Part shown: positions 1 to 64,000 of the stretch, in pieces
Numbering within the stretch: the first letter of the stretch is position 1
How the letters are laid out: the number at the start of each line of letters is the position of its first letter
NCBI GenBank assembly: GCA_963771075.1
Contig: CAVYSE010000018.1
Coordinates: forward strand, 220,558-284,557
DNA length: 64,000 nucleotides
From: a candidate division FCPU426 bacterium
GTDB taxonomy: Bacteria > Oederibacteriota > Muellerivitia > Muellerivitales > Muellerivitaceae
Direction of reading: 5' to 3'
Notes under the pieces: generated by a model
Told to the model about the DNA's origin: nothing
Databases searched by the model: none
What the model saw: only the letters and a program-made list of their open reading frames with translations
Made by a program: the position numbers and the translations under genes

Positions 1-1
1 C

Positions 2-490
2 CCAAGATATAAAAATCCTCTACTTATTTGTCCAAATAGGTTTAGAGAATTTTGCAAAGAATATTCTGTTATTCGGACAATACAAAAAGGAAATGTTGAG
101 GGATTACGAAAACGGCTGGCCAAAATAAACTCATTTGAGTTGGCCATTAAGGACAACACGGGCAAAACATTTGATAGATTCGAAAAGCGGTTGAGGCCGA
201 AATTTGGAATTCATCACAAGAATAGGTTGACTTCGGTATTGTCGAAGGTTGCAGCTTTCTTAAAACCACAAGTATTTGTTGCCTGGGATCAGTACGCCAA
301 GATAGGAGTAAAAAAGGTTCTTAGTCAAAAAAGCGCTATCCAAGTAGACACTTACGAGAATTACATTGGGGCTTTTGAAATGGCCTGGAAACAACATAAA
401 CCTGATGCGCCAACAGTAATAAAAGGGGTCAGTCATCAATTATTAATATTTACAAGTTGGAGGCAATCGGTTAGCTTGTCGGGGCTATGA
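2..490 (+). CDS. 5'-partial hypothetical protein, 3' end probably disrupted by the RAYT element at 425
   Basis: The frame is open from position 2 through the listed 140..490 ORF. It contains SKxxxxxxPxxFxxWD, reminiscent of HhH-glycosylase-like families. The last ~22 codons come from the element's left end. Confidence 0.5.
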   Translation, partial: PRYKNPLLICPNRFREFCKEYSVIRTIQKGNVEGLRKRLAKINSFELAIKDNTGKTFDRFEKRLRPKFGIHHKNRLTSVLSKVAAFLKPQVFVAWDQYAKIGVKKVLSQKSAIQVDTYENYIGAFEMAWKQHKPDAPTVIKGVSHQLLIFTSWRQSVSLSGL

Positions 491-1446
491 GAAAACCTAG
501 ACTTCTTTATCTCGGCGGCTTGTACCACGTGATTGCCAGGGGAAATCAAAGGCAAAAAACATTTTTGGCCAAGGTTGATTTTCTTAAATATCTGGAACTA
601 TTAGGCGAGCATTTGGAAACGCGTGAAATAAGGCTTTATGCCTATTGCCTGATGCCCAACCATGTTCATCTGTTGGTAGAACAAGCCGGTGATTATCCCT
701 TGTCCCGGTATATGCATCGGCTCCAAACGGCTTATACCCAATTCTTCAACCGGACCCATAAGAAAGTAGGCCATCTTTTTCAGGGTCGGTATAAGGCCAT
801 ATTGGTGGACAAGGATTCATATCTGTTGGAATTGGTTCGATACATTGGGTTGAATCCGTTCAGGGCGAAATTGGAGGAAAAGCCGGGAATATATCCCTGG
901 ACCAGCCACCAACAATATTTGGGCCGAGAGAATAAGCCATTGGCGAAAGTGGAAGTTGAACCAGTTTTGGCTCTTTTCAGCAAAATGAAGAAAGAAGCCC
1001 AAAAGGCCTATTTGAGGTTCGTCAAGGAAGGCATGGGGGAAGGCCATCGGGAGGATTTGTATGATGTCCGGCAGGGACATATTTTGGGGGACCAGGAATT
1101 CGAACAAAAAGCGCATCAAAAGGCCCAACGTCCGCTGTCAGGTGCGAGTTTGAAGGTGAAGAAAACATTACCTGAAATATGGAAAGTACTTTTGAAACGG
1201 GAAGGGCATAGTGAAGATCCGACAGGCCATCGCCGAAGCCGTTTAATGGAAGAAGCGGCCTATCTAGCGTTTGAGGGTTGTGGGATAAGCCAAAGAGAGA
1301 TAGGGGTATATTTTGGGAAAAATCAAAGCGCAGTCAGCCAGGCCATTAGGCGTTTGGAGATGAAGTGGAAAGAACAGCCCGGGGAAAAGGAGAAGTGGTT
1401 TCGATGGGCGCGACATTTAGAATATTAATATATGATGACTGACCCC
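425..1446 (+). mobile_element. RAYT-type (Y1 HUH) element bounded by 26-bp inverted repeats
   Basis: 425-450 (GGGGTCAGTCATCAATTATTAATATT) matches the reverse complement of 1421-1446 at 24/26 and encloses the transposase. No target duplication. Confidence 0.8.
487..1428 (+). CDS. REP-associated tyrosine transposase (Y1_Tnp) with C-terminal HTH
   Basis: YHVIARGN, YCLMPNHVHLL (HUH), GHLFQGRY, YIGLNP, YPWTS motifs; C-terminal SQREIGVYFGKNQSAVSQAI HTH. Confidence 0.92.
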   Translation: MRKPRLLYLGGLYHVIARGNQRQKTFLAKVDFLKYLELLGEHLETREIRLYAYCLMPNHVHLLVEQAGDYPLSRYMHRLQTAYTQFFNRTHKKVGHLFQGRYKAILVDKDSYLLELVRYIGLNPFRAKLEEKPGIYPWTSHQQYLGRENKPLAKVEVEPVLALFSKMKKEAQKAYLRFVKEGMGEGHREDLYDVRQGHILGDQEFEQKAHQKAQRPLSGASLKVKKTLPEIWKVLLKREGHSEDPTGHRRSRLMEEAAYLAFEGCGISQREIGVYFGKNQSAVSQAIRRLEMKWKEQPGEKEKWFRWARHLEY

Positions 1447-1713
1447 GTTCACCCGTTCATGTGGAGATCATTTCGGATAAATCTCAAATACGGGTGGCTT
1501 CTTGTGAGCCGTCCGATGGTTACTTGAAGTTTTATCCACCGATTGAATATTTCGACATTAAGGCAAGGGTAACCAAGAAGAATAAGAAGTCTTAATTCTT
1601 CTTTTGGGGGGAAGGTCTTCCCCCTGGCCTCCGCTACCTTCGGTGATCCTCGGCACACCCCTTTCGCCTGGGGCTTTGCCCCAAACCCCTAAATTAAGTT
1701 AGGAATAATTAAC

Positions 1714-2262
1714 ATGAACGCATTTGAACAGATCGTATCCGACATCATGCAAAGAAAGGGTTACTGGACTCGAATCGGGTACAAGATTGAACTCAAGAAA
1801 GAAGAAAAGGTGGCAATAGGAACCCCGTCTATGCCCGACCTTGAAATAGATGTGTTGGCCTATAAGGCCAAGACAAATGAACTAATATGGATTGAGTGCA
1901 AATCTTATCTAGATTCAACGGGGGTTCGTTTCGAGGACTTGCTACCAGATGGCAAAAACGCATCGAGGTATAAAATATTCACGGATAAAAACCGTAGAGA
2001 AATTGCCTCGGATGCTCTTAAAACGCAGTTGGTGAATGAAGGATTCGCGAATCCAAATCTTACGGTGAAACACTGGCTTGTAGCTGGAAAAGTGGTTTCC
2101 AAAGACCAAGAAAAACTAGAAAAGCATTTTGTTGATCAAGGTTGGGAGTTGAAAAATCATGAATGGCTATTAACGGAATTAAAGGAAATATCGAAGGGCA
2201 GTTGGGACGACAATGTTGCTTCAACCGTGGCAAAGCTTTTTTATCGAAATCAGAAAGAATGA
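1714..2262 (+). CDS. PD-(D/E)XK nuclease family protein
   Basis: N-terminal FEQIV helix, EIDVLAY...IECKS catalytic-type motif. Confidence 0.75.
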   Translation: MNAFEQIVSDIMQRKGYWTRIGYKIELKKEEKVAIGTPSMPDLEIDVLAYKAKTNELIWIECKSYLDSTGVRFEDLLPDGKNASRYKIFTDKNRREIASDALKTQLVNEGFANPNLTVKHWLVAGKVVSKDQEKLEKHFVDQGWELKNHEWLLTELKEISKGSWDDNVASTVAKLFYRNQKE

Positions 2263-2302
2263 AAACAGGAAACCTTTGAAACTGAAAATTAGGAAAAAAT
2301 AA

Positions 2303-3352
2303 ATGGAAAAATGTTTATTTTGCGATTCGGACTGCACAGTGAAGATGGAGGTGGCAAACACTGGCTCTGCACCACGACCTTATTTGTGGGTCGGGTGTTC
2401 CTTTTGTGGGGATTACTTTTTTTCGGAGACCTTGATGGGGGAAATTTCTGCCCGTCGTCAATCAATGTCGCCGCAAAGTAAGGTGAATTGCTCCTTTCGT
2501 TGTTTGAATATCAAGGGGGAACATATTGGAACGGGAGGGTTAAAACCTTATCCCTTTTGGACAACGAGGGCAGAATATGACGCTCTTATGGCGACGAAAT
2601 CTTCTAATGACGTTGTGCTGATAATAGAAGATGTTGAATTTGAATTCGTCGATCATGCGGAAAAACCATTCGTTTTTTTGGAAATGATTGCTAGAAATTT
2701 GGAGCACAAAGGGGCTTTTGAATATTTTAATTTTAATAAAAAGCACTTAACGTTGGCAAAAATTGGAACAGAAAATGAGCTTCAGAAAATTATTCATTTT
2801 CTTTTGGAAAAGAATTATGTAAGTTCTGGAAAACTTGGCCACGCTTTACTAGAACAGCTCAACGAAATTATGCATAGCAAAGGGTTGAATCTAACTGTGG
2901 GTGGGTGGGCGGCAGTAAAAGAGAGAAATTCTGGAATTAATTCCAAAAAGGTATTTATTGCCATTAAGTTTGAGTGGCCAACGGCTGAGGAACCTTTGCG
3001 TCTGGAAGTGTTACGGGCTATTCAGGAAGCTTGCGATGCAAACGGATTTGTTGCCCAAATTGTAAACCAAAATACAACCGGGTACATTACAGACCAAATT
3101 ATTGCTGATATTAAAAATTCTCGGTTTTTAATCGCGGAATATACACATCATAATCATGGGGTTTATTACGAGGCTGGTTTTGCAAAAGGCCTTGGAAAAT
3201 CTGTTTTTAACTTGGTAAGAGAAGATCATGAAAAAGATTTCCATTTTGATGTACGTCAAGTTAACCGGCGCACCTGGACTACGGCCACTGATTTAAAGGA
3301 CAAGCTTCGATCCTGGATTGCAGCTTCTGCCGCAGAAAACAGTTTGAGGTAA
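2303..3352 (+). CDS. Protein with N-terminal CxxC..CxxC Zn finger and C-terminal nucleoside 2-deoxyribosyltransferase/TIR-like domain
   Basis: CLFC and CSFC pairs; KVFIAIKF...ITDQIIADIKNSRFLIAE...GVYYEAGFAKGLGK...FDV. Confidence 0.75.
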   Translation: MEKCLFCDSDCTVKMEVANTGSAPRPYLWVGCSFCGDYFFSETLMGEISARRQSMSPQSKVNCSFRCLNIKGEHIGTGGLKPYPFWTTRAEYDALMATKSSNDVVLIIEDVEFEFVDHAEKPFVFLEMIARNLEHKGAFEYFNFNKKHLTLAKIGTENELQKIIHFLLEKNYVSSGKLGHALLEQLNEIMHSKGLNLTVGGWAAVKERNSGINSKKVFIAIKFEWPTAEEPLRLEVLRAIQEACDANGFVAQIVNQNTTGYITDQIIADIKNSRFLIAEYTHHNHGVYYEAGFAKGLGKSVFNLVREDHEKDFHFDVRQVNRRTWTTATDLKDKLRSWIAASAAENSLR

Positions 3353-3398
3353 AACATGTGTATCTGTTACCAACTAAAACTGCTTAAGGAACGATGAT

Positions 3399-4076
3399 AT
3401 GAACATTGATTTAAAAATGAATGAAACAAACCAAGCCTCAGTCCCGAATTCGGTTTACAGGTTTATTCCCATTCATCGGCTTTGGGAAATAATTGCCTCC
3501 AAAAAACTATATTTTTTAAGAAACACTAAATGGGAAGACCCGTTCGATGGTTATATAGCCGAACAGTGGTGTGAAAAGAATGGAAGATCCTATGAAAATT
3601 TTAGGAACAAGATTTATTTTTTATGCTGTACAACCGATAAACACATTGAGTTCTTTTGGAGGGCATATACACCAAATAAAGACGGAGTAAGGATTGAGAT
3701 TTCTGTTTCTGAATTGTTAAGTTGTGCGCCAGGAATGAAGGCTCGCTTAATCCATTATGATAAAAGAGATAATCTTCAAGAAATCATTTCGAAAGTAAAA
3801 AATGAAGCGTCATTGCTTACTGAATATTTTTTTTATAAAAGAGAAACATTTCAATATGAAAAGGAGCTTCGATTTTATTTTCGAAAAAAAGATCATTCTT
3901 CGGATGTTTTGGAGGTTCCGTTTGATCCGGCTAAAGTGCTTAAGAGTATTGTTTTTGATCCAAGAATGTCTAAACCTGTTTTCAAACTTCATGAAAAATT
4001 TATTGAACCTCATTTACCAAATGTCACCATATACCGCTCTAATATTTTTGATCCAAGGGGAACTTTCAGGTCATGA
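3399..4076 (+). CDS. DUF2971-like protein
   Basis: VYRF, WEDPFDG, FWRAY...GVRIE, YKRETFQYEKELRF motifs. Confidence 0.75.
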   Translation: MNIDLKMNETNQASVPNSVYRFIPIHRLWEIIASKKLYFLRNTKWEDPFDGYIAEQWCEKNGRSYENFRNKIYFLCCTTDKHIEFFWRAYTPNKDGVRIEISVSELLSCAPGMKARLIHYDKRDNLQEIISKVKNEASLLTEYFFYKRETFQYEKELRFYFRKKDHSSDVLEVPFDPAKVLKSIVFDPRMSKPVFKLHEKFIEPHLPNVTIYRSNIFDPRGTFRS

Positions 4077-4279
4077 AAGACTTTCCCTTTTGGCGCGGTG
4101 CCATTTACAACGCTAAAACCCAGATTACACTTAAAGCTGTTGGGGAAGACCTCTCCAAATTCCAAAAACAATCCGGACTTTTCGTTGACGAGGAAGCCAA
4201 ACTAACCGGCGACCAGCTGACCACCCTACGAAAACAGTATTCTGAAAAGATGAAAAAACTCGTTGTCGAAAGGATTTGA
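4073..4279 (+). CDS. Small hypothetical protein
   Basis: ATGA overlap with the upstream gene suggests translational coupling. Confidence 0.5.
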   Translation: MKDFPFWRGAIYNAKTQITLKAVGEDLSKFQKQSGLFVDEEAKLTGDQLTTLRKQYSEKMKKLVVERI

Positions 4280-4280
4280 A

Positions 4281-4344
4281 ATGAATGAACCAAGTTCTTT
4301 ACCAACACAACAAATAGGGAAGCTTGGGGAATTACTTGTTCAAT
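4281..4344 (+). pseudogene. N-terminal stub of a probable PD-(D/E)XK nuclease truncated by IS21
   Basis: MNEPSSLPTQQIGKLGELLVQ (GxxGExxV start motif) ends exactly at the IS21 left end. Confidence 0.55.
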
Positions 4345-4430
4345 TGTAAACGCCGGTCCAAAAGTGTGACGGTCTGAGGGGCCAAAAAGGCGGTCGAAAA
4401 GTGTGACACTCCCCGAATATCCGGGAAGAT

Positions 4431-5988
4431 GTGGGGTTTTCAACGATGAAAACCACGCCACCGGAAGGAAAAGGAGTGTACAAAGACATGGACCAATGGA
4501 CGGAAATCCGCAAGAAAATCCTGGTGGAAGGGGTCTCCAAGCGCCAGGTGATGGAAGAAGAAGGCATCCACTGGGAAACCCTCAAGAAAATACTCGCCCA
4601 TAGCCAGCCGCCCGGCTACCAGATGAACCAGGAGAGGCCCCAGCCCAAGATTGGGCCCTTCCTGGGCCGAATCAAGCAAATCCTCCAGGACGATAAGCAC
4701 ATCCACAAAAAACAGCGCCATACCGCCAAGCGCATTTTCGAGCGCCTACGCAAGGAGGATGGCTACACCGGCGGCTATAGCCAGGTCAAAAAGGCCGTCC
4801 GGGGGATCAAACGAAGGAATAGCGAGGTGTTCGTGCCGTTGACGCACCGGCCCGGCGAGGCCCAGGTGGACTTTGGGCACGCCCTGGTCAAGCTCAACGG
4901 CGTGTTGGTGAAACGCCCCTACTTTGTGATGGCCTTGCCCTATTCGGACGCTTTCTTCGTGCAGATATTCGAGCGGGAAAGCACGGAGTTCGTCTGGGAA
5001 GGCCACATCCGGGCCTTCAAGTATTTCGGTGGCGTACCCTGGCGGATCAGCTACGACAACGCCAAGACCCTCGTGAAGAAGTTGATCGGGGTACACGAAC
5101 GGGAATTGACGCGGGGTTTCCAGCAGTTGGTGAGCCACTATCTCTTCGACCACCACTTCTGCACCATACGCCGGGGCAACGAAAAGGGTGTGGTGGAAGG
5201 CGGGGTGAAATATGTGCGACTGAATTTCATGGTGCCGGTTCCGCAAGTGGGAAACTTGGAGGAACTAAACGAAAAATTGGTGGTGAACTGCCGTGAGGAC
5301 TTGGAACGCAAATTGCGGGGTAAAGGACTTCCCAAGGGGCAACTTCTAGACGAGGATAAGGCCCATTTCAGGCCCTTGCCGGCCGCTGTTTTTGACGCCT
5401 GCATCAAGCAGTCCACCACGGCCACTTCCTTGTCCCTGGTGCGCTTCGACACCAACGACTATTCCGTGCCGACGGAATGGGCACACCATCCGGTAGTGGT
5501 GAAGGGATACATCGACCGGGTGGATGTCTATTACAGGGAAAAGCGGATTGCGACCCATGATCGTCTGTGGTGCAAGGAAGGCGTGGTCTTCAATCCGGTG
5601 CATTATTTGGCGATTTTGGAAGGGAAAACCGGGAGCCTTCGATCATGCCAGGCCCCTGGAAGACTGGAATCTGCCAGAGAATTTCGCCCTCCTGCGCCGC
5701 CGCATGAAAGCCAAGGAAAAGAGCCACGGTGAGGGAACACGGGAATTCATCAAGACGATGCGGCTTTTGGAAAAACATTCCATGGGCAGGCTCCACCGGG
5801 CGGTGAAGAAGGCCGTGGGGATGGAAATCTATACCCGCGACGCTGTCGCCCAATTGCTCTACTCCAGGGAAGATTTCAGGCTGACCACCTTCAGCTTGGC
5901 CGGTCGTGAACACTTGCGACGAGTGCAGGTGGCTCGAACGGATCTCTCGGCCTACCGCGAACTGATGGCAGTGGGGGGTGAAGCGTGA
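4431..5988 (+). pseudogene. istA: IS21 transposase IstA, frameshifted near 5625
   Basis: AQVDFG, ISYDN, KGVVE (DDE) motifs. The IstA C-terminal sequence KPGAFDHARPL continues in the shifted frame (5524..5988 ORF). Real start is probably GTG ~4476 or ATG 4488. Confidence 0.88.
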
Positions 5989-6776
5989 GCACTTCCAAAA
6001 ACACTCTCCTGCTGGAACATCACCTCAAGAAACTCAAACTGCCAACGATGCAGCGCGAGTACGACAAGATGGCCCAACTCTGCCGCACCGAGCGTAGCGA
6101 CTATCCGCAGTACCTTCTCAAGCTGGCCGAGCTGGAACTTCTGGATCGGGAGCGCCGGGCCAAGGAGAGGCGCATCCGGGATGCTGGTTTTCCCGTGCTC
6201 AAGACTTTGGACACGTTCGATTTCAAGGCCCAGCCTTCGATCAACCAGGAATTGACCCGGGAACTCATGCGGGGAGAGTACATGGACAAAAAAGAAAACA
6301 TCCTGCTGATCGGCAACTCCGGAACAGGTAAAACCCATTTGGCCACGGCCCTGGCCTTCCAGGCCTGTTGCCAGGGCCGGGCGGTGAAGTTTTTCTCTGT
6401 TACCGGTCTTGTGACGGAGCTTCTGGAGCGCCGTGAGGAAAAACAATTGGCCAAGTTCCATCGTCAGTTGGCCAGGCTCCACCTGATCGTCCTGGACGAG
6501 CTGGGTTATGTGCCATTCACCAAGGCGGGGGCCGAGCTGCTATTCGAGGTGGTCAGCAAGGCTTACGAGCGGACCAGCCTGCTGGTAACGACCAACCTTC
6601 CCTTCGAAAACTGGGTGGAAATCATGGGTTCGGAGAGGATGACGGGGGCTCTTATTGACCGTTTGACCCATCGGGTGCATATTTTGGAGGCCAACGGCCA
6701 AAGCTTTAGATTAACAGAATCAAAAAAACGGCTCGGCCGGGTTCCCCGGCCGAACAAAGACAAGAAGGATGGATAA
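5985..6776 (+). CDS. istB: IS21 helper ATPase IstB
   Basis: Walker A GNSGTGKT, LIVLDELGY, TTNLPF, DRLTHR. Confidence 0.97.
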   Translation: MSTSKNTLLLEHHLKKLKLPTMQREYDKMAQLCRTERSDYPQYLLKLAELELLDRERRAKERRIRDAGFPVLKTLDTFDFKAQPSINQELTRELMRGEYMDKKENILLIGNSGTGKTHLATALAFQACCQGRAVKFFSVTGLVTELLERREEKQLAKFHRQLARLHLIVLDELGYVPFTKAGAELLFEVVSKAYERTSLLVTTNLPFENWVEIMGSERMTGALIDRLTHRVHILEANGQSFRLTESKKRLGRVPRPNKDKKDG

Positions 6777-7056
6777 AAGCTAACCAACGACCATACACCC
6801 TAAAGGCGTATGGAAGGCGGGGGGTGTCACACTTTTGGATCGCCCACCGTCACACTTTTCGACCGGCGGGGACAGACTACGAAGGATAAAAACACAACAG
6901 AACCTAAGCCCTGTCCACAGGGCCTTTTTGCGTCCGGCAGGGAAGGGTGATCCCTCCCCTGCACCCCACCCCTCCTAAAGAAAAACCAAAATTCTTATTA
7001 CTCACTTTTGGTATAGTATTTATTGTGGATTAATCTTTAGGAGTAAGGGGATTGAA

Positions 7057-8259
7057 ATGGAAGATATTGCCAGTCCAAAAGACTTTTCAGAATACGAAAA
7101 AGAAGTCTCGGATAAGTTGGATGAATTTGGAAAAGGCCTTTCCGAAGAATTCTTTCAAGTTCTGAATAACTTGCTATTACATAGCTATCCCAAAAATCAA
7201 GAAAATGGGCTAAAAGCTTTCATGAGTATGTTGGGATTTGGCGCTTCCTTTGTTTTCGATTCCAATGCGATCCAGAGGGTTATTCGATATGAGTTGAAGG
7301 GTGGGAAATCTGCCGCCTTGTCCGCTATGCGGACAGGTTATGTAACCGCACTATCGCCGCCGAATATAGATTATGAAATCGCAAATCACGCCGCAGAGAT
7401 TGCCAAATATTGCGGTGTGGAACCAATAGATGTCCTTAATTTTTACCATGGCAAAATTAGACCATTTATCCAATTGATGGAAGTTTCGGACCAAGTTTTA
7501 TACGAAAAAATTAAGTCTGGCATCAAGGACAAGGATGACGCTCCGTTTGTTGCCTTGGGTCTGGAAACCGAATCGATAGGCATTGTTACCGAGGATGGAG
7601 TTGTTAAAGATCAAGAAGGGGTAAAGACTTACCTCTTAGAGGACATCGCCAGGGTCCATGTACATTGTCGAAAAAGAGGAATGGTTATATTCCTAAGTAT
7701 CTTAAATGTTATTGCGTTTGTTCTTTTTGTGAAAACAATCATGAGCTTTTTTGGGATGATTTTTCGTTTTGTAAGAAACAACCCTGGACTGATATTAGGA
7801 ATTCTGGCGGGCGCAGGGTTAATTTATTTGTTGTTTAGAGAAGAAATTAATCAAAAAATAAAAGAGAATTTTGGCGAGAATTGGGAAAAAATAAAAGACC
7901 AAATGGGTCTTATTTGGAAAGATCTAAGCCCTTACTTGGGAGCGATACTTTTGCAAATTTGCCAAAGGATGCAGGAGACCAAGAAAGAGTTGGGGCAAAT
8001 AACTGACGGAAAAACAGAACGGCTTGAATCCTTTCGAAACAGGCAATCTAACACTCTCGTTTCTCTGGACAAGTTGATTGAGCAAGTTTTATTGGCTCTA
8101 AAAAAGCCTTTGAGTTTACGAGAAATCCGAGAGGCGTTGAAATCGGTCGGCTTTAAACCGAGAGGCAAAAACACGATTTATTACGAAGTCAAAAAGGCCT
8201 TGGTAATGAACCCAAGATTCATTCAGGATACAAATGGATGTTACCTAGTAAATACCTAA
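7057..8259 (+). CDS. PIN-domain protein with two hydrophobic segments and C-terminal winged-HTH
   Basis: FVFDSNAI, DKDDAPFVALG, IVTED (PIN acidic residues); hydrophobic stretches at ~aa 209-237 and 245-260; LIEQVLLALKKPLSLREIREAL. Confidence 0.7.
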   Translation: MEDIASPKDFSEYEKEVSDKLDEFGKGLSEEFFQVLNNLLLHSYPKNQENGLKAFMSMLGFGASFVFDSNAIQRVIRYELKGGKSAALSAMRTGYVTALSPPNIDYEIANHAAEIAKYCGVEPIDVLNFYHGKIRPFIQLMEVSDQVLYEKIKSGIKDKDDAPFVALGLETESIGIVTEDGVVKDQEGVKTYLLEDIARVHVHCRKRGMVIFLSILNVIAFVLFVKTIMSFFGMIFRFVRNNPGLILGILAGAGLIYLLFREEINQKIKENFGENWEKIKDQMGLIWKDLSPYLGAILLQICQRMQETKKELGQITDGKTERLESFRNRQSNTLVSLDKLIEQVLLALKKPLSLREIREALKSVGFKPRGKNTIYYEVKKALVMNPRFIQDTNGCYLVNT

Positions 8260-8280
8260 ATTGATCTCGAAAGAATAAAA

Positions 8281-11200
8281 ATGATACGTGGAGACCTTTT
8301 TTCTAAAGAGTTTTTGGTTGATGGAATTCGTGAGTTTCCGGAGTGGAATCAACTCAAAGCCGAAACTATTGCCGAGTTTAAAACGGCTTTAATTGCCATC
8401 TTTTCTAAATTTCCAATTTCCAAAAGCCCAAATGAAGCCACCACTGAACGTGACCTAATTGAACCGATTCTAAAACAACTATCTTGGGTTGATTACCTTC
8501 CCCAACAAACCGCCGCTAAAAAAGGCCGTTCTGATGTTCCGGATTTTTTGTTATTTGCAAATAATGAGGATAAGGATAAAGCGAACAAAGAAAATGAAGA
8601 ATCTAGTCGTTATCGGCATGGTTTATCAATTTTAGAAGCAAAAGCTTGGGACATTTCCTTAGACAGAGGGATAGGCAAAGGAAAATCCCAAGGTTCTGTC
8701 CCTTCCCATCAAATCCTCCGTTATATGAGTCGTGTGGAGATCCTATCTGAAAAGAAAATTAAATGGGGATTTTTAACAAACGGAAGGTTTTGGCGAATCT
8801 ATTATCAAGATGCCAAGTCTCGGTCGGAAGAATTCCTTGAAATGGATTTGAAAGTAATTTTAGGCTTGGAAGGCGCAGGGCCTGAGTTATTTAATCAGGA
8901 GGACTTGTATAACCAAGATTGGCTTAAAGTTTTTTATATTCTTTTTGGGAAAGAATACTTTTTAAAACGGGATGTTGATAGAAAGTCATTCCATGATCGT
9001 GTTGTTGAGACTGCAAAGTATTGGGAAGAACAAGTATCCAAAGGTTTGAGCGATGTTGTTTTTAATATAGTTTTTCCTCTTTTGGCAGAAGGATTCTATT
9101 TGGGTTCAAAAAAAAGAAATTCTTCACCAAAACCAAATCTACAAGAAGTTCGTGATGGAACCCTAACAATTCTTTATCGCCTATTATTCGTTTTTTATGC
9201 GGAAGATAGATCGTTATTACCTGTAAATGATACGCGTTATGTAAATTATGGGTTGAGGCAAAATATTCGCCAAGACATAGCGGATAGAAAAGATAGGCAA
9301 GATACTTTCAGCGAAACCCAAACAAATTATTACCAAAGACTTAAAAATCTTTTTAGGGCTATAGATAAAGGGGACGCTTCAATTGGTCTTCCGCCTTATA
9401 ACGGGGGCTTGTTTGATAATCTTCAAAATTCACTTATCGAAGAGGTTGAACTCTCGGATCATTTAATGGCTGATGTTATTGATAATTTATCCAGGCATGA
9501 AGAAAACGGACAAAAGAAATGGATTAATTATCGGGACCTATCTGTGCAACATTTGGGGTCAATTTACGAACGGCTTCTCGCTTTTGAGTTAGTTCTTAAC
9601 AAAGGAAAAGTTGAGGTGCGGCCTAGTATCTTTTCTAGAAAAACAAGCGGCGGTTACTATACTCCGGAGGTGTTGGTTCGATTAATTTTGAGTAAGACGA
9701 TAGGGCCAATTCTCGAAGAGAAAAAACAAAAATTCTTATTAAAGGCACAAGAGCTAGGAAAAATTAAATCCAACAAACAGAATAATATAAAGGAACTTGA
9801 AGAACTTGATCCTGCTGAAAATATCTTAAAATTAAGATTTTGTGACCCTGCAATGGGAAGTGGGCATTTCCTAGTTTCTTTAGTGGACTTCCTTGCAGAT
9901 TGCATTTTGGAAGCCACTGTTGAAGCTCAAAATGTTGTTGAGGAAGAATTGGAAGGCTTGAATTATGTTTCGCCCCTTCTCAAGGAAATTTCTGACATTC
10001 AAATCAAAATATCTGAAAAAGGGAAACGACAACACTGGACCATTTTTACAAGCCAATTAGATGACCGGCATATTATTCGGCGTATGATCCTTAAACGTTG
10101 TGTTTATGGTATTGACAAAAACCCCATGGCCGTTGAACTGGCCAAAGTTTCTTTATGGTTACATACCTTTACAGTTGGTGCCCCATTATCTTTCTTAGAT
10201 CACCATTTGAAATGTGGGGATTCCTTGTTTGGAGAGTTTACTTTTGAATTAGAAGATTATTTAAGGTCGCGGGGTAGTTTAGTAATTGATGAAGCGGTGA
10301 AAATTGCAAAAGAAGCTGCCCAAGAAATAAAGAACATCGAAGAAATATCAGATATTGACTTGATTGAGATTAAAAACTCCGAAGAGAAATTTAATGCGAT
10401 TCGAAAAAGAGTTGATCCGATAAATAAATTTTATAGTTTTGTACATGCTGGACGTTGGATGGTTCGAGAAAACAGTGAAAACAAAATCCATTTTAACTCG
10501 ATTTTGGACGGCCAATATGGTGATCCCATTGATGTGGCTATTTCAAAGGATTTGCCTAAAACTATAAAAGAACCCGAAGCTATTCAATTTTGGAATTCGG
10601 CTAGAAAATTAGCTAATGAAGAAAGATTTTTTAATTGGGAAATAGCTTATCCGAGGGTTTGGGATAAATGGGAAGATAAATTACCAGTTGGTGGGTTTGA
10701 TGCCGTAATTGGAAATCCCCCTTGGGATAGGATGAAATTTCAGCAAGTTGAGTGGTTTGAAACTCGAAATCTGGAAATTGCAAAGGCTACAAGAGCCTCG
10801 GAACGGGAAAAGTTGATTGAAAAACTTAAGAAGAACAAAGATCCACTTTGGAATGATTTTGTTCTTGCTGATACCCGAACAAAGGTTGCGGTAGATGTCG
10901 CTCGAAATGAAGGTCAGTATCCCCTTCTCTCGGGAGGTGATGTAAACATTTACAGTCTTTTTGTTGAGCGTTCCCATAGGCTGGTTAAGAATGATGGGAT
11001 TGTCGGTTTGGTAATCCCATCGGGGATTGCTGGTGATAAAGGCTCATCCGAATTTTTTAAAAGTTTATCAACCTCAGGAAGACTGTCGGCATTATTTGAT
11101 TTCGAAAATAAAAAAGTATTTTTTCCTGATATTCATGCTTCTTTTAAATTTCTTTGTTATGTGGCTGGTGGAAAAGATAGAAAATTCGAAAATACATCGT

Positions 11201-12348
11201 GCGCTTATTTTCTTCATGATATTGACGAAATCAATGACCCTGAAAGATGTTTCAATTTAACTGCTGAAGACTTTTCCAGAGTCAATCCCAATACTGGAAC
11301 TGCGCCGATATTTAAATCAAAACGAGCAGCGATGTTAACCAAAGATATTTATAAGCGGAATGGCATCTTAAACGACCATAAAACTGGAAGCGCATGGCCA
11401 ATAAAATATTTCAACATGTTCCATATGACGAACGATTCAAACCTTTTTAAAACCCGAGAAGAACTCGAAAAAGATAATTTTTACCTCGTGGACGAAGGGA
11501 AAATGAAAAAAGGGAAATCGGAATATTTGCCGCTTTACGAAGGCAAAATGGTTCAAGCTTATGATCACAGAGCAGCGGGAATTAAAGTTAACTCGGAAAA
11601 TGTAAATCGACCAGCACAACCAGTTTCCACCTCTTTTGCAAATCATTCTGACCCTGAGTATTTCCCAACTCCACAATTTTGGGTTGAAGATAAAGAAGTT
11701 GATTCGAGATTAGCTGTTAATGAAAAAGATAAGCCTGGTTGGTATCTTTCTTTTAAAGACGTAACAGCTTCAACGAATATTAGGTCAATGATTTCTTCTT
11801 TTATACCGCGAAGGGCCGTGGGAAACACTTTACCCTTAATTTTATTTTCCGAAAATCGAAACGAATTGGGGCCTTTGCTTTTGGCGAATTTTAATTCTCT
11901 CCCGTTCGATTTTTTGTGTCGTCAAAAAATCCAGGGACAACATCTAAATTGGTACATAGTAGAACAAGTTCCGGTTATTTCTCCAACAAGGTTCGATGAG
12001 GTCATTGGAAAAAATAAAATCGGGGATCTAATTAGAAAATGCGTTTTAGAGTTAACTTACACTTCAAATGATATGAAAAAATTTGCTGAAGATATGGGTT
12101 TGATGCAGGGTCCATTTTCCTGGGATGAAGAAAAAAGGCGGCATTTGAAAGCAAGGATTGATGCGTTATTCTTTATGCTGTATGGCTTAGAAGATGATGA
12201 CGTTAAATTTGTAATGGAAGACTTTTCAATAATTAAAAAAGAAGATACTGAACAGTTTAGCGGTAAATTCGTTACTAGAGATTTGGTTTTAGGATATATG
12301 AGAGCTTATAAGGCCGGTGACGTTGATACGAAGTTGAGTCTTAAGTAA
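8281..12348 (+). CDS. Type IIG (Eco57I-like) fused restriction endonuclease / N6-adenine methyltransferase
   Basis: PDFLL...LEAK and LTNG nuclease module; GGYYTP, CDPAMGSGHFL (motif I), IGNPPW (motif IV); C-terminal TRD. Confidence 0.93.
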   Translation: MIRGDLFSKEFLVDGIREFPEWNQLKAETIAEFKTALIAIFSKFPISKSPNEATTERDLIEPILKQLSWVDYLPQQTAAKKGRSDVPDFLLFANNEDKDKANKENEESSRYRHGLSILEAKAWDISLDRGIGKGKSQGSVPSHQILRYMSRVEILSEKKIKWGFLTNGRFWRIYYQDAKSRSEEFLEMDLKVILGLEGAGPELFNQEDLYNQDWLKVFYILFGKEYFLKRDVDRKSFHDRVVETAKYWEEQVSKGLSDVVFNIVFPLLAEGFYLGSKKRNSSPKPNLQEVRDGTLTILYRLLFVFYAEDRSLLPVNDTRYVNYGLRQNIRQDIADRKDRQDTFSETQTNYYQRLKNLFRAIDKGDASIGLPPYNGGLFDNLQNSLIEEVELSDHLMADVIDNLSRHEENGQKKWINYRDLSVQHLGSIYERLLAFELVLNKGKVEVRPSIFSRKTSGGYYTPEVLVRLILSKTIGPILEEKKQKFLLKAQELGKIKSNKQNNIKELEELDPAENILKLRFCDPAMGSGHFLVSLVDFLADCILEATVEAQNVVEEELEGLNYVSPLLKEISDIQIKISEKGKRQHWTIFTSQLDDRHIIRRMILKRCVYGIDKNPMAVELAKVSLWLHTFTVGAPLSFLDHHLKCGDSLFGEFTFELEDYLRSRGSLVIDEAVKIAKEAAQEIKNIEEISDIDLIEIKNSEEKFNAIRKRVDPINKFYSFVHAGRWMVRENSENKIHFNSILDGQYGDPIDVAISKDLPKTIKEPEAIQFWNSARKLANEERFFNWEIAYPRVWDKWEDKLPVGGFDAVIGNPPWDRMKFQQVEWFETRNLEIAKATRASEREKLIEKLKKNKDPLWNDFVLADTRTKVAVDVARNEGQYPLLSGGDVNIYSLFVERSHRLVKNDGIVGLVIPSGIAGDKGSSEFFKSLSTSGRLSALFDFENKKVFFPDIHASFKFLCYVAGGKDRKFENTSCAYFLHDIDEINDPERCFNLTAEDFSRVNPNTGTAPIFKSKRAAMLTKDIYKRNGILNDHKTGSAWPIKYFNMFHMTNDSNLFKTREELEKDNFYLVDEGKMKKGKSEYLPLYEGKMVQAYDHRAAGIKVNSENVNRPAQPVSTSFANHSDPEYFPTPQFWVEDKEVDSRLAVNEKDKPGWYLSFKDVTASTNIRSMISSFIPRRAVGNTLPLILFSENRNELGPLLLANFNSLPFDFLCRQKIQGQHLNWYIVEQVPVISPTRFDEVIGKNKIGDLIRKCVLELTYTSNDMKKFAEDMGLMQGPFSWDEEKRRHLKARIDALFFMLYGLEDDDVKFVMEDFSIIKKEDTEQFSGKFVTRDLVLGYMRAYKAGDVDTKLSLK

Positions 12349-12494
12349 TAAATTCAAAATTATCAAATCAGCCCAGAGTGACCGACATTTTCTTAAAAAA
12401 CATCTTTTGCCTGCACATGGCCCTCCCAAAAAGGATGGTGTGCAACCACTGACAAACACTTACCGGGCGACTATTACGATAAAATGGTCGAAAT

Positions 12495-12690
12495 CCTGAT
12501 TTCTGGCCTTCGGCCTGTTCAATTTCGACACGTAGCAACGTCTGCTTGAGGGCAGACGGCTACGAGACAGATTGTGGACCAGCAATTGGAGGCAGAAGTC
12601 CATTAATCGCAAAATGGCTCCGCCAGCTATTCGACTTCTGCACAATTCACCTTTGCTTGAGAGCAAAGGGAATAGAAGGCGGGGATCAGG
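12495..12690. ncRNA. Candidate structured RNA with pseudoknot (family unknown)
   Basis: Several perfect helices in an intergenic region; see finding. Confidence 0.4.
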
Positions 12691-12931
12691 CTGGCTTATG
12701 TTTTGAATGAGATTTTTAAGTAAGGATTTAACCACGAAGGAGCGGAGGCGCGGAGACACAGAGTAAAGAAGGAGAGAACCACCCCCCCTTAAACAGCCGC
12801 CTTGATTTTCATGACTGGTGACTGTTATTTGCTCCTTTATCACGTCATATACAGCGACACTTTCTCAATCTACCCCCGTCATAACCTCGTAAGTTTTTAA
12901 TCTTATAAGCAAAAATCTTGGAGGTTTTTTC

Positions 12932-13564
12932 ATGACGAAGTTACTCAAAAACATAGGTCTGGGCGTTCTCGCCTCAGGTCTTTTTTTTGGTTCGGTTCTG
13001 GCTGTTTATGCGGATGATGCCGCAACGAAGGATGATAACGGCACAGCCCAAAAGGGCGACCATGGATGGAACAAAAAGGGTTGTGGGGATATGTGGAAGA
13101 AAAAGTTCGGTTTAACCGACGACCAATCCCAAAAACTCAAGGATCTTTTCAAGAAACAACGCGAAGATACCCAGGCCCTGGCCGATCAAGTCAAGGTAGA
13201 CACAGACACACTGAGATTGAAGGTGGATACCAAGGCTTCTGATGATGATATCAAAGCTCTCTTAGACACCCTCTCGGCTGATAAAAAGCAATTGAAGGCC
13301 AAGCGTGAAACCTTTAGCGACCAGTTCAAATCCATCCTGACACCCACCCAGCAAGCCAAATTCCTACTCGAAAAAAGGGGACATTGGGGCCATGGAAAGT
13401 TTGGTTGTCCCGGCGAATTGAAAGGCCAGGGCGGTCCTGATGGCAAAAAGGGAACTGGCGTGAAACATAAAGGACACGGGAAGAAGAAAGGCGCTTCTAC
13501 CGCTACCTCCACACCCACCGATAACGACGCATCCGCCACCCCGGCTTCTGGTGACACCAACTAA
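12932..13564 (+). CDS. Spy/CpxP-family periplasmic chaperone
   Basis: Signal peptide, two LTxxQ motifs (LTDDQ, LTPTQ), GGAGG RBS. Confidence 0.85.
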   Translation: MTKLLKNIGLGVLASGLFFGSVLAVYADDAATKDDNGTAQKGDHGWNKKGCGDMWKKKFGLTDDQSQKLKDLFKKQREDTQALADQVKVDTDTLRLKVDTKASDDDIKALLDTLSADKKQLKAKRETFSDQFKSILTPTQQAKFLLEKRGHWGHGKFGCPGELKGQGGPDGKKGTGVKHKGHGKKKGASTATSTPTDNDASATPASGDTN

Positions 13565-13587
13565 TCCATCTTTTTAATAAGCAGGTC

Positions 13588-13624
13588 AAAGCCTTCCAGC
13601 TCCCCCGCTGGAAGGCTTTTTTTT
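13588..13624 (+). terminator. Intrinsic terminator
   Basis: GCCTTCCAGC/GCTGGAAGGC stem followed by T8. Confidence 0.85.
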
Positions 13625-13875
13625 GCCAATTTTTCTTCCAATGCCCTACAAAAGACCCTTATGCAAGGGGACTATTACGATAAAATGGTCAAAATCCTTC
13701 TCAACAAGCTTTTCAAGTAAATGAGAAAAGGGGGCCAGGCCAACAGATAACACTTTAGGATGTTCACCTTTAATTACGTCCTTTTTCGGGTATCGCGTAC
13801 ATCACCCCGCCATCAACATCAGCTGACAGTCCGCCCATGAACCAGAACTCTACGAGTACGGTTCAGGGCGCGGCA

Positions 13876-14051
13876 GCCCTTCGAGAGCCTCAGGGCAGGT
13901 CGACAGGGAAGGCCCCAAAAGACAGACGGCCCCAATTGTCCGAAGCAATTGGGATCACCAAAACTTGCCTCTCACCTTGTGGGTTCGAGGCAGGAGACAG
14001 TCCGTAGCCCTTCGATGGTTCGATGCACTACGTTTACTCACCACTCAGGGC
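13876..14051. repeat. REP-like GCCCTTCGA...CTCAGGGC elements
   Basis: Copies at 13876-13896 and 14007-14051; the second has a nested TGGTTCGA...CTCACCA unit. Confidence 0.6.
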
Positions 14052-14171
14052 GGGTTGGTTTTTGGCTATTGGAGATTGGGAAAAAAACAAGAATAGAGAA
14101 GGTGCTCCGGGCAAGTGAAGTTAGGGGTTAGAAGTTTTAGACAATGCTAACAACCAAAAGCCAACATGGTT

Positions 14172-14576
14172 TCAAACGCGCCAAATTTCCAAAAACTCCG
14201 ATGGGGATACGATGCGGGTTTTGCCGGCCGATCCATGGGGAAAATCCTTTTTATTTCCAGTGACCAGGTAATCCGTTTTCGAGCCCAGGGCCACTTCCGC
14301 GAAAGCCTCATCCGTTGGGTCCGGAAGCCGTTTTTTGAGGGGAAGGGACGAGCCTAAGAGTCCCTTGGTCTCAAGAACGGCCAATAGGCGCGCTGTTTCG
14401 GCGGGATCAAACGCGAATTTCGGCCGGGCTAAGACCAGGTGATATTCCAGGAGAATCCGGACGTCATAACAAACCTGGAAACGCCCGGCGACCGCCATTT
14501 GAATGACCGTTCCGGAAGGGCCGCTGGGTTTGATCAGCCCTGAAACCAAAATATTAGTGTCGAGTACGGCCTTCAA
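14172..14576 (-). CDS. PIN-domain toxin (TIGR00305-like)
   Basis: VLDTNILVSGL, DPTDEAF, YLVTGNKKDF. Confidence 0.92.
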   Translation of the reverse strand: MKAVLDTNILVSGLIKPSGPSGTVIQMAVAGRFQVCYDVRILLEYHLVLARPKFAFDPAETARLLAVLETKGLLGSSLPLKKRLPDPTDEAFAEVALGSKTDYLVTGNKKDFPHGSAGKTRIVSPSEFLEIWRV

Positions 14577-14701
14577 CCGCGAAGGCTCCGGCGCACCTTG
14601 CGGATTTCATCCTGGATCTCATGATCGGTCATCAAAGTCAAACGCGGGTGTTTTGAACGTCCACTCGCCAAAGAAGCGTGGCGATTTTTAGATGACAACA
14701 T
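14573..14701 (-). CDS. Short putative antitoxin (42 aa, below the ORF-track cutoff)
   Basis: Ends ...MTDHEIQDEIRKVRRSLRG*; its stop overlaps the PIN start (TTGA). Confidence 0.55.
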   Translation of the reverse strand: MLSSKNRHASLASGRSKHPRLTLMTDHEIQDEIRKVRRSLRG

Positions 14702-14844
14702 CGCGTTTAACAAGCCAATTTGATAAACGGCTCGGCTTTTAATCTAATAGACTTAATTGAGGTAAAAAATAAGGACATTAAGGCTTATATAAATATAAAT
14801 AAGTGAATAAAAACCTTATATTTAGGCTATAATAAAAGACATTT

Positions 14845-16014
14845 ATGAGGACATTTAAAGAGACACATCCGTGGATAAAATTCGATTTCGACCTAAAAAA
14901 GGCCGATTCTGGGCTTTGGCTTGCCCTGGGAGAGGCCGATTCCAAGTGTGAGCATATCGCCGGGGTACCTTTAAGGCCGCAAACCGCCAAAGAATTACTA
15001 ACTTTGTATCTGGCCCGTGGCATCAGGGCCACGACTGCTATTGAGGGGAACACCCTTTCCGAAGCAGAGGTTCTTAGCCGTATCGAGGGTAAAAAGGTAT
15101 TGCCCCCTTCCAAGGAATACCTGGGCATTGAGATAGACAACATCCTTCGCGTTTATAACCGGATGGTCGAAGGCATTATCCAAAAGAAAATTGGCTTACC
15201 CGATGCGGAAACCATCTGCAGTTTCAACCGCGAAGTACTGAAAGATCTTCAACTTCAAAAAGATGTCGTGCCTGGCACGATCCGCAAACACGGGGTAGGC
15301 GTCGGGCTTTATCGGGGCGCGCCGCAGGAGGATTGCGAATACCTTCTTGAGCGTCTTTGCGAATGGATAAGGTCAAAAGATTTTCCCGCGTCTCGATACC
15401 CGGGTGTGGTCGGCGGGGTTATCACCGCGGTGGTCGCTCACATTTATTTTGAATGGATTCATCCCTTTGGCGACGGTAACGGCCGGACGGGCCGTTTAAT
15501 TGAACTTAAAATTCTTTTGGAGTCAGGTATTCCGCAACCAGCGGCCCATCTTTTAAGTAATCATTACAACGCGACCAGGACTGAATATTACCGGCAGTTG
15601 GAAAATGCCAGCGTCAATGGCGGCGATATCCTTCCGTTTCTTCAATATGCGGTTCAGGGTTTTGTGGACGGTCTTCGAGAACAATTAAAAACTATACGAA
15701 AACAACAATTTGATGTTACTTGGAACAATTACATTTTTCGAAAATTCAAAGACAAAGAAGGTAAAAACGACAAAAGGAAACTTCTGTTAATGTTGGCGCT
15801 CTCCAATGTTGAAGGAGAAATCTCAACCCGGGAAATAACCCGCTTAAATGCTGAGTTGGCTTTGGCATATCGAGATAAGACAAGTAAAACATTAACCAGG
15901 GATTTAAACGACCTCAAGGAAATGGATTTGATTGAATCAAAGCGCGGGAGCGTAAAAGCCAAGAGAGAAACAATTTTGGCTTTCCTGCCCCTTCGAAAAG
16001 AATGGTTCTTATGA
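14845..16014 (+). CDS. Fic-family protein with C-terminal HTH
   Basis: HPFGDGNGRTGR Fic motif; TTAIEGN inhibitory-helix motif; KTLTRDLNDL HTH. Confidence 0.95.
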   Translation: MRTFKETHPWIKFDFDLKKADSGLWLALGEADSKCEHIAGVPLRPQTAKELLTLYLARGIRATTAIEGNTLSEAEVLSRIEGKKVLPPSKEYLGIEIDNILRVYNRMVEGIIQKKIGLPDAETICSFNREVLKDLQLQKDVVPGTIRKHGVGVGLYRGAPQEDCEYLLERLCEWIRSKDFPASRYPGVVGGVITAVVAHIYFEWIHPFGDGNGRTGRLIELKILLESGIPQPAAHLLSNHYNATRTEYYRQLENASVNGGDILPFLQYAVQGFVDGLREQLKTIRKQQFDVTWNNYIFRKFKDKEGKNDKRKLLLMLALSNVEGEISTREITRLNAELALAYRDKTSKTLTRDLNDLKEMDLIESKRGSVKAKRETILAFLPLRKEWFL

Positions 16015-16178
16015 AAATCCCCTATGTGATCGACAACCAAAATAACCGCATGGCCGACATATTAAGCGCGCTCCTGACGGAACACCGAGACCGGTCCTTG
16101 GATGTGGCGACCGCTTAATTTACGGTTGGCGGTTTTGGTTTGTTGAAAGAAGGTTTGTCCCATTTTGGAAGTTTTCGT
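16011..16178 (+). pseudogene. N-terminal remnant of a PLD/SNF2-type helicase gene
   Basis: MKIPYVIDNQ...SLDVATA*FTVGGFGLLKEGL...FR; ATGA overlap with Fic; in-frame TAA at 16116-16118. Confidence 0.6.
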
Positions 16179-16466
16179 CCTGACTTCTTTTGTTTTAGGG
16201 TTAGTCATTAATTATTTATATTTTCTTTGCGCTTTGCTTATCCCACGGATTGTTTTATAGGATCAAGTGACAGTCCCGATGATCCCCCCGATAAGTCCCG
16301 ACAGTCCCTCATCAAACAAAAACTGTTGTCTTTTTGTCCGATTGAAAGGTTCAACCAACCCGCCGGCCTAAAAAAATAAACCCCTGTTCATTTTTTGTTT
16401 TTCTTCTCTTTTCCCCGGGTGTTTACTAAGCCCATCTACCACGCAATTCTATTTTTGGAGGTCCCC

Positions 16467-19400
16467 ATGACTTCAGCCGCGCCCAGCCAGCCGCAGGTCG
16501 AAACTCCCGTCCCGCCGGATATCCGAATCTTCCAAATAGGGGACTTGTTCGTTCCCGATTGGAACCCCAGGAAAACCATCATCCCGTGGGATTTGGCCAA
16601 CCTGGTCGCCTTTATGAATTCGGGCGGGAAACCGCCCCGGATCACCGTTTGGAAAGGGGAAGATAAACTCTCTCGGGCCGAGGCCACAAGCCAAGGCCCA
16701 GGGTTGAGAAGTGCCGGTTCCATAGGGGAAGAACAGGCCTCTCGGGCCGAGGCCACAAGCCAAGGCCCAGGGTTGAGAAGTGCCGGTTCCATAGGGGAAG
16801 AACAGGCCTCTCGGGCCGAGGCCACAAGCCAAGGCCCAGGGTTGAGAAGTGCCGGTTCCATAGGGGAAGAACAGGCCTCTCGGGCCGAGGCCACAAGCCA
16901 AGGCCCAGGGTTGAGAAGTGCCGGTTCCAAAGGGGAACCGGCCCAATGGGCAATTATCGAAGGCCAAATGCGTTTACTGGCCGCCCAACAGCTGGGCTGG
17001 ACCCACATGGAAGCCGAGGTGGTGGATTGCACCCTGATCGATGCCAAGACCAGGGCCTTTACCTCGAACAACCAAAATAAGCCCTTATGGCTCGATACGG
17101 ATCTGGGCATTACGATGCTTTTTTACGAATTAAAGAACCAGGGTGTCACCCAAGAGGCTTTGGCAGGTAGGTTGGGTAGGTCAGAATCCAAGGTTAGCAG
17201 GGCTATAAAGATCACAAATGCCCTCACTCAAGTTTCCAAAGACCTAATCTACCAAAATCTTCAAAAAACCCTTAAAAATGGAGTTGCGCCTCGCAAGTCG
17301 AAAAATAAGGGTTTTTTGATTACCGAAAACCACCTATTGGCTTTGGCCGATTTGGAGGACCCTGCCAAGGTTGAAAAGGCCCTCGGGGTGGTTTTGGATG
17401 ACTACCTGACTGAGGCCCAAACCAAAAACCTTATCAAAAAGATCAAGGCGGGGAATACACCGGTAACCATTGACTCCGATAAGCCGGTAAAAATCGCCGT
17501 TGAAACCCCCAAGGCCGATGTGGGGGTACCCAAGGTAGATTCCCCAGCCCAAACGGCCAATTCCCCATCGGAGCTGGCGCCGTTACCCGTTGATCCTTCG
17601 GACCAAGGGCTTCAACATGCCCCTGACCCGAGGTCTCAAACCGAAGGACACGGTTTGGGTGTACCCACCCCTAAACAAGGGATGGGTACAGGTTCGGCCC
17701 AGCCCGCCCCCGAAGTTACCCCCCAAAACCCTTCCGCCGAAGGTAGTGACTCTACTCCTCTTATAAAAACCCCAGAAGAGAAGGATAAAGAAGATGTCCA
17801 ACAAGCGCCCCCCACCCCTCCAAAATCCGGCTTCTGGAATGCCCTGAAACAAGTCTGGCAGGGCTTTGCCGGGGCAGGTCTTAAAGCCTTCTTTGCTTCT
17901 GGCCCGAAGCCAGCCGATTCCACTATGGAATCGGCACAGTCATACCAAGCCCCCAATGGGCTTGGTACAGCCCAACCTTCATCACCCGTTTTGAGAACGG
18001 GTGATGGGGCGAATCCCGGGCCTCAGCTTGGGGTTTCGGCCCAGACGCAAGCCAAGGCCATCGAATCGGGTGACCCAGTTTCTAAACAGACTGATGCCCC
18101 AGGATCTAAAACAAATCCTGGGGAAGTTTCATTCTTTTGGGGCACAATGGCTGGCATCCCCTGGATCAAGGCCATTCGGGCAAAGATCAAATCAGGGCAA
18201 GACCTCACCCTTTGGGAAAAGCTGTTTCTGGTGGCGGCCTTCTTTGGGCGGATCTTGCATTGGACCTGGCATAAGACATGGCCCCGGACCAAGTGGTTCT
18301 TCGGGTTGGTTTGGCAATACATGAAAATAGGCTTGAACGCCACCCTAAGGTTCTTGGGAGAAGTGGTGGGCAAGCCCGCCAAAAAAGTGATCCAGGGCGT
18401 GGTGGGTATCGTCTTGGTGTTGGGTCTCGCTTATGGGCTCTATCTATTCTTCTTCCACCCGGCGGGGCTAAGGGGCTTGTTGAGCCGGACCGCCTCCGGG
18501 GCAATCCATTGGGTAGGGTCTTGGGTAAACCCTTGGGAAGGGGATACGCACACCGATTCAACTAAGGAATCGGTGCAATCATACCAAGCCCCCAATGGGC
18601 TTGGTACAGCCCAACCTTCATCACCCGTTTTGAGAACGGGTAATGGGGCGAATCCCGGGACTCAGCTTGGGGCTTCGGCCCAGACGCAAGTTTCGAGACA
18701 AGCCTTGGCAGTACCCATATCTAAACCAGATATGGGTATGCCGGTGCCGACTGCGGTACCTACCGTAGTTCCCACGCCTGAGATTGTTAAAACTAAACAC
18801 CTAAAACTCAAAACTTCTAAATCTTTGAAAAAGGCCGTTCCGGCGGCTGTGGTTTCAAATCAAAACCCAACACCTAAAACCGAGAACACGGCCGCATCAT
18901 CGGCCCTACCCGGCGCACCCGCCACGGGGGAAGAGGCGGCGTGGGTGGCCGAGCTCATCCCCGCTTTTCACCCGCCCTTCCTGGTGAAGCCTTTGGATCT
19001 TCAGCCCGACCCAACCATTTCCCCCGTCATGGTCCAGAAAAGGCTTTCCGAAATCCAAGACCCCGAAAGGTTCCGTGTTTACGTGGGGCATGACCGCCAA
19101 ACGGTGAAATCCATGAACGTGGACGATGGCGGAATGGACCTATTCTTCAACGGCTCCTTCGGCGGGCTTTTGGGCGACTCATCCAGCTTTCGGTTCTTCT
19201 GGGAGGACGTGCAGGGCATCCGCCTGGCGACGGTGGAGGTTTCGGGCGACAAGCCGCAAACGCTCTGCTTTTGCGCGCTGGAAGTGAAGACCAAGAAAAA
19301 AATGGCGGCCTTCGAGTGCGATCCGGGGGACGTGGCCCATTTGGTGTCGGCCCTGGCGGCGCAGTTCAAAAGCTCCACGAAAAGGGAGGTATCGGTGGCG

Positions 19401-19766
19401 CCCCTGCCTTACCTGAACCAGGGTATGTGGCTGGGCGGGCAGAACCAGGTGGATGGGATGTGGTGGGAAAGCCCGGCGGGGCGGTCGCAAGAGGTGAAAC
19501 TGCGCTTTACCCCGGCGGACTGGCAAAGGCCTACGACCGGCGGCGGAATCCGCCTGGGGGATTACCTTTGGAGCCTGGGCGTGAACCAGGATAACCAAAC
19601 CGGGAAGGATGAATTTCTCAGGCAGTTGGGCGGAATGGCCTCGGGACCGGCGACCCTATTCGTGGTGGGCCCGGAGGATTGGCGCAAGGCCCGGAATGCC
19701 GAGACCGGCCCCGAAAACGATCCATTCAATCCTCCCCGCAGGGCGGTGCGGCTGGCGGCGCCGTGA
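16467..19766 (+). CDS. ParB-like N-terminal domain + HTH + disordered region + TM + C-terminal domains
   Basis: WNPRK, IIEGQMRLLAA, TQEALAGRLGRSESKVSR; TM VVGIVLVLGLAYGLYLFFF; GGAGG RBS before ATG 16467. Confidence 0.75.
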   Translation: MTSAAPSQPQVETPVPPDIRIFQIGDLFVPDWNPRKTIIPWDLANLVAFMNSGGKPPRITVWKGEDKLSRAEATSQGPGLRSAGSIGEEQASRAEATSQGPGLRSAGSIGEEQASRAEATSQGPGLRSAGSIGEEQASRAEATSQGPGLRSAGSKGEPAQWAIIEGQMRLLAAQQLGWTHMEAEVVDCTLIDAKTRAFTSNNQNKPLWLDTDLGITMLFYELKNQGVTQEALAGRLGRSESKVSRAIKITNALTQVSKDLIYQNLQKTLKNGVAPRKSKNKGFLITENHLLALADLEDPAKVEKALGVVLDDYLTEAQTKNLIKKIKAGNTPVTIDSDKPVKIAVETPKADVGVPKVDSPAQTANSPSELAPLPVDPSDQGLQHAPDPRSQTEGHGLGVPTPKQGMGTGSAQPAPEVTPQNPSAEGSDSTPLIKTPEEKDKEDVQQAPPTPPKSGFWNALKQVWQGFAGAGLKAFFASGPKPADSTMESAQSYQAPNGLGTAQPSSPVLRTGDGANPGPQLGVSAQTQAKAIESGDPVSKQTDAPGSKTNPGEVSFFWGTMAGIPWIKAIRAKIKSGQDLTLWEKLFLVAAFFGRILHWTWHKTWPRTKWFFGLVWQYMKIGLNATLRFLGEVVGKPAKKVIQGVVGIVLVLGLAYGLYLFFFHPAGLRGLLSRTASGAIHWVGSWVNPWEGDTHTDSTKESVQSYQAPNGLGTAQPSSPVLRTGNGANPGTQLGASAQTQVSRQALAVPISKPDMGMPVPTAVPTVVPTPEIVKTKHLKLKTSKSLKKAVPAAVVSNQNPTPKTENTAASSALPGAPATGEEAAWVAELIPAFHPPFLVKPLDLQPDPTISPVMVQKRLSEIQDPERFRVYVGHDRQTVKSMNVDDGGMDLFFNGSFGGLLGDSSSFRFFWEDVQGIRLATVEVSGDKPQTLCFCALEVKTKKKMAAFECDPGDVAHLVSALAAQFKSSTKREVSVAPLPYLNQGMWLGGQNQVDGMWWESPAGRSQEVKLRFTPADWQRPTTGGGIRLGDYLWSLGVNQDNQTGKDEFLRQLGGMASGPATLFVVGPEDWRKARNAETGPENDPFNPPRRAVRLAAP
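16653..16937 (+). repeat. 4 x 69-bp in-frame tandem repeat
   Basis: Units start at 16671, 16740, 16809 and 16878 (SRAEATSQGPGLRSAGSIGEEQA); AAAGGGGAA at both boundaries. Confidence 0.97.
17914..18690 (+). repeat. Two 138-bp palindrome-rich in-frame repeats (17914-18051, 18553-18690)
   Basis: Near-identical DNA with internal hairpins CCGATTC/GAATCGG, TACCAAGCCC/GGGCTTGGTA and CATCACCCGTT/AACGGGTGATG. Confidence 0.92.
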
Positions 19767-19817
19767 GGGAGGCGGCGGCCTGGAATAGAACGATAAACGA
19801 ACGGTGATAAATTTTTG

Positions 19818-20118
19818 AATGCTTATCCGAACAGCGCCCGCTAGTTACGCGAAAACGGCTTTTCAATATTCCCCCCTTCCCCCATGCCCCATTGGAAAGA
19901 ATGACATGGGGCATGGGGACGTCCCCATTTACATTTTTTAATACTTAATGGTGAAATGGGGGTGAAAAGGGGGGAAGGGGGGTATTAGCCGTTACGGTGG
20001 AATTGGCGGAAAAGCTAACTCCCCCTTTTTCCCCCTCTTTCAGAGGGGGAGAACAGTGTATGGCCTGCGGATGAATACAAAAGTCCATTAACCAACGGGC
20101 GCTGTTCGGATAAGCATG
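19818..20118. mobile_element. MITE of the IS1595 family (ISSod11-type ends)
   Basis: IRs 19819-19847 and 20089-20117 match 27/29; ends fit nnnGCnTATC; 8-bp target duplication AATTTTTG at 19810-19817 and 20119-20126. Confidence 0.8.
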
Positions 20119-20256
20119 AATTTTTGAAATTGACTGAAAAACAGGATTTTGCGGATTTTCCCTTTTTATCCCCCTTGCGACTCTATGCTAAAATTCCATG
20201 CTTTTATTTGAGAAACAAAAGCCGCTTATTTGAAATGAACGGGGAGCGAATCCGGT

Positions 20257-21603
20257 TTGAAAGCTATGAATATGAAAATCCGAACGCTATATATTTCCCT
20301 CGCTCTTTCGGGGATCTTATTCAATCCCCATCAGGTTCAAGGCCAAGAAACCCGCGCCCTCGAGGATGTCTTTCCCATTATTTCCCCTTCCTATAACCTG
20401 CCCGGAAGTGATGATACCCGTTTCCAACATTTGAACTTCAGGTTTGGGTGGACCGACAAAGCCCCCTTTCAAATCGCGGTTCAAATCTCAAACCCGACCT
20501 ATGGGGATCAAAAGATCAAATTCGCCGTAAAAGACCTAACCACATCCCAATCCGTTTTATTGGATCCGGACCACAACGCGTATTTTATCAACGAAACCCT
20601 GCGGCCGAATTCGGAGGGGAACATTTGGTCGGGGGAAGTTAAAAGCCTGTCGGATGAATTCGCGTTAAAGGTTTGGGACGCTAATGGCGATTCGTTCCAG
20701 AAAGACCCCATTACGATTTTAAACGAATGGACGGACCCAACCCGCTTCCTCAAGTCGCGTCACTCCAAGAAACCCGGGGCGACGCCAACCCCCAAGGGGG
20801 ATAGGCCCGCCGAATCCGTAGGCCGAACCACCCAGCCCATGGCTCCTGACAATATCACGCCGCCCGGGAACACTGCCACGCCCACCCTCACCCTTACGGC
20901 GACCCCCTGCCAAACTCCCGCCCCTTTTTTCAAATGCGCTTTGTCGCTTCTGGGGGATTCTTATACGGGTTATGGCGGAACGAGCCCGGACGATAAAAGC
21001 TATAGGAGCCTGACCATCCAAACGATGCAAAGATGGTATCCCGGGGTGGAATGCAATATCGGTACGGAGTTCATTCGGGAGGGAGCCGAACCCGGGAGCT
21101 GGGCGAATGAAATAGGCCTTCGGTTGGATCAATTGATCCAAAACAATAAAAACCTTCCGATCGCTTACATGGTATTTCAAACGGGTAACAGCTGTTTTTA
21201 TTACGCGCCGGATCCGGGCCATGACGGCTGCAAAGGGGCTTCCGTCTCCCAAGGCGTTTCTATTTCATATATATATAAAGAGAATATGGATAAAGTGATC
21301 AGGACCCTATATTCCAAATTGCCCAATGTCCATTTGGTGGTGCTGGACATCGCGGATACGTCCGGGGGGGCGGGCCATTTTGCTCCCCCGGAAGTATATG
21401 AGGCGTACCGGCAACGGCTTTTTGAGCTGAAAACCAAGTATCCGCGGATGAGAATCGCCGATATTTATAAGGCGATCGGCGACCATAGCGAGTATTTTAA
21501 CCATAATCCAACGCTTGATAAGGAACACCCGAATGAAGCGGGGTTTGCCATTTACGCAAGATGTGTTTTGGACCAGTTTGCCAATTGGCCTTTCAAGCCG
21601 TAG
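20257..21603 (+). CDS. Secreted SGNH/GDSL hydrolase-domain protein
   Basis: Signal peptide, Pro/Thr linker, LLGDS block I, DKEHP block V. Confidence 0.8.
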   Translation: MKAMNMKIRTLYISLALSGILFNPHQVQGQETRALEDVFPIISPSYNLPGSDDTRFQHLNFRFGWTDKAPFQIAVQISNPTYGDQKIKFAVKDLTTSQSVLLDPDHNAYFINETLRPNSEGNIWSGEVKSLSDEFALKVWDANGDSFQKDPITILNEWTDPTRFLKSRHSKKPGATPTPKGDRPAESVGRTTQPMAPDNITPPGNTATPTLTLTATPCQTPAPFFKCALSLLGDSYTGYGGTSPDDKSYRSLTIQTMQRWYPGVECNIGTEFIREGAEPGSWANEIGLRLDQLIQNNKNLPIAYMVFQTGNSCFYYAPDPGHDGCKGASVSQGVSISYIYKENMDKVIRTLYSKLPNVHLVVLDIADTSGGAGHFAPPEVYEAYRQRLFELKTKYPRMRIADIYKAIGDHSEYFNHNPTLDKEHPNEAGFAIYARCVLDQFANWPFKP

Positions 21604-21678
21604 AGATAAATTTCGCGGTGATTGGGCCTTGAATGAATCAAATTCGCCTGGGCTTGGGACGGAAAGAGGATCGAAGCG

Positions 21679-22815
21679 ATGACTAACGACCTTTTGGATC
21701 TTTTAGGTCAGTTTTACCAGAAGGGACGCTTGAGCGTCCTGAAGCCGACACCCAAGGGCGGTTTTGAGGTGAACGCCACTTTTCTCCAGCACCTGTGCGG
21801 ACAAAAGTGCCTGGATATCCCCATACCGGCCGGTCCCGTTTTTTTCGCCCTGGGCTATCAACTGAGCTGGGTTTACGCTTCCTTCTTCAGGTTTTTCAAT
21901 CCCGAGGCCGTCGAGAACCATTGGTACGAGAACCCGGGCAACGCGGTCGCCCTCAACCAGGAAGCCCTGGATCTCTTGATCGCCTTCGCCGACCCCCAAA
22001 ATGACGACACCCTCCTGTTCGTGATGGTCGAGGTGATGGGAAATCCGCCCGGGAAGGAAGAGCCCCTGAAGGCCAAGATGAGGCGGCTGGACCTGATTTA
22101 TGAGACCTTTGACGGCATGGATGTGCTCAAAAAGATCAAACCTTATTTCGCCTTCTGGTCCGCGCAAGTTCCCGACGCCAAATGGATCAACCCCGGCATG
22201 GCCTTTTTAAAGCACTCGCTCGTGAACGGAAAACCCCTGCATATTCCCATGCCCCTGCCCGCCCATGAGCACGGCGGGTCCGCGAGGGTTGAAATCGACG
22301 AACGGGAAGGGCAAATGTGGCGTTACATGAGTAAGCCGGGGACGGGGTCCGCCCGGAGCCCGGAAGCGGTCAAGGTCTCCGAGTCCTTTTCGATCCCCGC
22401 GGCGGCCTCCCCGATGAAGGGCCCGAAAGGGCTGGAGGCCCTCAAGGCCATCCCCCTGATTCCGGTCACCGTGGAAAATGCCCAGGTCCCGGAGGCTTCC
22501 CCAACCGCCCCGGCACCCGCGCTTTCGGAGGCGGCGCCCGCCCCGGAAGAATCCCGCCCGATCCCGGCTTTACCCTTGTCCTCGGGGTATGAGGAGGTCC
22601 CGCCAACGCCGCCGCCCGCGGATATCCGGAAAACCTGCCCGGAATGCGCGGCCGAAAAACGGGGAAACCCAGCGCGTTTTGAACCGAGCCAGTCCTGGAT
22701 CCAGATCTTTTTCCACATCAAGGGGATCAAGCCCAACGGGCACGGGTGGGGCGATTTGGTGGGGGCTGAAAAAAGGGCCCGTGAAATCAAGGAAACGTTC
22801 GACCGGGGAGAGTGA
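21679..22815 (+). CDS. Hypothetical protein with Pro-rich linker and C-terminal CxxC
   Basis: 378-aa ORF, GAGGA RBS, GC3-biased codons. Confidence 0.7.
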   Translation: MTNDLLDLLGQFYQKGRLSVLKPTPKGGFEVNATFLQHLCGQKCLDIPIPAGPVFFALGYQLSWVYASFFRFFNPEAVENHWYENPGNAVALNQEALDLLIAFADPQNDDTLLFVMVEVMGNPPGKEEPLKAKMRRLDLIYETFDGMDVLKKIKPYFAFWSAQVPDAKWINPGMAFLKHSLVNGKPLHIPMPLPAHEHGGSARVEIDEREGQMWRYMSKPGTGSARSPEAVKVSESFSIPAAASPMKGPKGLEALKAIPLIPVTVENAQVPEASPTAPAPALSEAAPAPEESRPIPALPLSSGYEEVPPTPPPADIRKTCPECAAEKRGNPARFEPSQSWIQIFFHIKGIKPNGHGWGDLVGAEKRAREIKETFDRGE

Positions 22816-22842
22816 CGACCCGGGCCTCACCCTAGCCTCCTG

Positions 22843-23487
22843 CTAGGGGGAATCGGGGTGATGTTTGGAGGATCCCCCGAGAAAGTCCTTGAGCGTTCCA
22901 TCGGCACCGCAAGCATGGTAATTCCCGTCGGTCCATAACACCTGAAAGACGGGGGAAGAAACCCCGGATTGCCACCACCAGTAGCCCTTGAAAAAAGAAA
23001 GCCATCGTTTGGCTTTCGTATCCCGCCACCAGTACCTGCCGCCCTTCCAAAGCACCCAATGGAATTCATCCCCGGTGCGCCAGCCGTACCAATTCCGGCC
23101 GGCCCCGTGAAAGTGGCAATAGTTCCAGGCGTATAACCGGTGCCAGGTGTATCCCCCCTCGGTTTTTTCCTTGCGGTTGAGGATCTCAATATCCGCGTAA
23201 ACGTCGGGGTCCATCAGGTTTTGAATGGGCTGTCCCTGGGGGCAATGATCCAAATCGTTACGAACGGTGATAGGGCTCCCGTCGAAGTATCGCTTGGGCG
23301 CGCGGGGGGCTTTCCAATTGAGGCCGTCCGACATTTTGTCCTTTCCGGATAGAGCGGCCGGTTTGGCAATGTGGGTATCGGTTGCCGCCGGGGCCGACCA
23401 GTCTTGGGCGGATAGGGAGGAAGGGACCCATAAAAACAGGGAGAGAACCAGGAGGCTGGCTGGGTTCGACCGGAAGGCGTTTTTCAG
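22843..23487 (-). CDS. Secreted Trp-rich hypothetical protein (start uncertain)
   Basis: Signal-like LLVLSLFLWVPSSLSAQ directly after the GT39 gene stop; WYGW...YWW...YWWW region. Confidence 0.6.
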   Translation of the reverse strand: MKNAFRSNPASLLVLSLFLWVPSSLSAQDWSAPAATDTHIAKPAALSGKDKMSDGLNWKAPRAPKRYFDGSPITVRNDLDHCPQGQPIQNLMDPDVYADIEILNRKEKTEGGYTWHRLYAWNYCHFHGAGRNWYGWRTGDEFHWVLWKGGRYWWRDTKAKRWLSFFKGYWWWQSGVSSPVFQVLWTDGNYHACGADGTLKDFLGGSSKHHPDSP

Positions 23488-25703
23488 GAGGCGGCTCCCT
23501 TGGAATCGCTTTGACCTGCCGCGTCGGGGCGCAAGTCGTATAACATCGGCGCTCCCCGGCGTAAGCCGCCCCAACCTCCCGGGGCCGCTGGCTGCGCCGG
23601 TAAGACCCCACCCCAAAGCTTGGGATCCACCGGTACACCGTTTTCGCGAACCCATTGGGAGATCTGCGCCTGGTAACCGCCCCGGTTCCCGAACATCGCG
23701 GGAAAGTTTGGCCGGGGCGCGTTTGCCCCGTTTGTCCCGGCACCGAATGGGCCGCCGCCTCCTTGCAGGAGGAAATAACGCACCTGGCCTTCCTTCACCA
23801 TTTCGGCAAATTCATTCGCGGTCACGATCGGGTCCCCGCCCATGAAGCCGCCCAAAGCGATGGCGCTCATGCCGGTTTGAATGATCAAAGGCGCCACGGC
23901 CTGGCTGTTTTGGGCCGCGACCAGGTATTTTTCGCTTCCGTGGTGGCCCATCAAAAAATCCGCCAAGCGCTGGGTGTTCAAGCGATTGGGTTCCCCCCCT
24001 CCCCGGCCGAACATTCCATTGTTGTTATTTTCATCGCCCATCATCAACTCGGGATTGGCTTCCACCGACCTTCCGCTTCCCAAGACCGGGGAAAGGGCCC
24101 AAACCGCGGGGCAGAAGAAGAGGCTTACGACCGCGGCTCCCAGGAACAGCCTGGTTCCGTTGCCCGGCTTGGTGTCGGTGCGCGTGGCCAAGCCGACCGC
24201 CGCGACCGAAATGCCCAGGAGCAGGATGGGAAGCAGGAACAGGGCCCAATCGGGGAACTGGGCCACGATAAAGGCCTGCCAGGCCGCGCTTAATAATAGG
24301 ACAAGGGGAAAAAGATTCCGGTTTCCCGATTTAAACTCGACCCAAAGGGCCCGGATGCCGATACCCGAGAGCGCGGCGAAAGGGGGAACCATCAGGACCA
24401 GGTAGTAAAGGTGCGGGGAACCTTGCATGAAACTAAAGACCCCCCAATACATGAACAGCCATCCGGCCCAAAGGAGCAAATGCTGCCTCACCGGGGGCAG
24501 GGGAAGGAGGGTGGGCGCGGGACGCCATGCGATGAAAAACCCGACCAGGGCGAGTGGAAAAAACCAGGCCATCTGGCCGGCCATGTTCCGATCGGTCAAC
24601 CGCAAGGGGCCTGGCTGGCCTGAACCCATGAAGCCGCCTGCGCCGCGTCCACCCCGGCCCCTTCCACCGTTGGGCCTGTTCAAGGGCTGGTGACTCAATG
24701 GCCCTTGGGCCGCATCCGCTGTTTGAGCCGGATTGGCGCGGGCGGCATGATCCGAGGGGAGCGGGGAATCCGGGTTCGAGGGGGCCGCGGTGGGGGGTGT
24801 CGCGGGCCTCTGCCCCCTGGGAAAGGGTCCGCGGTTTCCCCGTAGGATCCGTTGGAACCCGTTCCAGCCGAGCGAAAGGCTGACCATGGAATTATCCGGG
24901 GTGCTTCCCACATAGGGGCGCTGTTCGGGAGGGGTCAGGTCCACCGTCATCGGCCATGAAAGTGAAACGACCGCCAGGATCAGGGTGCCATAGGCCAGGT
25001 GGGCCAGTTTTTTCCACCAGGTCGCGGGCGCGCCCGCCAAGTAAACCAGGTAAAAAGCGGGGAGCACCACGAAGGCCGCCATCATTTTGGTATTGAACGC
25101 GACGCCGGCCAGGGCCATGGACAGCAACAAAAGCCACCGGTTGGCCGTTTCAGTGGCGCGAACCAGCGCCCAGGCCGAGCAAAGAAGGACCAGCACCAGG
25201 CAGGCATCCACGTTATTGTAACGGTCCACCGCGACGGAGATGGGTGAGAGGGCCATGACCGCAGCGGCGAAGAGGGCCGCCCAGGCGTCGAACCGGCGCC
25301 GGACCAATGCCCAGACCAGGGCCATCGAGGCGAGGCCTTCCAGCACTTGGGGGAGGATCAAGCTGAATCCCTTGAAGCCGAATAGGTAGGCACTGAGGGC
25401 TTGAGCCCAGAGCGCCACGGGAGGTTTATCCACCGTGACCCAGCCCAAGGGATCGAAAGAAACGAAGAAAAAATTATGCCAGCTCATCAACATGCTGCGG
25501 ACCGCTGAGGCGTAATAGGGATTGCCAAATTCGTTTTGGCCGAGGTTCCATAATCGGAAACAGGCCCCCAGCACAAGGAGGACGGTGAGAAGGGACTTCT
25601 CCCAAGGTTGGGTGGAGTCCCGCGATAGGGTTGCGGGTTGGGGCTGGGAACCTGAAGACTTGGAGGATGAACCCGGGTATTTTTGAGGGCGATTGAGTGC
25701 CAT
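23484..25703 (-). CDS. ArnT/PMT-family (GT39, YkcB-like) membrane glycosyltransferase
   Basis: YYASAV, VDKPPVALW, FNTKM, LGGFMGGDP motifs; many TM helices. Confidence 0.92.
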   Translation of the reverse strand: MALNRPQKYPGSSSKSSGSQPQPATLSRDSTQPWEKSLLTVLLVLGACFRLWNLGQNEFGNPYYASAVRSMLMSWHNFFFVSFDPLGWVTVDKPPVALWAQALSAYLFGFKGFSLILPQVLEGLASMALVWALVRRRFDAWAALFAAAVMALSPISVAVDRYNNVDACLVLVLLCSAWALVRATETANRWLLLLSMALAGVAFNTKMMAAFVVLPAFYLVYLAGAPATWWKKLAHLAYGTLILAVVSLSWPMTVDLTPPEQRPYVGSTPDNSMVSLSLGWNGFQRILRGNRGPFPRGQRPATPPTAAPSNPDSPLPSDHAARANPAQTADAAQGPLSHQPLNRPNGGRGRGGRGAGGFMGSGQPGPLRLTDRNMAGQMAWFFPLALVGFFIAWRPAPTLLPLPPVRQHLLLWAGWLFMYWGVFSFMQGSPHLYYLVLMVPPFAALSGIGIRALWVEFKSGNRNLFPLVLLLSAAWQAFIVAQFPDWALFLLPILLLGISVAAVGLATRTDTKPGNGTRLFLGAAVVSLFFCPAVWALSPVLGSGRSVEANPELMMGDENNNNGMFGRGGGEPNRLNTQRLADFLMGHHGSEKYLVAAQNSQAVAPLIIQTGMSAIALGGFMGGDPIVTANEFAEMVKEGQVRYFLLQGGGGPFGAGTNGANAPRPNFPAMFGNRGGYQAQISQWVRENGVPVDPKLWGGVLPAQPAAPGGWGGLRRGAPMLYDLRPDAAGQSDSKGAAS

Positions 25704-25940
25704 GGAATTCCTTGATTTTAGCTATGAATTAAGGGTTTTTGAGAGTGCGGGAGCTATTCAAAAACATCTTTGGACGCTTCTTTTGGACGTTTCATATAAA
25801 GGAGAAGGGCCGTGCGGGGTTTTTGAAACCATGAATTAACCCCATGGGGGGCGGGTCTCGTCTAAAATCATTAAACCCCAATTGGGGGGAAGATGAAAGG
25901 GCCGTTCGGCCCGACATACCTTTGAAAAGTTGGAGGAAAA

Positions 25941-26597
25941 ATGAAAAAGAGTCTAAGGATTCTAGGCTTCACGGGTCTTTTGGTGTTGGGTTTCGCTTTT
26001 CGGGGCAACGCCCAGGTGAATGTGGGAGTCGCCATAGGCGCCAATGGGCAATTGGACGCTTTCCACCTTGCCATCGGCGATTATTTCAAGGTTTCCGAAC
26101 AGCAGGTTCAAACCTGCCAGGAAAGCAACATCCCGGATGAGCAACAGCCGGTCGTGTTCTTTATCGCCCAGAGGGCCGGAGTCGCCCCGGAGGCGGTCCT
26201 TTTTCTGCGGGCCAAGGGATGGAGCTGGATGCAGATCGCGTACCATTTCCGCCTCAACCCCCGAATCTTTTACACCCCGGGGTCCTATGCCGGGACGCCC
26301 TATGCGCATGGTTATAACGCCTTCCAGGCACATGGCCGAATCAACCTTTCGGACGCCGACATCGTGAATTTCGTCAATTTAAAGTTCATGTCCGAGCATT
26401 ACGGCCATGAACCGGCGGAAATCGCCCAAATGCGCGCCCAAGGAAAGAGCTTCCGGGACATCAATGACGGGTATGTCCAAAAGAAGGAAGCGGTGGAATG
26501 GGACGCCAAGCAAGAACCCCATCGTTTTGGAACAAGGTACGGCGATAATCGCCCGGATGACCGGCGCGATGACCACAGGGACGGCGACCAGCGCTGA
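25941..26597 (+). CDS. Secreted hypothetical protein
   Basis: GGAGG RBS, signal peptide, helical LRAKGWSWMQIA / MRAQGKSF repeats. Confidence 0.8.
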   Translation: MKKSLRILGFTGLLVLGFAFRGNAQVNVGVAIGANGQLDAFHLAIGDYFKVSEQQVQTCQESNIPDEQQPVVFFIAQRAGVAPEAVLFLRAKGWSWMQIAYHFRLNPRIFYTPGSYAGTPYAHGYNAFQAHGRINLSDADIVNFVNLKFMSEHYGHEPAEIAQMRAQGKSFRDINDGYVQKKEAVEWDAKQEPHRFGTRYGDNRPDDRRDDHRDGDQR

Positions 26598-26623
26598 GGG
26601 CCTGGTGAGGAAATCCGGTATCC

Positions 26624-28033
26624 ATGCCTGACGAATCGTCGGAGGTTCCCTTCAGGGGGGGTGGGACGGTCATCCTGGAGGCGGGGCCTGATCCGGGACA
26701 ATTGCTTTTAAAGCTGGAGAGCCTTCGGGCGGCTGGCCCGGGGAGGGTCCCACCCATCCTCGTGCTGGTCCGCCCCGGCTCGAATGCCCCGATCCCTCCA
26801 ACTCTTTTGAATCAGTTTCCATCGCTCAAGGGCCTGGAACTGGGTCCCCAGTGGCGGAAAGAACTCCACCGTTCCATCCCGACCCGCCTTTTTGCCTACC
26901 TGCCGGCGCAAAGCCCCTATTCCCCGCCGCCTTGGGATGAGGCGGGGAAGGGGGACTCTTTCCTCCTTCCGTGGTTTCCCCCGCCCCTTTTGCCTGTGAC
27001 GGCCCAGATGACCCTGCTTCCCCCGGTTTCGGGATGGATCGCGGATAAAGACCTGCTTTTGAGGGAAATCCCGGGCGAGGGCCTCCCCACCTTGCGGGAT
27101 TTTGAGAGCCTTTCGGCTTCCGATCCCCTTTCGTCTTCCCATCCCCTTTCGTTCTCCTATCTTTCCGCCCCGGCCCTCCCTTCATTTGAAGGGTCTCCGT
27201 CCGATGAACCGCCTTTCGGCGGTAAGCCGTACCGGATCCAAAAAAACTCAAGGGTCTTGGGGATCGTCCCTTATTACCAATGCCGGCCTTGGTTGGAGGA
27301 ATGCCTGAGGTCCTTGGTGGGCCAAACCCGCCCCTTGGATGGGATCGTGGTCGTGGATGACGGGACAGGGGAACCCCCGCTGGACCTGGTGGGAAAATTC
27401 AACCAGGTGACCCTCTGGGGGTCGGCGCAAAACGTGGGGCCCTATCGGATCGCCCAATCGGTCATCGAGGCGACGCAATACGACGCTTATCTTTTCCAGG
27501 ACGCGGACGATTGGTCTTCCCTGGACCGCCTGGAACGCCTATTGGAAGCGGCGCAAAGTTCGGGCGCGGAATTGATCGGCACCCAAGAGCTCATGTACCT
27601 GACCGAGAACCTTTTTCCCAACGCCTATGCGAGGGACGTGAACCGGGCCCTTTCAAGGTCCAAGGGATACGCCTTGCTTCACCCGAGCAGTTTGGTATCG
27701 AGGGACCTGGTCATGCGCCTGGGCGGATACTCCTCCGGCATGCGCTTCGGCGGGGATTTGGAATTTCAACTGAGGGCCATTTACGCGGCGAGGGTCCGCA
27801 ACCTGGACCAGTTCTGCTATTTCCGGAGGATCCGGCAGAATTCACTGATCACGTCCGAGGCGACGGGGTTGGCCAGCCCCGCGCGCAGGGAACTGCAGGG
27901 CCGCATTTGGGCGAGGGCGGATGAAAACAGGGAGAGAACGGCGGGGGGGAAAGAAGCCCTGCTGAAACCCATCGCCCCGGCGGGGACCCTCAAGCTGGAT
28001 CATTTGATGGGACCCCCACTGAAACGGACTTAG
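26624..28033 (+). CDS. Glycosyltransferase family 2 with Pro-rich N-terminal region
   Basis: IVPYYQ...LEECLRSL, VVVDDGT, FQDADD. Confidence 0.85.
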   Translation: MPDESSEVPFRGGGTVILEAGPDPGQLLLKLESLRAAGPGRVPPILVLVRPGSNAPIPPTLLNQFPSLKGLELGPQWRKELHRSIPTRLFAYLPAQSPYSPPPWDEAGKGDSFLLPWFPPPLLPVTAQMTLLPPVSGWIADKDLLLREIPGEGLPTLRDFESLSASDPLSSSHPLSFSYLSAPALPSFEGSPSDEPPFGGKPYRIQKNSRVLGIVPYYQCRPWLEECLRSLVGQTRPLDGIVVVDDGTGEPPLDLVGKFNQVTLWGSAQNVGPYRIAQSVIEATQYDAYLFQDADDWSSLDRLERLLEAAQSSGAELIGTQELMYLTENLFPNAYARDVNRALSRSKGYALLHPSSLVSRDLVMRLGGYSSGMRFGGDLEFQLRAIYAARVRNLDQFCYFRRIRQNSLITSEATGLASPARRELQGRIWARADENRERTAGGKEALLKPIAPAGTLKLDHLMGPPLKRT

Positions 28034-28086
28034 GGTATGGCCGATGGGTTTGGCCGAACGGTGGGACGCCCCGCCGCGGTTAAGCG

Positions 28087-28452
28087 CTATTGGCAGGTCA
28101 GGACGAAACCCGGGTTCCCTCCGTTGGAGGCGAGCTGGTAGCAGGGGTTGCTGACGGAAACGGTCTGGCTTCCGCCGCTGATGGTGTAATTGCAGGCGGT
28201 GTTCACATAGGGGCATTGAACGCCGATCTTGTGGTTGCCCGAGCTGACGTTGGAGTAGAGGGTATAGGGCCCCCCGGTCGCGGTCTCAATGACGGAACTG
28301 CCCCCGTCAAGGGTAAAGGTCACTCCGCAACCCGTGTCGTTGTAAATATTAGCCAGGATATTGGCGGTGGACGAGCAGGACCAATGGGCGGCGGCGAGCA
28401 TCAAGAGGGCGCCGAATATCAGGGCGGGTAAGGCGTAAAGAAAGTTTTTCAT
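28087..28452 (-). CDS. Small secreted/lipoprotein
   Basis: MKNFLYALPALIFGALLMLAAAHWSC signal with Cys; GGAG RBS. Confidence 0.7.
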   Translation of the reverse strand: MKNFLYALPALIFGALLMLAAAHWSCSSTANILANIYNDTGCGVTFTLDGGSSVIETATGGPYTLYSNVSSGNHKIGVQCPYVNTACNYTISGGSQTVSVSNPCYQLASNGGNPGFVLTCQ

Positions 28453-28584
28453 GTGTCGCTCCAACGGTAGGTTATCGGCCTTGCGGATATTTTAGACGTT
28501 CCGGGCCAATAAAAGTGCCAAAATTAACATTCCGCCCTTTGCTCCCTTGAATAGGCCGGGTAGCATAGGCCGATCCTCCTGAAG

Positions 28585-30372
28585 GTGAACCGCATGAAGT
28601 TGAAATTCATTTTATTAATTCCGGCGTTTTGGGCCCTGAGCCCCGTCCTTGCGCCCGCCCAGGGTTTGCCACCGCGCGCTTATGACCTGCCTTCGCTTCG
28701 GGCCCAATTAACCTCTTATATTCAGGACCAAGTCAAGAAAAACCACGTAAAAGGCCTCAGCCTGGCGGTGGTGGACGGTTCAAACCTGGTCTGGTGCGGG
28801 GGATACGGTTGGGCCGATGAGAAAAACAAGGTTCCCGCCACCGGCGATACCCTTTACATGGCGGGGGGGATCTCCAAGGTCCTGACGGCCCTGGAGGTGA
28901 TGAAACGGGTCGAACTGAAAAAACTGAAGTTGGACAAGCCAGTCCAGGCCTATCTCCCGGACTTTTCAATCCATGACCGGTTTTCCCGGCCGCGTCCCAT
29001 CACCCTGCGATCCTTGCTGGCCCACCATTCGGGCCTGCCCGCAGCCTACCTGAAGGGAATGTTGTCCCCGAAACCCATGGGCCTGGCGGAGCTGGTTTCG
29101 GACCTGAGGGAGGATTCCCTGGTGGCGCCGCCCCAAACCCAATTTCGCTTTTCCTACCTGGATTACGACCTTTTGGGCAGGATTCTGGAGACCCAAGGAA
29201 ACGCCGAATTCCCGGAGGTGATGCGCCGGGACCTGCTGGAACCCCTGGGGATGGAATCCTCGACCTTTGACGTGACCCTCGAGATGGAGAACAAGCTGGC
29301 CAAGGGCTATCTGCGCGGGAAGGTCATGCCGCTTTCCCGCATGAGGGATTTGCCCGTGTCGGGCATGGCCTCCACCGCCAACGACCTATCCCAATTCATG
29401 CGGGCGATTTTGGGCGGCCGGACGGTGTCCGGGAAGCCCTGGATCATGGAAAAGACGGTGGCCTCCATGTTTGAGCCCCAATGGCCGGGAATGCCCATCG
29501 ATTTGGGGCAAAAGGTGGGGTTGGGATGGATGCTGAGCGGGTGGGAGGTGCCGGGGGCGGAACAGGTCGCCTGGCACGAGGGAAGCCTCTCACCCTATTG
29601 CTCCGAGATGGCGGTGCTTTACCAGCAGAAGTTGGGAGTGGCGCTTCTTTCGAACTCCTCGGAGGCGAAGAAGGCGGCCCGGGATATCGTCACGGGGGCG
29701 TTGAAGATGCTGATCCAAGCCAAATTCGGCACCGCGGAAAATACAGGGGAGACGAAAAAAGCCGCGCCCAAGGAAATCAAGATCAAACCGGAGGCCCTCG
29801 CCCCCTATACGGGATTCTATTCGGCTTTCGGCCAGGTGACCCCCATGGAGCAGCACGGCACCCATCTTTCCATGAGGCTGTTCAACGCCAACATCGACCT
29901 GGTGCCGGTGGGGGAAAACCTCTTCATGCCCCGGGTCAAGTATCTCCTCTTTTTCCACTATGATTTTCCCGAATTTATGGTGCGGTTCCGGACCCTCGAG
30001 GACCGGCGATTGGCGGTGTTGGATGGCTTTTCCGTGCCGGTGGCTTTCGAGCGAATCGATCCCGTCCCCGTCCCGCCCGCTTGGGATTCGGTGCTCGGGG
30101 AATATGCCCTGGATAACCCGGATGACCTGGTCACCGTCTCCAACGTGGATTTATCGGTGAAAAGAGGCGTCCTCACCGCCAGCCTCAAATTCAGCAACAA
30201 ACCCTATGACGTCAAGAATTACAAATATGACATGGCCTTCACGCCCCTGTCGGAGAACGAGGCGGTGGTGCCCGGCTTGTTTTTAACCGACGGCGGGACG
30301 CTTCGCGTGACGCGGGAAAAGGGCCGGACCCGGCTGTTTTATTCTGGATATTGGTTCACGAAAATTAAATAA
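28585..30372 (+). CDS. Beta-lactamase class C / serine-hydrolase-fold protein with degenerate active site
   Basis: GGISKVLT, ITLRSLLAHHSGLP, FSYLDYDLLG, LGM, WHEG motifs. Confidence 0.88.
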   Translation: MNRMKLKFILLIPAFWALSPVLAPAQGLPPRAYDLPSLRAQLTSYIQDQVKKNHVKGLSLAVVDGSNLVWCGGYGWADEKNKVPATGDTLYMAGGISKVLTALEVMKRVELKKLKLDKPVQAYLPDFSIHDRFSRPRPITLRSLLAHHSGLPAAYLKGMLSPKPMGLAELVSDLREDSLVAPPQTQFRFSYLDYDLLGRILETQGNAEFPEVMRRDLLEPLGMESSTFDVTLEMENKLAKGYLRGKVMPLSRMRDLPVSGMASTANDLSQFMRAILGGRTVSGKPWIMEKTVASMFEPQWPGMPIDLGQKVGLGWMLSGWEVPGAEQVAWHEGSLSPYCSEMAVLYQQKLGVALLSNSSEAKKAARDIVTGALKMLIQAKFGTAENTGETKKAAPKEIKIKPEALAPYTGFYSAFGQVTPMEQHGTHLSMRLFNANIDLVPVGENLFMPRVKYLLFFHYDFPEFMVRFRTLEDRRLAVLDGFSVPVAFERIDPVPVPPAWDSVLGEYALDNPDDLVTVSNVDLSVKRGVLTASLKFSNKPYDVKNYKYDMAFTPLSENEAVVPGLFLTDGGTLRVTREKGRTRLFYSGYWFTKIK

Positions 30373-30441
30373 TCGGGGCGGTCCCGGGGCCTCACGCCCC
30401 TTATCCGAATGGGGCGATCCGCAGGAACAAAAGGCTGGAAC

Positions 30442-30957
30442 ATGGAAAACCAATTCAAACTGACCCCGGAGCAGGAGTCGAGGAACAAAACCCAGGCCTG
30501 GCAGGGAACGGGTTTTATGCTGCTCGTGTTCATCGCGGTGGGAGGGCTGGGGACCTACCCTCTTTTAAGGGGCGCGGACGGGAACCATTCCAACCTTCTC
30601 TTTTTCTGGGGTTTGCTGGGAATCATCTATGTCCTCAGCAGCGTGGTGGGTTTACGGTCCATGAACGAAAAGATGGTGATCCGGGTGGAGGCGGGGCCGG
30701 ATGCGATCCTCCTCACCACGAAAAAGAGCCCGGAAACCATCCCCTACGCGACGATCAAGAAGATGGAGATCCAGACCGACCTGGAGGGGAAAGTGATTTT
30801 GATTTATTTAAGGGCGCAGGAAAGTAAAAAGGCCAAACCGGGAGAAAGGCCTTACCTGTTGTTGGAGGGGTTTGAGGGGATGGACCTCTTGGCCCGTGAA
30901 ATCGAGAAAAAAATCAAGGCTCCCGGCGTGGTGAGCCGAACCCAAAAAACAGGATGA
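30442..30957 (+). CDS. Two-TM membrane protein
   Basis: Two hydrophobic helices followed by a PH-like beta region. Confidence 0.7.
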   Translation: MENQFKLTPEQESRNKTQAWQGTGFMLLVFIAVGGLGTYPLLRGADGNHSNLLFFWGLLGIIYVLSSVVGLRSMNEKMVIRVEAGPDAILLTTKKSPETIPYATIKKMEIQTDLEGKVILIYLRAQESKKAKPGERPYLLLEGFEGMDLLAREIEKKIKAPGVVSRTQKTG

Positions 30958-30984
30958 AGCCGCGGGCGGCTTAGGCGCGGCGGC

Positions 30985-32265
30985 CTAAGCCCGGTCCTGG
31001 ATGGCGACGTAGTCCCGTTTCAGGGGCCCCTGGTAGACCTGGCGGGGACGGGCGATCCGGGTGTCCTTATCATGCCGCATTTCGCGCCAGTGGGCCAGCC
31101 AACCGGGCATCCGGCCGATGGCGAAGAGAACCGTGAACATGTTCACGGGGAAGCCCGCGGCCTTCAAGATCAAGCCCGAGTAAAAATCCACGTTGGGGTA
31201 GAGCTTGCGGCTGAGGAAATAATCGTCGTGGGTGGCGATTTCCTCCAGTTTCAAGGCGATATCGAAGGTGGAATCCAGCATGCCGGGGCGTTTCAGGAGC
31301 TTGTGGCACAAGTTCTTGATGATGGCCGCGCGGGGGTCGAAATTCTTATAGACCCGATGGCCGAACCCCATCAGTTTTCCCTTGTTGTTCTTGAGGTCCT
31401 CCACGAATTTCTCGGGCGTGGTCTTGGTATCGCGCAGGTGTTCCAGCATCTCGATGACTTCCTGGTTGGCCCCGCCGTGGAGCCTGCCCCAGAGGGCGCT
31501 GATGCCCGCCCCCATGACCGCGTAGATATTGGCCAGGCTGGACCCGGCCATGCGGACGGTGGAGGTGGAGCAGTTCTGCTCGTGGTCCGCGCTTAAAAGG
31601 AAAAACAAGTCCAGCGCCTGCACCACGTCCGGGTCCAATTGGTAGTCCTTGACGGGCGACGCGAACATCATGTTGAGGAAGTTTTCCACGAATTTGAGCT
31701 TGTTGGAGGGGTACACCACCGGTTCGCCGATGGACTTCTTATAGGAAAAGGCCGCGATGGTCCGGATCTGGCTCATCAGGTTGGCGATGATGATTTCCTC
31801 CGAGGCCGGATCCAGGTTGTCCTTGACCGGGTAGAAGGCCGAAAGGGAAGCGGCCACGCTGGTGAGGATGGCCATGGGGTGGGCGCCCTTGGGGTAGCCG
31901 GTAAAGAAGTGAAGCATGTCCTCGTGGATCAGGGAGGACTTGTTGAGCCTTTCGGAGAAGGATTGAAGATGGGCCTCGCTGGGCAGCTCGCCGTACATGA
32001 GCAGGTAGGCGGTTTCGGTGAAAAAGGATTTTTGGGCCAGTTCCTCGATGGGGATGCCGCGGTAACGCAGGATGCCCTTGTCCCCGTCGATGAAGGTGAT
32101 GTTGCTCTGGCAGGAACCGGTGTTGCCGTAGCCCGGGTCGAGGGTAATGTAGCCCGAGTCGTTTCTCAGGGCGGAGATGTCGATCGCTTTTTCGCCTTCC
32201 GTCCCAATGATGATGGGATACTCGTAGGTCTTGCCTTCCAGGATGATTTTCGCTTTATCCGCCAT
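30985..32265 (-). CDS. gltA: Citrate synthase (type II)
   Basis: DHEQNCST, LHGGAN, GFGHRVYKNFDPRA, YPNVDFYSG. Confidence 0.98.
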   Translation of the reverse strand: MADKAKIILEGKTYEYPIIIGTEGEKAIDISALRNDSGYITLDPGYGNTGSCQSNITFIDGDKGILRYRGIPIEELAQKSFFTETAYLLMYGELPSEAHLQSFSERLNKSSLIHEDMLHFFTGYPKGAHPMAILTSVAASLSAFYPVKDNLDPASEEIIIANLMSQIRTIAAFSYKKSIGEPVVYPSNKLKFVENFLNMMFASPVKDYQLDPDVVQALDLFFLLSADHEQNCSTSTVRMAGSSLANIYAVMGAGISALWGRLHGGANQEVIEMLEHLRDTKTTPEKFVEDLKNNKGKLMGFGHRVYKNFDPRAAIIKNLCHKLLKRPGMLDSTFDIALKLEEIATHDDYFLSRKLYPNVDFYSGLILKAAGFPVNMFTVLFAIGRMPGWLAHWREMRHDKDTRIARPRQVYQGPLKRDYVAIQDRA

Positions 32266-32477
32266 GATAGACCTCCCCGATAAGATGAGGGCATTGTAAG
32301 GAAAGTTATCATGGAGGGAAGAGGCTTTTTCAATATTTCTTCAATGAAAATGGATTTCAGGGCACGAAGTCACTCCTGGAAACCGGATCGGAAGCCGGGC
32401 CGGTTGAAAGGGCGCGCCCCCGCCAAACTTTTTAGGTGGAAAGTACGGATTGAAAACCGTTTTTTTCTTGAGAAGGA

Positions 32478-32684
32478 ATGGAAAACCCTAATAATGACCC
32501 CATGCATAAGGCCCAATACCAGCTGCGCGATTTGCTGATCCACAAAAAAATAGAAATTGTGGGCATGGTCGTTTTCGTGGACCGTAAGAACGCCGTCTAT
32601 CGGGTCTGTGTGGATGACGACATGCCGGTGGAGAATTGGGGCTTTCATGAGGTCGATCTCTACCAGAAGAATTTGGTCCCCTAA
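32478..32684 (+). CDS. Small hypothetical protein
   Basis: 68 aa, AG-rich RBS, globular-looking composition. Confidence 0.5.
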   Translation: MENPNNDPMHKAQYQLRDLLIHKKIEIVGMVVFVDRKNAVYRVCVDDDMPVENWGFHEVDLYQKNLVP

Positions 32685-32835
32685 TCCCCTTTCATTCGGC
32701 CCCCCCTTGGCCTTTTTAAAAGGAATTAAAGGCGAAACCCACCTTCGGGAAGTTTCAGCCGTCTTTTCAAATAAATCCCCTGGTTTTGCGATAAAATAAA
32801 GCGAGTTGTTTCCCTTCATCCACCGTTGGAGCCTT

Positions 32836-35800
32836 ATGCGAATCGTTTTAAGACCCTTGCCCTCTATATATTATTTCGCCCTTGCCTTGACCTTCCTGGC
32901 TCCCGGCGCTTTCGCCTCGACCGTTGCCGGCCACATCAAAACCGATAACTTCGGATACCGGACGACCGACTCGAAGATCGCTTATTTCACGGAAAACCCC
33001 GGTTCGGCGGTTAGCCTGGTGAATGCCAGCTCCGGCACGGCGGTTTATGGCGTCCCGGCGGCGGATATCATCAGCAAGGGGACGGACCCCACCTCGATCA
33101 CCGGCGACACGGTTTGGTGGGTCGATTTCTCCGCCTACACCACGCCTGGAAGCTATTACGTCCTTTCGACCAGCTTGAACGAGCAGTCCTACACGTTCCA
33201 GATCAACGACTGTATCTACCAGGCGCCTATGACCGCCACCCTGAAGGCCCTCTACTACCAGCGTTGCGGATGCGCCCATCCCGCCCAATACGCGGGAGCC
33301 AATTGGTCCGACAGCGGCGTCTGCCACTCGCAGGACGCGGCTTGCGGGCCCGCCTCCGGATGCACCTTTCCAAACACCTACGGCACCTTGAACCTGGAGG
33401 GCGGTTGGCACGACGCGGGGGACTTCAATAAATATATCGGCTCCACGCCCACCGGCGCCTGCGCCAATTGGGGCGGGGACTCCGGGGAAGCCCTCCACGA
33501 CCTGCTGACGGCCTATGAGTGGAACCCCGCCCTTTTCCAGGGCCTCTCCTCCAACATTCCCGAGTCGGGGAATGGGGTCGCGGACATCCTCAACGAGGCC
33601 ATGTGGGAACTGACTTGGTACCAGAAGATGCAGATGACGGATTACCATGTTTTGTCGGTGGTGCATGCCACGGGCGGGGGAGGCCAGTCGCCGCCCAGCA
33701 CGGACACCCAAACCCGCTATTACTACCCGCCCAACCCGGCGGGGGAGGCCCAGTTCGTGGCCATCATGTCCCACGCCGCGAGGGTTTTATCGGGGGTCCC
33801 GGGTCTTGCCAGCGCCGCGGTGTCGTTTAAGACCGCGGCGGAAAACACCTGGAACGCCTTCGTGTCCTCGGCCCCGGTGACCAACCAGCAGTTCTGGGCC
33901 GCCGCCGAGATCTTCCGCATGGAGGAGGCCCTGGGCGGGTCGGCCGCGATCGAGAGCAAAGCCCAATCCATCGTGGACAACTACCAGAACTGGAACGGAT
34001 TTTGGCTCAACGAGGACCTGTTCCAACAGAACTGGGGCATGCTGGCCTATATGCAGGCCACGAACGCCACCGCCTCGGTGGTGGCCAACATGAAGGCGGA
34101 TTGGGGCAACCTGGTCGCCAACATCTTTTCGGTAAACGATATTTACAACTCGGGAATGAACACTTACGACTATTTCTGGGGAGCCGATGAGGTAAAGATG
34201 AATTACGCCCTGGAGCTGTTATGGGCGGCCAAACTGAACATGACCGGGAGTTCCAGCGCGGTCACGTGCCAGCAGCAAGCCGAGAATTTCCTCCATTACA
34301 TGAATGGGGCCAACCCCCTGAACATGACCTTGATGACCAACTCCAACGCCATCGGCGCTTCCCACGGCGTCTGGCGCATTTACCACCAATGGTTCGGGAA
34401 TTACAATCCCGTCAACGGCCCCGGCACCTATTCCTACGACAATTTCATCGGCAAACCCGTGTCGGTCCTGGATCCCCTCTATCCCTATTTTTCAGGGGTG
34501 GACGCCTGGGGCGTGAGTGACAGCGGACCCTCTTCCTTCGGACCCCCGCCGGGTATCGTTCCGGATGGGCCGAGCCATGGTTACGTGGATTCCAATGGAA
34601 AGGCCCAGCCGCCCCTCTTGTCGGGCGGAGGGGCGCCGCCCTATGAGAAGGATTACCGGGATTGGGATTTTGTCGACAGCTCCGGGGTTTCTACCATTCC
34701 TTGGGTCGTGAACGAAACGGGGCTTTATTACACCGCCTCCTACATGATCGTAGCTTCGGCCTTCACCAATGCCTGCGCCACCGGGGCGACATCCACCCCC
34801 ACCCGGACCGCTACCCTCACCCCCACGAGGACGGCCACAGGCACCGCTTCCCCAACCGCAACCTTGACCCTTTCGCCCACCCGTTCGATAACCCCTACGG
34901 CGACTTCCACGGTCACGGCGACCCTGACCCCCACGGGTTCATTAACACCTACCATCACCTTGACCACCACGCCCACCCGGTCGATGACGCCGACGCCAAC
35001 CCGCACCTTCACCTCCACCCCCTCCACCACGGGTACCGCAACCTTGACCGTCACCTTAAGCGCTTCGCCCACCCGTTCGATGACCCCCACGGCGACTTTC
35101 TCGGCCACGGCGACCTCGACCACCACGGGTTCCCCAACATCGACCGCCACCTCGACCCTTACCCCCACCCACACGGCGACACCCCCTTCGTCACCTACCC
35201 TTACGGCGACTTCGACCACCACCGGGTCGGCCACCTCTACCCCCACCTCGACCTTGACGGGTACCGCGACCTCGACCGTCACCTTAAGCCATTCGCCCAC
35301 CCGGTCGATGACCCCCACAGCGACTTTTACGGTCACGGCGACCCCGACCGCCACGGGTTCCTCAACATCGACCGTTATCTCGACCCTTACCCCCACCCGC
35401 ACGACGACACCCACTTCGTCACCTACCCTAACGGCGACCGCGACCACCACCGGGTCGGCCACCTCTTCCGCCACATCCACCGCGTCCCGCACCCCAACCG
35501 CAACGGCGACTTCCACGGGTTCCTCCACCGGCACCCTATCCCCGACCTCCACCCCTACGGCTTCCAGGACCCCGTCGGTGACGATCACCGCTACGCCCTC
35601 CATTACCTTGACCTCGACGCCGTCCACCACCCGCACTCCCACTTCTACCTTGAGCCCCACGGCCAGTTTCACAGCGACGATCACAGGCACTTCGACCCTG
35701 TCGTCCACGATCACACCGACCCCGGTTCTGAGTTACACACCCAGCGATACCCCCACGATCACCCAGACCTTCACGGTAACCCTTACCCTTAGCCTGACCC

Positions 35801-36861
35801 CCTCTCCGACGTCCTCCCGAACACCCACCTCGTCTTATACCGAAACCGCCACTTCCACGGCCACCTTGCCACCCACCTTTACCAATACACCCACATCTAC
35901 CGCGATATGGTCCATCACCTATACATGGTCGCCTACTACCACCCCCACCTTGACCTGGACCCCCACCTTCACCTTCACACCGACATTCACGCTAACCCTC
36001 ACCAATACTCTGTCGCCGACTTCCACCGGCACACCCACGGCCTCCCCGACCCCCACCCCTACTTTCTCCAACACCTCTGCGCTAACGGCCACTCCCTCTC
36101 CGGTCTTTACCTTGACCACCACGGGAACTTGGACCACGACCTGGACTTCCACCCCCACCGCCACCCTTTCCGCCACTTCCTCGGCCACTTGGACTGCAAG
36201 CTTGACGTTCACCGCGACCCCGCCCTTCAGCTCTACCTGGACTCCCACGGGGACGGCCACCCATACCTCCACCGGAACGAGAACTTGGACGGCTACGGCC
36301 ACACCCAGTTGGACCTTCTCCTTCACTGAAACCTCGACGTCCTCCCTTACCCCAACCCGTACAATTACCCCCACGGTCACCGCCACGTCCACGGGCATGG
36401 ATACGGCGACCTGGACAAGTACTTTGACCTTTTCCTTTACGCCCTCTCCCAGCGCGACTTCTTCTTGGACACCCCTTTGGACGGGAACCCCCACGCCAAG
36501 CGCGACGAACAGCCAGACCGCGACCTTGACCCCCAGTTGGACCCCGACGCCCGTTCCCACAACAGCCCTAACGGCCACTGTCACCCTCACTCCCCTGTCC
36601 CAACCGGCTCTTTATCCCAACCCGGTCACCGGAAACACGGTCAACCTGTCGATTCCCTATGGAGGAAACGTGCAGGTGAATGTTTACACCCTGGCCTTCC
36701 GAAGGGTGATCCACCTGACCCTCAACCAAATGGTCCCGGGCGCGGTCGTTTCCTTGGGACTGACGGATGATTGGGGGAAGCCCATTTCCGACGGCCTTTA
36801 TTACGTGGTGGTCACGGGGCAGGGAAAAAGGTGGATCGGTAAGTTGCTGGTCTTAAGGTGA
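32836..36861 (+). CDS. GH9 glycoside hydrolase (Ig-like N-domain) + Thr/Ser/Pro stalk + T9SS-like CTD
   Basis: [21 protein letters not shown]; ~600-aa TxT stalk; YPNP...GLYYV...KLLVLR. Confidence 0.92.
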
Positions 36862-37012
36862 GCCAGGGAGGTACCCGTTTAACTTTTTTGAACCGGTTCA
36901 GGCCTTTGCCCTATGTTCCCGGATGTTAAAATGGGTTTGTCGGATGAAATCCCCTTGGCCTGAAATCCTTACTTCTTGAAATCAAATTTGTATTTCGTTT
37001 CCCCGGGAAAAA

Positions 37013-40000
37013 ATGAACAAGTTAAAACCCTTTTTATACGGCGTAATTTTGGTTGGGTTTTCCCCGGCGCTTTACGCGGCGGCCGTTACCTTTACGGTCG
37101 ATCCGACCCAAAACAATAGCCCCATCTCCCCCTATATTTACGGTTCGAACAGCGCCATCACGAACGTCGCCAATACCTATTACCGGTGTGGCGGAAATCG
37201 TCTTTCCGCCTATAACTGGGAAACCAACTGGTCGAACGCCGGGAGCGACTACTATTACGAGAACGATACCCTGATGGGAAGCCTCTCCTGGGGCCCCGGG
37301 GGAACGGCGGTGACCTTTCTAAACCAAAACAAGGCCAGGGGGGCGGACTCCCTTTGGACCTTGGCGTTGGCTGGCTACGTATCCGCGAATGGCGAGACCC
37401 CCGTGCAGGTTCCAACCGCCGATTTCATGGCCGCTCCCGGGCAAACCGACCCCCACGGCAATTTCTTTCCGGTCACCTTCGTGAAGGGTTCGCCCTTCGC
37501 CGACCCGCCCAACACCGCCGACGGGGTGGTCTATATGGACGAGAGCGTCAACTACTTCGTCAACCACCTGGGCAAGGCCGGAAGCGGGGGGATCCGGTTT
37601 TACGACCTGGACAACGAGCCAGGCGCCTGGTCCGCGGTTCACCAAGAAATCCATAATTATCCCGTCAGCTACATCGAGGTCGCGACCAAGGGCATTACCG
37701 TGGCGACCCAGACGACCGCGCTGGATTCGGGCGCCCAGATCCTCGGGCCGGTCGCGGACGGCTGGTCCGACATGATCAATTTGGGCGGAGCACCCGACGC
37801 GGGAAATTACTCAGCCTATAACACCAACAACACCTGGGTGCCCTTCCTGAACTATTACCTGGCCATGTTCCAGCAGGCTTCCGCCACTGCGGGGCGGAGG
37901 CTTTTGCATTACCTGGATTGCCATGTTTACTCCGAGGGCACGGACGCCGCGGGTAGCCGAATCAACGACGCGGATGTCAGCCAGGACGCGGCCACGACCC
38001 GCATGCAGCTTCCCCGGGAAATGTGGGACCCAACCTTCACGGAGAACAACTGGATTTCCTGCTGCGTCCCCCATTATGGTCCCCTGACGCTCATCCCCCG
38101 GCTCCAGGCCGCCGTCAGCCAGTATTACCCCGGCACGAACCTGGCCTTCACGGAGTACGACTACGGGGGAGGTGGCGACATTTCGGGCGGTATCGCCCAG
38201 GCGGACTTCCTGGGCATCCTGACGAAGGTCCCGGGCACCCTAGCCTCCATTTGGGATGTGGGGGCGGGCCAGCAGTACCTCACCTGCGCCTTCAACTTTT
38301 ACCTCGACTACGACGGGTCGGGGTCCAAGTTCGGGGACACCTCCATCCTGGCCAATTCCAACAACGTGCCCGAGGCCACGGTTTACGCCGCCAAGGACAG
38401 CAGCCACCCCGACCGATTGAACGTGATCATCCTGAACAAGGATTACACCAACAACAATACCGCCAGCGTGACCCTCTCCAACCTGGGAACGGGCCAGCAA
38501 ATCGCCTCCATCCGGGCCTTCCGATTCGACTCGGCGATTTCCGTCATCACCGCCTCGACCGCGCCCTCCTTCACGGCCAACACCTTTACCGATACCCTCC
38601 CTTTTCGTTCCGCGAGCCTTTACGAGCTGACCCTCAGCCAGGGCTTCTTCACTTCCACCCCCTCGGCCACCCCGACCCTGACGGCCACCACCACCGGCAC
38701 CCAACCCACCCTTACCCGTACCCCCACGGTGACCCTGACCCCCAGCATCACTCTCACCCCTATCGCCACCCTGACGCCCACATTCACCGCCACCCAATGC
38801 GTCCAGTTGCTCAATGGCTGTGAATCCCTGACGGAGAACGGGTCCTGGTCCGGAAGCAACTCGAACCTATCCCTATCGACCACGGATGCCACCCAGCTCA
38901 CCCACAGCCTGCAGGCGGCGGTGACCAACAACCCGGCGGGTGGGTGGAACGACCAGGTTTTTAACCTTTCGGGCTTTACCCCCACCAATTGGTCGAATGT
39001 GAGCCAGCTGATGGTGGATATCAACGTGCCGGCAGGCCTGATCGGTTCCTCCTATAGCCAGTTTTACCTTTTCGCGGACTCGGCCCCAACGACCTACGAG
39101 CAGGAACTCGCCACCAACGGGGTCAACGTGGTGGCGGGCCAGAACAACAACCTGACCTTCAACATCAGCCTCACGGGGGCCTTTAACCCCAGTTCCCCCA
39201 TCACGAAGCTTTATTTTATTTACAACAACAACGCTCCCACGGGGGCCGGGACCTACGGAAGCTTTTACGTGGATAATATCCGGCTGGTGGCGGCCTGCGG
39301 GACCGCTCCCACCCCGACCTCGACGCCCAGCCGAACCGCCACACCGACCCCCAGTATGACCGGGACCCCGACGATGACCGTCTCCACCACCCCGACTTCA
39401 ACGCGTTCGCAAACACCGACCTTTTCCCCCACGGTGAGCGCTACCTGGACCGGTACGGCCACCCTTACCCCGCCCGCAAACACCGCCACGGCGACCCCGT
39501 TTAATTCCCCTACCCCCACTCGAACGATGACCCTGACCGCGACTTCCACTTTCACACCTACGGTCCCTTTCACCTGGACGGCGACGGGGACCTATACCAT
39601 GACGCCGACGGCAACCCTTTCCCCCACCCCCACAATCACCCTTACCCCGTCCCCTTCAACGACCCGAACACCCTCCGTGACTTTGAGCCCGACCGCCACC
39701 TCCACCCCAACCCTATCGCCTTCCGTCACCCAAACACCGCCATTAAGTTACACACCCACACAATCCCCCACGATCAGCCTGACGCCCACCCCGACCTCAA
39801 CGGGCACCCTCACCCGGACGCCAACGGCGACCAACACGGGAACCCCAACCTTTACCCTCACCCAGACTCCAACGGGAACCTATTCCGCCACTGCTTCACC
39901 CACAATAACCCCCTCGCCCACCCCTACTTCGACCTGGACAACCACCCCAACCAAAAGTCCCACTGGCACCATGACCCCCACGGATACCCTTTCGCCCTCG

Positions 40001-40663
40001 GCATCCTTCACCGTCACCTTGACCCCGACTTCAACGATCAGCTGGACCGCGACCTCGACCGGGACTCAAACGGAAAGCCCCACCGGGACGCCGCCGCCTA
40101 CCCTAACCCTTTCCCCCACGTCGACCGGAACGGCCACCCCGACCCTGACCCCAACCCACACCTGGTCGCCCACCTTCACCGCCACGCCTACCGGGACAAA
40201 TTCTTATACCTCGACGGCAACGCCGACAAATACACCCACCCAAACGAACAGCCCGGTTCCGGCGACCCTCACACCCAGCGCCACGCTGGTCTTTACCGGA
40301 ACCTATACCTTGACCGCGACCATTACCCCGACGGTGACCTTGAGTCCCGCTTTCACCGGGACCGCGACCCGGACGGCTACGCCGGTTCTATTGCCGCAGT
40401 CCCAACCAGTGCTCTATCCCAACCCCGCCCTTGGAAACACGGTCAATCTGTCGATTCCCTATGGAGGAAACGTGCAGGTGGTGGTTTACACCCTGGCGTT
40501 CCGAAAGGTGATTCACATGAACCTTTCCCAACAAGTTCCCGGAGGGGTGGTGGTCTTAAGCCTGACGGATGATTGGGGTAAGCCCATTTCCGACGGCCTT
40601 TATTACGTGGTGGTCACGGGGCAGGGAAAAAGGTGGCTTGGGAAATTGCTCGTCCTGAGATAA
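37013..40663 (+). CDS. GH44 glycoside hydrolase + CBM-like domain + stalk + T9SS-like CTD
   Basis: GGNRLSAYNWETNWSNAGSD, LDNEP, FTEYDYGGG; CBM-like ...YVDNIRL; same CTD. Confidence 0.9.
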   Translation: MNKLKPFLYGVILVGFSPALYAAAVTFTVDPTQNNSPISPYIYGSNSAITNVANTYYRCGGNRLSAYNWETNWSNAGSDYYYENDTLMGSLSWGPGGTAVTFLNQNKARGADSLWTLALAGYVSANGETPVQVPTADFMAAPGQTDPHGNFFPVTFVKGSPFADPPNTADGVVYMDESVNYFVNHLGKAGSGGIRFYDLDNEPGAWSAVHQEIHNYPVSYIEVATKGITVATQTTALDSGAQILGPVADGWSDMINLGGAPDAGNYSAYNTNNTWVPFLNYYLAMFQQASATAGRRLLHYLDCHVYSEGTDAAGSRINDADVSQDAATTRMQLPREMWDPTFTENNWISCCVPHYGPLTLIPRLQAAVSQYYPGTNLAFTEYDYGGGGDISGGIAQADFLGILTKVPGTLASIWDVGAGQQYLTCAFNFYLDYDGSGSKFGDTSILANSNNVPEATVYAAKDSSHPDRLNVIILNKDYTNNNTASVTLSNLGTGQQIASIRAFRFDSAISVITASTAPSFTANTFTDTLPFRSASLYELTLSQGFFTSTPSATPTLTATTTGTQPTLTRTPTVTLTPSITLTPIATLTPTFTATQCVQLLNGCESLTENGSWSGSNSNLSLSTTDATQLTHSLQAAVTNNPAGGWNDQVFNLSGFTPTNWSNVSQLMVDINVPAGLIGSSYSQFYLFADSAPTTYEQELATNGVNVVAGQNNNLTFNISLTGAFNPSSPITKLYFIYNNNAPTGAGTYGSFYVDNIRLVAACGTAPTPTSTPSRTATPTPSMTGTPTMTVSTTPTSTRSQTPTFSPTVSATWTGTATLTPPANTATATPFNSPTPTRTMTLTATSTFTPTVPFTWTATGTYTMTPTATLSPTPTITLTPSPSTTRTPSVTLSPTATSTPTLSPSVTQTPPLSYTPTQSPTISLTPTPTSTGTLTRTPTATNTGTPTFTLTQTPTGTYSATASPTITPSPTPTSTWTTTPTKSPTGTMTPTDTLSPSASFTVTLTPTSTISWTATSTGTQTESPTGTPPPTLTLSPTSTGTATPTLTPTHTWSPTFTATPTGTNSYTSTATPTNTPTQTNSPVPATLTPSATLVFTGTYTLTATITPTVTLSPAFTGTATRTATPVLLPQSQPVLYPNPALGNTVNLSIPYGGNVQVVVYTLAFRKVIHMNLSQQVPGGVVVLSLTDDWGKPISDGLYYVVVTGQGKRWLGKLLVLR

Positions 40664-40731
40664 AAATTTCGGTCCGCAAGTTATTCTTTGTTTTTCTTTG
40701 GTAAAAGGCATGGTTTTCATTCCACCTTCAT

Positions 40732-40759
40732 TAAAATTCGTGCGCCGGTTAGCCGATAA
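40732..40759 (+). promoter_or_regulatory. Sigma28 (FliA/SigD)-type promoter
   Basis: TAAA-N16-GCCGATAA. Confidence 0.65.
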
Positions 40760-40769
40760 AGAGTTAAAA

Positions 40770-41170
40770 TAGGGTTGTAGGAAGGGTTCCGAGGGTAGCG
40801 CCCATGGGCGCGGCGGGGACTTAAGGTCCCAAACCGATAGGGAACCCGGTCGCCGAAAGCCGGATGACTGGAAAGGGTTTCAAAGTGGGCACCCTCTGGG
40901 GTGCGGCGGGAACTGAGGTTCCAAAGCGCGGAAAACCCGGCCTGGTTGGTTCGGTGGACTCTTGAAGAGTGGTTGTGGTTTGCGAAGTTTGTTTTTGAAG
41001 TGAAACGGGTAGGAGTTAGTACAATCGTCGGAAGGGTTCAAGGGTTACGCCGAATGGCGCGGGGCAAAGGCCCAAAACCAAGTAAGAATCCTGCTGAAGA
41101 TATTGCTAGTGTAGAGGGAAGGTCGCAGTGAAGTCGGCCCTGGGGCGCCTGCCGGCCCCGGGGCTTTTTT
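40770..41170 (+). ncRNA. Candidate ~400-nt ncRNA with three structured repeats
   Basis: Promoter upstream, terminator downstream, no credible ORF, covarying stems in units 40780-40847, 40870-40938 and 41030-41092. Confidence 0.6.
41137..41170 (+). terminator. Intrinsic terminator
   Basis: GCCCTGGGGC/GCCCCGGGGC stem followed by T6. Confidence 0.8.
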
Positions 41171-41355
41171 ATTTCTGGGCACCCATCCTGAATGAACTGT
41201 TGTAGGACCTTATTAACATCCGCTCCAACTCAAACCTAGGAATTCAGGGCAAATGGGTTGAACGTTTTTGGGGGCCAAGCCTCGCAAATAATAGAGATTG
41301 TTCCTCTATATTGATCTTCGGCGAGTTTTGGTCCTGTCGGTAAAGCGCTGGACCC

Positions 41356-41892
41356 TTAAATGAACTTGTGGCGGATCGTCAGGTTCAAGGCCACGAAGAG
41401 GCCAAGCGCGCATTCCATCCCGAAGGCGATGAACAGCCGTTTTCGGATTTGGGGGTCTGGCGAGAAGATGGCAGATAAAAAGTCGAAGGGTGCCAGGAAA
41501 ATCACCGCGAAAATGCGGACGATGACTAGAAACAAGAATAGGTCCACGGGAACGTTTTTCATCACGGCCTCCATTGGGAGAAGCAAATTCAGGGTGACCC
41601 CGGCTATCTCCATCAAGGGTCCGGTGGCCGCCAGCCCCAGCACGGCCCAGGAATAACCGCGCCAGAACCAGGGGGCCTTTCGGAGAAAGAAGAGCGCCAA
41701 GAGGGTGGGAAACAGGGCGGCGACGCCCGAGACCTCAAAAAAGAGAATGGCCGAGCCTTCGGCGTACATCCCGGAAGATTGGTTGGCCCAGGCCGGGGCG
41801 AACCGTTCATGCAGGTCCTCAACTAGCAGGCCTAGCCCAAGCGCCGCTACATAACCCAACAGGACTAGAGCCACTTTGAAGGTTGTTTTCAT
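41356..41892 (-). CDS. Integral membrane hypothetical protein
   Basis: About five hydrophobic helices. Confidence 0.75.
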   Translation of the reverse strand: MKTTFKVALVLLGYVAALGLGLLVEDLHERFAPAWANQSSGMYAEGSAILFFEVSGVAALFPTLLALFFLRKAPWFWRGYSWAVLGLAATGPLMEIAGVTLNLLLPMEAVMKNVPVDLFLFLVIVRIFAVIFLAPFDFLSAIFSPDPQIRKRLFIAFGMECALGLFVALNLTIRHKFI

Positions 41893-42386
41893 GGGTCCAA
41901 TTTAGCGCAAAAAGGGGAGCGGGAGCGTCTGTTTTTTAGTAACCGGGATGGCTAGATGGGTACTCGTAAACCAAGGTGATCAAAATGAATCAGATCGATT
42001 TACACGAAAGGGGAACGCCATAACTGTTCAGGGAACGGTAAAGCAACCTCAACACGAGGTACTATTAAAGTAAAGAAATAAAATTTTTACCACCAAGGCA
42101 CTAAGAAAAACTCGTGTTTTGATGCCGATAAAACCAAAAAGAAATGTTTAGAGAAAATCTTGAAGTGGCGGCTGCTCCAGGTTTTTTCATTTTTTGGTCT
42201 TGCTCTCTCGTACGACCTAGCTTCTGAAACGGCATAATTCCCGCGGGAAAACAAACCCACGGCGCCAATTTCAACAATAAAGCCCCGTAAAATTATCTCC
42301 AGTATGATTTCCGTCAAATTAACCTTGGCTTCATGGGGTTACACTTATGCTTCCTGTAAACCATTCCATCCGAAGAGGAGAACTCC

Positions 42387-43049
42387 ATGCAATTCATTCT
42401 TTTGGGCGAGCCGGGGGCTGGGAAGGGAACCTATTCGGCGGTTTTGATTAAGAAATTCCAAATCCCCCAGGTTTCCACCGGCGATATCCTTCGCGCGGCG
42501 GTCAAGGCGGGCACGCCCTTGGGATTGAAAGCCCAGGAGTTCATGAAAAAGGGAGAACTGGTCCCCGATGAGGTGGTGATCGGACTGGTGCGGGAGCGGC
42601 TCAAGGAAGCCGACGCGGCCAAGGGGTTCATCCTGGACGGCTTTCCCCGCACGATACCCCAGGCCCAGACTTTGGAAGGGATCTTGAACGAGCTGGGAAA
42701 GCCGGTGAACGCGGTTTTGAAAATCGAGGTCAGCCGGGAAACTTTGATCGAGCGATTGACCGGGCGCCGGTCCTGCAAGGTCTGCGGGACGGGATACAAC
42801 GTCAATACCGGGTTGGCCCCGAAGAAAGACGGTGTTTGCGACAAGTGCGGCGGGGAAGTGATCCAGCGGGCGGATGACAACCGGGCCACCATCGAGAACC
42901 GCTTGAACGTGTACACCAAAGACACCGCTCCCCTGGTGGAATTTTACGAGAAGAAGGGCCTGCTCAAGCGCATCCCCTGCGAAGGGCCATTGGATGAGGT
43001 CTTGGCCCGATTTGAGAAGGCGGCCTTGGGGGCCGTGGGCCGGGCTTAG
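42387..43049 (+). CDS. adk: Adenylate kinase (Zn-LID type)
   Basis: GEPGAGKGT, STGDILR, ILDGFPRT, CxxC...CxxC LID, QRADD. Confidence 0.98.
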   Translation: MQFILLGEPGAGKGTYSAVLIKKFQIPQVSTGDILRAAVKAGTPLGLKAQEFMKKGELVPDEVVIGLVRERLKEADAAKGFILDGFPRTIPQAQTLEGILNELGKPVNAVLKIEVSRETLIERLTGRRSCKVCGTGYNVNTGLAPKKDGVCDKCGGEVIQRADDNRATIENRLNVYTKDTAPLVEFYEKKGLLKRIPCEGPLDEVLARFEKAALGAVGRA

Positions 43050-43068
43050 AGGCGCCGACAAAACCTTT

Positions 43069-43181
43069 TTCACCACCCAGGCACACAGGCATCAAGATAG
43101 GCCAAATTAAAATTTGGTTTACACCCTGGATTGCATGTTTGTTATTCCAAGTTCTTGGTGCAATTGTGTCTTGGCGGTGAA
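43069..43181. repeat. Imperfect 29-bp inverted repeat downstream of adk
   Basis: TTCACCACCCAGGCACA...GCATCAAGA pairs with TCTTGGTGC...TGTGTCTTGGCGGTGAA. Confidence 0.6.
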
Positions 43182-43409
43182 TTCTTGATCTTGTTGAGAG
43201 TTCTTGTTTGTTTTTGTATTTGTTTATTTCTTGTCTGGTTTCCTTGAGAACCTACCTTTGATGACGGAATGCCCTGTATACGCCAAGGCAAAACCCGTTT
43301 TTAACATGACCATAGTCATAAATTTTTAAGCCTTAGGACCAATATCATGGCCTGTCGTGATGTCCGCCGGATTCTGCCGGTTGATCTTACTTAATAAGGG
43401 GAGTTCCCG

Positions 43410-45653
43410 ATGACGACTGAAACGAAAACCGCGCCCGCGCCCGTACTCCAGACCCTCCCGGGGGACGACATCCGCCAGGTCATGTGGCGCTACAGCGACC
43501 GGTTCGACATCCAAATGCTGGTCCAGTCCTCCCGGTCTGTCGCCCGGGGCCCGGTCGCCCGGCTGGTGACGGCCGGCGCGCGAAATTCCCACGAGTGGAC
43601 GGAGGCCAAAAATTCACTGCTGAAGGCCTATGACGATTCGGGGATCACCGCGGCCTTCCTCGACCCCGAACACGGCGGCCTATTCGCTGGCCCCAAAAAC
43701 CTGGCCATGGCCCTGGTAGCCTTTGAGCTCGCCTGGGTGGACGGCGGTGCCGCCACCGCTTCCTTGGCCGGTAATTTGGGATTGGCCCCCATTCACGAGG
43801 TGGGCACCCCCGAGCAAGTGGCTCGCTACATGACCCAAGCCGCGCCCGCCAAGGAGGGCGAGAACCGCAAGACCCTGCGTGCCGCTTTCGCCCTGACTGA
43901 GCCCCTGCCCTACGTGGGGGTGGAGACGGGGCTTTTGTGCGGCAAGGTGCGGGTGGCGGAATGGAAAGACGGGCAGGAACCCATGTTGGAGATCGACAAG
44001 CGGGGCCGGTTCATCACCAACATGGATTACGCGAACTTGGTCACCGCCGCAGTGGATACCGACGACAAGCGAATTAAAAGCTCCTGCATGGTCATTTTGG
44101 AGGAGGGCGACCCGGGCGTGTTCGACCGGGGAACCGCCACCAAGAAACTGGTACACCAGCTTTCCTCAACGCGCGATCCCAACTTCCAAATGAAGGTTCC
44201 CGCCTCCCGCATCGTGGGGGGATACACCGTCAAGGACGGGGTGATCGTTCCCCACTACACCCACGGGGAGGTGATCGAGGCGGTTTTCAAGCGCACCCGC
44301 GTGACCGTGGGGCTCATGACCGCGGCCAAGCTTCTCTCGGCGGTCGAGCCGGTGATCCGCTACCACCGCCAGCGCTTCCGCGGAGGCGCCACGGCGAACC
44401 CGGGCACGCCGCGATATGAATTGGGAATCCAATCCAAGCAGGACGCCCTGCACCGGCTGGTCGATATCTGGGCCATGGGCGAGGCAGGAGCTTCCTTGGG
44501 GTTCGAGACCGAGCGCCTTTACGACCAACTCGACCCCTTGGAAAGGAAAAAGAACCAGATATTTAAAGAAAAGGGGGTCACGGGAGCCCGCGCCCAGATG
44601 AGGGAGATGGCCAAGGTGGAGGAAAAGGCCCTGGAGTACCTCCGGCTCTCCAAACTGCCCCTGGAAGGGGAAGGAAAGAAAAAATGGGAGTCGCTTGAAC
44701 AAGATACCCTGGTTCAATTCGCCATCCTGGAATCGGCCGCCAACGTGCTTTGTCCCGCCACCAAGTTGTGGAACACGGGCCAGGGCGCCAACGTCATGCG
44801 AGAAGCCGTCAGCCTCATGGGAGGTTACGGCATCACCGAGGATTGCCCGGGTTTCCTGGGCCACAAGTGGATGGACGCTCAGTTGGAAGCCACCTACGAG
44901 GGGCCCGAGGCCGTCCAAAGGCGCCAGCTTTCCATCACCATGATCCAGCCCCTGTTCCTGGAACAATACAAACAGTGGATCCGGGACATGAAGGCGGTCG
45001 CCGCGACCCGCCCCGAGACCGGCGCCTGCGCGCTGGGAAGCGCCATGCAATTGTGGCTGTGGACCCTGGAGCATCTCCAGCGTTCCACCGACGCCGAGGG
45101 CGCCAAGCTTTACCACTCCAACCGCCAGGGAGTGACCTTCCCCATGGCAGACGCCCTTTGCTGGGTCCTCGCGTCGCGCTCCCAGGTCATGGACCTGTTG
45201 GAACTGGAGGAGAAGGGGAAGAACAATCCCGCCCTAGCGGAATCCCTGCCGGGTACCCTCGCCTTCCTGCGGGACCTCTGCCATGTCCAGGCGGCCCGCG
45301 CCTCGGGCGAGGCCTCCCGAATCTGCGCCGAGCTGGTATTCGGATACAACCAGCACCCGGATTGGAGCGAGCAAGGCTGCCAGGCTTGCTACAGCGAGCT
45401 GGAATTGGACGGGTTGGAAGGCGTCATCCCCGGCATCGAGGGAGGGGCCTACGGCCGGGTCGACGTGTTGGACCGGGAAAACCACCCGCCCCTGAAGCGG
45501 GGGCCCTGCGTCAAACTGTCGGGGCTGGAAACTTTCGTGGCCCTGCGGTCCAAACTGGACGCGTGCCTGACGGGCTGCCGGCTTTCCAAGGACCGGGCCG
45601 CCGAATCCTTGGCCAAGGTCATGATTCCCGAAGCCCTCGATTATCCCCAGTGA
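43410..45653 (+). CDS. Acyl-CoA dehydrogenase (large, C-terminally extended)
   Basis: AFALTEP, FITN, MGGYG, TYEGPEAVQ. Confidence 0.93.
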   Translation: MTTETKTAPAPVLQTLPGDDIRQVMWRYSDRFDIQMLVQSSRSVARGPVARLVTAGARNSHEWTEAKNSLLKAYDDSGITAAFLDPEHGGLFAGPKNLAMALVAFELAWVDGGAATASLAGNLGLAPIHEVGTPEQVARYMTQAAPAKEGENRKTLRAAFALTEPLPYVGVETGLLCGKVRVAEWKDGQEPMLEIDKRGRFITNMDYANLVTAAVDTDDKRIKSSCMVILEEGDPGVFDRGTATKKLVHQLSSTRDPNFQMKVPASRIVGGYTVKDGVIVPHYTHGEVIEAVFKRTRVTVGLMTAAKLLSAVEPVIRYHRQRFRGGATANPGTPRYELGIQSKQDALHRLVDIWAMGEAGASLGFETERLYDQLDPLERKKNQIFKEKGVTGARAQMREMAKVEEKALEYLRLSKLPLEGEGKKKWESLEQDTLVQFAILESAANVLCPATKLWNTGQGANVMREAVSLMGGYGITEDCPGFLGHKWMDAQLEATYEGPEAVQRRQLSITMIQPLFLEQYKQWIRDMKAVAATRPETGACALGSAMQLWLWTLEHLQRSTDAEGAKLYHSNRQGVTFPMADALCWVLASRSQVMDLLELEEKGKNNPALAESLPGTLAFLRDLCHVQAARASGEASRICAELVFGYNQHPDWSEQGCQACYSELELDGLEGVIPGIEGGAYGRVDVLDRENHPPLKRGPCVKLSGLETFVALRSKLDACLTGCRLSKDRAAESLAKVMIPEALDYPQ

Positions 45654-45662
45654 GGCGGCCGC

Positions 45663-47522
45663 TTGAACCCTGACGCGCCTATATTGCCCGAGCGGCAAGT
45701 GCTGGAGGCCGACATCCTTTGCGTCGGCTTCGGCCCCGCGACCGGAGGTTTCCTGACGACCCTGGCGAAGGGTTTGGCCAAGGAAGACGGGACCCCCGCT
45801 TTCGAGAGCCGGGTCAACCCGGGCAACCCCCTCCAGGTGCTTTGTTACGAGCGGGCGGACGACTTGGGCTACGGGGTTTCGGGCGTGGTCACCCGCGGAC
45901 GCAGCCTCAGGGCTTCCTTCCCGGGCGAGGAATTCAGCCAGCTTCCCCTTTTTTCCAAGGTGTCGGGCGAAAAGATCCTTTACCTCCTCGACCCCCATGG
46001 GGCCAGCCGCCGGCCCCCGCTAGTCAAAATGGCAGATTCGATCCTTAAACTTTTGCCCTGGGTAAGGAAAGACCTGGCCTTCGAGATTCCCTTCACACCC
46101 GATTTCTTGCATAAAAAAGACGGGTATATTTTTTCCCTCGGGCAGTTCAACCAATGGGTCGGTTCACAGGTGATGATGTCGGGTCAGGTGCAGGTTTGGC
46201 CGGGGACGCCCGTCGCCGAGGCCCTGGTGGAGAACAACCGGGTGGCCGGGGTGCGCCTGTGCGACCAGGGCGTGGATAAGACGGGACAGCCCACCGAGAA
46301 TTACCTTCCCGGAATGGACGTGAAGGCCCCCTTGACCGTGGTCGCGGATGGCCCGGTGGGGCCCATCGGCCGCCAGCTGGATCGGCAGTTCGGGACCCCG
46401 GAGGGCCATAGCGCCCACGAGTGGGCCCTGGGGATGAAGGCCGTCCTGGACCTCCCCGAGAATACCCAATTAAAACCCGGGTTCGTTTTGCATACGATGG
46501 GTTATCCCGAACCCGAGATCTTCGGCTTCCTCTATGTCTTTCCAGGCAATGTGGCGGCCGCAGGCATTTTCGTGCCTTCCTGGTTCGACAACCCCACCCG
46601 CACCGGTTACCTCTATCTCCAACATTGGATGCGGCACCCCGCCCTTTGGAAACACCTTCAAGGGGCGACCCTGCGCAGTTGGGGGGCGAAAAGCCTGCAG
46701 GAATCGGGCTTGAGGGGCGAGCCCTTTTTGGCCGGCGACGGCTATGCCCGCATCGGGGAAGGCTCGGGTTCCACCAACGTCCTGTCGAACTCGGGGGTCG
46801 ATGAGGCCTGGGCGACGGGGGTGCAGTTGGGTGAGGCGGTCTTGGAACTCCTGCAAAAGAAAAAGCCCTTTACCCGCACCGACCTGGAACAAACCTACGT
46901 CAAACGCCGCCGGGAAAGCTGGGTTTATAAGGAAGGCCAGGTGGCGGAAAGGGCCCGGGATGGTTTCCAGAAGGGTTTCGTGCAGGGGATGGCAGGCATG
47001 GCCCTTGCGGGTTTAAGCGGGGGATTGCTGAGTTGGCCCGGAAAGCCCCTGGCTCCCCATGAGCGCATTCCCAGCTTGGAGGAATATTACAAGGGGCGCC
47101 TTTCGAACGAGGCAATCGCCGCGATCCGCAAAGAATCGAAGGCCATGGGAAAACCCATCCACGAGGCCGTCATGCGGAAGATCGGCTGGCCTGAGATTCC
47201 GCTCGATGGCAAATTGCTGGTTTCCCACCAGGACGCCCTCCTGATGGGGGGCAAGGTCCAGGCTCCGCCGGGCTTTCCCGACCATGTGGTATTCCTGAAG
47301 CCTGGCGCTTGTAATCTTTGCGAGCGGAAGGTTTGCGTGGATATGTGCTCGGGCCAGGCCTTGGCCATCGCCGACCACGGCGGCGTGAGTTTTGACCGGG
47401 AAAAATGCGTGCATTGCGGGGCCTGCCTGTGGAACTGCTCCGAATTGGTGGAAAACCTCACGGGCCGGACCAACCTGGATTTCAGGGCCGGTGCCGGTGG
47501 CCTCCATTCGGCTGAGAACTAA
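45663..47522 (+). CDS. ETF:quinone oxidoreductase / FixC-like with fused ferredoxin
   Basis: VGFGPA FAD motif, LGQFNQW, C-terminal CxxCxxxxCxxxC and CVHCGAC. Confidence 0.9.
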   Translation: MNPDAPILPERQVLEADILCVGFGPATGGFLTTLAKGLAKEDGTPAFESRVNPGNPLQVLCYERADDLGYGVSGVVTRGRSLRASFPGEEFSQLPLFSKVSGEKILYLLDPHGASRRPPLVKMADSILKLLPWVRKDLAFEIPFTPDFLHKKDGYIFSLGQFNQWVGSQVMMSGQVQVWPGTPVAEALVENNRVAGVRLCDQGVDKTGQPTENYLPGMDVKAPLTVVADGPVGPIGRQLDRQFGTPEGHSAHEWALGMKAVLDLPENTQLKPGFVLHTMGYPEPEIFGFLYVFPGNVAAAGIFVPSWFDNPTRTGYLYLQHWMRHPALWKHLQGATLRSWGAKSLQESGLRGEPFLAGDGYARIGEGSGSTNVLSNSGVDEAWATGVQLGEAVLELLQKKKPFTRTDLEQTYVKRRRESWVYKEGQVAERARDGFQKGFVQGMAGMALAGLSGGLLSWPGKPLAPHERIPSLEEYYKGRLSNEAIAAIRKESKAMGKPIHEAVMRKIGWPEIPLDGKLLVSHQDALLMGGKVQAPPGFPDHVVFLKPGACNLCERKVCVDMCSGQALAIADHGGVSFDREKCVHCGACLWNCSELVENLTGRTNLDFRAGAGGLHSAEN

Positions 47523-47685
47523 GTGGTCCTCGGATAGAAAAACCAAACGCCAACGAAAAGACACGAAGTTTTTGAAAGCGAAACATTGGAAATGAAATAG
47601 ATGTTTTTCTTTAGGTCTGAGTGGCTTCCTGTTGAAAATGGTTTTGCCGTTCGCTGTATTGTTTACCTATACCCAAGGAGAAAAG

Positions 47686-48495
47686 ATGAGCGAATACCAT
47701 ATTGTCGTCTGCGGCGGGCTGGTGCCGGACCCTCTGCAAACCCTGGAGCCGATGACGGGGCCCGCGGGCCCGTCTCTCAAGAACGAGGCCATGCTTCCCG
47801 CCATCCTGGATCCCTGGGCCGCGAGCGCCCTTTTTGAGGCCGCGGCCTTCGCCAAGGTCAACCCGGGTTCCAAGCTTTGGCTGGTTTGCGCGGCTCCCAA
47901 GGCCAAGATCCAACAGGTCATGATGGCCCTGGCCCAAAAGGCGCCCTTCGAGCTGGTGCCGGTGGACGCTCCCGCCGGTGGTTTTACGGATAGTTCGGAA
48001 TGTGCCTCCGCCCTGGGTGAGGCGGTTTCCGCCATTCCGGGAATGGACAAGTCCAAGCTGCTCCTTTTCGGCGGTTGGGAATCGGCGTCCCGTGGCGCGG
48101 GATCCACCCTCGCCATGCTCGGGGAACGGTTGGGGCTCGCCGAGCAGTTCCAAGGCGTGGACCAGGTGAAGCCAAACCCGGATGGAAGTTTGGAAATCCT
48201 AGAACGTGTAGAAGGTGGCAAGCACCAGGTTTCCATCCTTTCCGCGCCTCCTGCAGTCGTGGGTTGGGCCACGGGCAGCCTACGTGAGCCGCCCAATAAT
48301 CCGCAGGTGGGAATGGCGAACATGAGGAACCTAATGCCCGCCCTCCAGAAGGCCAAATCGGCCAAGCTGGCCGGGGAAGGGCTGGCCTTTCAAACAGTGG
48401 CACTGCCCAAGCAAAAGCGTGACACCCGGGTCGTGAAGGACATGCCGGTAGATTCGATCGCGAAGGAAATCGTGGATTGGGTGAGAAAGAAATAA
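47686..48495 (+). CDS. etfB: Electron transfer flavoprotein beta subunit
   Basis: VVC..VPDP, LLLFGG, ERVEGG; GGAG RBS before MSEY. Confidence 0.85.
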   Translation: MSEYHIVVCGGLVPDPLQTLEPMTGPAGPSLKNEAMLPAILDPWAASALFEAAAFAKVNPGSKLWLVCAAPKAKIQQVMMALAQKAPFELVPVDAPAGGFTDSSECASALGEAVSAIPGMDKSKLLLFGGWESASRGAGSTLAMLGERLGLAEQFQGVDQVKPNPDGSLEILERVEGGKHQVSILSAPPAVVGWATGSLREPPNNPQVGMANMRNLMPALQKAKSAKLAGEGLAFQTVALPKQKRDTRVVKDMPVDSIAKEIVDWVRKK

Positions 48496-48590
48496 AGATA
48501 GTCGACAGTTGGCAGTTCGCAGTCGGCAGGAAACGTCGTAAACATAAAGGAAAACCAAAGATATGCAACTGATAAAAAAGGACGGATAAG

Positions 48591-49610
48591 ATGGAAACCA
48601 TACTTTTGTTAGCCCCGCTCGACGGGGAGGGGAAAATAACCAAAGCCGGGTTGGAGGCCGCCACGGCGGCAAAGAACCTGGTCCAAGCCTTGGGCGGCGC
48701 GAAGCTGATCGCGGGCCTTTTTGGGGCCAAGGCGCCGAATGGCGCGGGGGATTCGCTCGCGGGCGCGGGGTTTGAAAAGGTGATGGCGGTCGAAGGGGAG
48801 CCGCTGGCCCAGGCCCGGTACGCCACGGACGCGGCGACCTGCGAGGCGCTTGTGAAGGCCTCCGGCGCGACCCTGGTGCTGGCCCCGGCGGTTTCCCGGA
48901 TACAACGGGTGATCGCGGGTGTGGCGCAAAGGGTTGGCGGCAAGATCGACACCCACGTGACCGAATTGGCCTCGGAGGGCGGCGCGCCCCAGGCCACCCG
49001 CTGGTATTACCGCCAAAGGCTTTTCGCGAAACTCACCCGCGCCCAAAGGCCCTGGATCCTGACCGTCGAACCCGGCACGAACGCCGCGCACGCGGGTTCG
49101 GGCTCATTGGCCTTGGAGAAACTGACCGTGAGCCTGCCCGAATGCAAAACGAGGGTGAAGGGCGAAAAATCACCCGCTTCCGGCGCCCAGACCATCCGGC
49201 CCGACGCCGAGCTTCTCTTCGTGGCGGGGGCGGGCTGGTGCAAGAAGCAGGCGGACGGCCAATTGCACGTTCCCGAGGCGGAGAAATTGATCCTCGGCTT
49301 CCTTGAAAAGACCCAATCCTCCCTGGGGGGGAGCAAATCGGTGGTGGACCAGAGCGGCGAAGGGGCGGTGCTTTCCTTCATGAGCCACTTGAACCAGGTG
49401 GGCCAGACCGGGTCCACTCCCCGGCACGCCAAGGGGCTGGCCACCTGCTGCCATGGGGAAGAGCCCCACGCGGTGGGCTGGCGCTTCATTCAAGAGCGCC
49501 GGGCGGTCAACTTGAACGCCAATTGCGGCTGGGCCCAGGGCAAGGCGGACGTGCTTTACGTGGCGGACGCCTTCCAGGTCTTGGCCAAGGTGAACGAACT
49601 ATTGGGATAG
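48591..49610 (+). CDS. etfA: Electron transfer flavoprotein alpha subunit
   Basis: AELLFVAGAG, LGGSK, QVGQTG, ADVLYVAD. Confidence 0.85.
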   Translation: METILLLAPLDGEGKITKAGLEAATAAKNLVQALGGAKLIAGLFGAKAPNGAGDSLAGAGFEKVMAVEGEPLAQARYATDAATCEALVKASGATLVLAPAVSRIQRVIAGVAQRVGGKIDTHVTELASEGGAPQATRWYYRQRLFAKLTRAQRPWILTVEPGTNAAHAGSGSLALEKLTVSLPECKTRVKGEKSPASGAQTIRPDAELLFVAGAGWCKKQADGQLHVPEAEKLILGFLEKTQSSLGGSKSVVDQSGEGAVLSFMSHLNQVGQTGSTPRHAKGLATCCHGEEPHAVGWRFIQERRAVNLNANCGWAQGKADVLYVADAFQVLAKVNELLG

Positions 49611-49661
49611 GAAGGGTTATAATAGGAATGGTAGGGAGTCCGGTTTCAAGCGAGGTCACTG

Positions 49662-49844
49662 ATGGCATTTTTAGCGGTGGTGGACGCGGTAGGGGTGGAA
49701 TACACCATCAACACAGAGAATCTGGTTCTCTTGCGGGACGCCAAGAGCGTGCATGAATTGGTGTTCATGGATGGAAGCAAGATCAACCTGAAGCCGGAGG
49801 AAGCGGCGAGGGTCAAGGGCCTGCTGGTTCAACCATCCATCTAA
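49662..49844 (+). CDS. Small protein, FlbD-like pattern
   Basis: GAGG RBS; YTINTENL...VFMDGSKI. Confidence 0.55.
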   Translation: MAFLAVVDAVGVEYTINTENLVLLRDAKSVHELVFMDGSKINLKPEEAARVKGLLVQPSI

Positions 49845-49860
49845 CCGCGAACCTCCGAAA

Positions 49861-49898
49861 ACAAAAAAGGCGAGCCCGAATGGGCCCGCCTTTTTTGT
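49861..49898. terminator. Bidirectional intrinsic terminator
   Basis: A6-GGCG.GCCC/GGGC.CGCC-T6 between convergent genes. Confidence 0.8.
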
Positions 49899-49936
49899 TC
49901 CCCCTGATGGGGAAGTGTTAAGCTGTGGAAGGTTTA

Positions 49937-52900
49937 TTAATGAAATACCTCTCGGACCCGAAGGTCGTTGCCATCGGCGATATAGAGGTTATTAGAGGCG
50001 TCCACACAGAGGCCCCAGGGATTCGCCAGTTGCGCGGCGGCGGCGGGGCCATAATCGCCCAAACCGCTTGAACCGCCTCCCGCGTAGGTGGAGATGATCC
50101 CGTTGGTGTTGACCTTGCGGACCACGTTGTTGTTCCAATCGCCGATATAAAGGTTTCCGGACCCATCCATCGCCAGCCCCTCCGGGCTGTTCAAGGTCGC
50201 GGAAGTGGCCGCGAAGCCATCACCCGTGTAGCTCGCCACCGATACCGCCCCCGCCACGGTGTAGATGGCCCCCCCGGTGATCATCCGGACGGTGTCATCC
50301 CAACTACTGGAGATGTAGACGGTGGTACCGGAGGCGTTCACCGCGATCCCCTGGATGTTGATCAATTTAGCCGACATGGCGGAACCACCCTCGACATAGG
50401 TATCCGCACAGGTCACGCAACCGGCCAAGGTGTTGATGATCCCGCCCGTGTTCATGACCCGAACGCGGCCGTCGCCGGTGTCCGCGAGGTAAAGGTTTCC
50501 CGAGGAGTCGCACGCGAGGGCCTGGGCGCTCACATAGGAGGAGGTGGCGGGGACGCCGTCGATGACGCTCGCGCCGCCGCCCGCTGCCTGCGTGGTGACC
50601 CCTCCGTTGTATTTCCAGACGGAGAGGGGGCCATTGACGTAGTAGATGTTTCCAAAGGAGTCCGCCGCGACGCCGGTGGGGTTAATTGGATTCGCGACGG
50701 TGGTGATGATCCCGGAGGTGTCCACTTTGCGGATGGCGTTATTTGCCTGCACCGAGATATAGATGTTCCCGGACGGGTCGACTGCCGCGCCAGATGGATT
50801 GCCGAGCGCGGCGGCGAGGGCTGGACCGTCATCACCCGGGTTATTGGTGCCCCCGCCCGCCACAGTGATGATCTCGCCGGAAAAAGTCGTGGGCGTCGGG
50901 GTAGCCGTGGAGGTTTGCGTGATGGTGGGTGTGATGGTCGGGGTGGAGGTCACCGTTGCCGTGTAGGTGGCAACGGCGGTGTTGAAGTTGATGTTCTGGG
51001 TGTTGTGGACCGACCCGGCCGTAAAGGGGCCCAAGGTCGTGATGGGGTCCCCGCTGGTGTTGGTGAAACAGCTGAATTGTGGGTTGTTGCTACAGTTATT
51101 CTGGCTTCCCCCCACTGCGTCGTACCAGGCTTGCAGGTAATAGGTCACACCCGCGGAGAGGCCGAGGGACGCGTCCATTAAATTGTAGTTGCCGGACGAA
51201 CTGATACTGTTGTTATCCGGGCGGAGGTAATCGGAAGTGTTGATTGATCCATCGGAATTCGCCCCGTAAGCGGCGAAATAGACCTGGTTGGAGTTGGTGA
51301 TCCCGTTCGGGTAATAGGTGGTGTTGACGCTAACGGTTCCGCCCACACCGGTGAAGGTGCAGGGAGCTCCCCCGACAGGATAAGCGACGCTCAAGCTGAC
51401 GCCGCCGGAGGGGTTGGTGACCAGGGTCATCCCGCTCCCGAGGCAAGCCTCGGAACTGACGCTGTTGCCCGTAAACCCGTAAAACTGGAAGGTATCGCCG
51501 ATGTTCGGGTTAAAGCCACCGCTGCCGTTCGTGAGAAAGCCGGTGTTGTATCCCCTGCCGGATTGCCCGTAGATGACACCGACATAAACATTGGTGGCGG
51601 GGGCGTCATTGAACAGGTAGGTTCCCGCGGAATTTTGCATGTCCACGGAGAAGTAACCGCCTCCGCCGTTGAGCGAAGTGGCCACCAGGACCCCCAATTG
51701 GTTGGTGGAACTGACGTTCGAGGCGCTCACCGAGACCGTCAAGGGGTTGGAGTAGCTGTTGACGGTGCTGTCGAAGGTGATGGGCATGGTATAGGGGTTT
51801 CCGGCGCTATTGAGGGTCGTGGGGAGGTTGTTGATGAAGGTGACCGGATCGGATCCCGTGGGGGTGGCCTGGACCAGGGTGCTGCTCCCGCTTCCCACGT
51901 TATCGTAAAAGACTTCCAGATCCCAATTTGAGTTGTTGCTATTGTTCGAACCCAGGGACGTCAAATAGAAGGTCGCCCCGTTGCTTTTGACCGTGTTGTC
52001 GGTCAGCAAGGTTCCGTAGTTCGTGCCAGCCTGGTAGGCCAGCAGGTGGATCGACTTGGTGCCGCTGACCCCGCCCGGAAGGTAAGTGACAGGGCCTGAA
52101 ATACCCTGGGCGATATTGTCATCATTGAACCCCATATTGCCGATATTGTTGTTGCCGTTCGTCACCGTGATGCCGGATGCCGGCAGGTTGAAGGTGGTAT
52201 TACCCCCGCCGGTCGCGATGATATAGGGCTCTCCGGGCAAGGGGCCTCCCTGATCCACGTTATTGACCAGGGTGCTGGCCGCGTCAAATTGAATCAAGAC
52301 CCAGTAGGTACCGGTGGCGGTTAAGGGTATGCTAAAACCTCCCCCGTTCGCCGTAACAGAGGCGGTCCCCACCATGCTGACCCCGCCGTTTCCCCTGACG
52401 AATGAACCGTTGTTGTAAACCTCAATGCCAATAGGTTTGTTCGAGCTCACCGAGCCTAAGCTTCCGTTATACGAGACGCTGCCCGTGATAAAAATGCCGT
52501 TGGGTGTGCTGGTGACGGTGAGGGTGGGGGTGCCGGTCACGGTCGCCGTCAAAGTGCTGGTCGAGGACACCGTGGGGCTATAGGTCAGGGTGACGGTCGG
52601 GGTGAGGCTGAAGGTCGTGGTAAGGGTGACGGTTGAGGTAGGGGTTGAAGACGGGGTGAAGCTCAAGGGGGGCGTGTTGGTGGGTGTCCCGCTGAAGGTG
52701 GATGTTCCAGTTGGGGTGGGACTGTCCGTGAGGGTTGGGGTATTAGTCACCGTAAAGGTGCTGGTGCCCGTGGGTGTCGAGGAAGAGGTATAGGAATCGG
52801 TTGGGGTGGCAGTTTGTGTTGGGGTGTTGGTGTCGGTGGGTGTCAGGCTTTCAGTCGATGTGCCGGTAGAAGTGGGCGTGGAGGAAGATGTAAAGGAATC

Positions 52901-53299
52901 CGTCGGGGTGGCTGTTTGGGTTGGGGTATAGGTGACGGTCGGCGTCAGGCTGTCAGTAGCAGTACCGGTAGAAGTGGAGGTTGAAGTATCCGTAGGACTG
53001 TTCGTGATGGTGAAGCTTGAAGTCGGAGTAGGCGTTTGGGTGGGCGAGTAAGTCGTGGTAATTGTATTGGTTGAGGTTGGTGTGTTGGTGTTGGTGGTTG
53101 AATGGGTGATAGTGGGGGTCTGGGTAATCGTGGGACTGTTCGTTATGGTTGCGCTGTTAATGGGAGTCGGGGTGGAGGTGTTGGTGGGGGGATTGGAGGG
53201 AGAAGTCGGATTACTGCTTTTGGATCCTCCGCAAGAAACATAAAAAAAGGCCGTCACCGCCAACAAAATGGAGAATAAGAAACTTGAGTAATTTTTCAT
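49937..53299 (-). CDS. Lipoprotein with Thr-rich stalk and C-terminal NHL-repeat beta-propeller
   Basis: Lipobox YVSC; TxT stalk; repeated NPxG.AVD.SGNLYI.D..N..VRKV. Confidence 0.9.
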   Translation of the reverse strand: MKNYSSFLFSILLAVTAFFYVSCGGSKSSNPTSPSNPPTNTSTPTPINSATITNSPTITQTPTITHSTTNTNTPTSTNTITTTYSPTQTPTPTSSFTITNSPTDTSTSTSTGTATDSLTPTVTYTPTQTATPTDSFTSSSTPTSTGTSTESLTPTDTNTPTQTATPTDSYTSSSTPTGTSTFTVTNTPTLTDSPTPTGTSTFSGTPTNTPPLSFTPSSTPTSTVTLTTTFSLTPTVTLTYSPTVSSTSTLTATVTGTPTLTVTSTPNGIFITGSVSYNGSLGSVSSNKPIGIEVYNNGSFVRGNGGVSMVGTASVTANGGGFSIPLTATGTYWVLIQFDAASTLVNNVDQGGPLPGEPYIIATGGGNTTFNLPASGITVTNGNNNIGNMGFNDDNIAQGISGPVTYLPGGVSGTKSIHLLAYQAGTNYGTLLTDNTVKSNGATFYLTSLGSNNSNNSNWDLEVFYDNVGSGSSTLVQATPTGSDPVTFINNLPTTLNSAGNPYTMPITFDSTVNSYSNPLTVSVSASNVSSTNQLGVLVATSLNGGGGYFSVDMQNSAGTYLFNDAPATNVYVGVIYGQSGRGYNTGFLTNGSGGFNPNIGDTFQFYGFTGNSVSSEACLGSGMTLVTNPSGGVSLSVAYPVGGAPCTFTGVGGTVSVNTTYYPNGITNSNQVYFAAYGANSDGSINTSDYLRPDNNSISSSGNYNLMDASLGLSAGVTYYLQAWYDAVGGSQNNCSNNPQFSCFTNTSGDPITTLGPFTAGSVHNTQNINFNTAVATYTATVTSTPTITPTITQTSTATPTPTTFSGEIITVAGGGTNNPGDDGPALAAALGNPSGAAVDPSGNIYISVQANNAIRKVDTSGIITTVANPINPTGVAADSFGNIYYVNGPLSVWKYNGGVTTQAAGGGASVIDGVPATSSYVSAQALACDSSGNLYLADTGDGRVRVMNTGGIINTLAGCVTCADTYVEGGSAMSAKLINIQGIAVNASGTTVYISSSWDDTVRMITGGAIYTVAGAVSVASYTGDGFAATSATLNSPEGLAMDGSGNLYIGDWNNNVVRKVNTNGIISTYAGGGSSGLGDYGPAAAAQLANPWGLCVDASNNLYIADGNDLRVREVFH

Positions 53300-53349
53300 G
53301 CAATCCCCCTATCACGATAAACAACAAGCAGAATATATAGTCGATTTAT

Positions 53350-53908
53350 CAAAACTGCCAGAAAACCCCAGGCTTTTAAGCCTGGGGATGAATGGCTGCC
53401 CGGAGGGCCGACTGATTTTGTCGGTCCGCAGGCCAGGGGTTATGGCATGCTCTGGTGATGGGAAACTATTGGACTGGAGCACATACCAAGCACCGACTGT
53501 TGTATCACTTGGTTTGGATACCCAAGTATAGGAAACGAATTCTACTGGGCAAAGTGGTTGTTCGCTTAGACGAACTATTTCGTGAAGCAGCCCACGTCAA
53601 CCGGTGGGTAATTCGTGAGTTGAATATTCAACGGGACCATGTCCATATGCTGATTCAAGTTGAACCAAGGGTGAGCGTGGCAAAAGTAGTACAAGTTTTG
53701 AAAGGTGGGACGAGTATCAAAATAAGGCGGGAGTTTCCAGAACTGGAAGAGTTTTTGTGGGGTGATAGTTTTTGGGCGGACGGCTACTTTGCGGAAAGTA
53801 TTGGGACGGTGCAAGAAGAAATGATTCGTAAGTATATCCGCGAGCAACAGCGTGACCAGAGTATGCCGAAGGGCAGAAACCCCGGGCTTTAGCCCGGGGA
53901 GAGCTTCA
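53350..53908 (+). mobile_element. IS200/IS605-family element (tnpA only)
   Basis: Subterminal hairpins 53366-53387 and 53880-53899; right end TTCA; left boundary approximate. Confidence 0.85.
53455..53892 (+). CDS. tnpA: IS200-family Y1 transposase
   Basis: YHLVWIPKYR, DHVHML, LKGGTS, FWADGYF, YIREQ. Confidence 0.96.
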   Translation: MMGNYWTGAHTKHRLLYHLVWIPKYRKRILLGKVVVRLDELFREAAHVNRWVIRELNIQRDHVHMLIQVEPRVSVAKVVQVLKGGTSIKIRREFPELEEFLWGDSFWADGYFAESIGTVQEEMIRKYIREQQRDQSMPKGRNPGL

Positions 53909-54047
53909 TTTTTTTTTGTATGATACGGCTCATCCAAGGTTGTAAAAAAAGTGTTAAATTCATTGGGGGTGAAACGATTAATATTCCCTTGAATCCCTGC
54001 GCATTTTAAACTAATTATTCGATTAAAAAGGTCAAAAAGGATGCGTT

Positions 54048-54419
54048 ATGACTGAAGCGTATCTTCTGAAGGAAAGACGGGTCCATCCTCGAATTTCAGT
54101 CAAAATTCCATTGGATTTCAGGATTATTGATAACCGGGAAGAGATCAAATCCGTATTGGAGCTTCGTAAGAAAGAAAAAAATGGGAAAACCCTTGATGCC
54201 AGCCTGGGAGGGCTTTGCGTAGTTACGGATTATCCCCTATATGAAGGGACCATTTTGAGCCTCGAAATTTCGATTCCTGAACCACCGCAAAAAACAAGGG
54301 CGATGGCCGAGGTGGTATGGGCCAATGATTCGGGGGGCGGGATCCGTTTTTTGGCGATGGAAGAAAAAGACCGGGATGCCTTGAAAACCTACCTCACCAA
54401 GGCATCCTCTAAAAGGTAA
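54048..54419 (+). CDS. PilZ-domain c-di-GMP-binding protein
   Basis: ERRVHPR (RxxxR) and DASLGG (DxSxxG). Confidence 0.92.
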   Translation: MTEAYLLKERRVHPRISVKIPLDFRIIDNREEIKSVLELRKKEKNGKTLDASLGGLCVVTDYPLYEGTILSLEISIPEPPQKTRAMAEVVWANDSGGGIRFLAMEEKDRDALKTYLTKASSKR

Positions 54420-54725
54420 TTCATTTATTGTTATTGTAATTCTTGTCATTTCTGAAATATTTTCAAAAGGTTCCGCTATTTGAAATGAGATATGGAACAC
54501 CGGGAAAATCTATCCTGGAGGTGATTAGACTTTTTGCCAGATAGTGATGGGGTTATAATAAGGCTCGTAGTAGTTTTTTGAATGGACGCCCCTTCCAATT
54601 CCTCGGTGTCTGACCGCACCGAATTTAACCGATACTAATTCAATTTCTTTTAATGCGCATGTTTCGTAAATCGGGTTTTATACCAAATTGGTTTCATCGA
54701 TCGGTGTTTTTAGAGGAGAAGCCAA

Positions 54726-54998
54726 GTGGAAATTACGAAAAAAGTGAAGATCGTGAACCGGCTGGGGCTCCATTTGAGGGCCGCCGCGAAGCTAGTGAAG
54801 GCTTCTTCCAAATACAAATGCCGAATCTTTATTAAAGACCAATACCATCAAGCGGATTGTAAGAGCCTACTGAATATCATGGCCCTCGCAGTCAGTTATG
54901 GTTCGGAAGTGACCTTGGTGTTCGAGGGGGAAGATGTTCGCACCGCCCAGGAAGAAATTCTTGATTTGTTCCACACCAAGTTCGGTGAAAAATCTTAA
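54726..54998 (+). CDS. ptsH: HPr-family phosphocarrier
   Basis: GLHLRAA (His15), KSLLNIMAL (Ser46). Confidence 0.92.
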   Translation: MEITKKVKIVNRLGLHLRAAAKLVKASSKYKCRIFIKDQYHQADCKSLLNIMALAVSYGSEVTLVFEGEDVRTAQEEILDLFHTKFGEKS

Positions 54999-55254
54999 CC
55001 TTAACAAATTAGGTTCGATTTTTTTAATAGTTAGATTTTTCTGATTTGTGTCGGATTTTCAGCTATTCTCCCCAACAAAATCTTGATAATTATTGATGAA
55101 ATCCTTTTTCTTGTGGAGTTTTATCGGCTTGAAAATTGCAATATTTCCATAAAAAAGATCGAAATCGGATTAACGTAAAACCTTTTTGCTCGATTTTTTT
55201 GATTTTGGTGATTGACGAATTTGGGGTAGGAGTTTGTCCCCTTCAACTTGAGGA

Positions 55255-58200
55255 GTGGGCTTGTCCAAGAAAATAAAAACGTTATCCATTAATTCCCCTA
55301 CACCGAAATTAGCCTATCTTTTTGGGGCGTTCATGTTGGGATTTTTGTGGCCTAGCTTCTCGATTGCCACGCCTCAAACCCTGACGGTTTCGGGGAACCA
55401 GGTGATGACCAGCGGCGGTTGTCCCGTGACCTTGCGGGGTGTGGATATCGACAGCATGGAATGGTACGACAGTAATAATGACCCCGGGGAAGGTCCCCCC
55501 AATGGGAGTGGGGGAAGCATTCTCAGTTCGGTCCAGGCGGCGGTAACCGCTTGGCATGTCAACATCATCCGGCTTCCTCTCAACCAAGATTTTTGGTTTG
55601 GCTGTGGCGGGGCTGGCGCGGCGACCTACACCGGTACCGTCCAAAGTATCGTTGATTATTGTTCGACGAATAATGTTTACGTCCTGCTCGATTTGCATTG
55701 GTCGGGAACCTCTTCGACCTCCTCGGCGCCGTGTGGAAGCGGATGGACCTCGGCGACCACGCAACAGCCCATGGCGGACGCGAACGCGGTGACCTTTTGG
55801 AGCGCTGTCGCCGGGACTTACAAAAATAATTCAGCGGTCCTCTTTGATCTTTACAATGAGCCCTACGACTCTAACAAGGATGGAATCGCTCCCGTAACGG
55901 TTGACACCGCAGGGTATGGCATATGGCTGAACGGGGGGGTACTCGCCGGCAATTCATTTACCACCCCCGGTATGCAAGCATTGTTGAACGCGGTCCGTGG
56001 AGCCGGCGCTAATAACCTATGCGTCATGGGCGGACTTCACTGGTGCGCTAACCTTAACGGTTTGCCCGCTGCCTCGGTCACGAATTTGGGCAACGGCGTC
56101 ATGTATGCATGCCACCTTTACGGGAATAATGACGGGAATACCCCGGTCAGTTGGACCGCGGAGATACCAGCCACTCTCTTGTCCAATTATCCTGTTTTCG
56201 CGGGGGAATATGGGCCCTCCACCAGCTGCAACGTGACCGATACCACCTACAACACGAATATCTTTTCCTGGCTCAGTTCGACTAGCGGTGTGGTGGGTGG
56301 TACCGCCTGGTCCTTTACCACCAATTCTTGCCCTAATTTGTTGTCCAGTTACAATCCCATTACAGCGAGCGCTTGGGGACAGGCGGTTTCAACCTTTTTG
56401 TTAACCCCGGTGCCGACCTGCGGTTCGACTGGCGGCTCAAACACTTACACGCCAACTCGAACATTCACCTCCACGCCTACCTTAACCCAAACGCCTACGA
56501 TTACCCGAAGCAACACCCCAACCTATACCTCGACGACGACACCCACCCGAACATCCACTCCGACATTGACCTGGTCACCCACACCTACTCCTACCGGTAC
56601 GTCTACCTCCACCCGGACATCAACCCAAACTTTTACGGCGACCGGAACCGTGACGGCTTCATTTACGGCCACGCTTTCGATAACCCCTTCGAAAACTTCA
56701 ACCGCAACCTTAACCTCAAGCCCATCGGTCACGGGTACCTCGACTTCGACGATTCAATCCACCCCCACCTTCACCAATAGCCCAACACGCACCCATACCG
56801 TCACGGCAACCAACACCCCTATCGCGACCGGAACCTTTAGTCCCACTCCTACGGCGACCTGGACGACGACCCGTACCTCCACTTCGACGGTGACAGGGAC
56901 ATCCACTTTTTCATCCACCTCCACCGGTACTTCAACACTGACCCCGACTGTCTCCTTCACGACCACCCGCACCTCCACTTCCACGGTGACGGGAACCGCC
57001 ACTTCGACTTTCACCTCCACTTCGACCGTCCCCTTAACTCTGACCGTAACCAATAGTCCTACCCTAACCAATACGGTCACCAAGACCACCACCTTTACCT
57101 CGACCGTGACGGGAACCACGACCTTTACATCCACAACGACCGCGACCGTTACCAACACTTCCACCCTCACTTTCACCCACACCGCCACCTCGACGCGTAC
57201 CCCCACCTCCACTTCAACTCCGACCGTCACCACCCCCCCCACGCTTACCTTTACGGTGACCGAAACGCCCCAATTGAGCTTTACCATTACCGAGTCGCCC
57301 ACTCCAACCAACACCTTTACCTCGACCTCAACCTCGACGGCTTCCCCCAGCGCCACCCATACGAATACATCCACATTGACCGCGACCTACACCTATACTC
57401 CTACCAATTCCACGACGTCGACGGCAACCGTAACCCGGACTTCCACAGGTACGGCGACCATGACCCGCACACCTACCTCCACCTCTACTTCTTCCAACAC
57501 GGCGACTGTCACCTCCACCGTTTCCTTGACGGCCACGGTGCCATTTACCTATACCCCAACTCAGACCTCCAGCCCCACGCCGACCTGGACCCTGACCGCT
57601 TCCCTTACACCGACCAGTTCGATGTTGCCAACGGCGACCCACACCGCGAGTTGGACGGCCACGGCAACCCTATCCCGCACGCCGACTTTAACCTATACGG
57701 AATCGGTGACTGGTACGCCCACCCTGTCCTATACACCTAGCCTGACGCCACCCTTCTCCTATACTCCCACCGGCACCCCGACTTTGACCGACACGCCTAC
57801 AGCCACCGGGACAGCGACTTCCACCGTTACACCGCCTTCGACCTACACCCCCACCCCTACCCTCACGACCACTGCTACCCCGACATTCCCCTATACGGCG
57901 ACCAACACCCCGACCCTAACCTCCACCCCTACCTTTACAGCGACAGCCACCTCGACCGGCACCCCCACACCTCCCAACGTTCAATTGGCGGTGGGCGGTT
58001 CCAATCCCTCGGGTGAGGCGGTTTTGCCTGGAACGGCCAACGTACCCCTGCTTCAATTCCAACTGACGAATACCGGAAGCATGAACGTGACCGTCACCAG
58101 CCTTCAAGTTTCCATCCAGGGCGGTTCGGGGGTAACGGAAGTTTCCTTGACCCTCGGGTCCTTGGTTTTGGGCACGGGAAGCCTCTCTAGCGGCACGGCG

Positions 58201-58860
58201 GTCCTCAACCTCGCTACCCCGATCATTTTGGGTCCCGGTGGAATTGGTTCCTACATGGTGGACTTCAGTTTCTCCACATCGGCCCAGGGCACTTATGCCG
58301 CGGTCTTGAGTCCCACAGATGTCACCGGGGTTTTCGCCTATGGCACAGCGAACATGACGGGCGGCACCCTGACCAGCAACAACTGCGTGGTGGAGCTTGC
58401 CACAGCGACCGTCACCTCGACGCTGACCTCGGTTTGGACCGCCCTTCCACCGGCGACCGCCACGGCAACGGCCACGGCGACCTCGACCGCTTCGGCTACT
58501 TCGACAGTAACCCCGCTCCCCACGCCCACCATCACCGCGACCCTGGTTTGGACCGGTACGCCCACCTACGCGCCTAATGTGGTTATTTCGCCGCCCTATC
58601 CCAACCCCTCCCAAGGGGGACCCGTGGTGGTATCGGTGCAAGCGCCCGGTCCCATGGCTATCAAGTGGAAGATCTACACGCTTTCCTTCCGCCAAATCCT
58701 GGAAGGGGACCCGGCGCCCAGCGCCACAGCCCAGCTGGTTTGGAACTTGACGGACAAGGCCGGTGCCACCGTCTCGAACGGCCTCTACTATTGGATGGTC
58801 GAGGTCACGGGGAATGGTTCCACTACCCGGAAGGTTTATAAAGTTCTGGTCCTGAGATAA
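55255..58860 (+). CDS. GH5 glycoside hydrolase + stalk + Ig-like domain + T9SS-like CTD
   Basis: IRLPL, LLDLHW, FDLYNEP, HLY, GEYG; YPNP...NGLYYW...KVLVLR. Confidence 0.92.
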   Translation: MGLSKKIKTLSINSPTPKLAYLFGAFMLGFLWPSFSIATPQTLTVSGNQVMTSGGCPVTLRGVDIDSMEWYDSNNDPGEGPPNGSGGSILSSVQAAVTAWHVNIIRLPLNQDFWFGCGGAGAATYTGTVQSIVDYCSTNNVYVLLDLHWSGTSSTSSAPCGSGWTSATTQQPMADANAVTFWSAVAGTYKNNSAVLFDLYNEPYDSNKDGIAPVTVDTAGYGIWLNGGVLAGNSFTTPGMQALLNAVRGAGANNLCVMGGLHWCANLNGLPAASVTNLGNGVMYACHLYGNNDGNTPVSWTAEIPATLLSNYPVFAGEYGPSTSCNVTDTTYNTNIFSWLSSTSGVVGGTAWSFTTNSCPNLLSSYNPITASAWGQAVSTFLLTPVPTCGSTGGSNTYTPTRTFTSTPTLTQTPTITRSNTPTYTSTTTPTRTSTPTLTWSPTPTPTGTSTSTRTSTQTFTATGTVTASFTATLSITPSKTSTATLTSSPSVTGTSTSTIQSTPTFTNSPTRTHTVTATNTPIATGTFSPTPTATWTTTRTSTSTVTGTSTFSSTSTGTSTLTPTVSFTTTRTSTSTVTGTATSTFTSTSTVPLTLTVTNSPTLTNTVTKTTTFTSTVTGTTTFTSTTTATVTNTSTLTFTHTATSTRTPTSTSTPTVTTPPTLTFTVTETPQLSFTITESPTPTNTFTSTSTSTASPSATHTNTSTLTATYTYTPTNSTTSTATVTRTSTGTATMTRTPTSTSTSSNTATVTSTVSLTATVPFTYTPTQTSSPTPTWTLTASLTPTSSMLPTATHTASWTATATLSRTPTLTYTESVTGTPTLSYTPSLTPPFSYTPTGTPTLTDTPTATGTATSTVTPPSTYTPTPTLTTTATPTFPYTATNTPTLTSTPTFTATATSTGTPTPPNVQLAVGGSNPSGEAVLPGTANVPLLQFQLTNTGSMNVTVTSLQVSIQGGSGVTEVSLTLGSLVLGTGSLSSGTAVLNLATPIILGPGGIGSYMVDFSFSTSAQGTYAAVLSPTDVTGVFAYGTANMTGGTLTSNNCVVELATATVTSTLTSVWTALPPATATATATATSTASATSTVTPLPTPTITATLVWTGTPTYAPNVVISPPYPNPSQGGPVVVSVQAPGPMAIKWKIYTLSFRQILEGDPAPSATAQLVWNLTDKAGATVSNGLYYWMVEVTGNGSTTRKVYKVLVLR

Positions 58861-58916
58861 ACCCTTCTAACTAACTCTACTTTGGCAAATGCCTAATAGC
58901 GCGTTGCCTATGACTA

Positions 58917-59015
58917 TTCCCCCTTTGAAAAAGGGGGGAAAGGGGGGTATTAGTCGTCGTCGATGGGGTTTTAAAAAGCTAACTCCCCCTTAGTCCCCCT
59001 CTTTCAGAGGTGGAA
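58917..59015. repeat. REP-like CCCCCTTTGAAAAAGGGGG element, related to 19966-20052
   Basis: Shared AAGGGGGGAA(A)GGGGGGTATTAG...AAAAGCTAACTCCCCCTT...TCCCCCTCTTTCAGAGG. Confidence 0.75.
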
Positions 59016-59372
59016 AATTAGAACGCCCCCAAAATTTGCAAAGTCGAGTAACCAATCACAAAACCTCAAACTTTCACAGTGAAGACGCGAAGAAAAGTAA
59101 AGTTTTTTACAGATTCAAAATATGGGTTTGCTTTGTTTCGTGTCCCTGGCCCCCTTTAGCCAAAGGGCCAAAGAAATCGGGATCATACCGACCTCAATAA
59201 ATGCCTTAAAGAGGGTAGGCATGTGGTGAATTTTTAGATGTCCTGTAAGTTTTACTCCGTGTATTAGTGTCATATTGTTTTCGTGTCGGAGTGGTTTTGC
59301 CGTTGTTTGGACAGTTAGGTTGGTTTTTTTAAAAGTGATTGCTTCGATTCCTCCCCTTGTTATCCTGTCTTC

Positions 59373-60560
59373 ATGAATTCCCATGACTTGATCATCTTGG
59401 GCGCCGGGGCTGCGGGGCTCTTGTGCGCCTCCGAGGCCGCCGGGCGGGGCCTTCGGGTGCTGGTTTTGGAACAGGGCCGGCGTCCGGCTCCTAAGATCCT
59501 CGTTTCAGGCGGGGGACGGTGCAATTTCACCAACCTGAACGCCACACCCGGCAACTATGTCACCTCCAATCCTGACTTCGTGGTAACAGCTTTATCCCAG
59601 TTTTCCCCGAGGGATTTCCTGAAGCTGGTGAAGGACAGGGCCATCCCCTACCACGAAAAAAAGGACGGCCAGTTGTTTTGCGACAAGAGCGCCAAGGCCA
59701 TCCTGGATCTGCTGGTGGAACGAGCAGGCGAAAAGGGCGTGGTGACCCTGCTGAGCCAAAAGATAGAGGAAGTGAAAAAAGACGGAGGCGTGTTTATCGT
59801 CCGCTCGAACGGGGAAACCCATTCATCCTCCCGGTTAGTCGTGGCCACCGGCGGGTTGTCTTGGCCCCAGTTGGGCGCCTCGGATTTGGGGTACCAAATC
59901 GCAACCCGGTTCGGCCATAAAATTATGGAAACCCGCCCCGCGCTGGTGGGCCTCAGCTTTTCCCCGGAAGAGGCGGAACGGTTCAAGGATTTGTCGGGTA
60001 TCCACCTGAAGGTGGGTGCCTCATGCGGGGAATGGAACCTGGAAGAGGACCTAATGATCGCCCACAAGGGTTTGACCGGACCCGTCATGCTCAACGCCTC
60101 GCTTTACTGGGAGCCGGGCCAGGAGATCCTGGTCAATTGGGTCCCCGAATACAACGTGGAGAAGACCTTTTGGCAGTTAATGAAGGACAAGGCCGAAGGG
60201 GGACGGGGCAAGTTCCGGGTTTGGCTTTCCAAGCGAATTCCCAAGCGCCTGGCGGACCGGCTGGCCTGGCACGCGGGGGCCCGGGGGGCCTGGGCGACCC
60301 TGCCGGACGATAAACTGAAAAACCTGGCCCGGTTTATCCACGCTTACCGGTTTACTCCCGACGGGACTTTTGGCTACGGCATGGCGGAGGTGACCCGGGG
60401 AGGGGTGGATACCCGGGATATCTCGCCCCGAACGATGGAATCCCTCAAGGTTCCGGGGCTTTATTTCATCGGCGAGGTCCTGGACGTGACGGGCCAATTA
60501 GGGGGTTTTAATTTCCAATGGGCCTGGGCCTCGGGCTACGCGGCTGGACAATCGCTTTAG
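59373..60560 (+). CDS. HI0933/YhiN-family NAD(P)/FAD oxidoreductase
   Basis: GAGAAG, SGGGRCNFTN, ATGGLS, VTRGGV, GGFNFQWAW. Confidence 0.95.
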   Translation: MNSHDLIILGAGAAGLLCASEAAGRGLRVLVLEQGRRPAPKILVSGGGRCNFTNLNATPGNYVTSNPDFVVTALSQFSPRDFLKLVKDRAIPYHEKKDGQLFCDKSAKAILDLLVERAGEKGVVTLLSQKIEEVKKDGGVFIVRSNGETHSSSRLVVATGGLSWPQLGASDLGYQIATRFGHKIMETRPALVGLSFSPEEAERFKDLSGIHLKVGASCGEWNLEEDLMIAHKGLTGPVMLNASLYWEPGQEILVNWVPEYNVEKTFWQLMKDKAEGGRGKFRVWLSKRIPKRLADRLAWHAGARGAWATLPDDKLKNLARFIHAYRFTPDGTFGYGMAEVTRGGVDTRDISPRTMESLKVPGLYFIGEVLDVTGQLGGFNFQWAWASGYAAGQSL

Positions 60561-60742
60561 GAAAGCCGGGGTAGTCCTTGGTAAAGTTGGGGTAGAACAG
60601 GAAGAACGAAAAAAATAGCATGTATGGGCCAGTGGCCTGCGTTGTAGCTTTGATCAATAGCGGATGATCAAAAAACGCGGGTTGGCCTATCCGCATACGG
60701 AGGGCTGGACCCTGAATAATAAAAGCGCGATGGTAGGATTGG

Positions 60743-60987
60743 ATGTTTCACAAGAGCCTATGGGGTGTACGAAAAAAAATAACGACGAAGTTTCACAAAA
60801 CGAATGGGGCCCGGGACATGGGGATGTATCTTCTGGGAAAAAGAGTAGGGTTGAGTTTGAAAGAGATAGCAGTCCGGTTCGGTGTAAAATATTCAGCGGT
60901 TGGCAACCGGATAGCGATGGTAAAGAAGCGGATAGAGGGAGAAACACGGTTCAAGGCCCAGATAGATATTATAAAATGAAGACCTGA
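60743..60987 (+). pseudogene. C-terminal HTH remnant and right end of a RAYT-type element
   Basis: GLSLKEIAVRFGVKYSAVG HTH like the 487..1428 tail; followed by ATGAAGACCTGA, resembling that element's terminus. Confidence 0.6.
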
Positions 60988-61911
60988 TAACATGAAAAAG
61001 GCTGCAGAGCCTCCAAGCGTAGAGCGTCTCCACTTAAGTGGGACGAGGCTCTAGGATAAACCCAGAGTCGAAAAGGCACTCACCTTTGCAGGTGGTGCAA
61101 AACGCTTAGGAGGTGCAGCCGTGGGACAGTATATCGGAGTAGACCTACACCAGAAAACATCCTACGTCACGAGAGTGAATGAGAAAGGAAAGGTGCTGGA
61201 ACAAGTCGATCTGAAGAACGACGCGGATACTTTAAAGGCTTATTTCAAGAAGCAACCCGTGAGTAGCCAGGTCGTAGTAGAAGCCACAGGTCATTGGTAT
61301 CACTTTTACGAACTCATCGAGGATCGATTCCCCAACCTGGTATTGGCCCACCCCCAAAAGGTCAAAGCCATAGCCTCGGCCAAGATCAAGACGGATAAAA
61401 TTGATTCGGGAATCCTGGCTCAACTTTTGCGGGTGGATCTGCTGCCACGAGCCTATGTGCCACCCCGAGAGATCCGCGACTTACGGGAAATCCTTAGGTA
61501 CCGGGCTTCCCTGGTGCAATTGAGAACACAAGCCAAAAACCGGATGACTTCGGTCATGACCAAGGCGGGAATCGAACCCGTTACTAAAAACCGATTCGGA
61601 ATAAAGAACTTCCGCGAACTTGCCACGGTAGGTACCCGGCCTTGCTACCGTTTGGAACTGGACGGATATATGGAAGTAATCCGGGAACTAGGCCAAGAGA
61701 TCGCCAAATCAGAAGAGGTGATCAAGAAAATGGCAGCAGAAAGCCCGGAAGCCCAGCTGATGATGACCATGCCAGGCGTGGGTGCCTTTTCGGCTTTATT
61801 AATTTTGAGCGAGATTGGGGATATTCGCCGGTTCCCGGACGCGGAACATCTATGTTCTTATGGTGGATTGGTCCCCAGTGTTCACGCATCAGGGGGAAAA
61901 AGCCACAACGG
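60988..61911 (+). mobile_element. IS110-family element (left noncoding end + recombinase), cut off by the fold-back
   Basis: Structured leader plus DEDD recombinase; right end absent. Confidence 0.8.
61121..61911 (+). CDS. IS110 recombinase, 3'-truncated
   Basis: YIGVDLH, VVEAT, KTDKID, PGVG, SGG; sequence past ~61911 is mirrored DNA. Confidence 0.92.
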
Positions 61912-64000
61912 CCAGTTCCAAACGGTAGCAAGGCCGGGTACCCGTGGCAAGTTCACGGGAACCTCAATCGGTTTTTAGTAACGGGTTCGATTCCCGCCAC
62001 CGAAGTCATCCGGTTTTTGGTTTGTGTTCTCGATTGCACCGGGGAAAGGCAACCCGGTACCTAAGGATTTCCCGTAAGTCGCGGTTCTCGGGGTGGCACA
62101 TAGGCTCGTGGCAGCAGATCCACCCGCAAAAGTTGGCCAGGTTCCCAATCAATTTTATCCGTCTTGATCTTGGCCGAGGCTATGGCTTTGACCTTTTGGG
62201 GGTGGGCCAATACCAGGTTGGGAATCGATCCTCGATGAGTTCGTAAAAGTGATACCAATGACCTGTGGCTTCTACTACAACCTGGCTACTCAGGGTTGCT
62301 TCTTGAAATAAGCCTTTAAAGTATCCGCGTCGTTCTTCAGATCGACTTGTTCCAGCACCTTTCCTTTCTCATTCACTCTCGTGACGTAGGATGTTTTCTG
62401 GTGTAGGTCTACTCCGATATACTGTCCCACGGCTGCACCTCCTAAGCGTTTTGCACCACCTGCAAAGGTGAGTGCCTTTTCGACTCTGGGTTTATCCTAG
62501 AGCCTCGTCCCACTTAAGTGGAGACGCTCTACGCTTGGAGCTCTCCAGCCTTTTTCATGTTATCAGGTCTTCATTTTATAATATCTATCTGGGCCTTGAA
62601 CCGTGTTTCTCCCTCTATCCGCTTCTTTACCATCGCTATCCGGTTGCCAACCGCTGAATATTTTACACCGAACCGGACTGCTATCTCTTTCAAACTCAAC
62701 CCTACTCTTTTTCCCAGAAGATACAGCCCCATGTCCCGGGCCCCATTCGTTTTGTGAAACTTCGTCGTTATTTTTTTTCGTACACCCCATAGGCTATTGT
62801 GAAACATCCCAATCTTACCATCACGCTTTAATTATTCAAGTTGCGGCCTGCGTATGCGGATAGGCCAACCCGCGTTTTTTGATCATCCGCTATTGATCAA
62901 AGCTACGACGCAGGCCATATGGCCCATTGCGTATTTCTATTTTTTTCGTTCTTACTGATGTACCCAACTTTACCAAGGACTACCCCGGGCTTGCCTAAAG
63001 CGATTGTCCGGCCCGGCGTAGCCCGTTAGGCCCAGGCCCATTGGAAATTAAAACCCCTAACTGGCCCGTCACGTCCAGGACCTCGCCGATGAAATAAAGC
63101 CCCGGGTTGAGGGATTCCATCATTCGGGGCGAGATATCCCGGGTATGAGCGCTACCCGGGTCACCTCCGCCATGCCGTGGAACCCCCGTGGGAGTAAACC
63201 GGTAAGCGTGGATAAACCGGCCCGTTTTTCAGTTTATCGTCCGGGCAGGGTCCCCGGGCCCCGCTGCTAGGCCAGCCGGTCCGCCAGGCGCTTGGGAATT
63301 CGCTTGGAGAGCCAAACCCAGAACCCATCCTTCGGCTTGTCCTTTTCATTAACTGCCAAAAGGTCTTCTCCACGTTGTATTCGGGGACCCAATTGACCAG
63401 GATCTCCTGGCCCGGCTCCCAGTAAAGCGAGGCATTGAGCATGACAGGGTCCGGTCAAACCCTTGTGGGCGATCATTAGGTCCCCTCTTCCAGGTTCCAT
63501 TCCCCACATAGAGGCACCCACCCTTCAGGTGGATACCACACAAAACATAAACCGTTCCGCCTCTTCCGGGAGAAAGCTTGAGGCCCACCAGCGCGGGGCA
63601 GGTTTGCCCATAATTTTATGGCCGAACCGGGTTGCGATTTGGTACCCCAAACCAAGGTTTCACCAAGCTGGGGCCAAGACAACCCGCCGGTGGCCACGAC
63701 TGACCGGGAGGAGTGAGAGTGGGTTTCCCCGTTCCGAGCGGACGATAAACACGCCTAGGCTGGCTTTTTTCGCTTCCTCTATCTTTTGGCTCAGCAGGGT
63801 CCTCACGCCCACTTTCAGCCTGCTCGTTCCACCAGCAGATCCAGGATGGCCTTGGCGGGGTTATCGCAAAACAACTGGCCGTGCCTTTTTTTCGTGGTAG
63901 GGGATGGCCCTGTCCTTCACCAGCTTCAGGAAATCCCTCGGGGAAAACTGCAAATAAGGCTGTTACCGCGAAAATCAGGTTGGGAAATAACTGAGATGGT
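61912..64000 (-). other. Error-rich inverted copy of ~59560-61661 (probable fold-back artefact)
   Basis: Continuous reverse-complement match with many small indels, running to the window end. Confidence 0.9.

Follow-up and report, generated by a model that had tools for sequence, protein, structure and literature searches.

A non-coding RNA gene of three related Y-shaped domains in an uncultured peat and soil lineage

Junction-containing domains set in series are known from the tandem riboswitch aptamers (glycine, glnA and c-di-AMP). Three groups of bacterial RNAs outside the riboswitches also bear comparison with the locus described here. CsrB/RsmY/RsmZ and CrcZ “function by sequestering regulatory proteins”, in the words of the accessible part of PMC5703892. 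The same part of that paper links FnrS of E. coli and PhrS of P. aeruginosa to CRP/FNR activation and energy metabolism, and both pair with mRNAs. OLE, ROOL and GOLLD are described as RNA-only assemblies in the portion available of PMC12286853, and the raiA/ModT RNA is shown to act in trans in that of PMC11706538.

The window is the whole 64,000-nt stretch of DNA that was analyzed. It contains a non-coding RNA gene that is real and uncatalogued, ~395 nt in length, with three related Y-shaped domains. It is a structured RNA family of narrow range and of the stand-alone regulatory kind. The gene spans positions ~40776–41172, is single-copy in the source genome (termed G000) and appears to lie on the + strand, with a start at ~40776–40777 predicted from a -10-like element. 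The strand assignment relies on the G-U pairs, the terminator and the promoter elements, because the folding energy is only moderately unusual and units 1 and 2 fold no worse on the reverse strand. Coordinates are collected in Table 1.

Table 1. Features of the three-domain RNA gene and its upstream region (window positions).
Feature	Positions	Strand	Remarks
sigma28-like TAAA-N16-GCCGATAA	40732..40759	+	TAAA at 40732-35, N16, then GCCGATAA at 40752-59; read from sequence; private to the G000 copy; probably incidental
AT-rich -10-like TAAAAT	40765..40770	+	same place in 13/13 copies
domain 1	40776..40856	+	irregular basal stem, P1, weak P1b, three-way junction P2/P3, AAA
domain 1 stems	P1 40784-90/40841-47; P2 40798-811; P3 40816-30	+	
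domain 2	40859..40955	+	two basal helices, P1, P2, P3; helices 85-97% paired
domain 2 stems	P1 40875-80/40933-38; P2 40889-904; P3 40909-22	+	
variable G/U-rich linker, domains 2 to 3	40956..41014	+	
domain 3	41016..41110	+	basal stems, P1, P1b, P2, P3; most conserved domain
domain 3 stems	P1 41033-39/41086-92; P2 41048-59; P3 41062-73	+	
intrinsic terminator	41136..41172	+	11-bp G+C-rich stem (41136-65) and U run; in 13/13 copies
stretch under exact contigs of 304-325 nt	40795..41118	.	four peat metatranscriptome runs, one study

The RNA resembles CsrB/RsmY/RsmZ and CrcZ, as far as the accessible text describes them, in being stand-alone, apparently regulator-induced, terminator-ended, a few hundred nt long and built of repeated modules. 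Its repeats, however, are branched domains of 80–97 nt, whereas theirs are short GGA or A-rich motifs, and neither CsrA nor Hfq was found in the host family here (31 genomes). With FnrS and PhrS (PMC5703892, in part) it shares an apparent CRP/FNR activation and a link to energy metabolism. Those two RNAs pair with mRNAs, whereas the present one is mostly conserved helix with no conserved seed. It is highly structured and ORF-less, as are raiA/ModT (PMC11706538) and OLE, ROOL and GOLLD (PMC12286853) in the portions consulted; it differs from these in having no Rfam match, three internal repeats, a range of one family and no phage or plasmid copy among the searches made. Action in trans is shown for ModT and is read here from gene context. 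The tandem aptamers are similar in the serial arrangement of domains. Unlike them, the RNA gives no sequence or model match and has no expression platform, and its downstream gene is convergent in about half of the copies.

The domains share one plan: on a long irregular basal stem, past an internal loop, stands a 6–7-bp P1; beyond a second loop come a short P1b and the three-way junction, which carries a variable P2 and a conserved P3 followed by AA(A). The units open with GGAA(A)GGGTT at 40780, 40870 and 41030. An initial annotation, made from the sequence, had described three such units, and its closing stems, its hairpins 2 and 3 (each followed by AAA), the terminator and the convergent gene are all found where it had put them. 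Its units are as described; only their extent was understated, as longer irregular basal stems bring the domains to ~80–97 nt. In a MAFFT alignment of 13 copies (see below), the paired cells of domain 1 amount to 92% in P1, 100% in P3 and 62% in P1b. The orthologues of domain 3, compared unit by unit, are 78% identical. The linker is 18–85 nt long across these copies, 61–75% G+U and C-poor, and GGAG(G)U often lies 3′ of it. This motif was considered as a sign of coding and dropped, no start codon being seen by eye at a usable distance. A 76-codon open reading frame (40901–41131) was likewise rejected as coding: it has no Pfam match, and no open reading frame is shared among the 13 copies. The locus is ORF-less, as the initial annotation had it.

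A sequence-free descriptor (a closing stem of at least 6 bp around two hairpins, the second followed by AA) gave 4 matches in 40732–41170; three were reached in 1 of 150 shuffles and four in 0 of 150. The folding energy of the whole transcript is only moderately unusual (z = -1.9; -2.5, -1.2 and -2.1 for units 1, 2 and 3), and for units 1 and 2 the opposite strand folds equally well or better. The support for the structure is therefore comparative. It comes from domains 1 and 2 of the 13 copies, aligned with MAFFT by sequence only, with the structure drawn by hand. In this alignment 87.4% of cells are paired, and a control with slid partners gave 29–62%. Two-sided changes are found in 22 of 48 pairs, as against 10.0 ± 2.2 in shuffles (0 of 500 as high; relatedness between copies uncorrected). 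Another pair count, which took in six weak rows and used a model-fitted alignment, was set aside for this one. RNAalifold finds the whole of domain 3, with its four helices, unaided; on the 13-row alignment it does not recover P1 of domains 1 and 2. The covarying three-way-junction repeats that had been proposed at the outset are supported by the pair count and by domain 3. No well-supported antiterminator was found.

In 37 of 38 units a C-G pair closes P3. The loops are mostly UGAG, AAAG or CAAG, and 23 of 38 fit the stable-tetraloop motif YNMG, as defined in the accessible part of PMC2346598. Since most P3 loops are of this generic stable type, the conservation may be partly for folding alone. 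A 9-mer common to P3 and 16S rRNA was judged, by a rough estimate, to be chance.

The units were placed in a tree of 38 rows; the third domain of G012, which was seen by eye and by folding, was left unscored by the covariance model R1 and is omitted. The units cluster by position and not by genome, with 2 changes, which is the minimum (shuffled mean 18.4). Orthologous domains are 63–78% identical and the domains within one RNA 48–58%. This grouping by position argues for an old triplication without homogenization.

The three-domain RNA is found in 10 of 31 genomes of the family (G000, G002, G003, G004, G007, G012, G015, G020, G021 and G027) and on 3 further metagenome contigs; it was not found in 68 other genomes of the phylum. 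BLAST detected the whole element in 7 relatives, and the models R1 and R2, which scored the best 26–141 candidates per genome (several genomes being incomplete), raised the carriers to 10. A pattern scan of metagenomes turned up 4 loci, of which 3 had not been seen before; L061 duplicates the G007 copy exactly, and the two were taken as one. In all there are 13 distinct copies of 359–415 nt, each with three domains and the terminator. Weak model matches in or across coding sequence were dropped as chance: G074 (L060), a second site in G012 (L058), G005 (L108, L114), G013 (L110), an Oscillospiraceae sequence (L026) and a viral contig (L116).

BLAST, a unit covariance model and nhmmer show only these three units, at one locus, in the 4.39-Mb genome. 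A dispersed REP family, which the initial annotation had named as a possible outcome, is not what is seen: there is one locus per genome. Identity to the G000 copy falls from 80% to 58% and tracks host-protein divergence (Spearman 0.76, n = 9; kin not independent). This pattern fits vertical descent with losses. A ~120-nt degenerate single-domain paralog is present at ~1450–1590 of L059 (G007:C230, minus strand). It has a basal stem, P1, P1b, P2 and a degenerate P3; a -10-like element and a terminator of its own go with it, and it sits between a cNMP-domain-like gene and an opposite-strand dedA-like gene.

Rfam 15 gives 0 matches over the window at the gathering threshold. With E-values up to 10, the G000 copy and 9 homologues show only sub-threshold matches, the best of them on the terminator. 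The RNA is thus undescribed in Rfam, as had been supposed. Searches with conserved motif strings and by topic yielded no description in the literature searched; the supplements of motif-discovery studies could still hold it. Likenesses to the c-di-AMP, glnA, ykkC, SAM-I and TPP riboswitches have no support from Rfam. A diverged housekeeping RNA was dismissed, RNase P, tmRNA and a 6S-like RNA being encoded elsewhere in G000, and the Y RNA/Ro60 system was set aside on finding no match to Ro60 (TROVE, PF05731) in G000, the sole genome searched. The 6S-like RNA, at G000:C6 35574–35755 (minus strand), scores 45.1 bits, just below the Rfam cut-off of 46.4.

Exact contigs are present in peat RNA libraries. 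Each of the four metatranscriptome runs compared, all from one study, contains one contig (304–325 nt, no mismatch), starting at 40795–40814, ending at 41117–41118 and bridging all three domains. A relative's copy, not identical to that of G000, gave contigs of 323 and 280 nt in runs X1 and X2. Assembled contigs show neither strand, ends nor level, and DNA carry-over is possible. The flanks 39500–40711 and 41217–42500 have no contig cover in the four runs, a study without a parallel DNA run; neither the bare flanks nor the stops at 41117–41118 were taken to show ends or abundance, and contig depths were left aside.

The 5′ neighbor of the RNA gene in G000 is a GH44-domain gene with threonine/proline repeats (37013–40663, +), and the 3′ neighbor is a 178-codon gene (41356–41892, -) that is convergent to it. 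Across the 13 copies, the downstream neighbor is clearly convergent in 6, on the same strand in 5 (different genes) and unclear in 2. The neighbors are of unrelated families, differing between genera and even within one genus, and include a kinase, an MFS exporter, LysR, a phosphoribosyltransferase, a Ric-like protein, an epimerase, DsbA and GH67. Because the neighbors differ between genera and about half are convergent, the RNA is not a cis-acting leader; neither a consistent same-strand downstream gene nor a switchable terminator, as in a riboswitch or leader, was found among the copies. The varying neighbors support the trans-acting RNA that had first been suggested. In G002 the repeat-protein gene is directly followed by adk, with the RNA slot empty, and in G003 the place taken by the RNA in G000 is occupied by a gene resembling a CRP-family regulator. 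Thus the RNA gene has changed places. No mobility gene was seen among the neighbors scanned.

A separate observation concerns window positions 32806–40663, which encode large glycoside-hydrolase-like proteins in tandem, one of them GH44; they look secreted and have long threonine/proline repeats. Their common C-terminal domain, ending in GKLLVLR, suggests a lineage-specific sorting signal.

The -10-like element has the forms TAAAAT, TATAA[AG]T, TAT[CT]AAT and TATAGT across the 13 copies. TGA-N6-TCA is present 23–24 nt before it, centered at ~-42, at one identical offset in 7 of the 13 (~0.001 expected per three positions), and 6 of these 7 have a perfect TGAY-N4-RTCAT. In class II CRP/FNR geometry the box is at -41.5, and a center ~41.5–42.5 nt upstream of the start would mark a member of such a regulon. 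With the start as predicted, the box of the 7 copies would fall in this range; the G000 copy has none. A further copy (L064) has a one-mismatch box shifted by one base, the three genus-level relatives of G000 have a half-site only, and G000 and G015 have no box. In G000 the box of the relatives would fall near 40730–40741, where it is absent (5 mismatches), so that this copy may be regulated differently.

In the intergenic DNA of G000, ATGAY-N4-RTCAT occurs 32 times (both strands), compared with 0–6 times in ten approximate shuffles; altered spacers show no enrichment there. A -10-like hexamer peaks 23 nt 3′ of the box (11 of 58 sites). Judged from sequence, the motif is a real regulatory signal in this genome. 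Such a box stands before two operons, one for an acetate transporter and one hydrogenase-4-like, and also before the genes for acetyl-CoA synthetase and ATP synthase subunit a, a CoA-transferase/deacetylase pair, nikR with a nickel transporter, and a CRP/FNR gene at G000:C11 191105–191803. The protein encoded by the latter has a cysteine-rich sensor region and a V-E-T-C-I-R helix; this V-E-T-x-I-R pattern is close to the FNR helix, VETISR. It would be the protein that binds the box, and the signal sensed would be oxygen, or carbon and energy state. Matches to it are found in 27 of 31 family genomes, including all 10 carriers (the best matches in G020 and G021 contain stops). As the regulator is in 27 genomes and the RNA in 10 only, the RNA is dispensable.

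Other sites of this kind were noted. The presumed ATGAY-N4-RTCAT regulon of the CRP/FNR protein is seen in the window at 43306–43319, where a box precedes acyl-CoA dehydrogenase-ETF genes, and at G000:C11 160000–215000; the outer base of its box differs from the FNR consensus. A TGAT-N4-[GA]TCA box (window 42305–42318; L080, L081) lies upstream of a second adenylate kinase gene in G000, G002 and G003. At G000:C26 49816–51319 a second CRP-family gene (R-E-x-x-S-R helix) is divergent from the iron-sulfur repair gene ric. A GTGAC-N4-GTCAC box separates the two genes, which probably form a nitric-oxide response unit.

Control of the RNA is probably by CRP/FNR rather than by sigma28. The sigma28 promoter reported initially has its -10 upstream of 1 of the 13 copies only. 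In G000 intergenic DNA the sigma28 consensus occurs 5 times (1–4 in shuffles), which is not clearly enriched, and its -10 alone 82 times (54–83 in shuffles). The initial annotation had called for a check of fliA and csrA, and the outcome is divided: fliA is over the cut-off in G000 and has matches in 24 of 31 family genomes, but csrA was found in none. Carriers G015 (99% complete) and G007 (80%) gave no fliA match, and flagellin (PF00669) is found in 0 of 31, so the tie to a flagellar regulon is not supported. The CsrA sponge fares no better. CsrA (PF02599) is found in 0 of 31 genomes (control matched 3 of 14), as is Hfq (PF17209; control matched 5 of 14); GGA lies 5′ of P1 and is replaced in several units, and the repeated GGA in hairpin loops that marks CsrB/RsmZ was not found. 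Since fliA is present and the CRP/FNR box is lost from the G000 copy, a private sigma28 promoter in G000 is possible.

At G000:C7 ~6700–48500 lie clustered genes, named by eye, for a flagellar basal body, motor, export apparatus and hook, together with fliA and a flgM-like gene. Absence of flagellin matches beside fliA in 24 of 31 genomes possibly reflects a flagellar apparatus that lacks a filament or has been repurposed, or else a flagellin that is very divergent.

The preferred reading, put forward tentatively and somewhat short of an even call, is that of a stand-alone ~395-nt RNA, likely CRP/FNR-induced in most carriers, which likely acts in trans as a multivalent decoy or scaffold. An FNR-like CRP/FNR regulator would switch the RNA on during low-oxygen or carbon/energy shifts, and each of the three arms would bind one copy of the same protein in trans. 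The arms stem from an old triplication followed by divergence by position, and because of this divergence their binding sites would be unequal in affinity or role; a flexible spacer would be provided by the G/U-rich, C-poor linker. The logic of the titrating RNAs RsmZ and CrcZ fits best, because the RNA is apparently regulator-induced, terminator-ended and three-armed with homologous arms, and shows no cis target, seed or open reading frame. The multivalent design is kept, with three homologous domains in all 13 copies. The reading implies protein binding, with a partner other than CsrA. As Hfq and CsrA were not detected in the host family, the partner is probably a regulator not yet described.

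Several results stand against a decoy. No partner protein was identified, and no single-unit copy marking a target mRNA leader was found in G000; single P3-like hairpins have 4 other intergenic matches there, none within a full unit. The domains within one RNA are only about half alike, with differing junctions, and the modular fold (-132.4 kcal/mol) differs from the minimum-energy fold of the G000 copy (-157.6 kcal/mol). Against the CRP/FNR part are the five copies without a full box (G000, its three genus-level relatives and G015). A redox- or energy-switched decoy class, in which three junction folds titrate a post-transcriptional regulator or a small signaling molecule in a lineage without Hfq/CsrA, is conceivable but on the unlikely side.

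Next in probability, and rather unlikely, is a base-pairing sRNA of the FnrS, PhrS or GcvB type, in which the linker would be the seed for C/A-rich leaders, the arms would stabilize the molecule and an RRM protein might replace Hfq. The base composition of the linker, held in 13 of 13 copies, is in keeping with this, as are one encoded RRM protein with a glycine/arginine-rich tail and an induction of CRP/FNR type that parallels FnrS and PhrS (PMC5703892, accessible part). Against it, the linker varies from 18 to 85 nt with no conserved seed, Hfq is found in 0 of 31 genomes, and three-fifths or more of the RNA is conserved helix. Its best duplex among 2020 start regions (-36.4 kcal/mol, with a multicopy gene resembling a transposase) is no stronger than those of shuffled linkers (-35.0 to -40.9 kcal/mol).

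Aptamers typically have a size like that of these domains and a three-way junction with A-rich strands, and riboswitches are known in tandem arrangements. The three domains could on these grounds be small-molecule aptamers without an expression platform, serving as a metabolite or second-messenger sponge or as an allosteric RNA, and the single-domain paralog in G007 (L059), with its own terminator, points the same way. This is improbable, as no riboswitch family scores on the domains at E-values up to 10 (10 copies), the invariant positions are mostly helical with a junction linker that differs between domains, and no copy is a leader with a consistent downstream gene.

The conserved A-rich junctions and internal loops, and a position-specific divergence that suits pseudo-symmetric packing, are what an RNA-only assembly of the OLE, ROOL, GOLLD or raiA/ModT type would show, the domains docking by tetraloop/A-minor contacts into a stable particle with a stress or dormancy role. 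Such an assembly is distinctly improbable: the P2 loops vary, with no complementarity seen by eye, no long-range conserved helix with clear support was found, and searches of phages, plasmids and viral contigs gave no true copy. The patchy presence (10 of 31), the neighbors that differ within a genus, and the slot that is empty in G002 and otherwise filled in G003 would suit an element that is selfish or mobile, or a repeat that has no function for its host. One copy per genome, a divergence that tracks the host protein (the correlation given above), a host regulator box kept in 7 of 13 copies and the lack of mobility genes among the neighbors scanned make this very improbable. The idea of a sigma28-dependent CsrA sponge tied to the flagellar regulon is rejected, both as regards CsrA and across the family, and retains a negligible probability: its near-consensus promoter in G000, fliA over the cut-off and the basal-body and hook genes on contig C7 (named by eye) are outweighed by CsrA and flagellin in 0 of 31 genomes, a sigma28 -10 in 1 of 13 copies and carriers without fliA.

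New, well-supported bacterial RNA folds are rare, and the RNA described here offers three natural variants per molecule. It comes with an apparent regulator and with presence in field RNA. Its general weight is limited by the narrow, patchy distribution. The 395-nt transcript or a single 90-nt domain is a concrete bait for pull-down, probing and cryo-EM. The RNA is also a possible marker of low-oxygen or energy state in an uncultured peat and soil lineage. If the redox-decoy reading is true, it would represent a new RNA-binding regulatory system linking anaerobic and acetate metabolism in peat bacteria.
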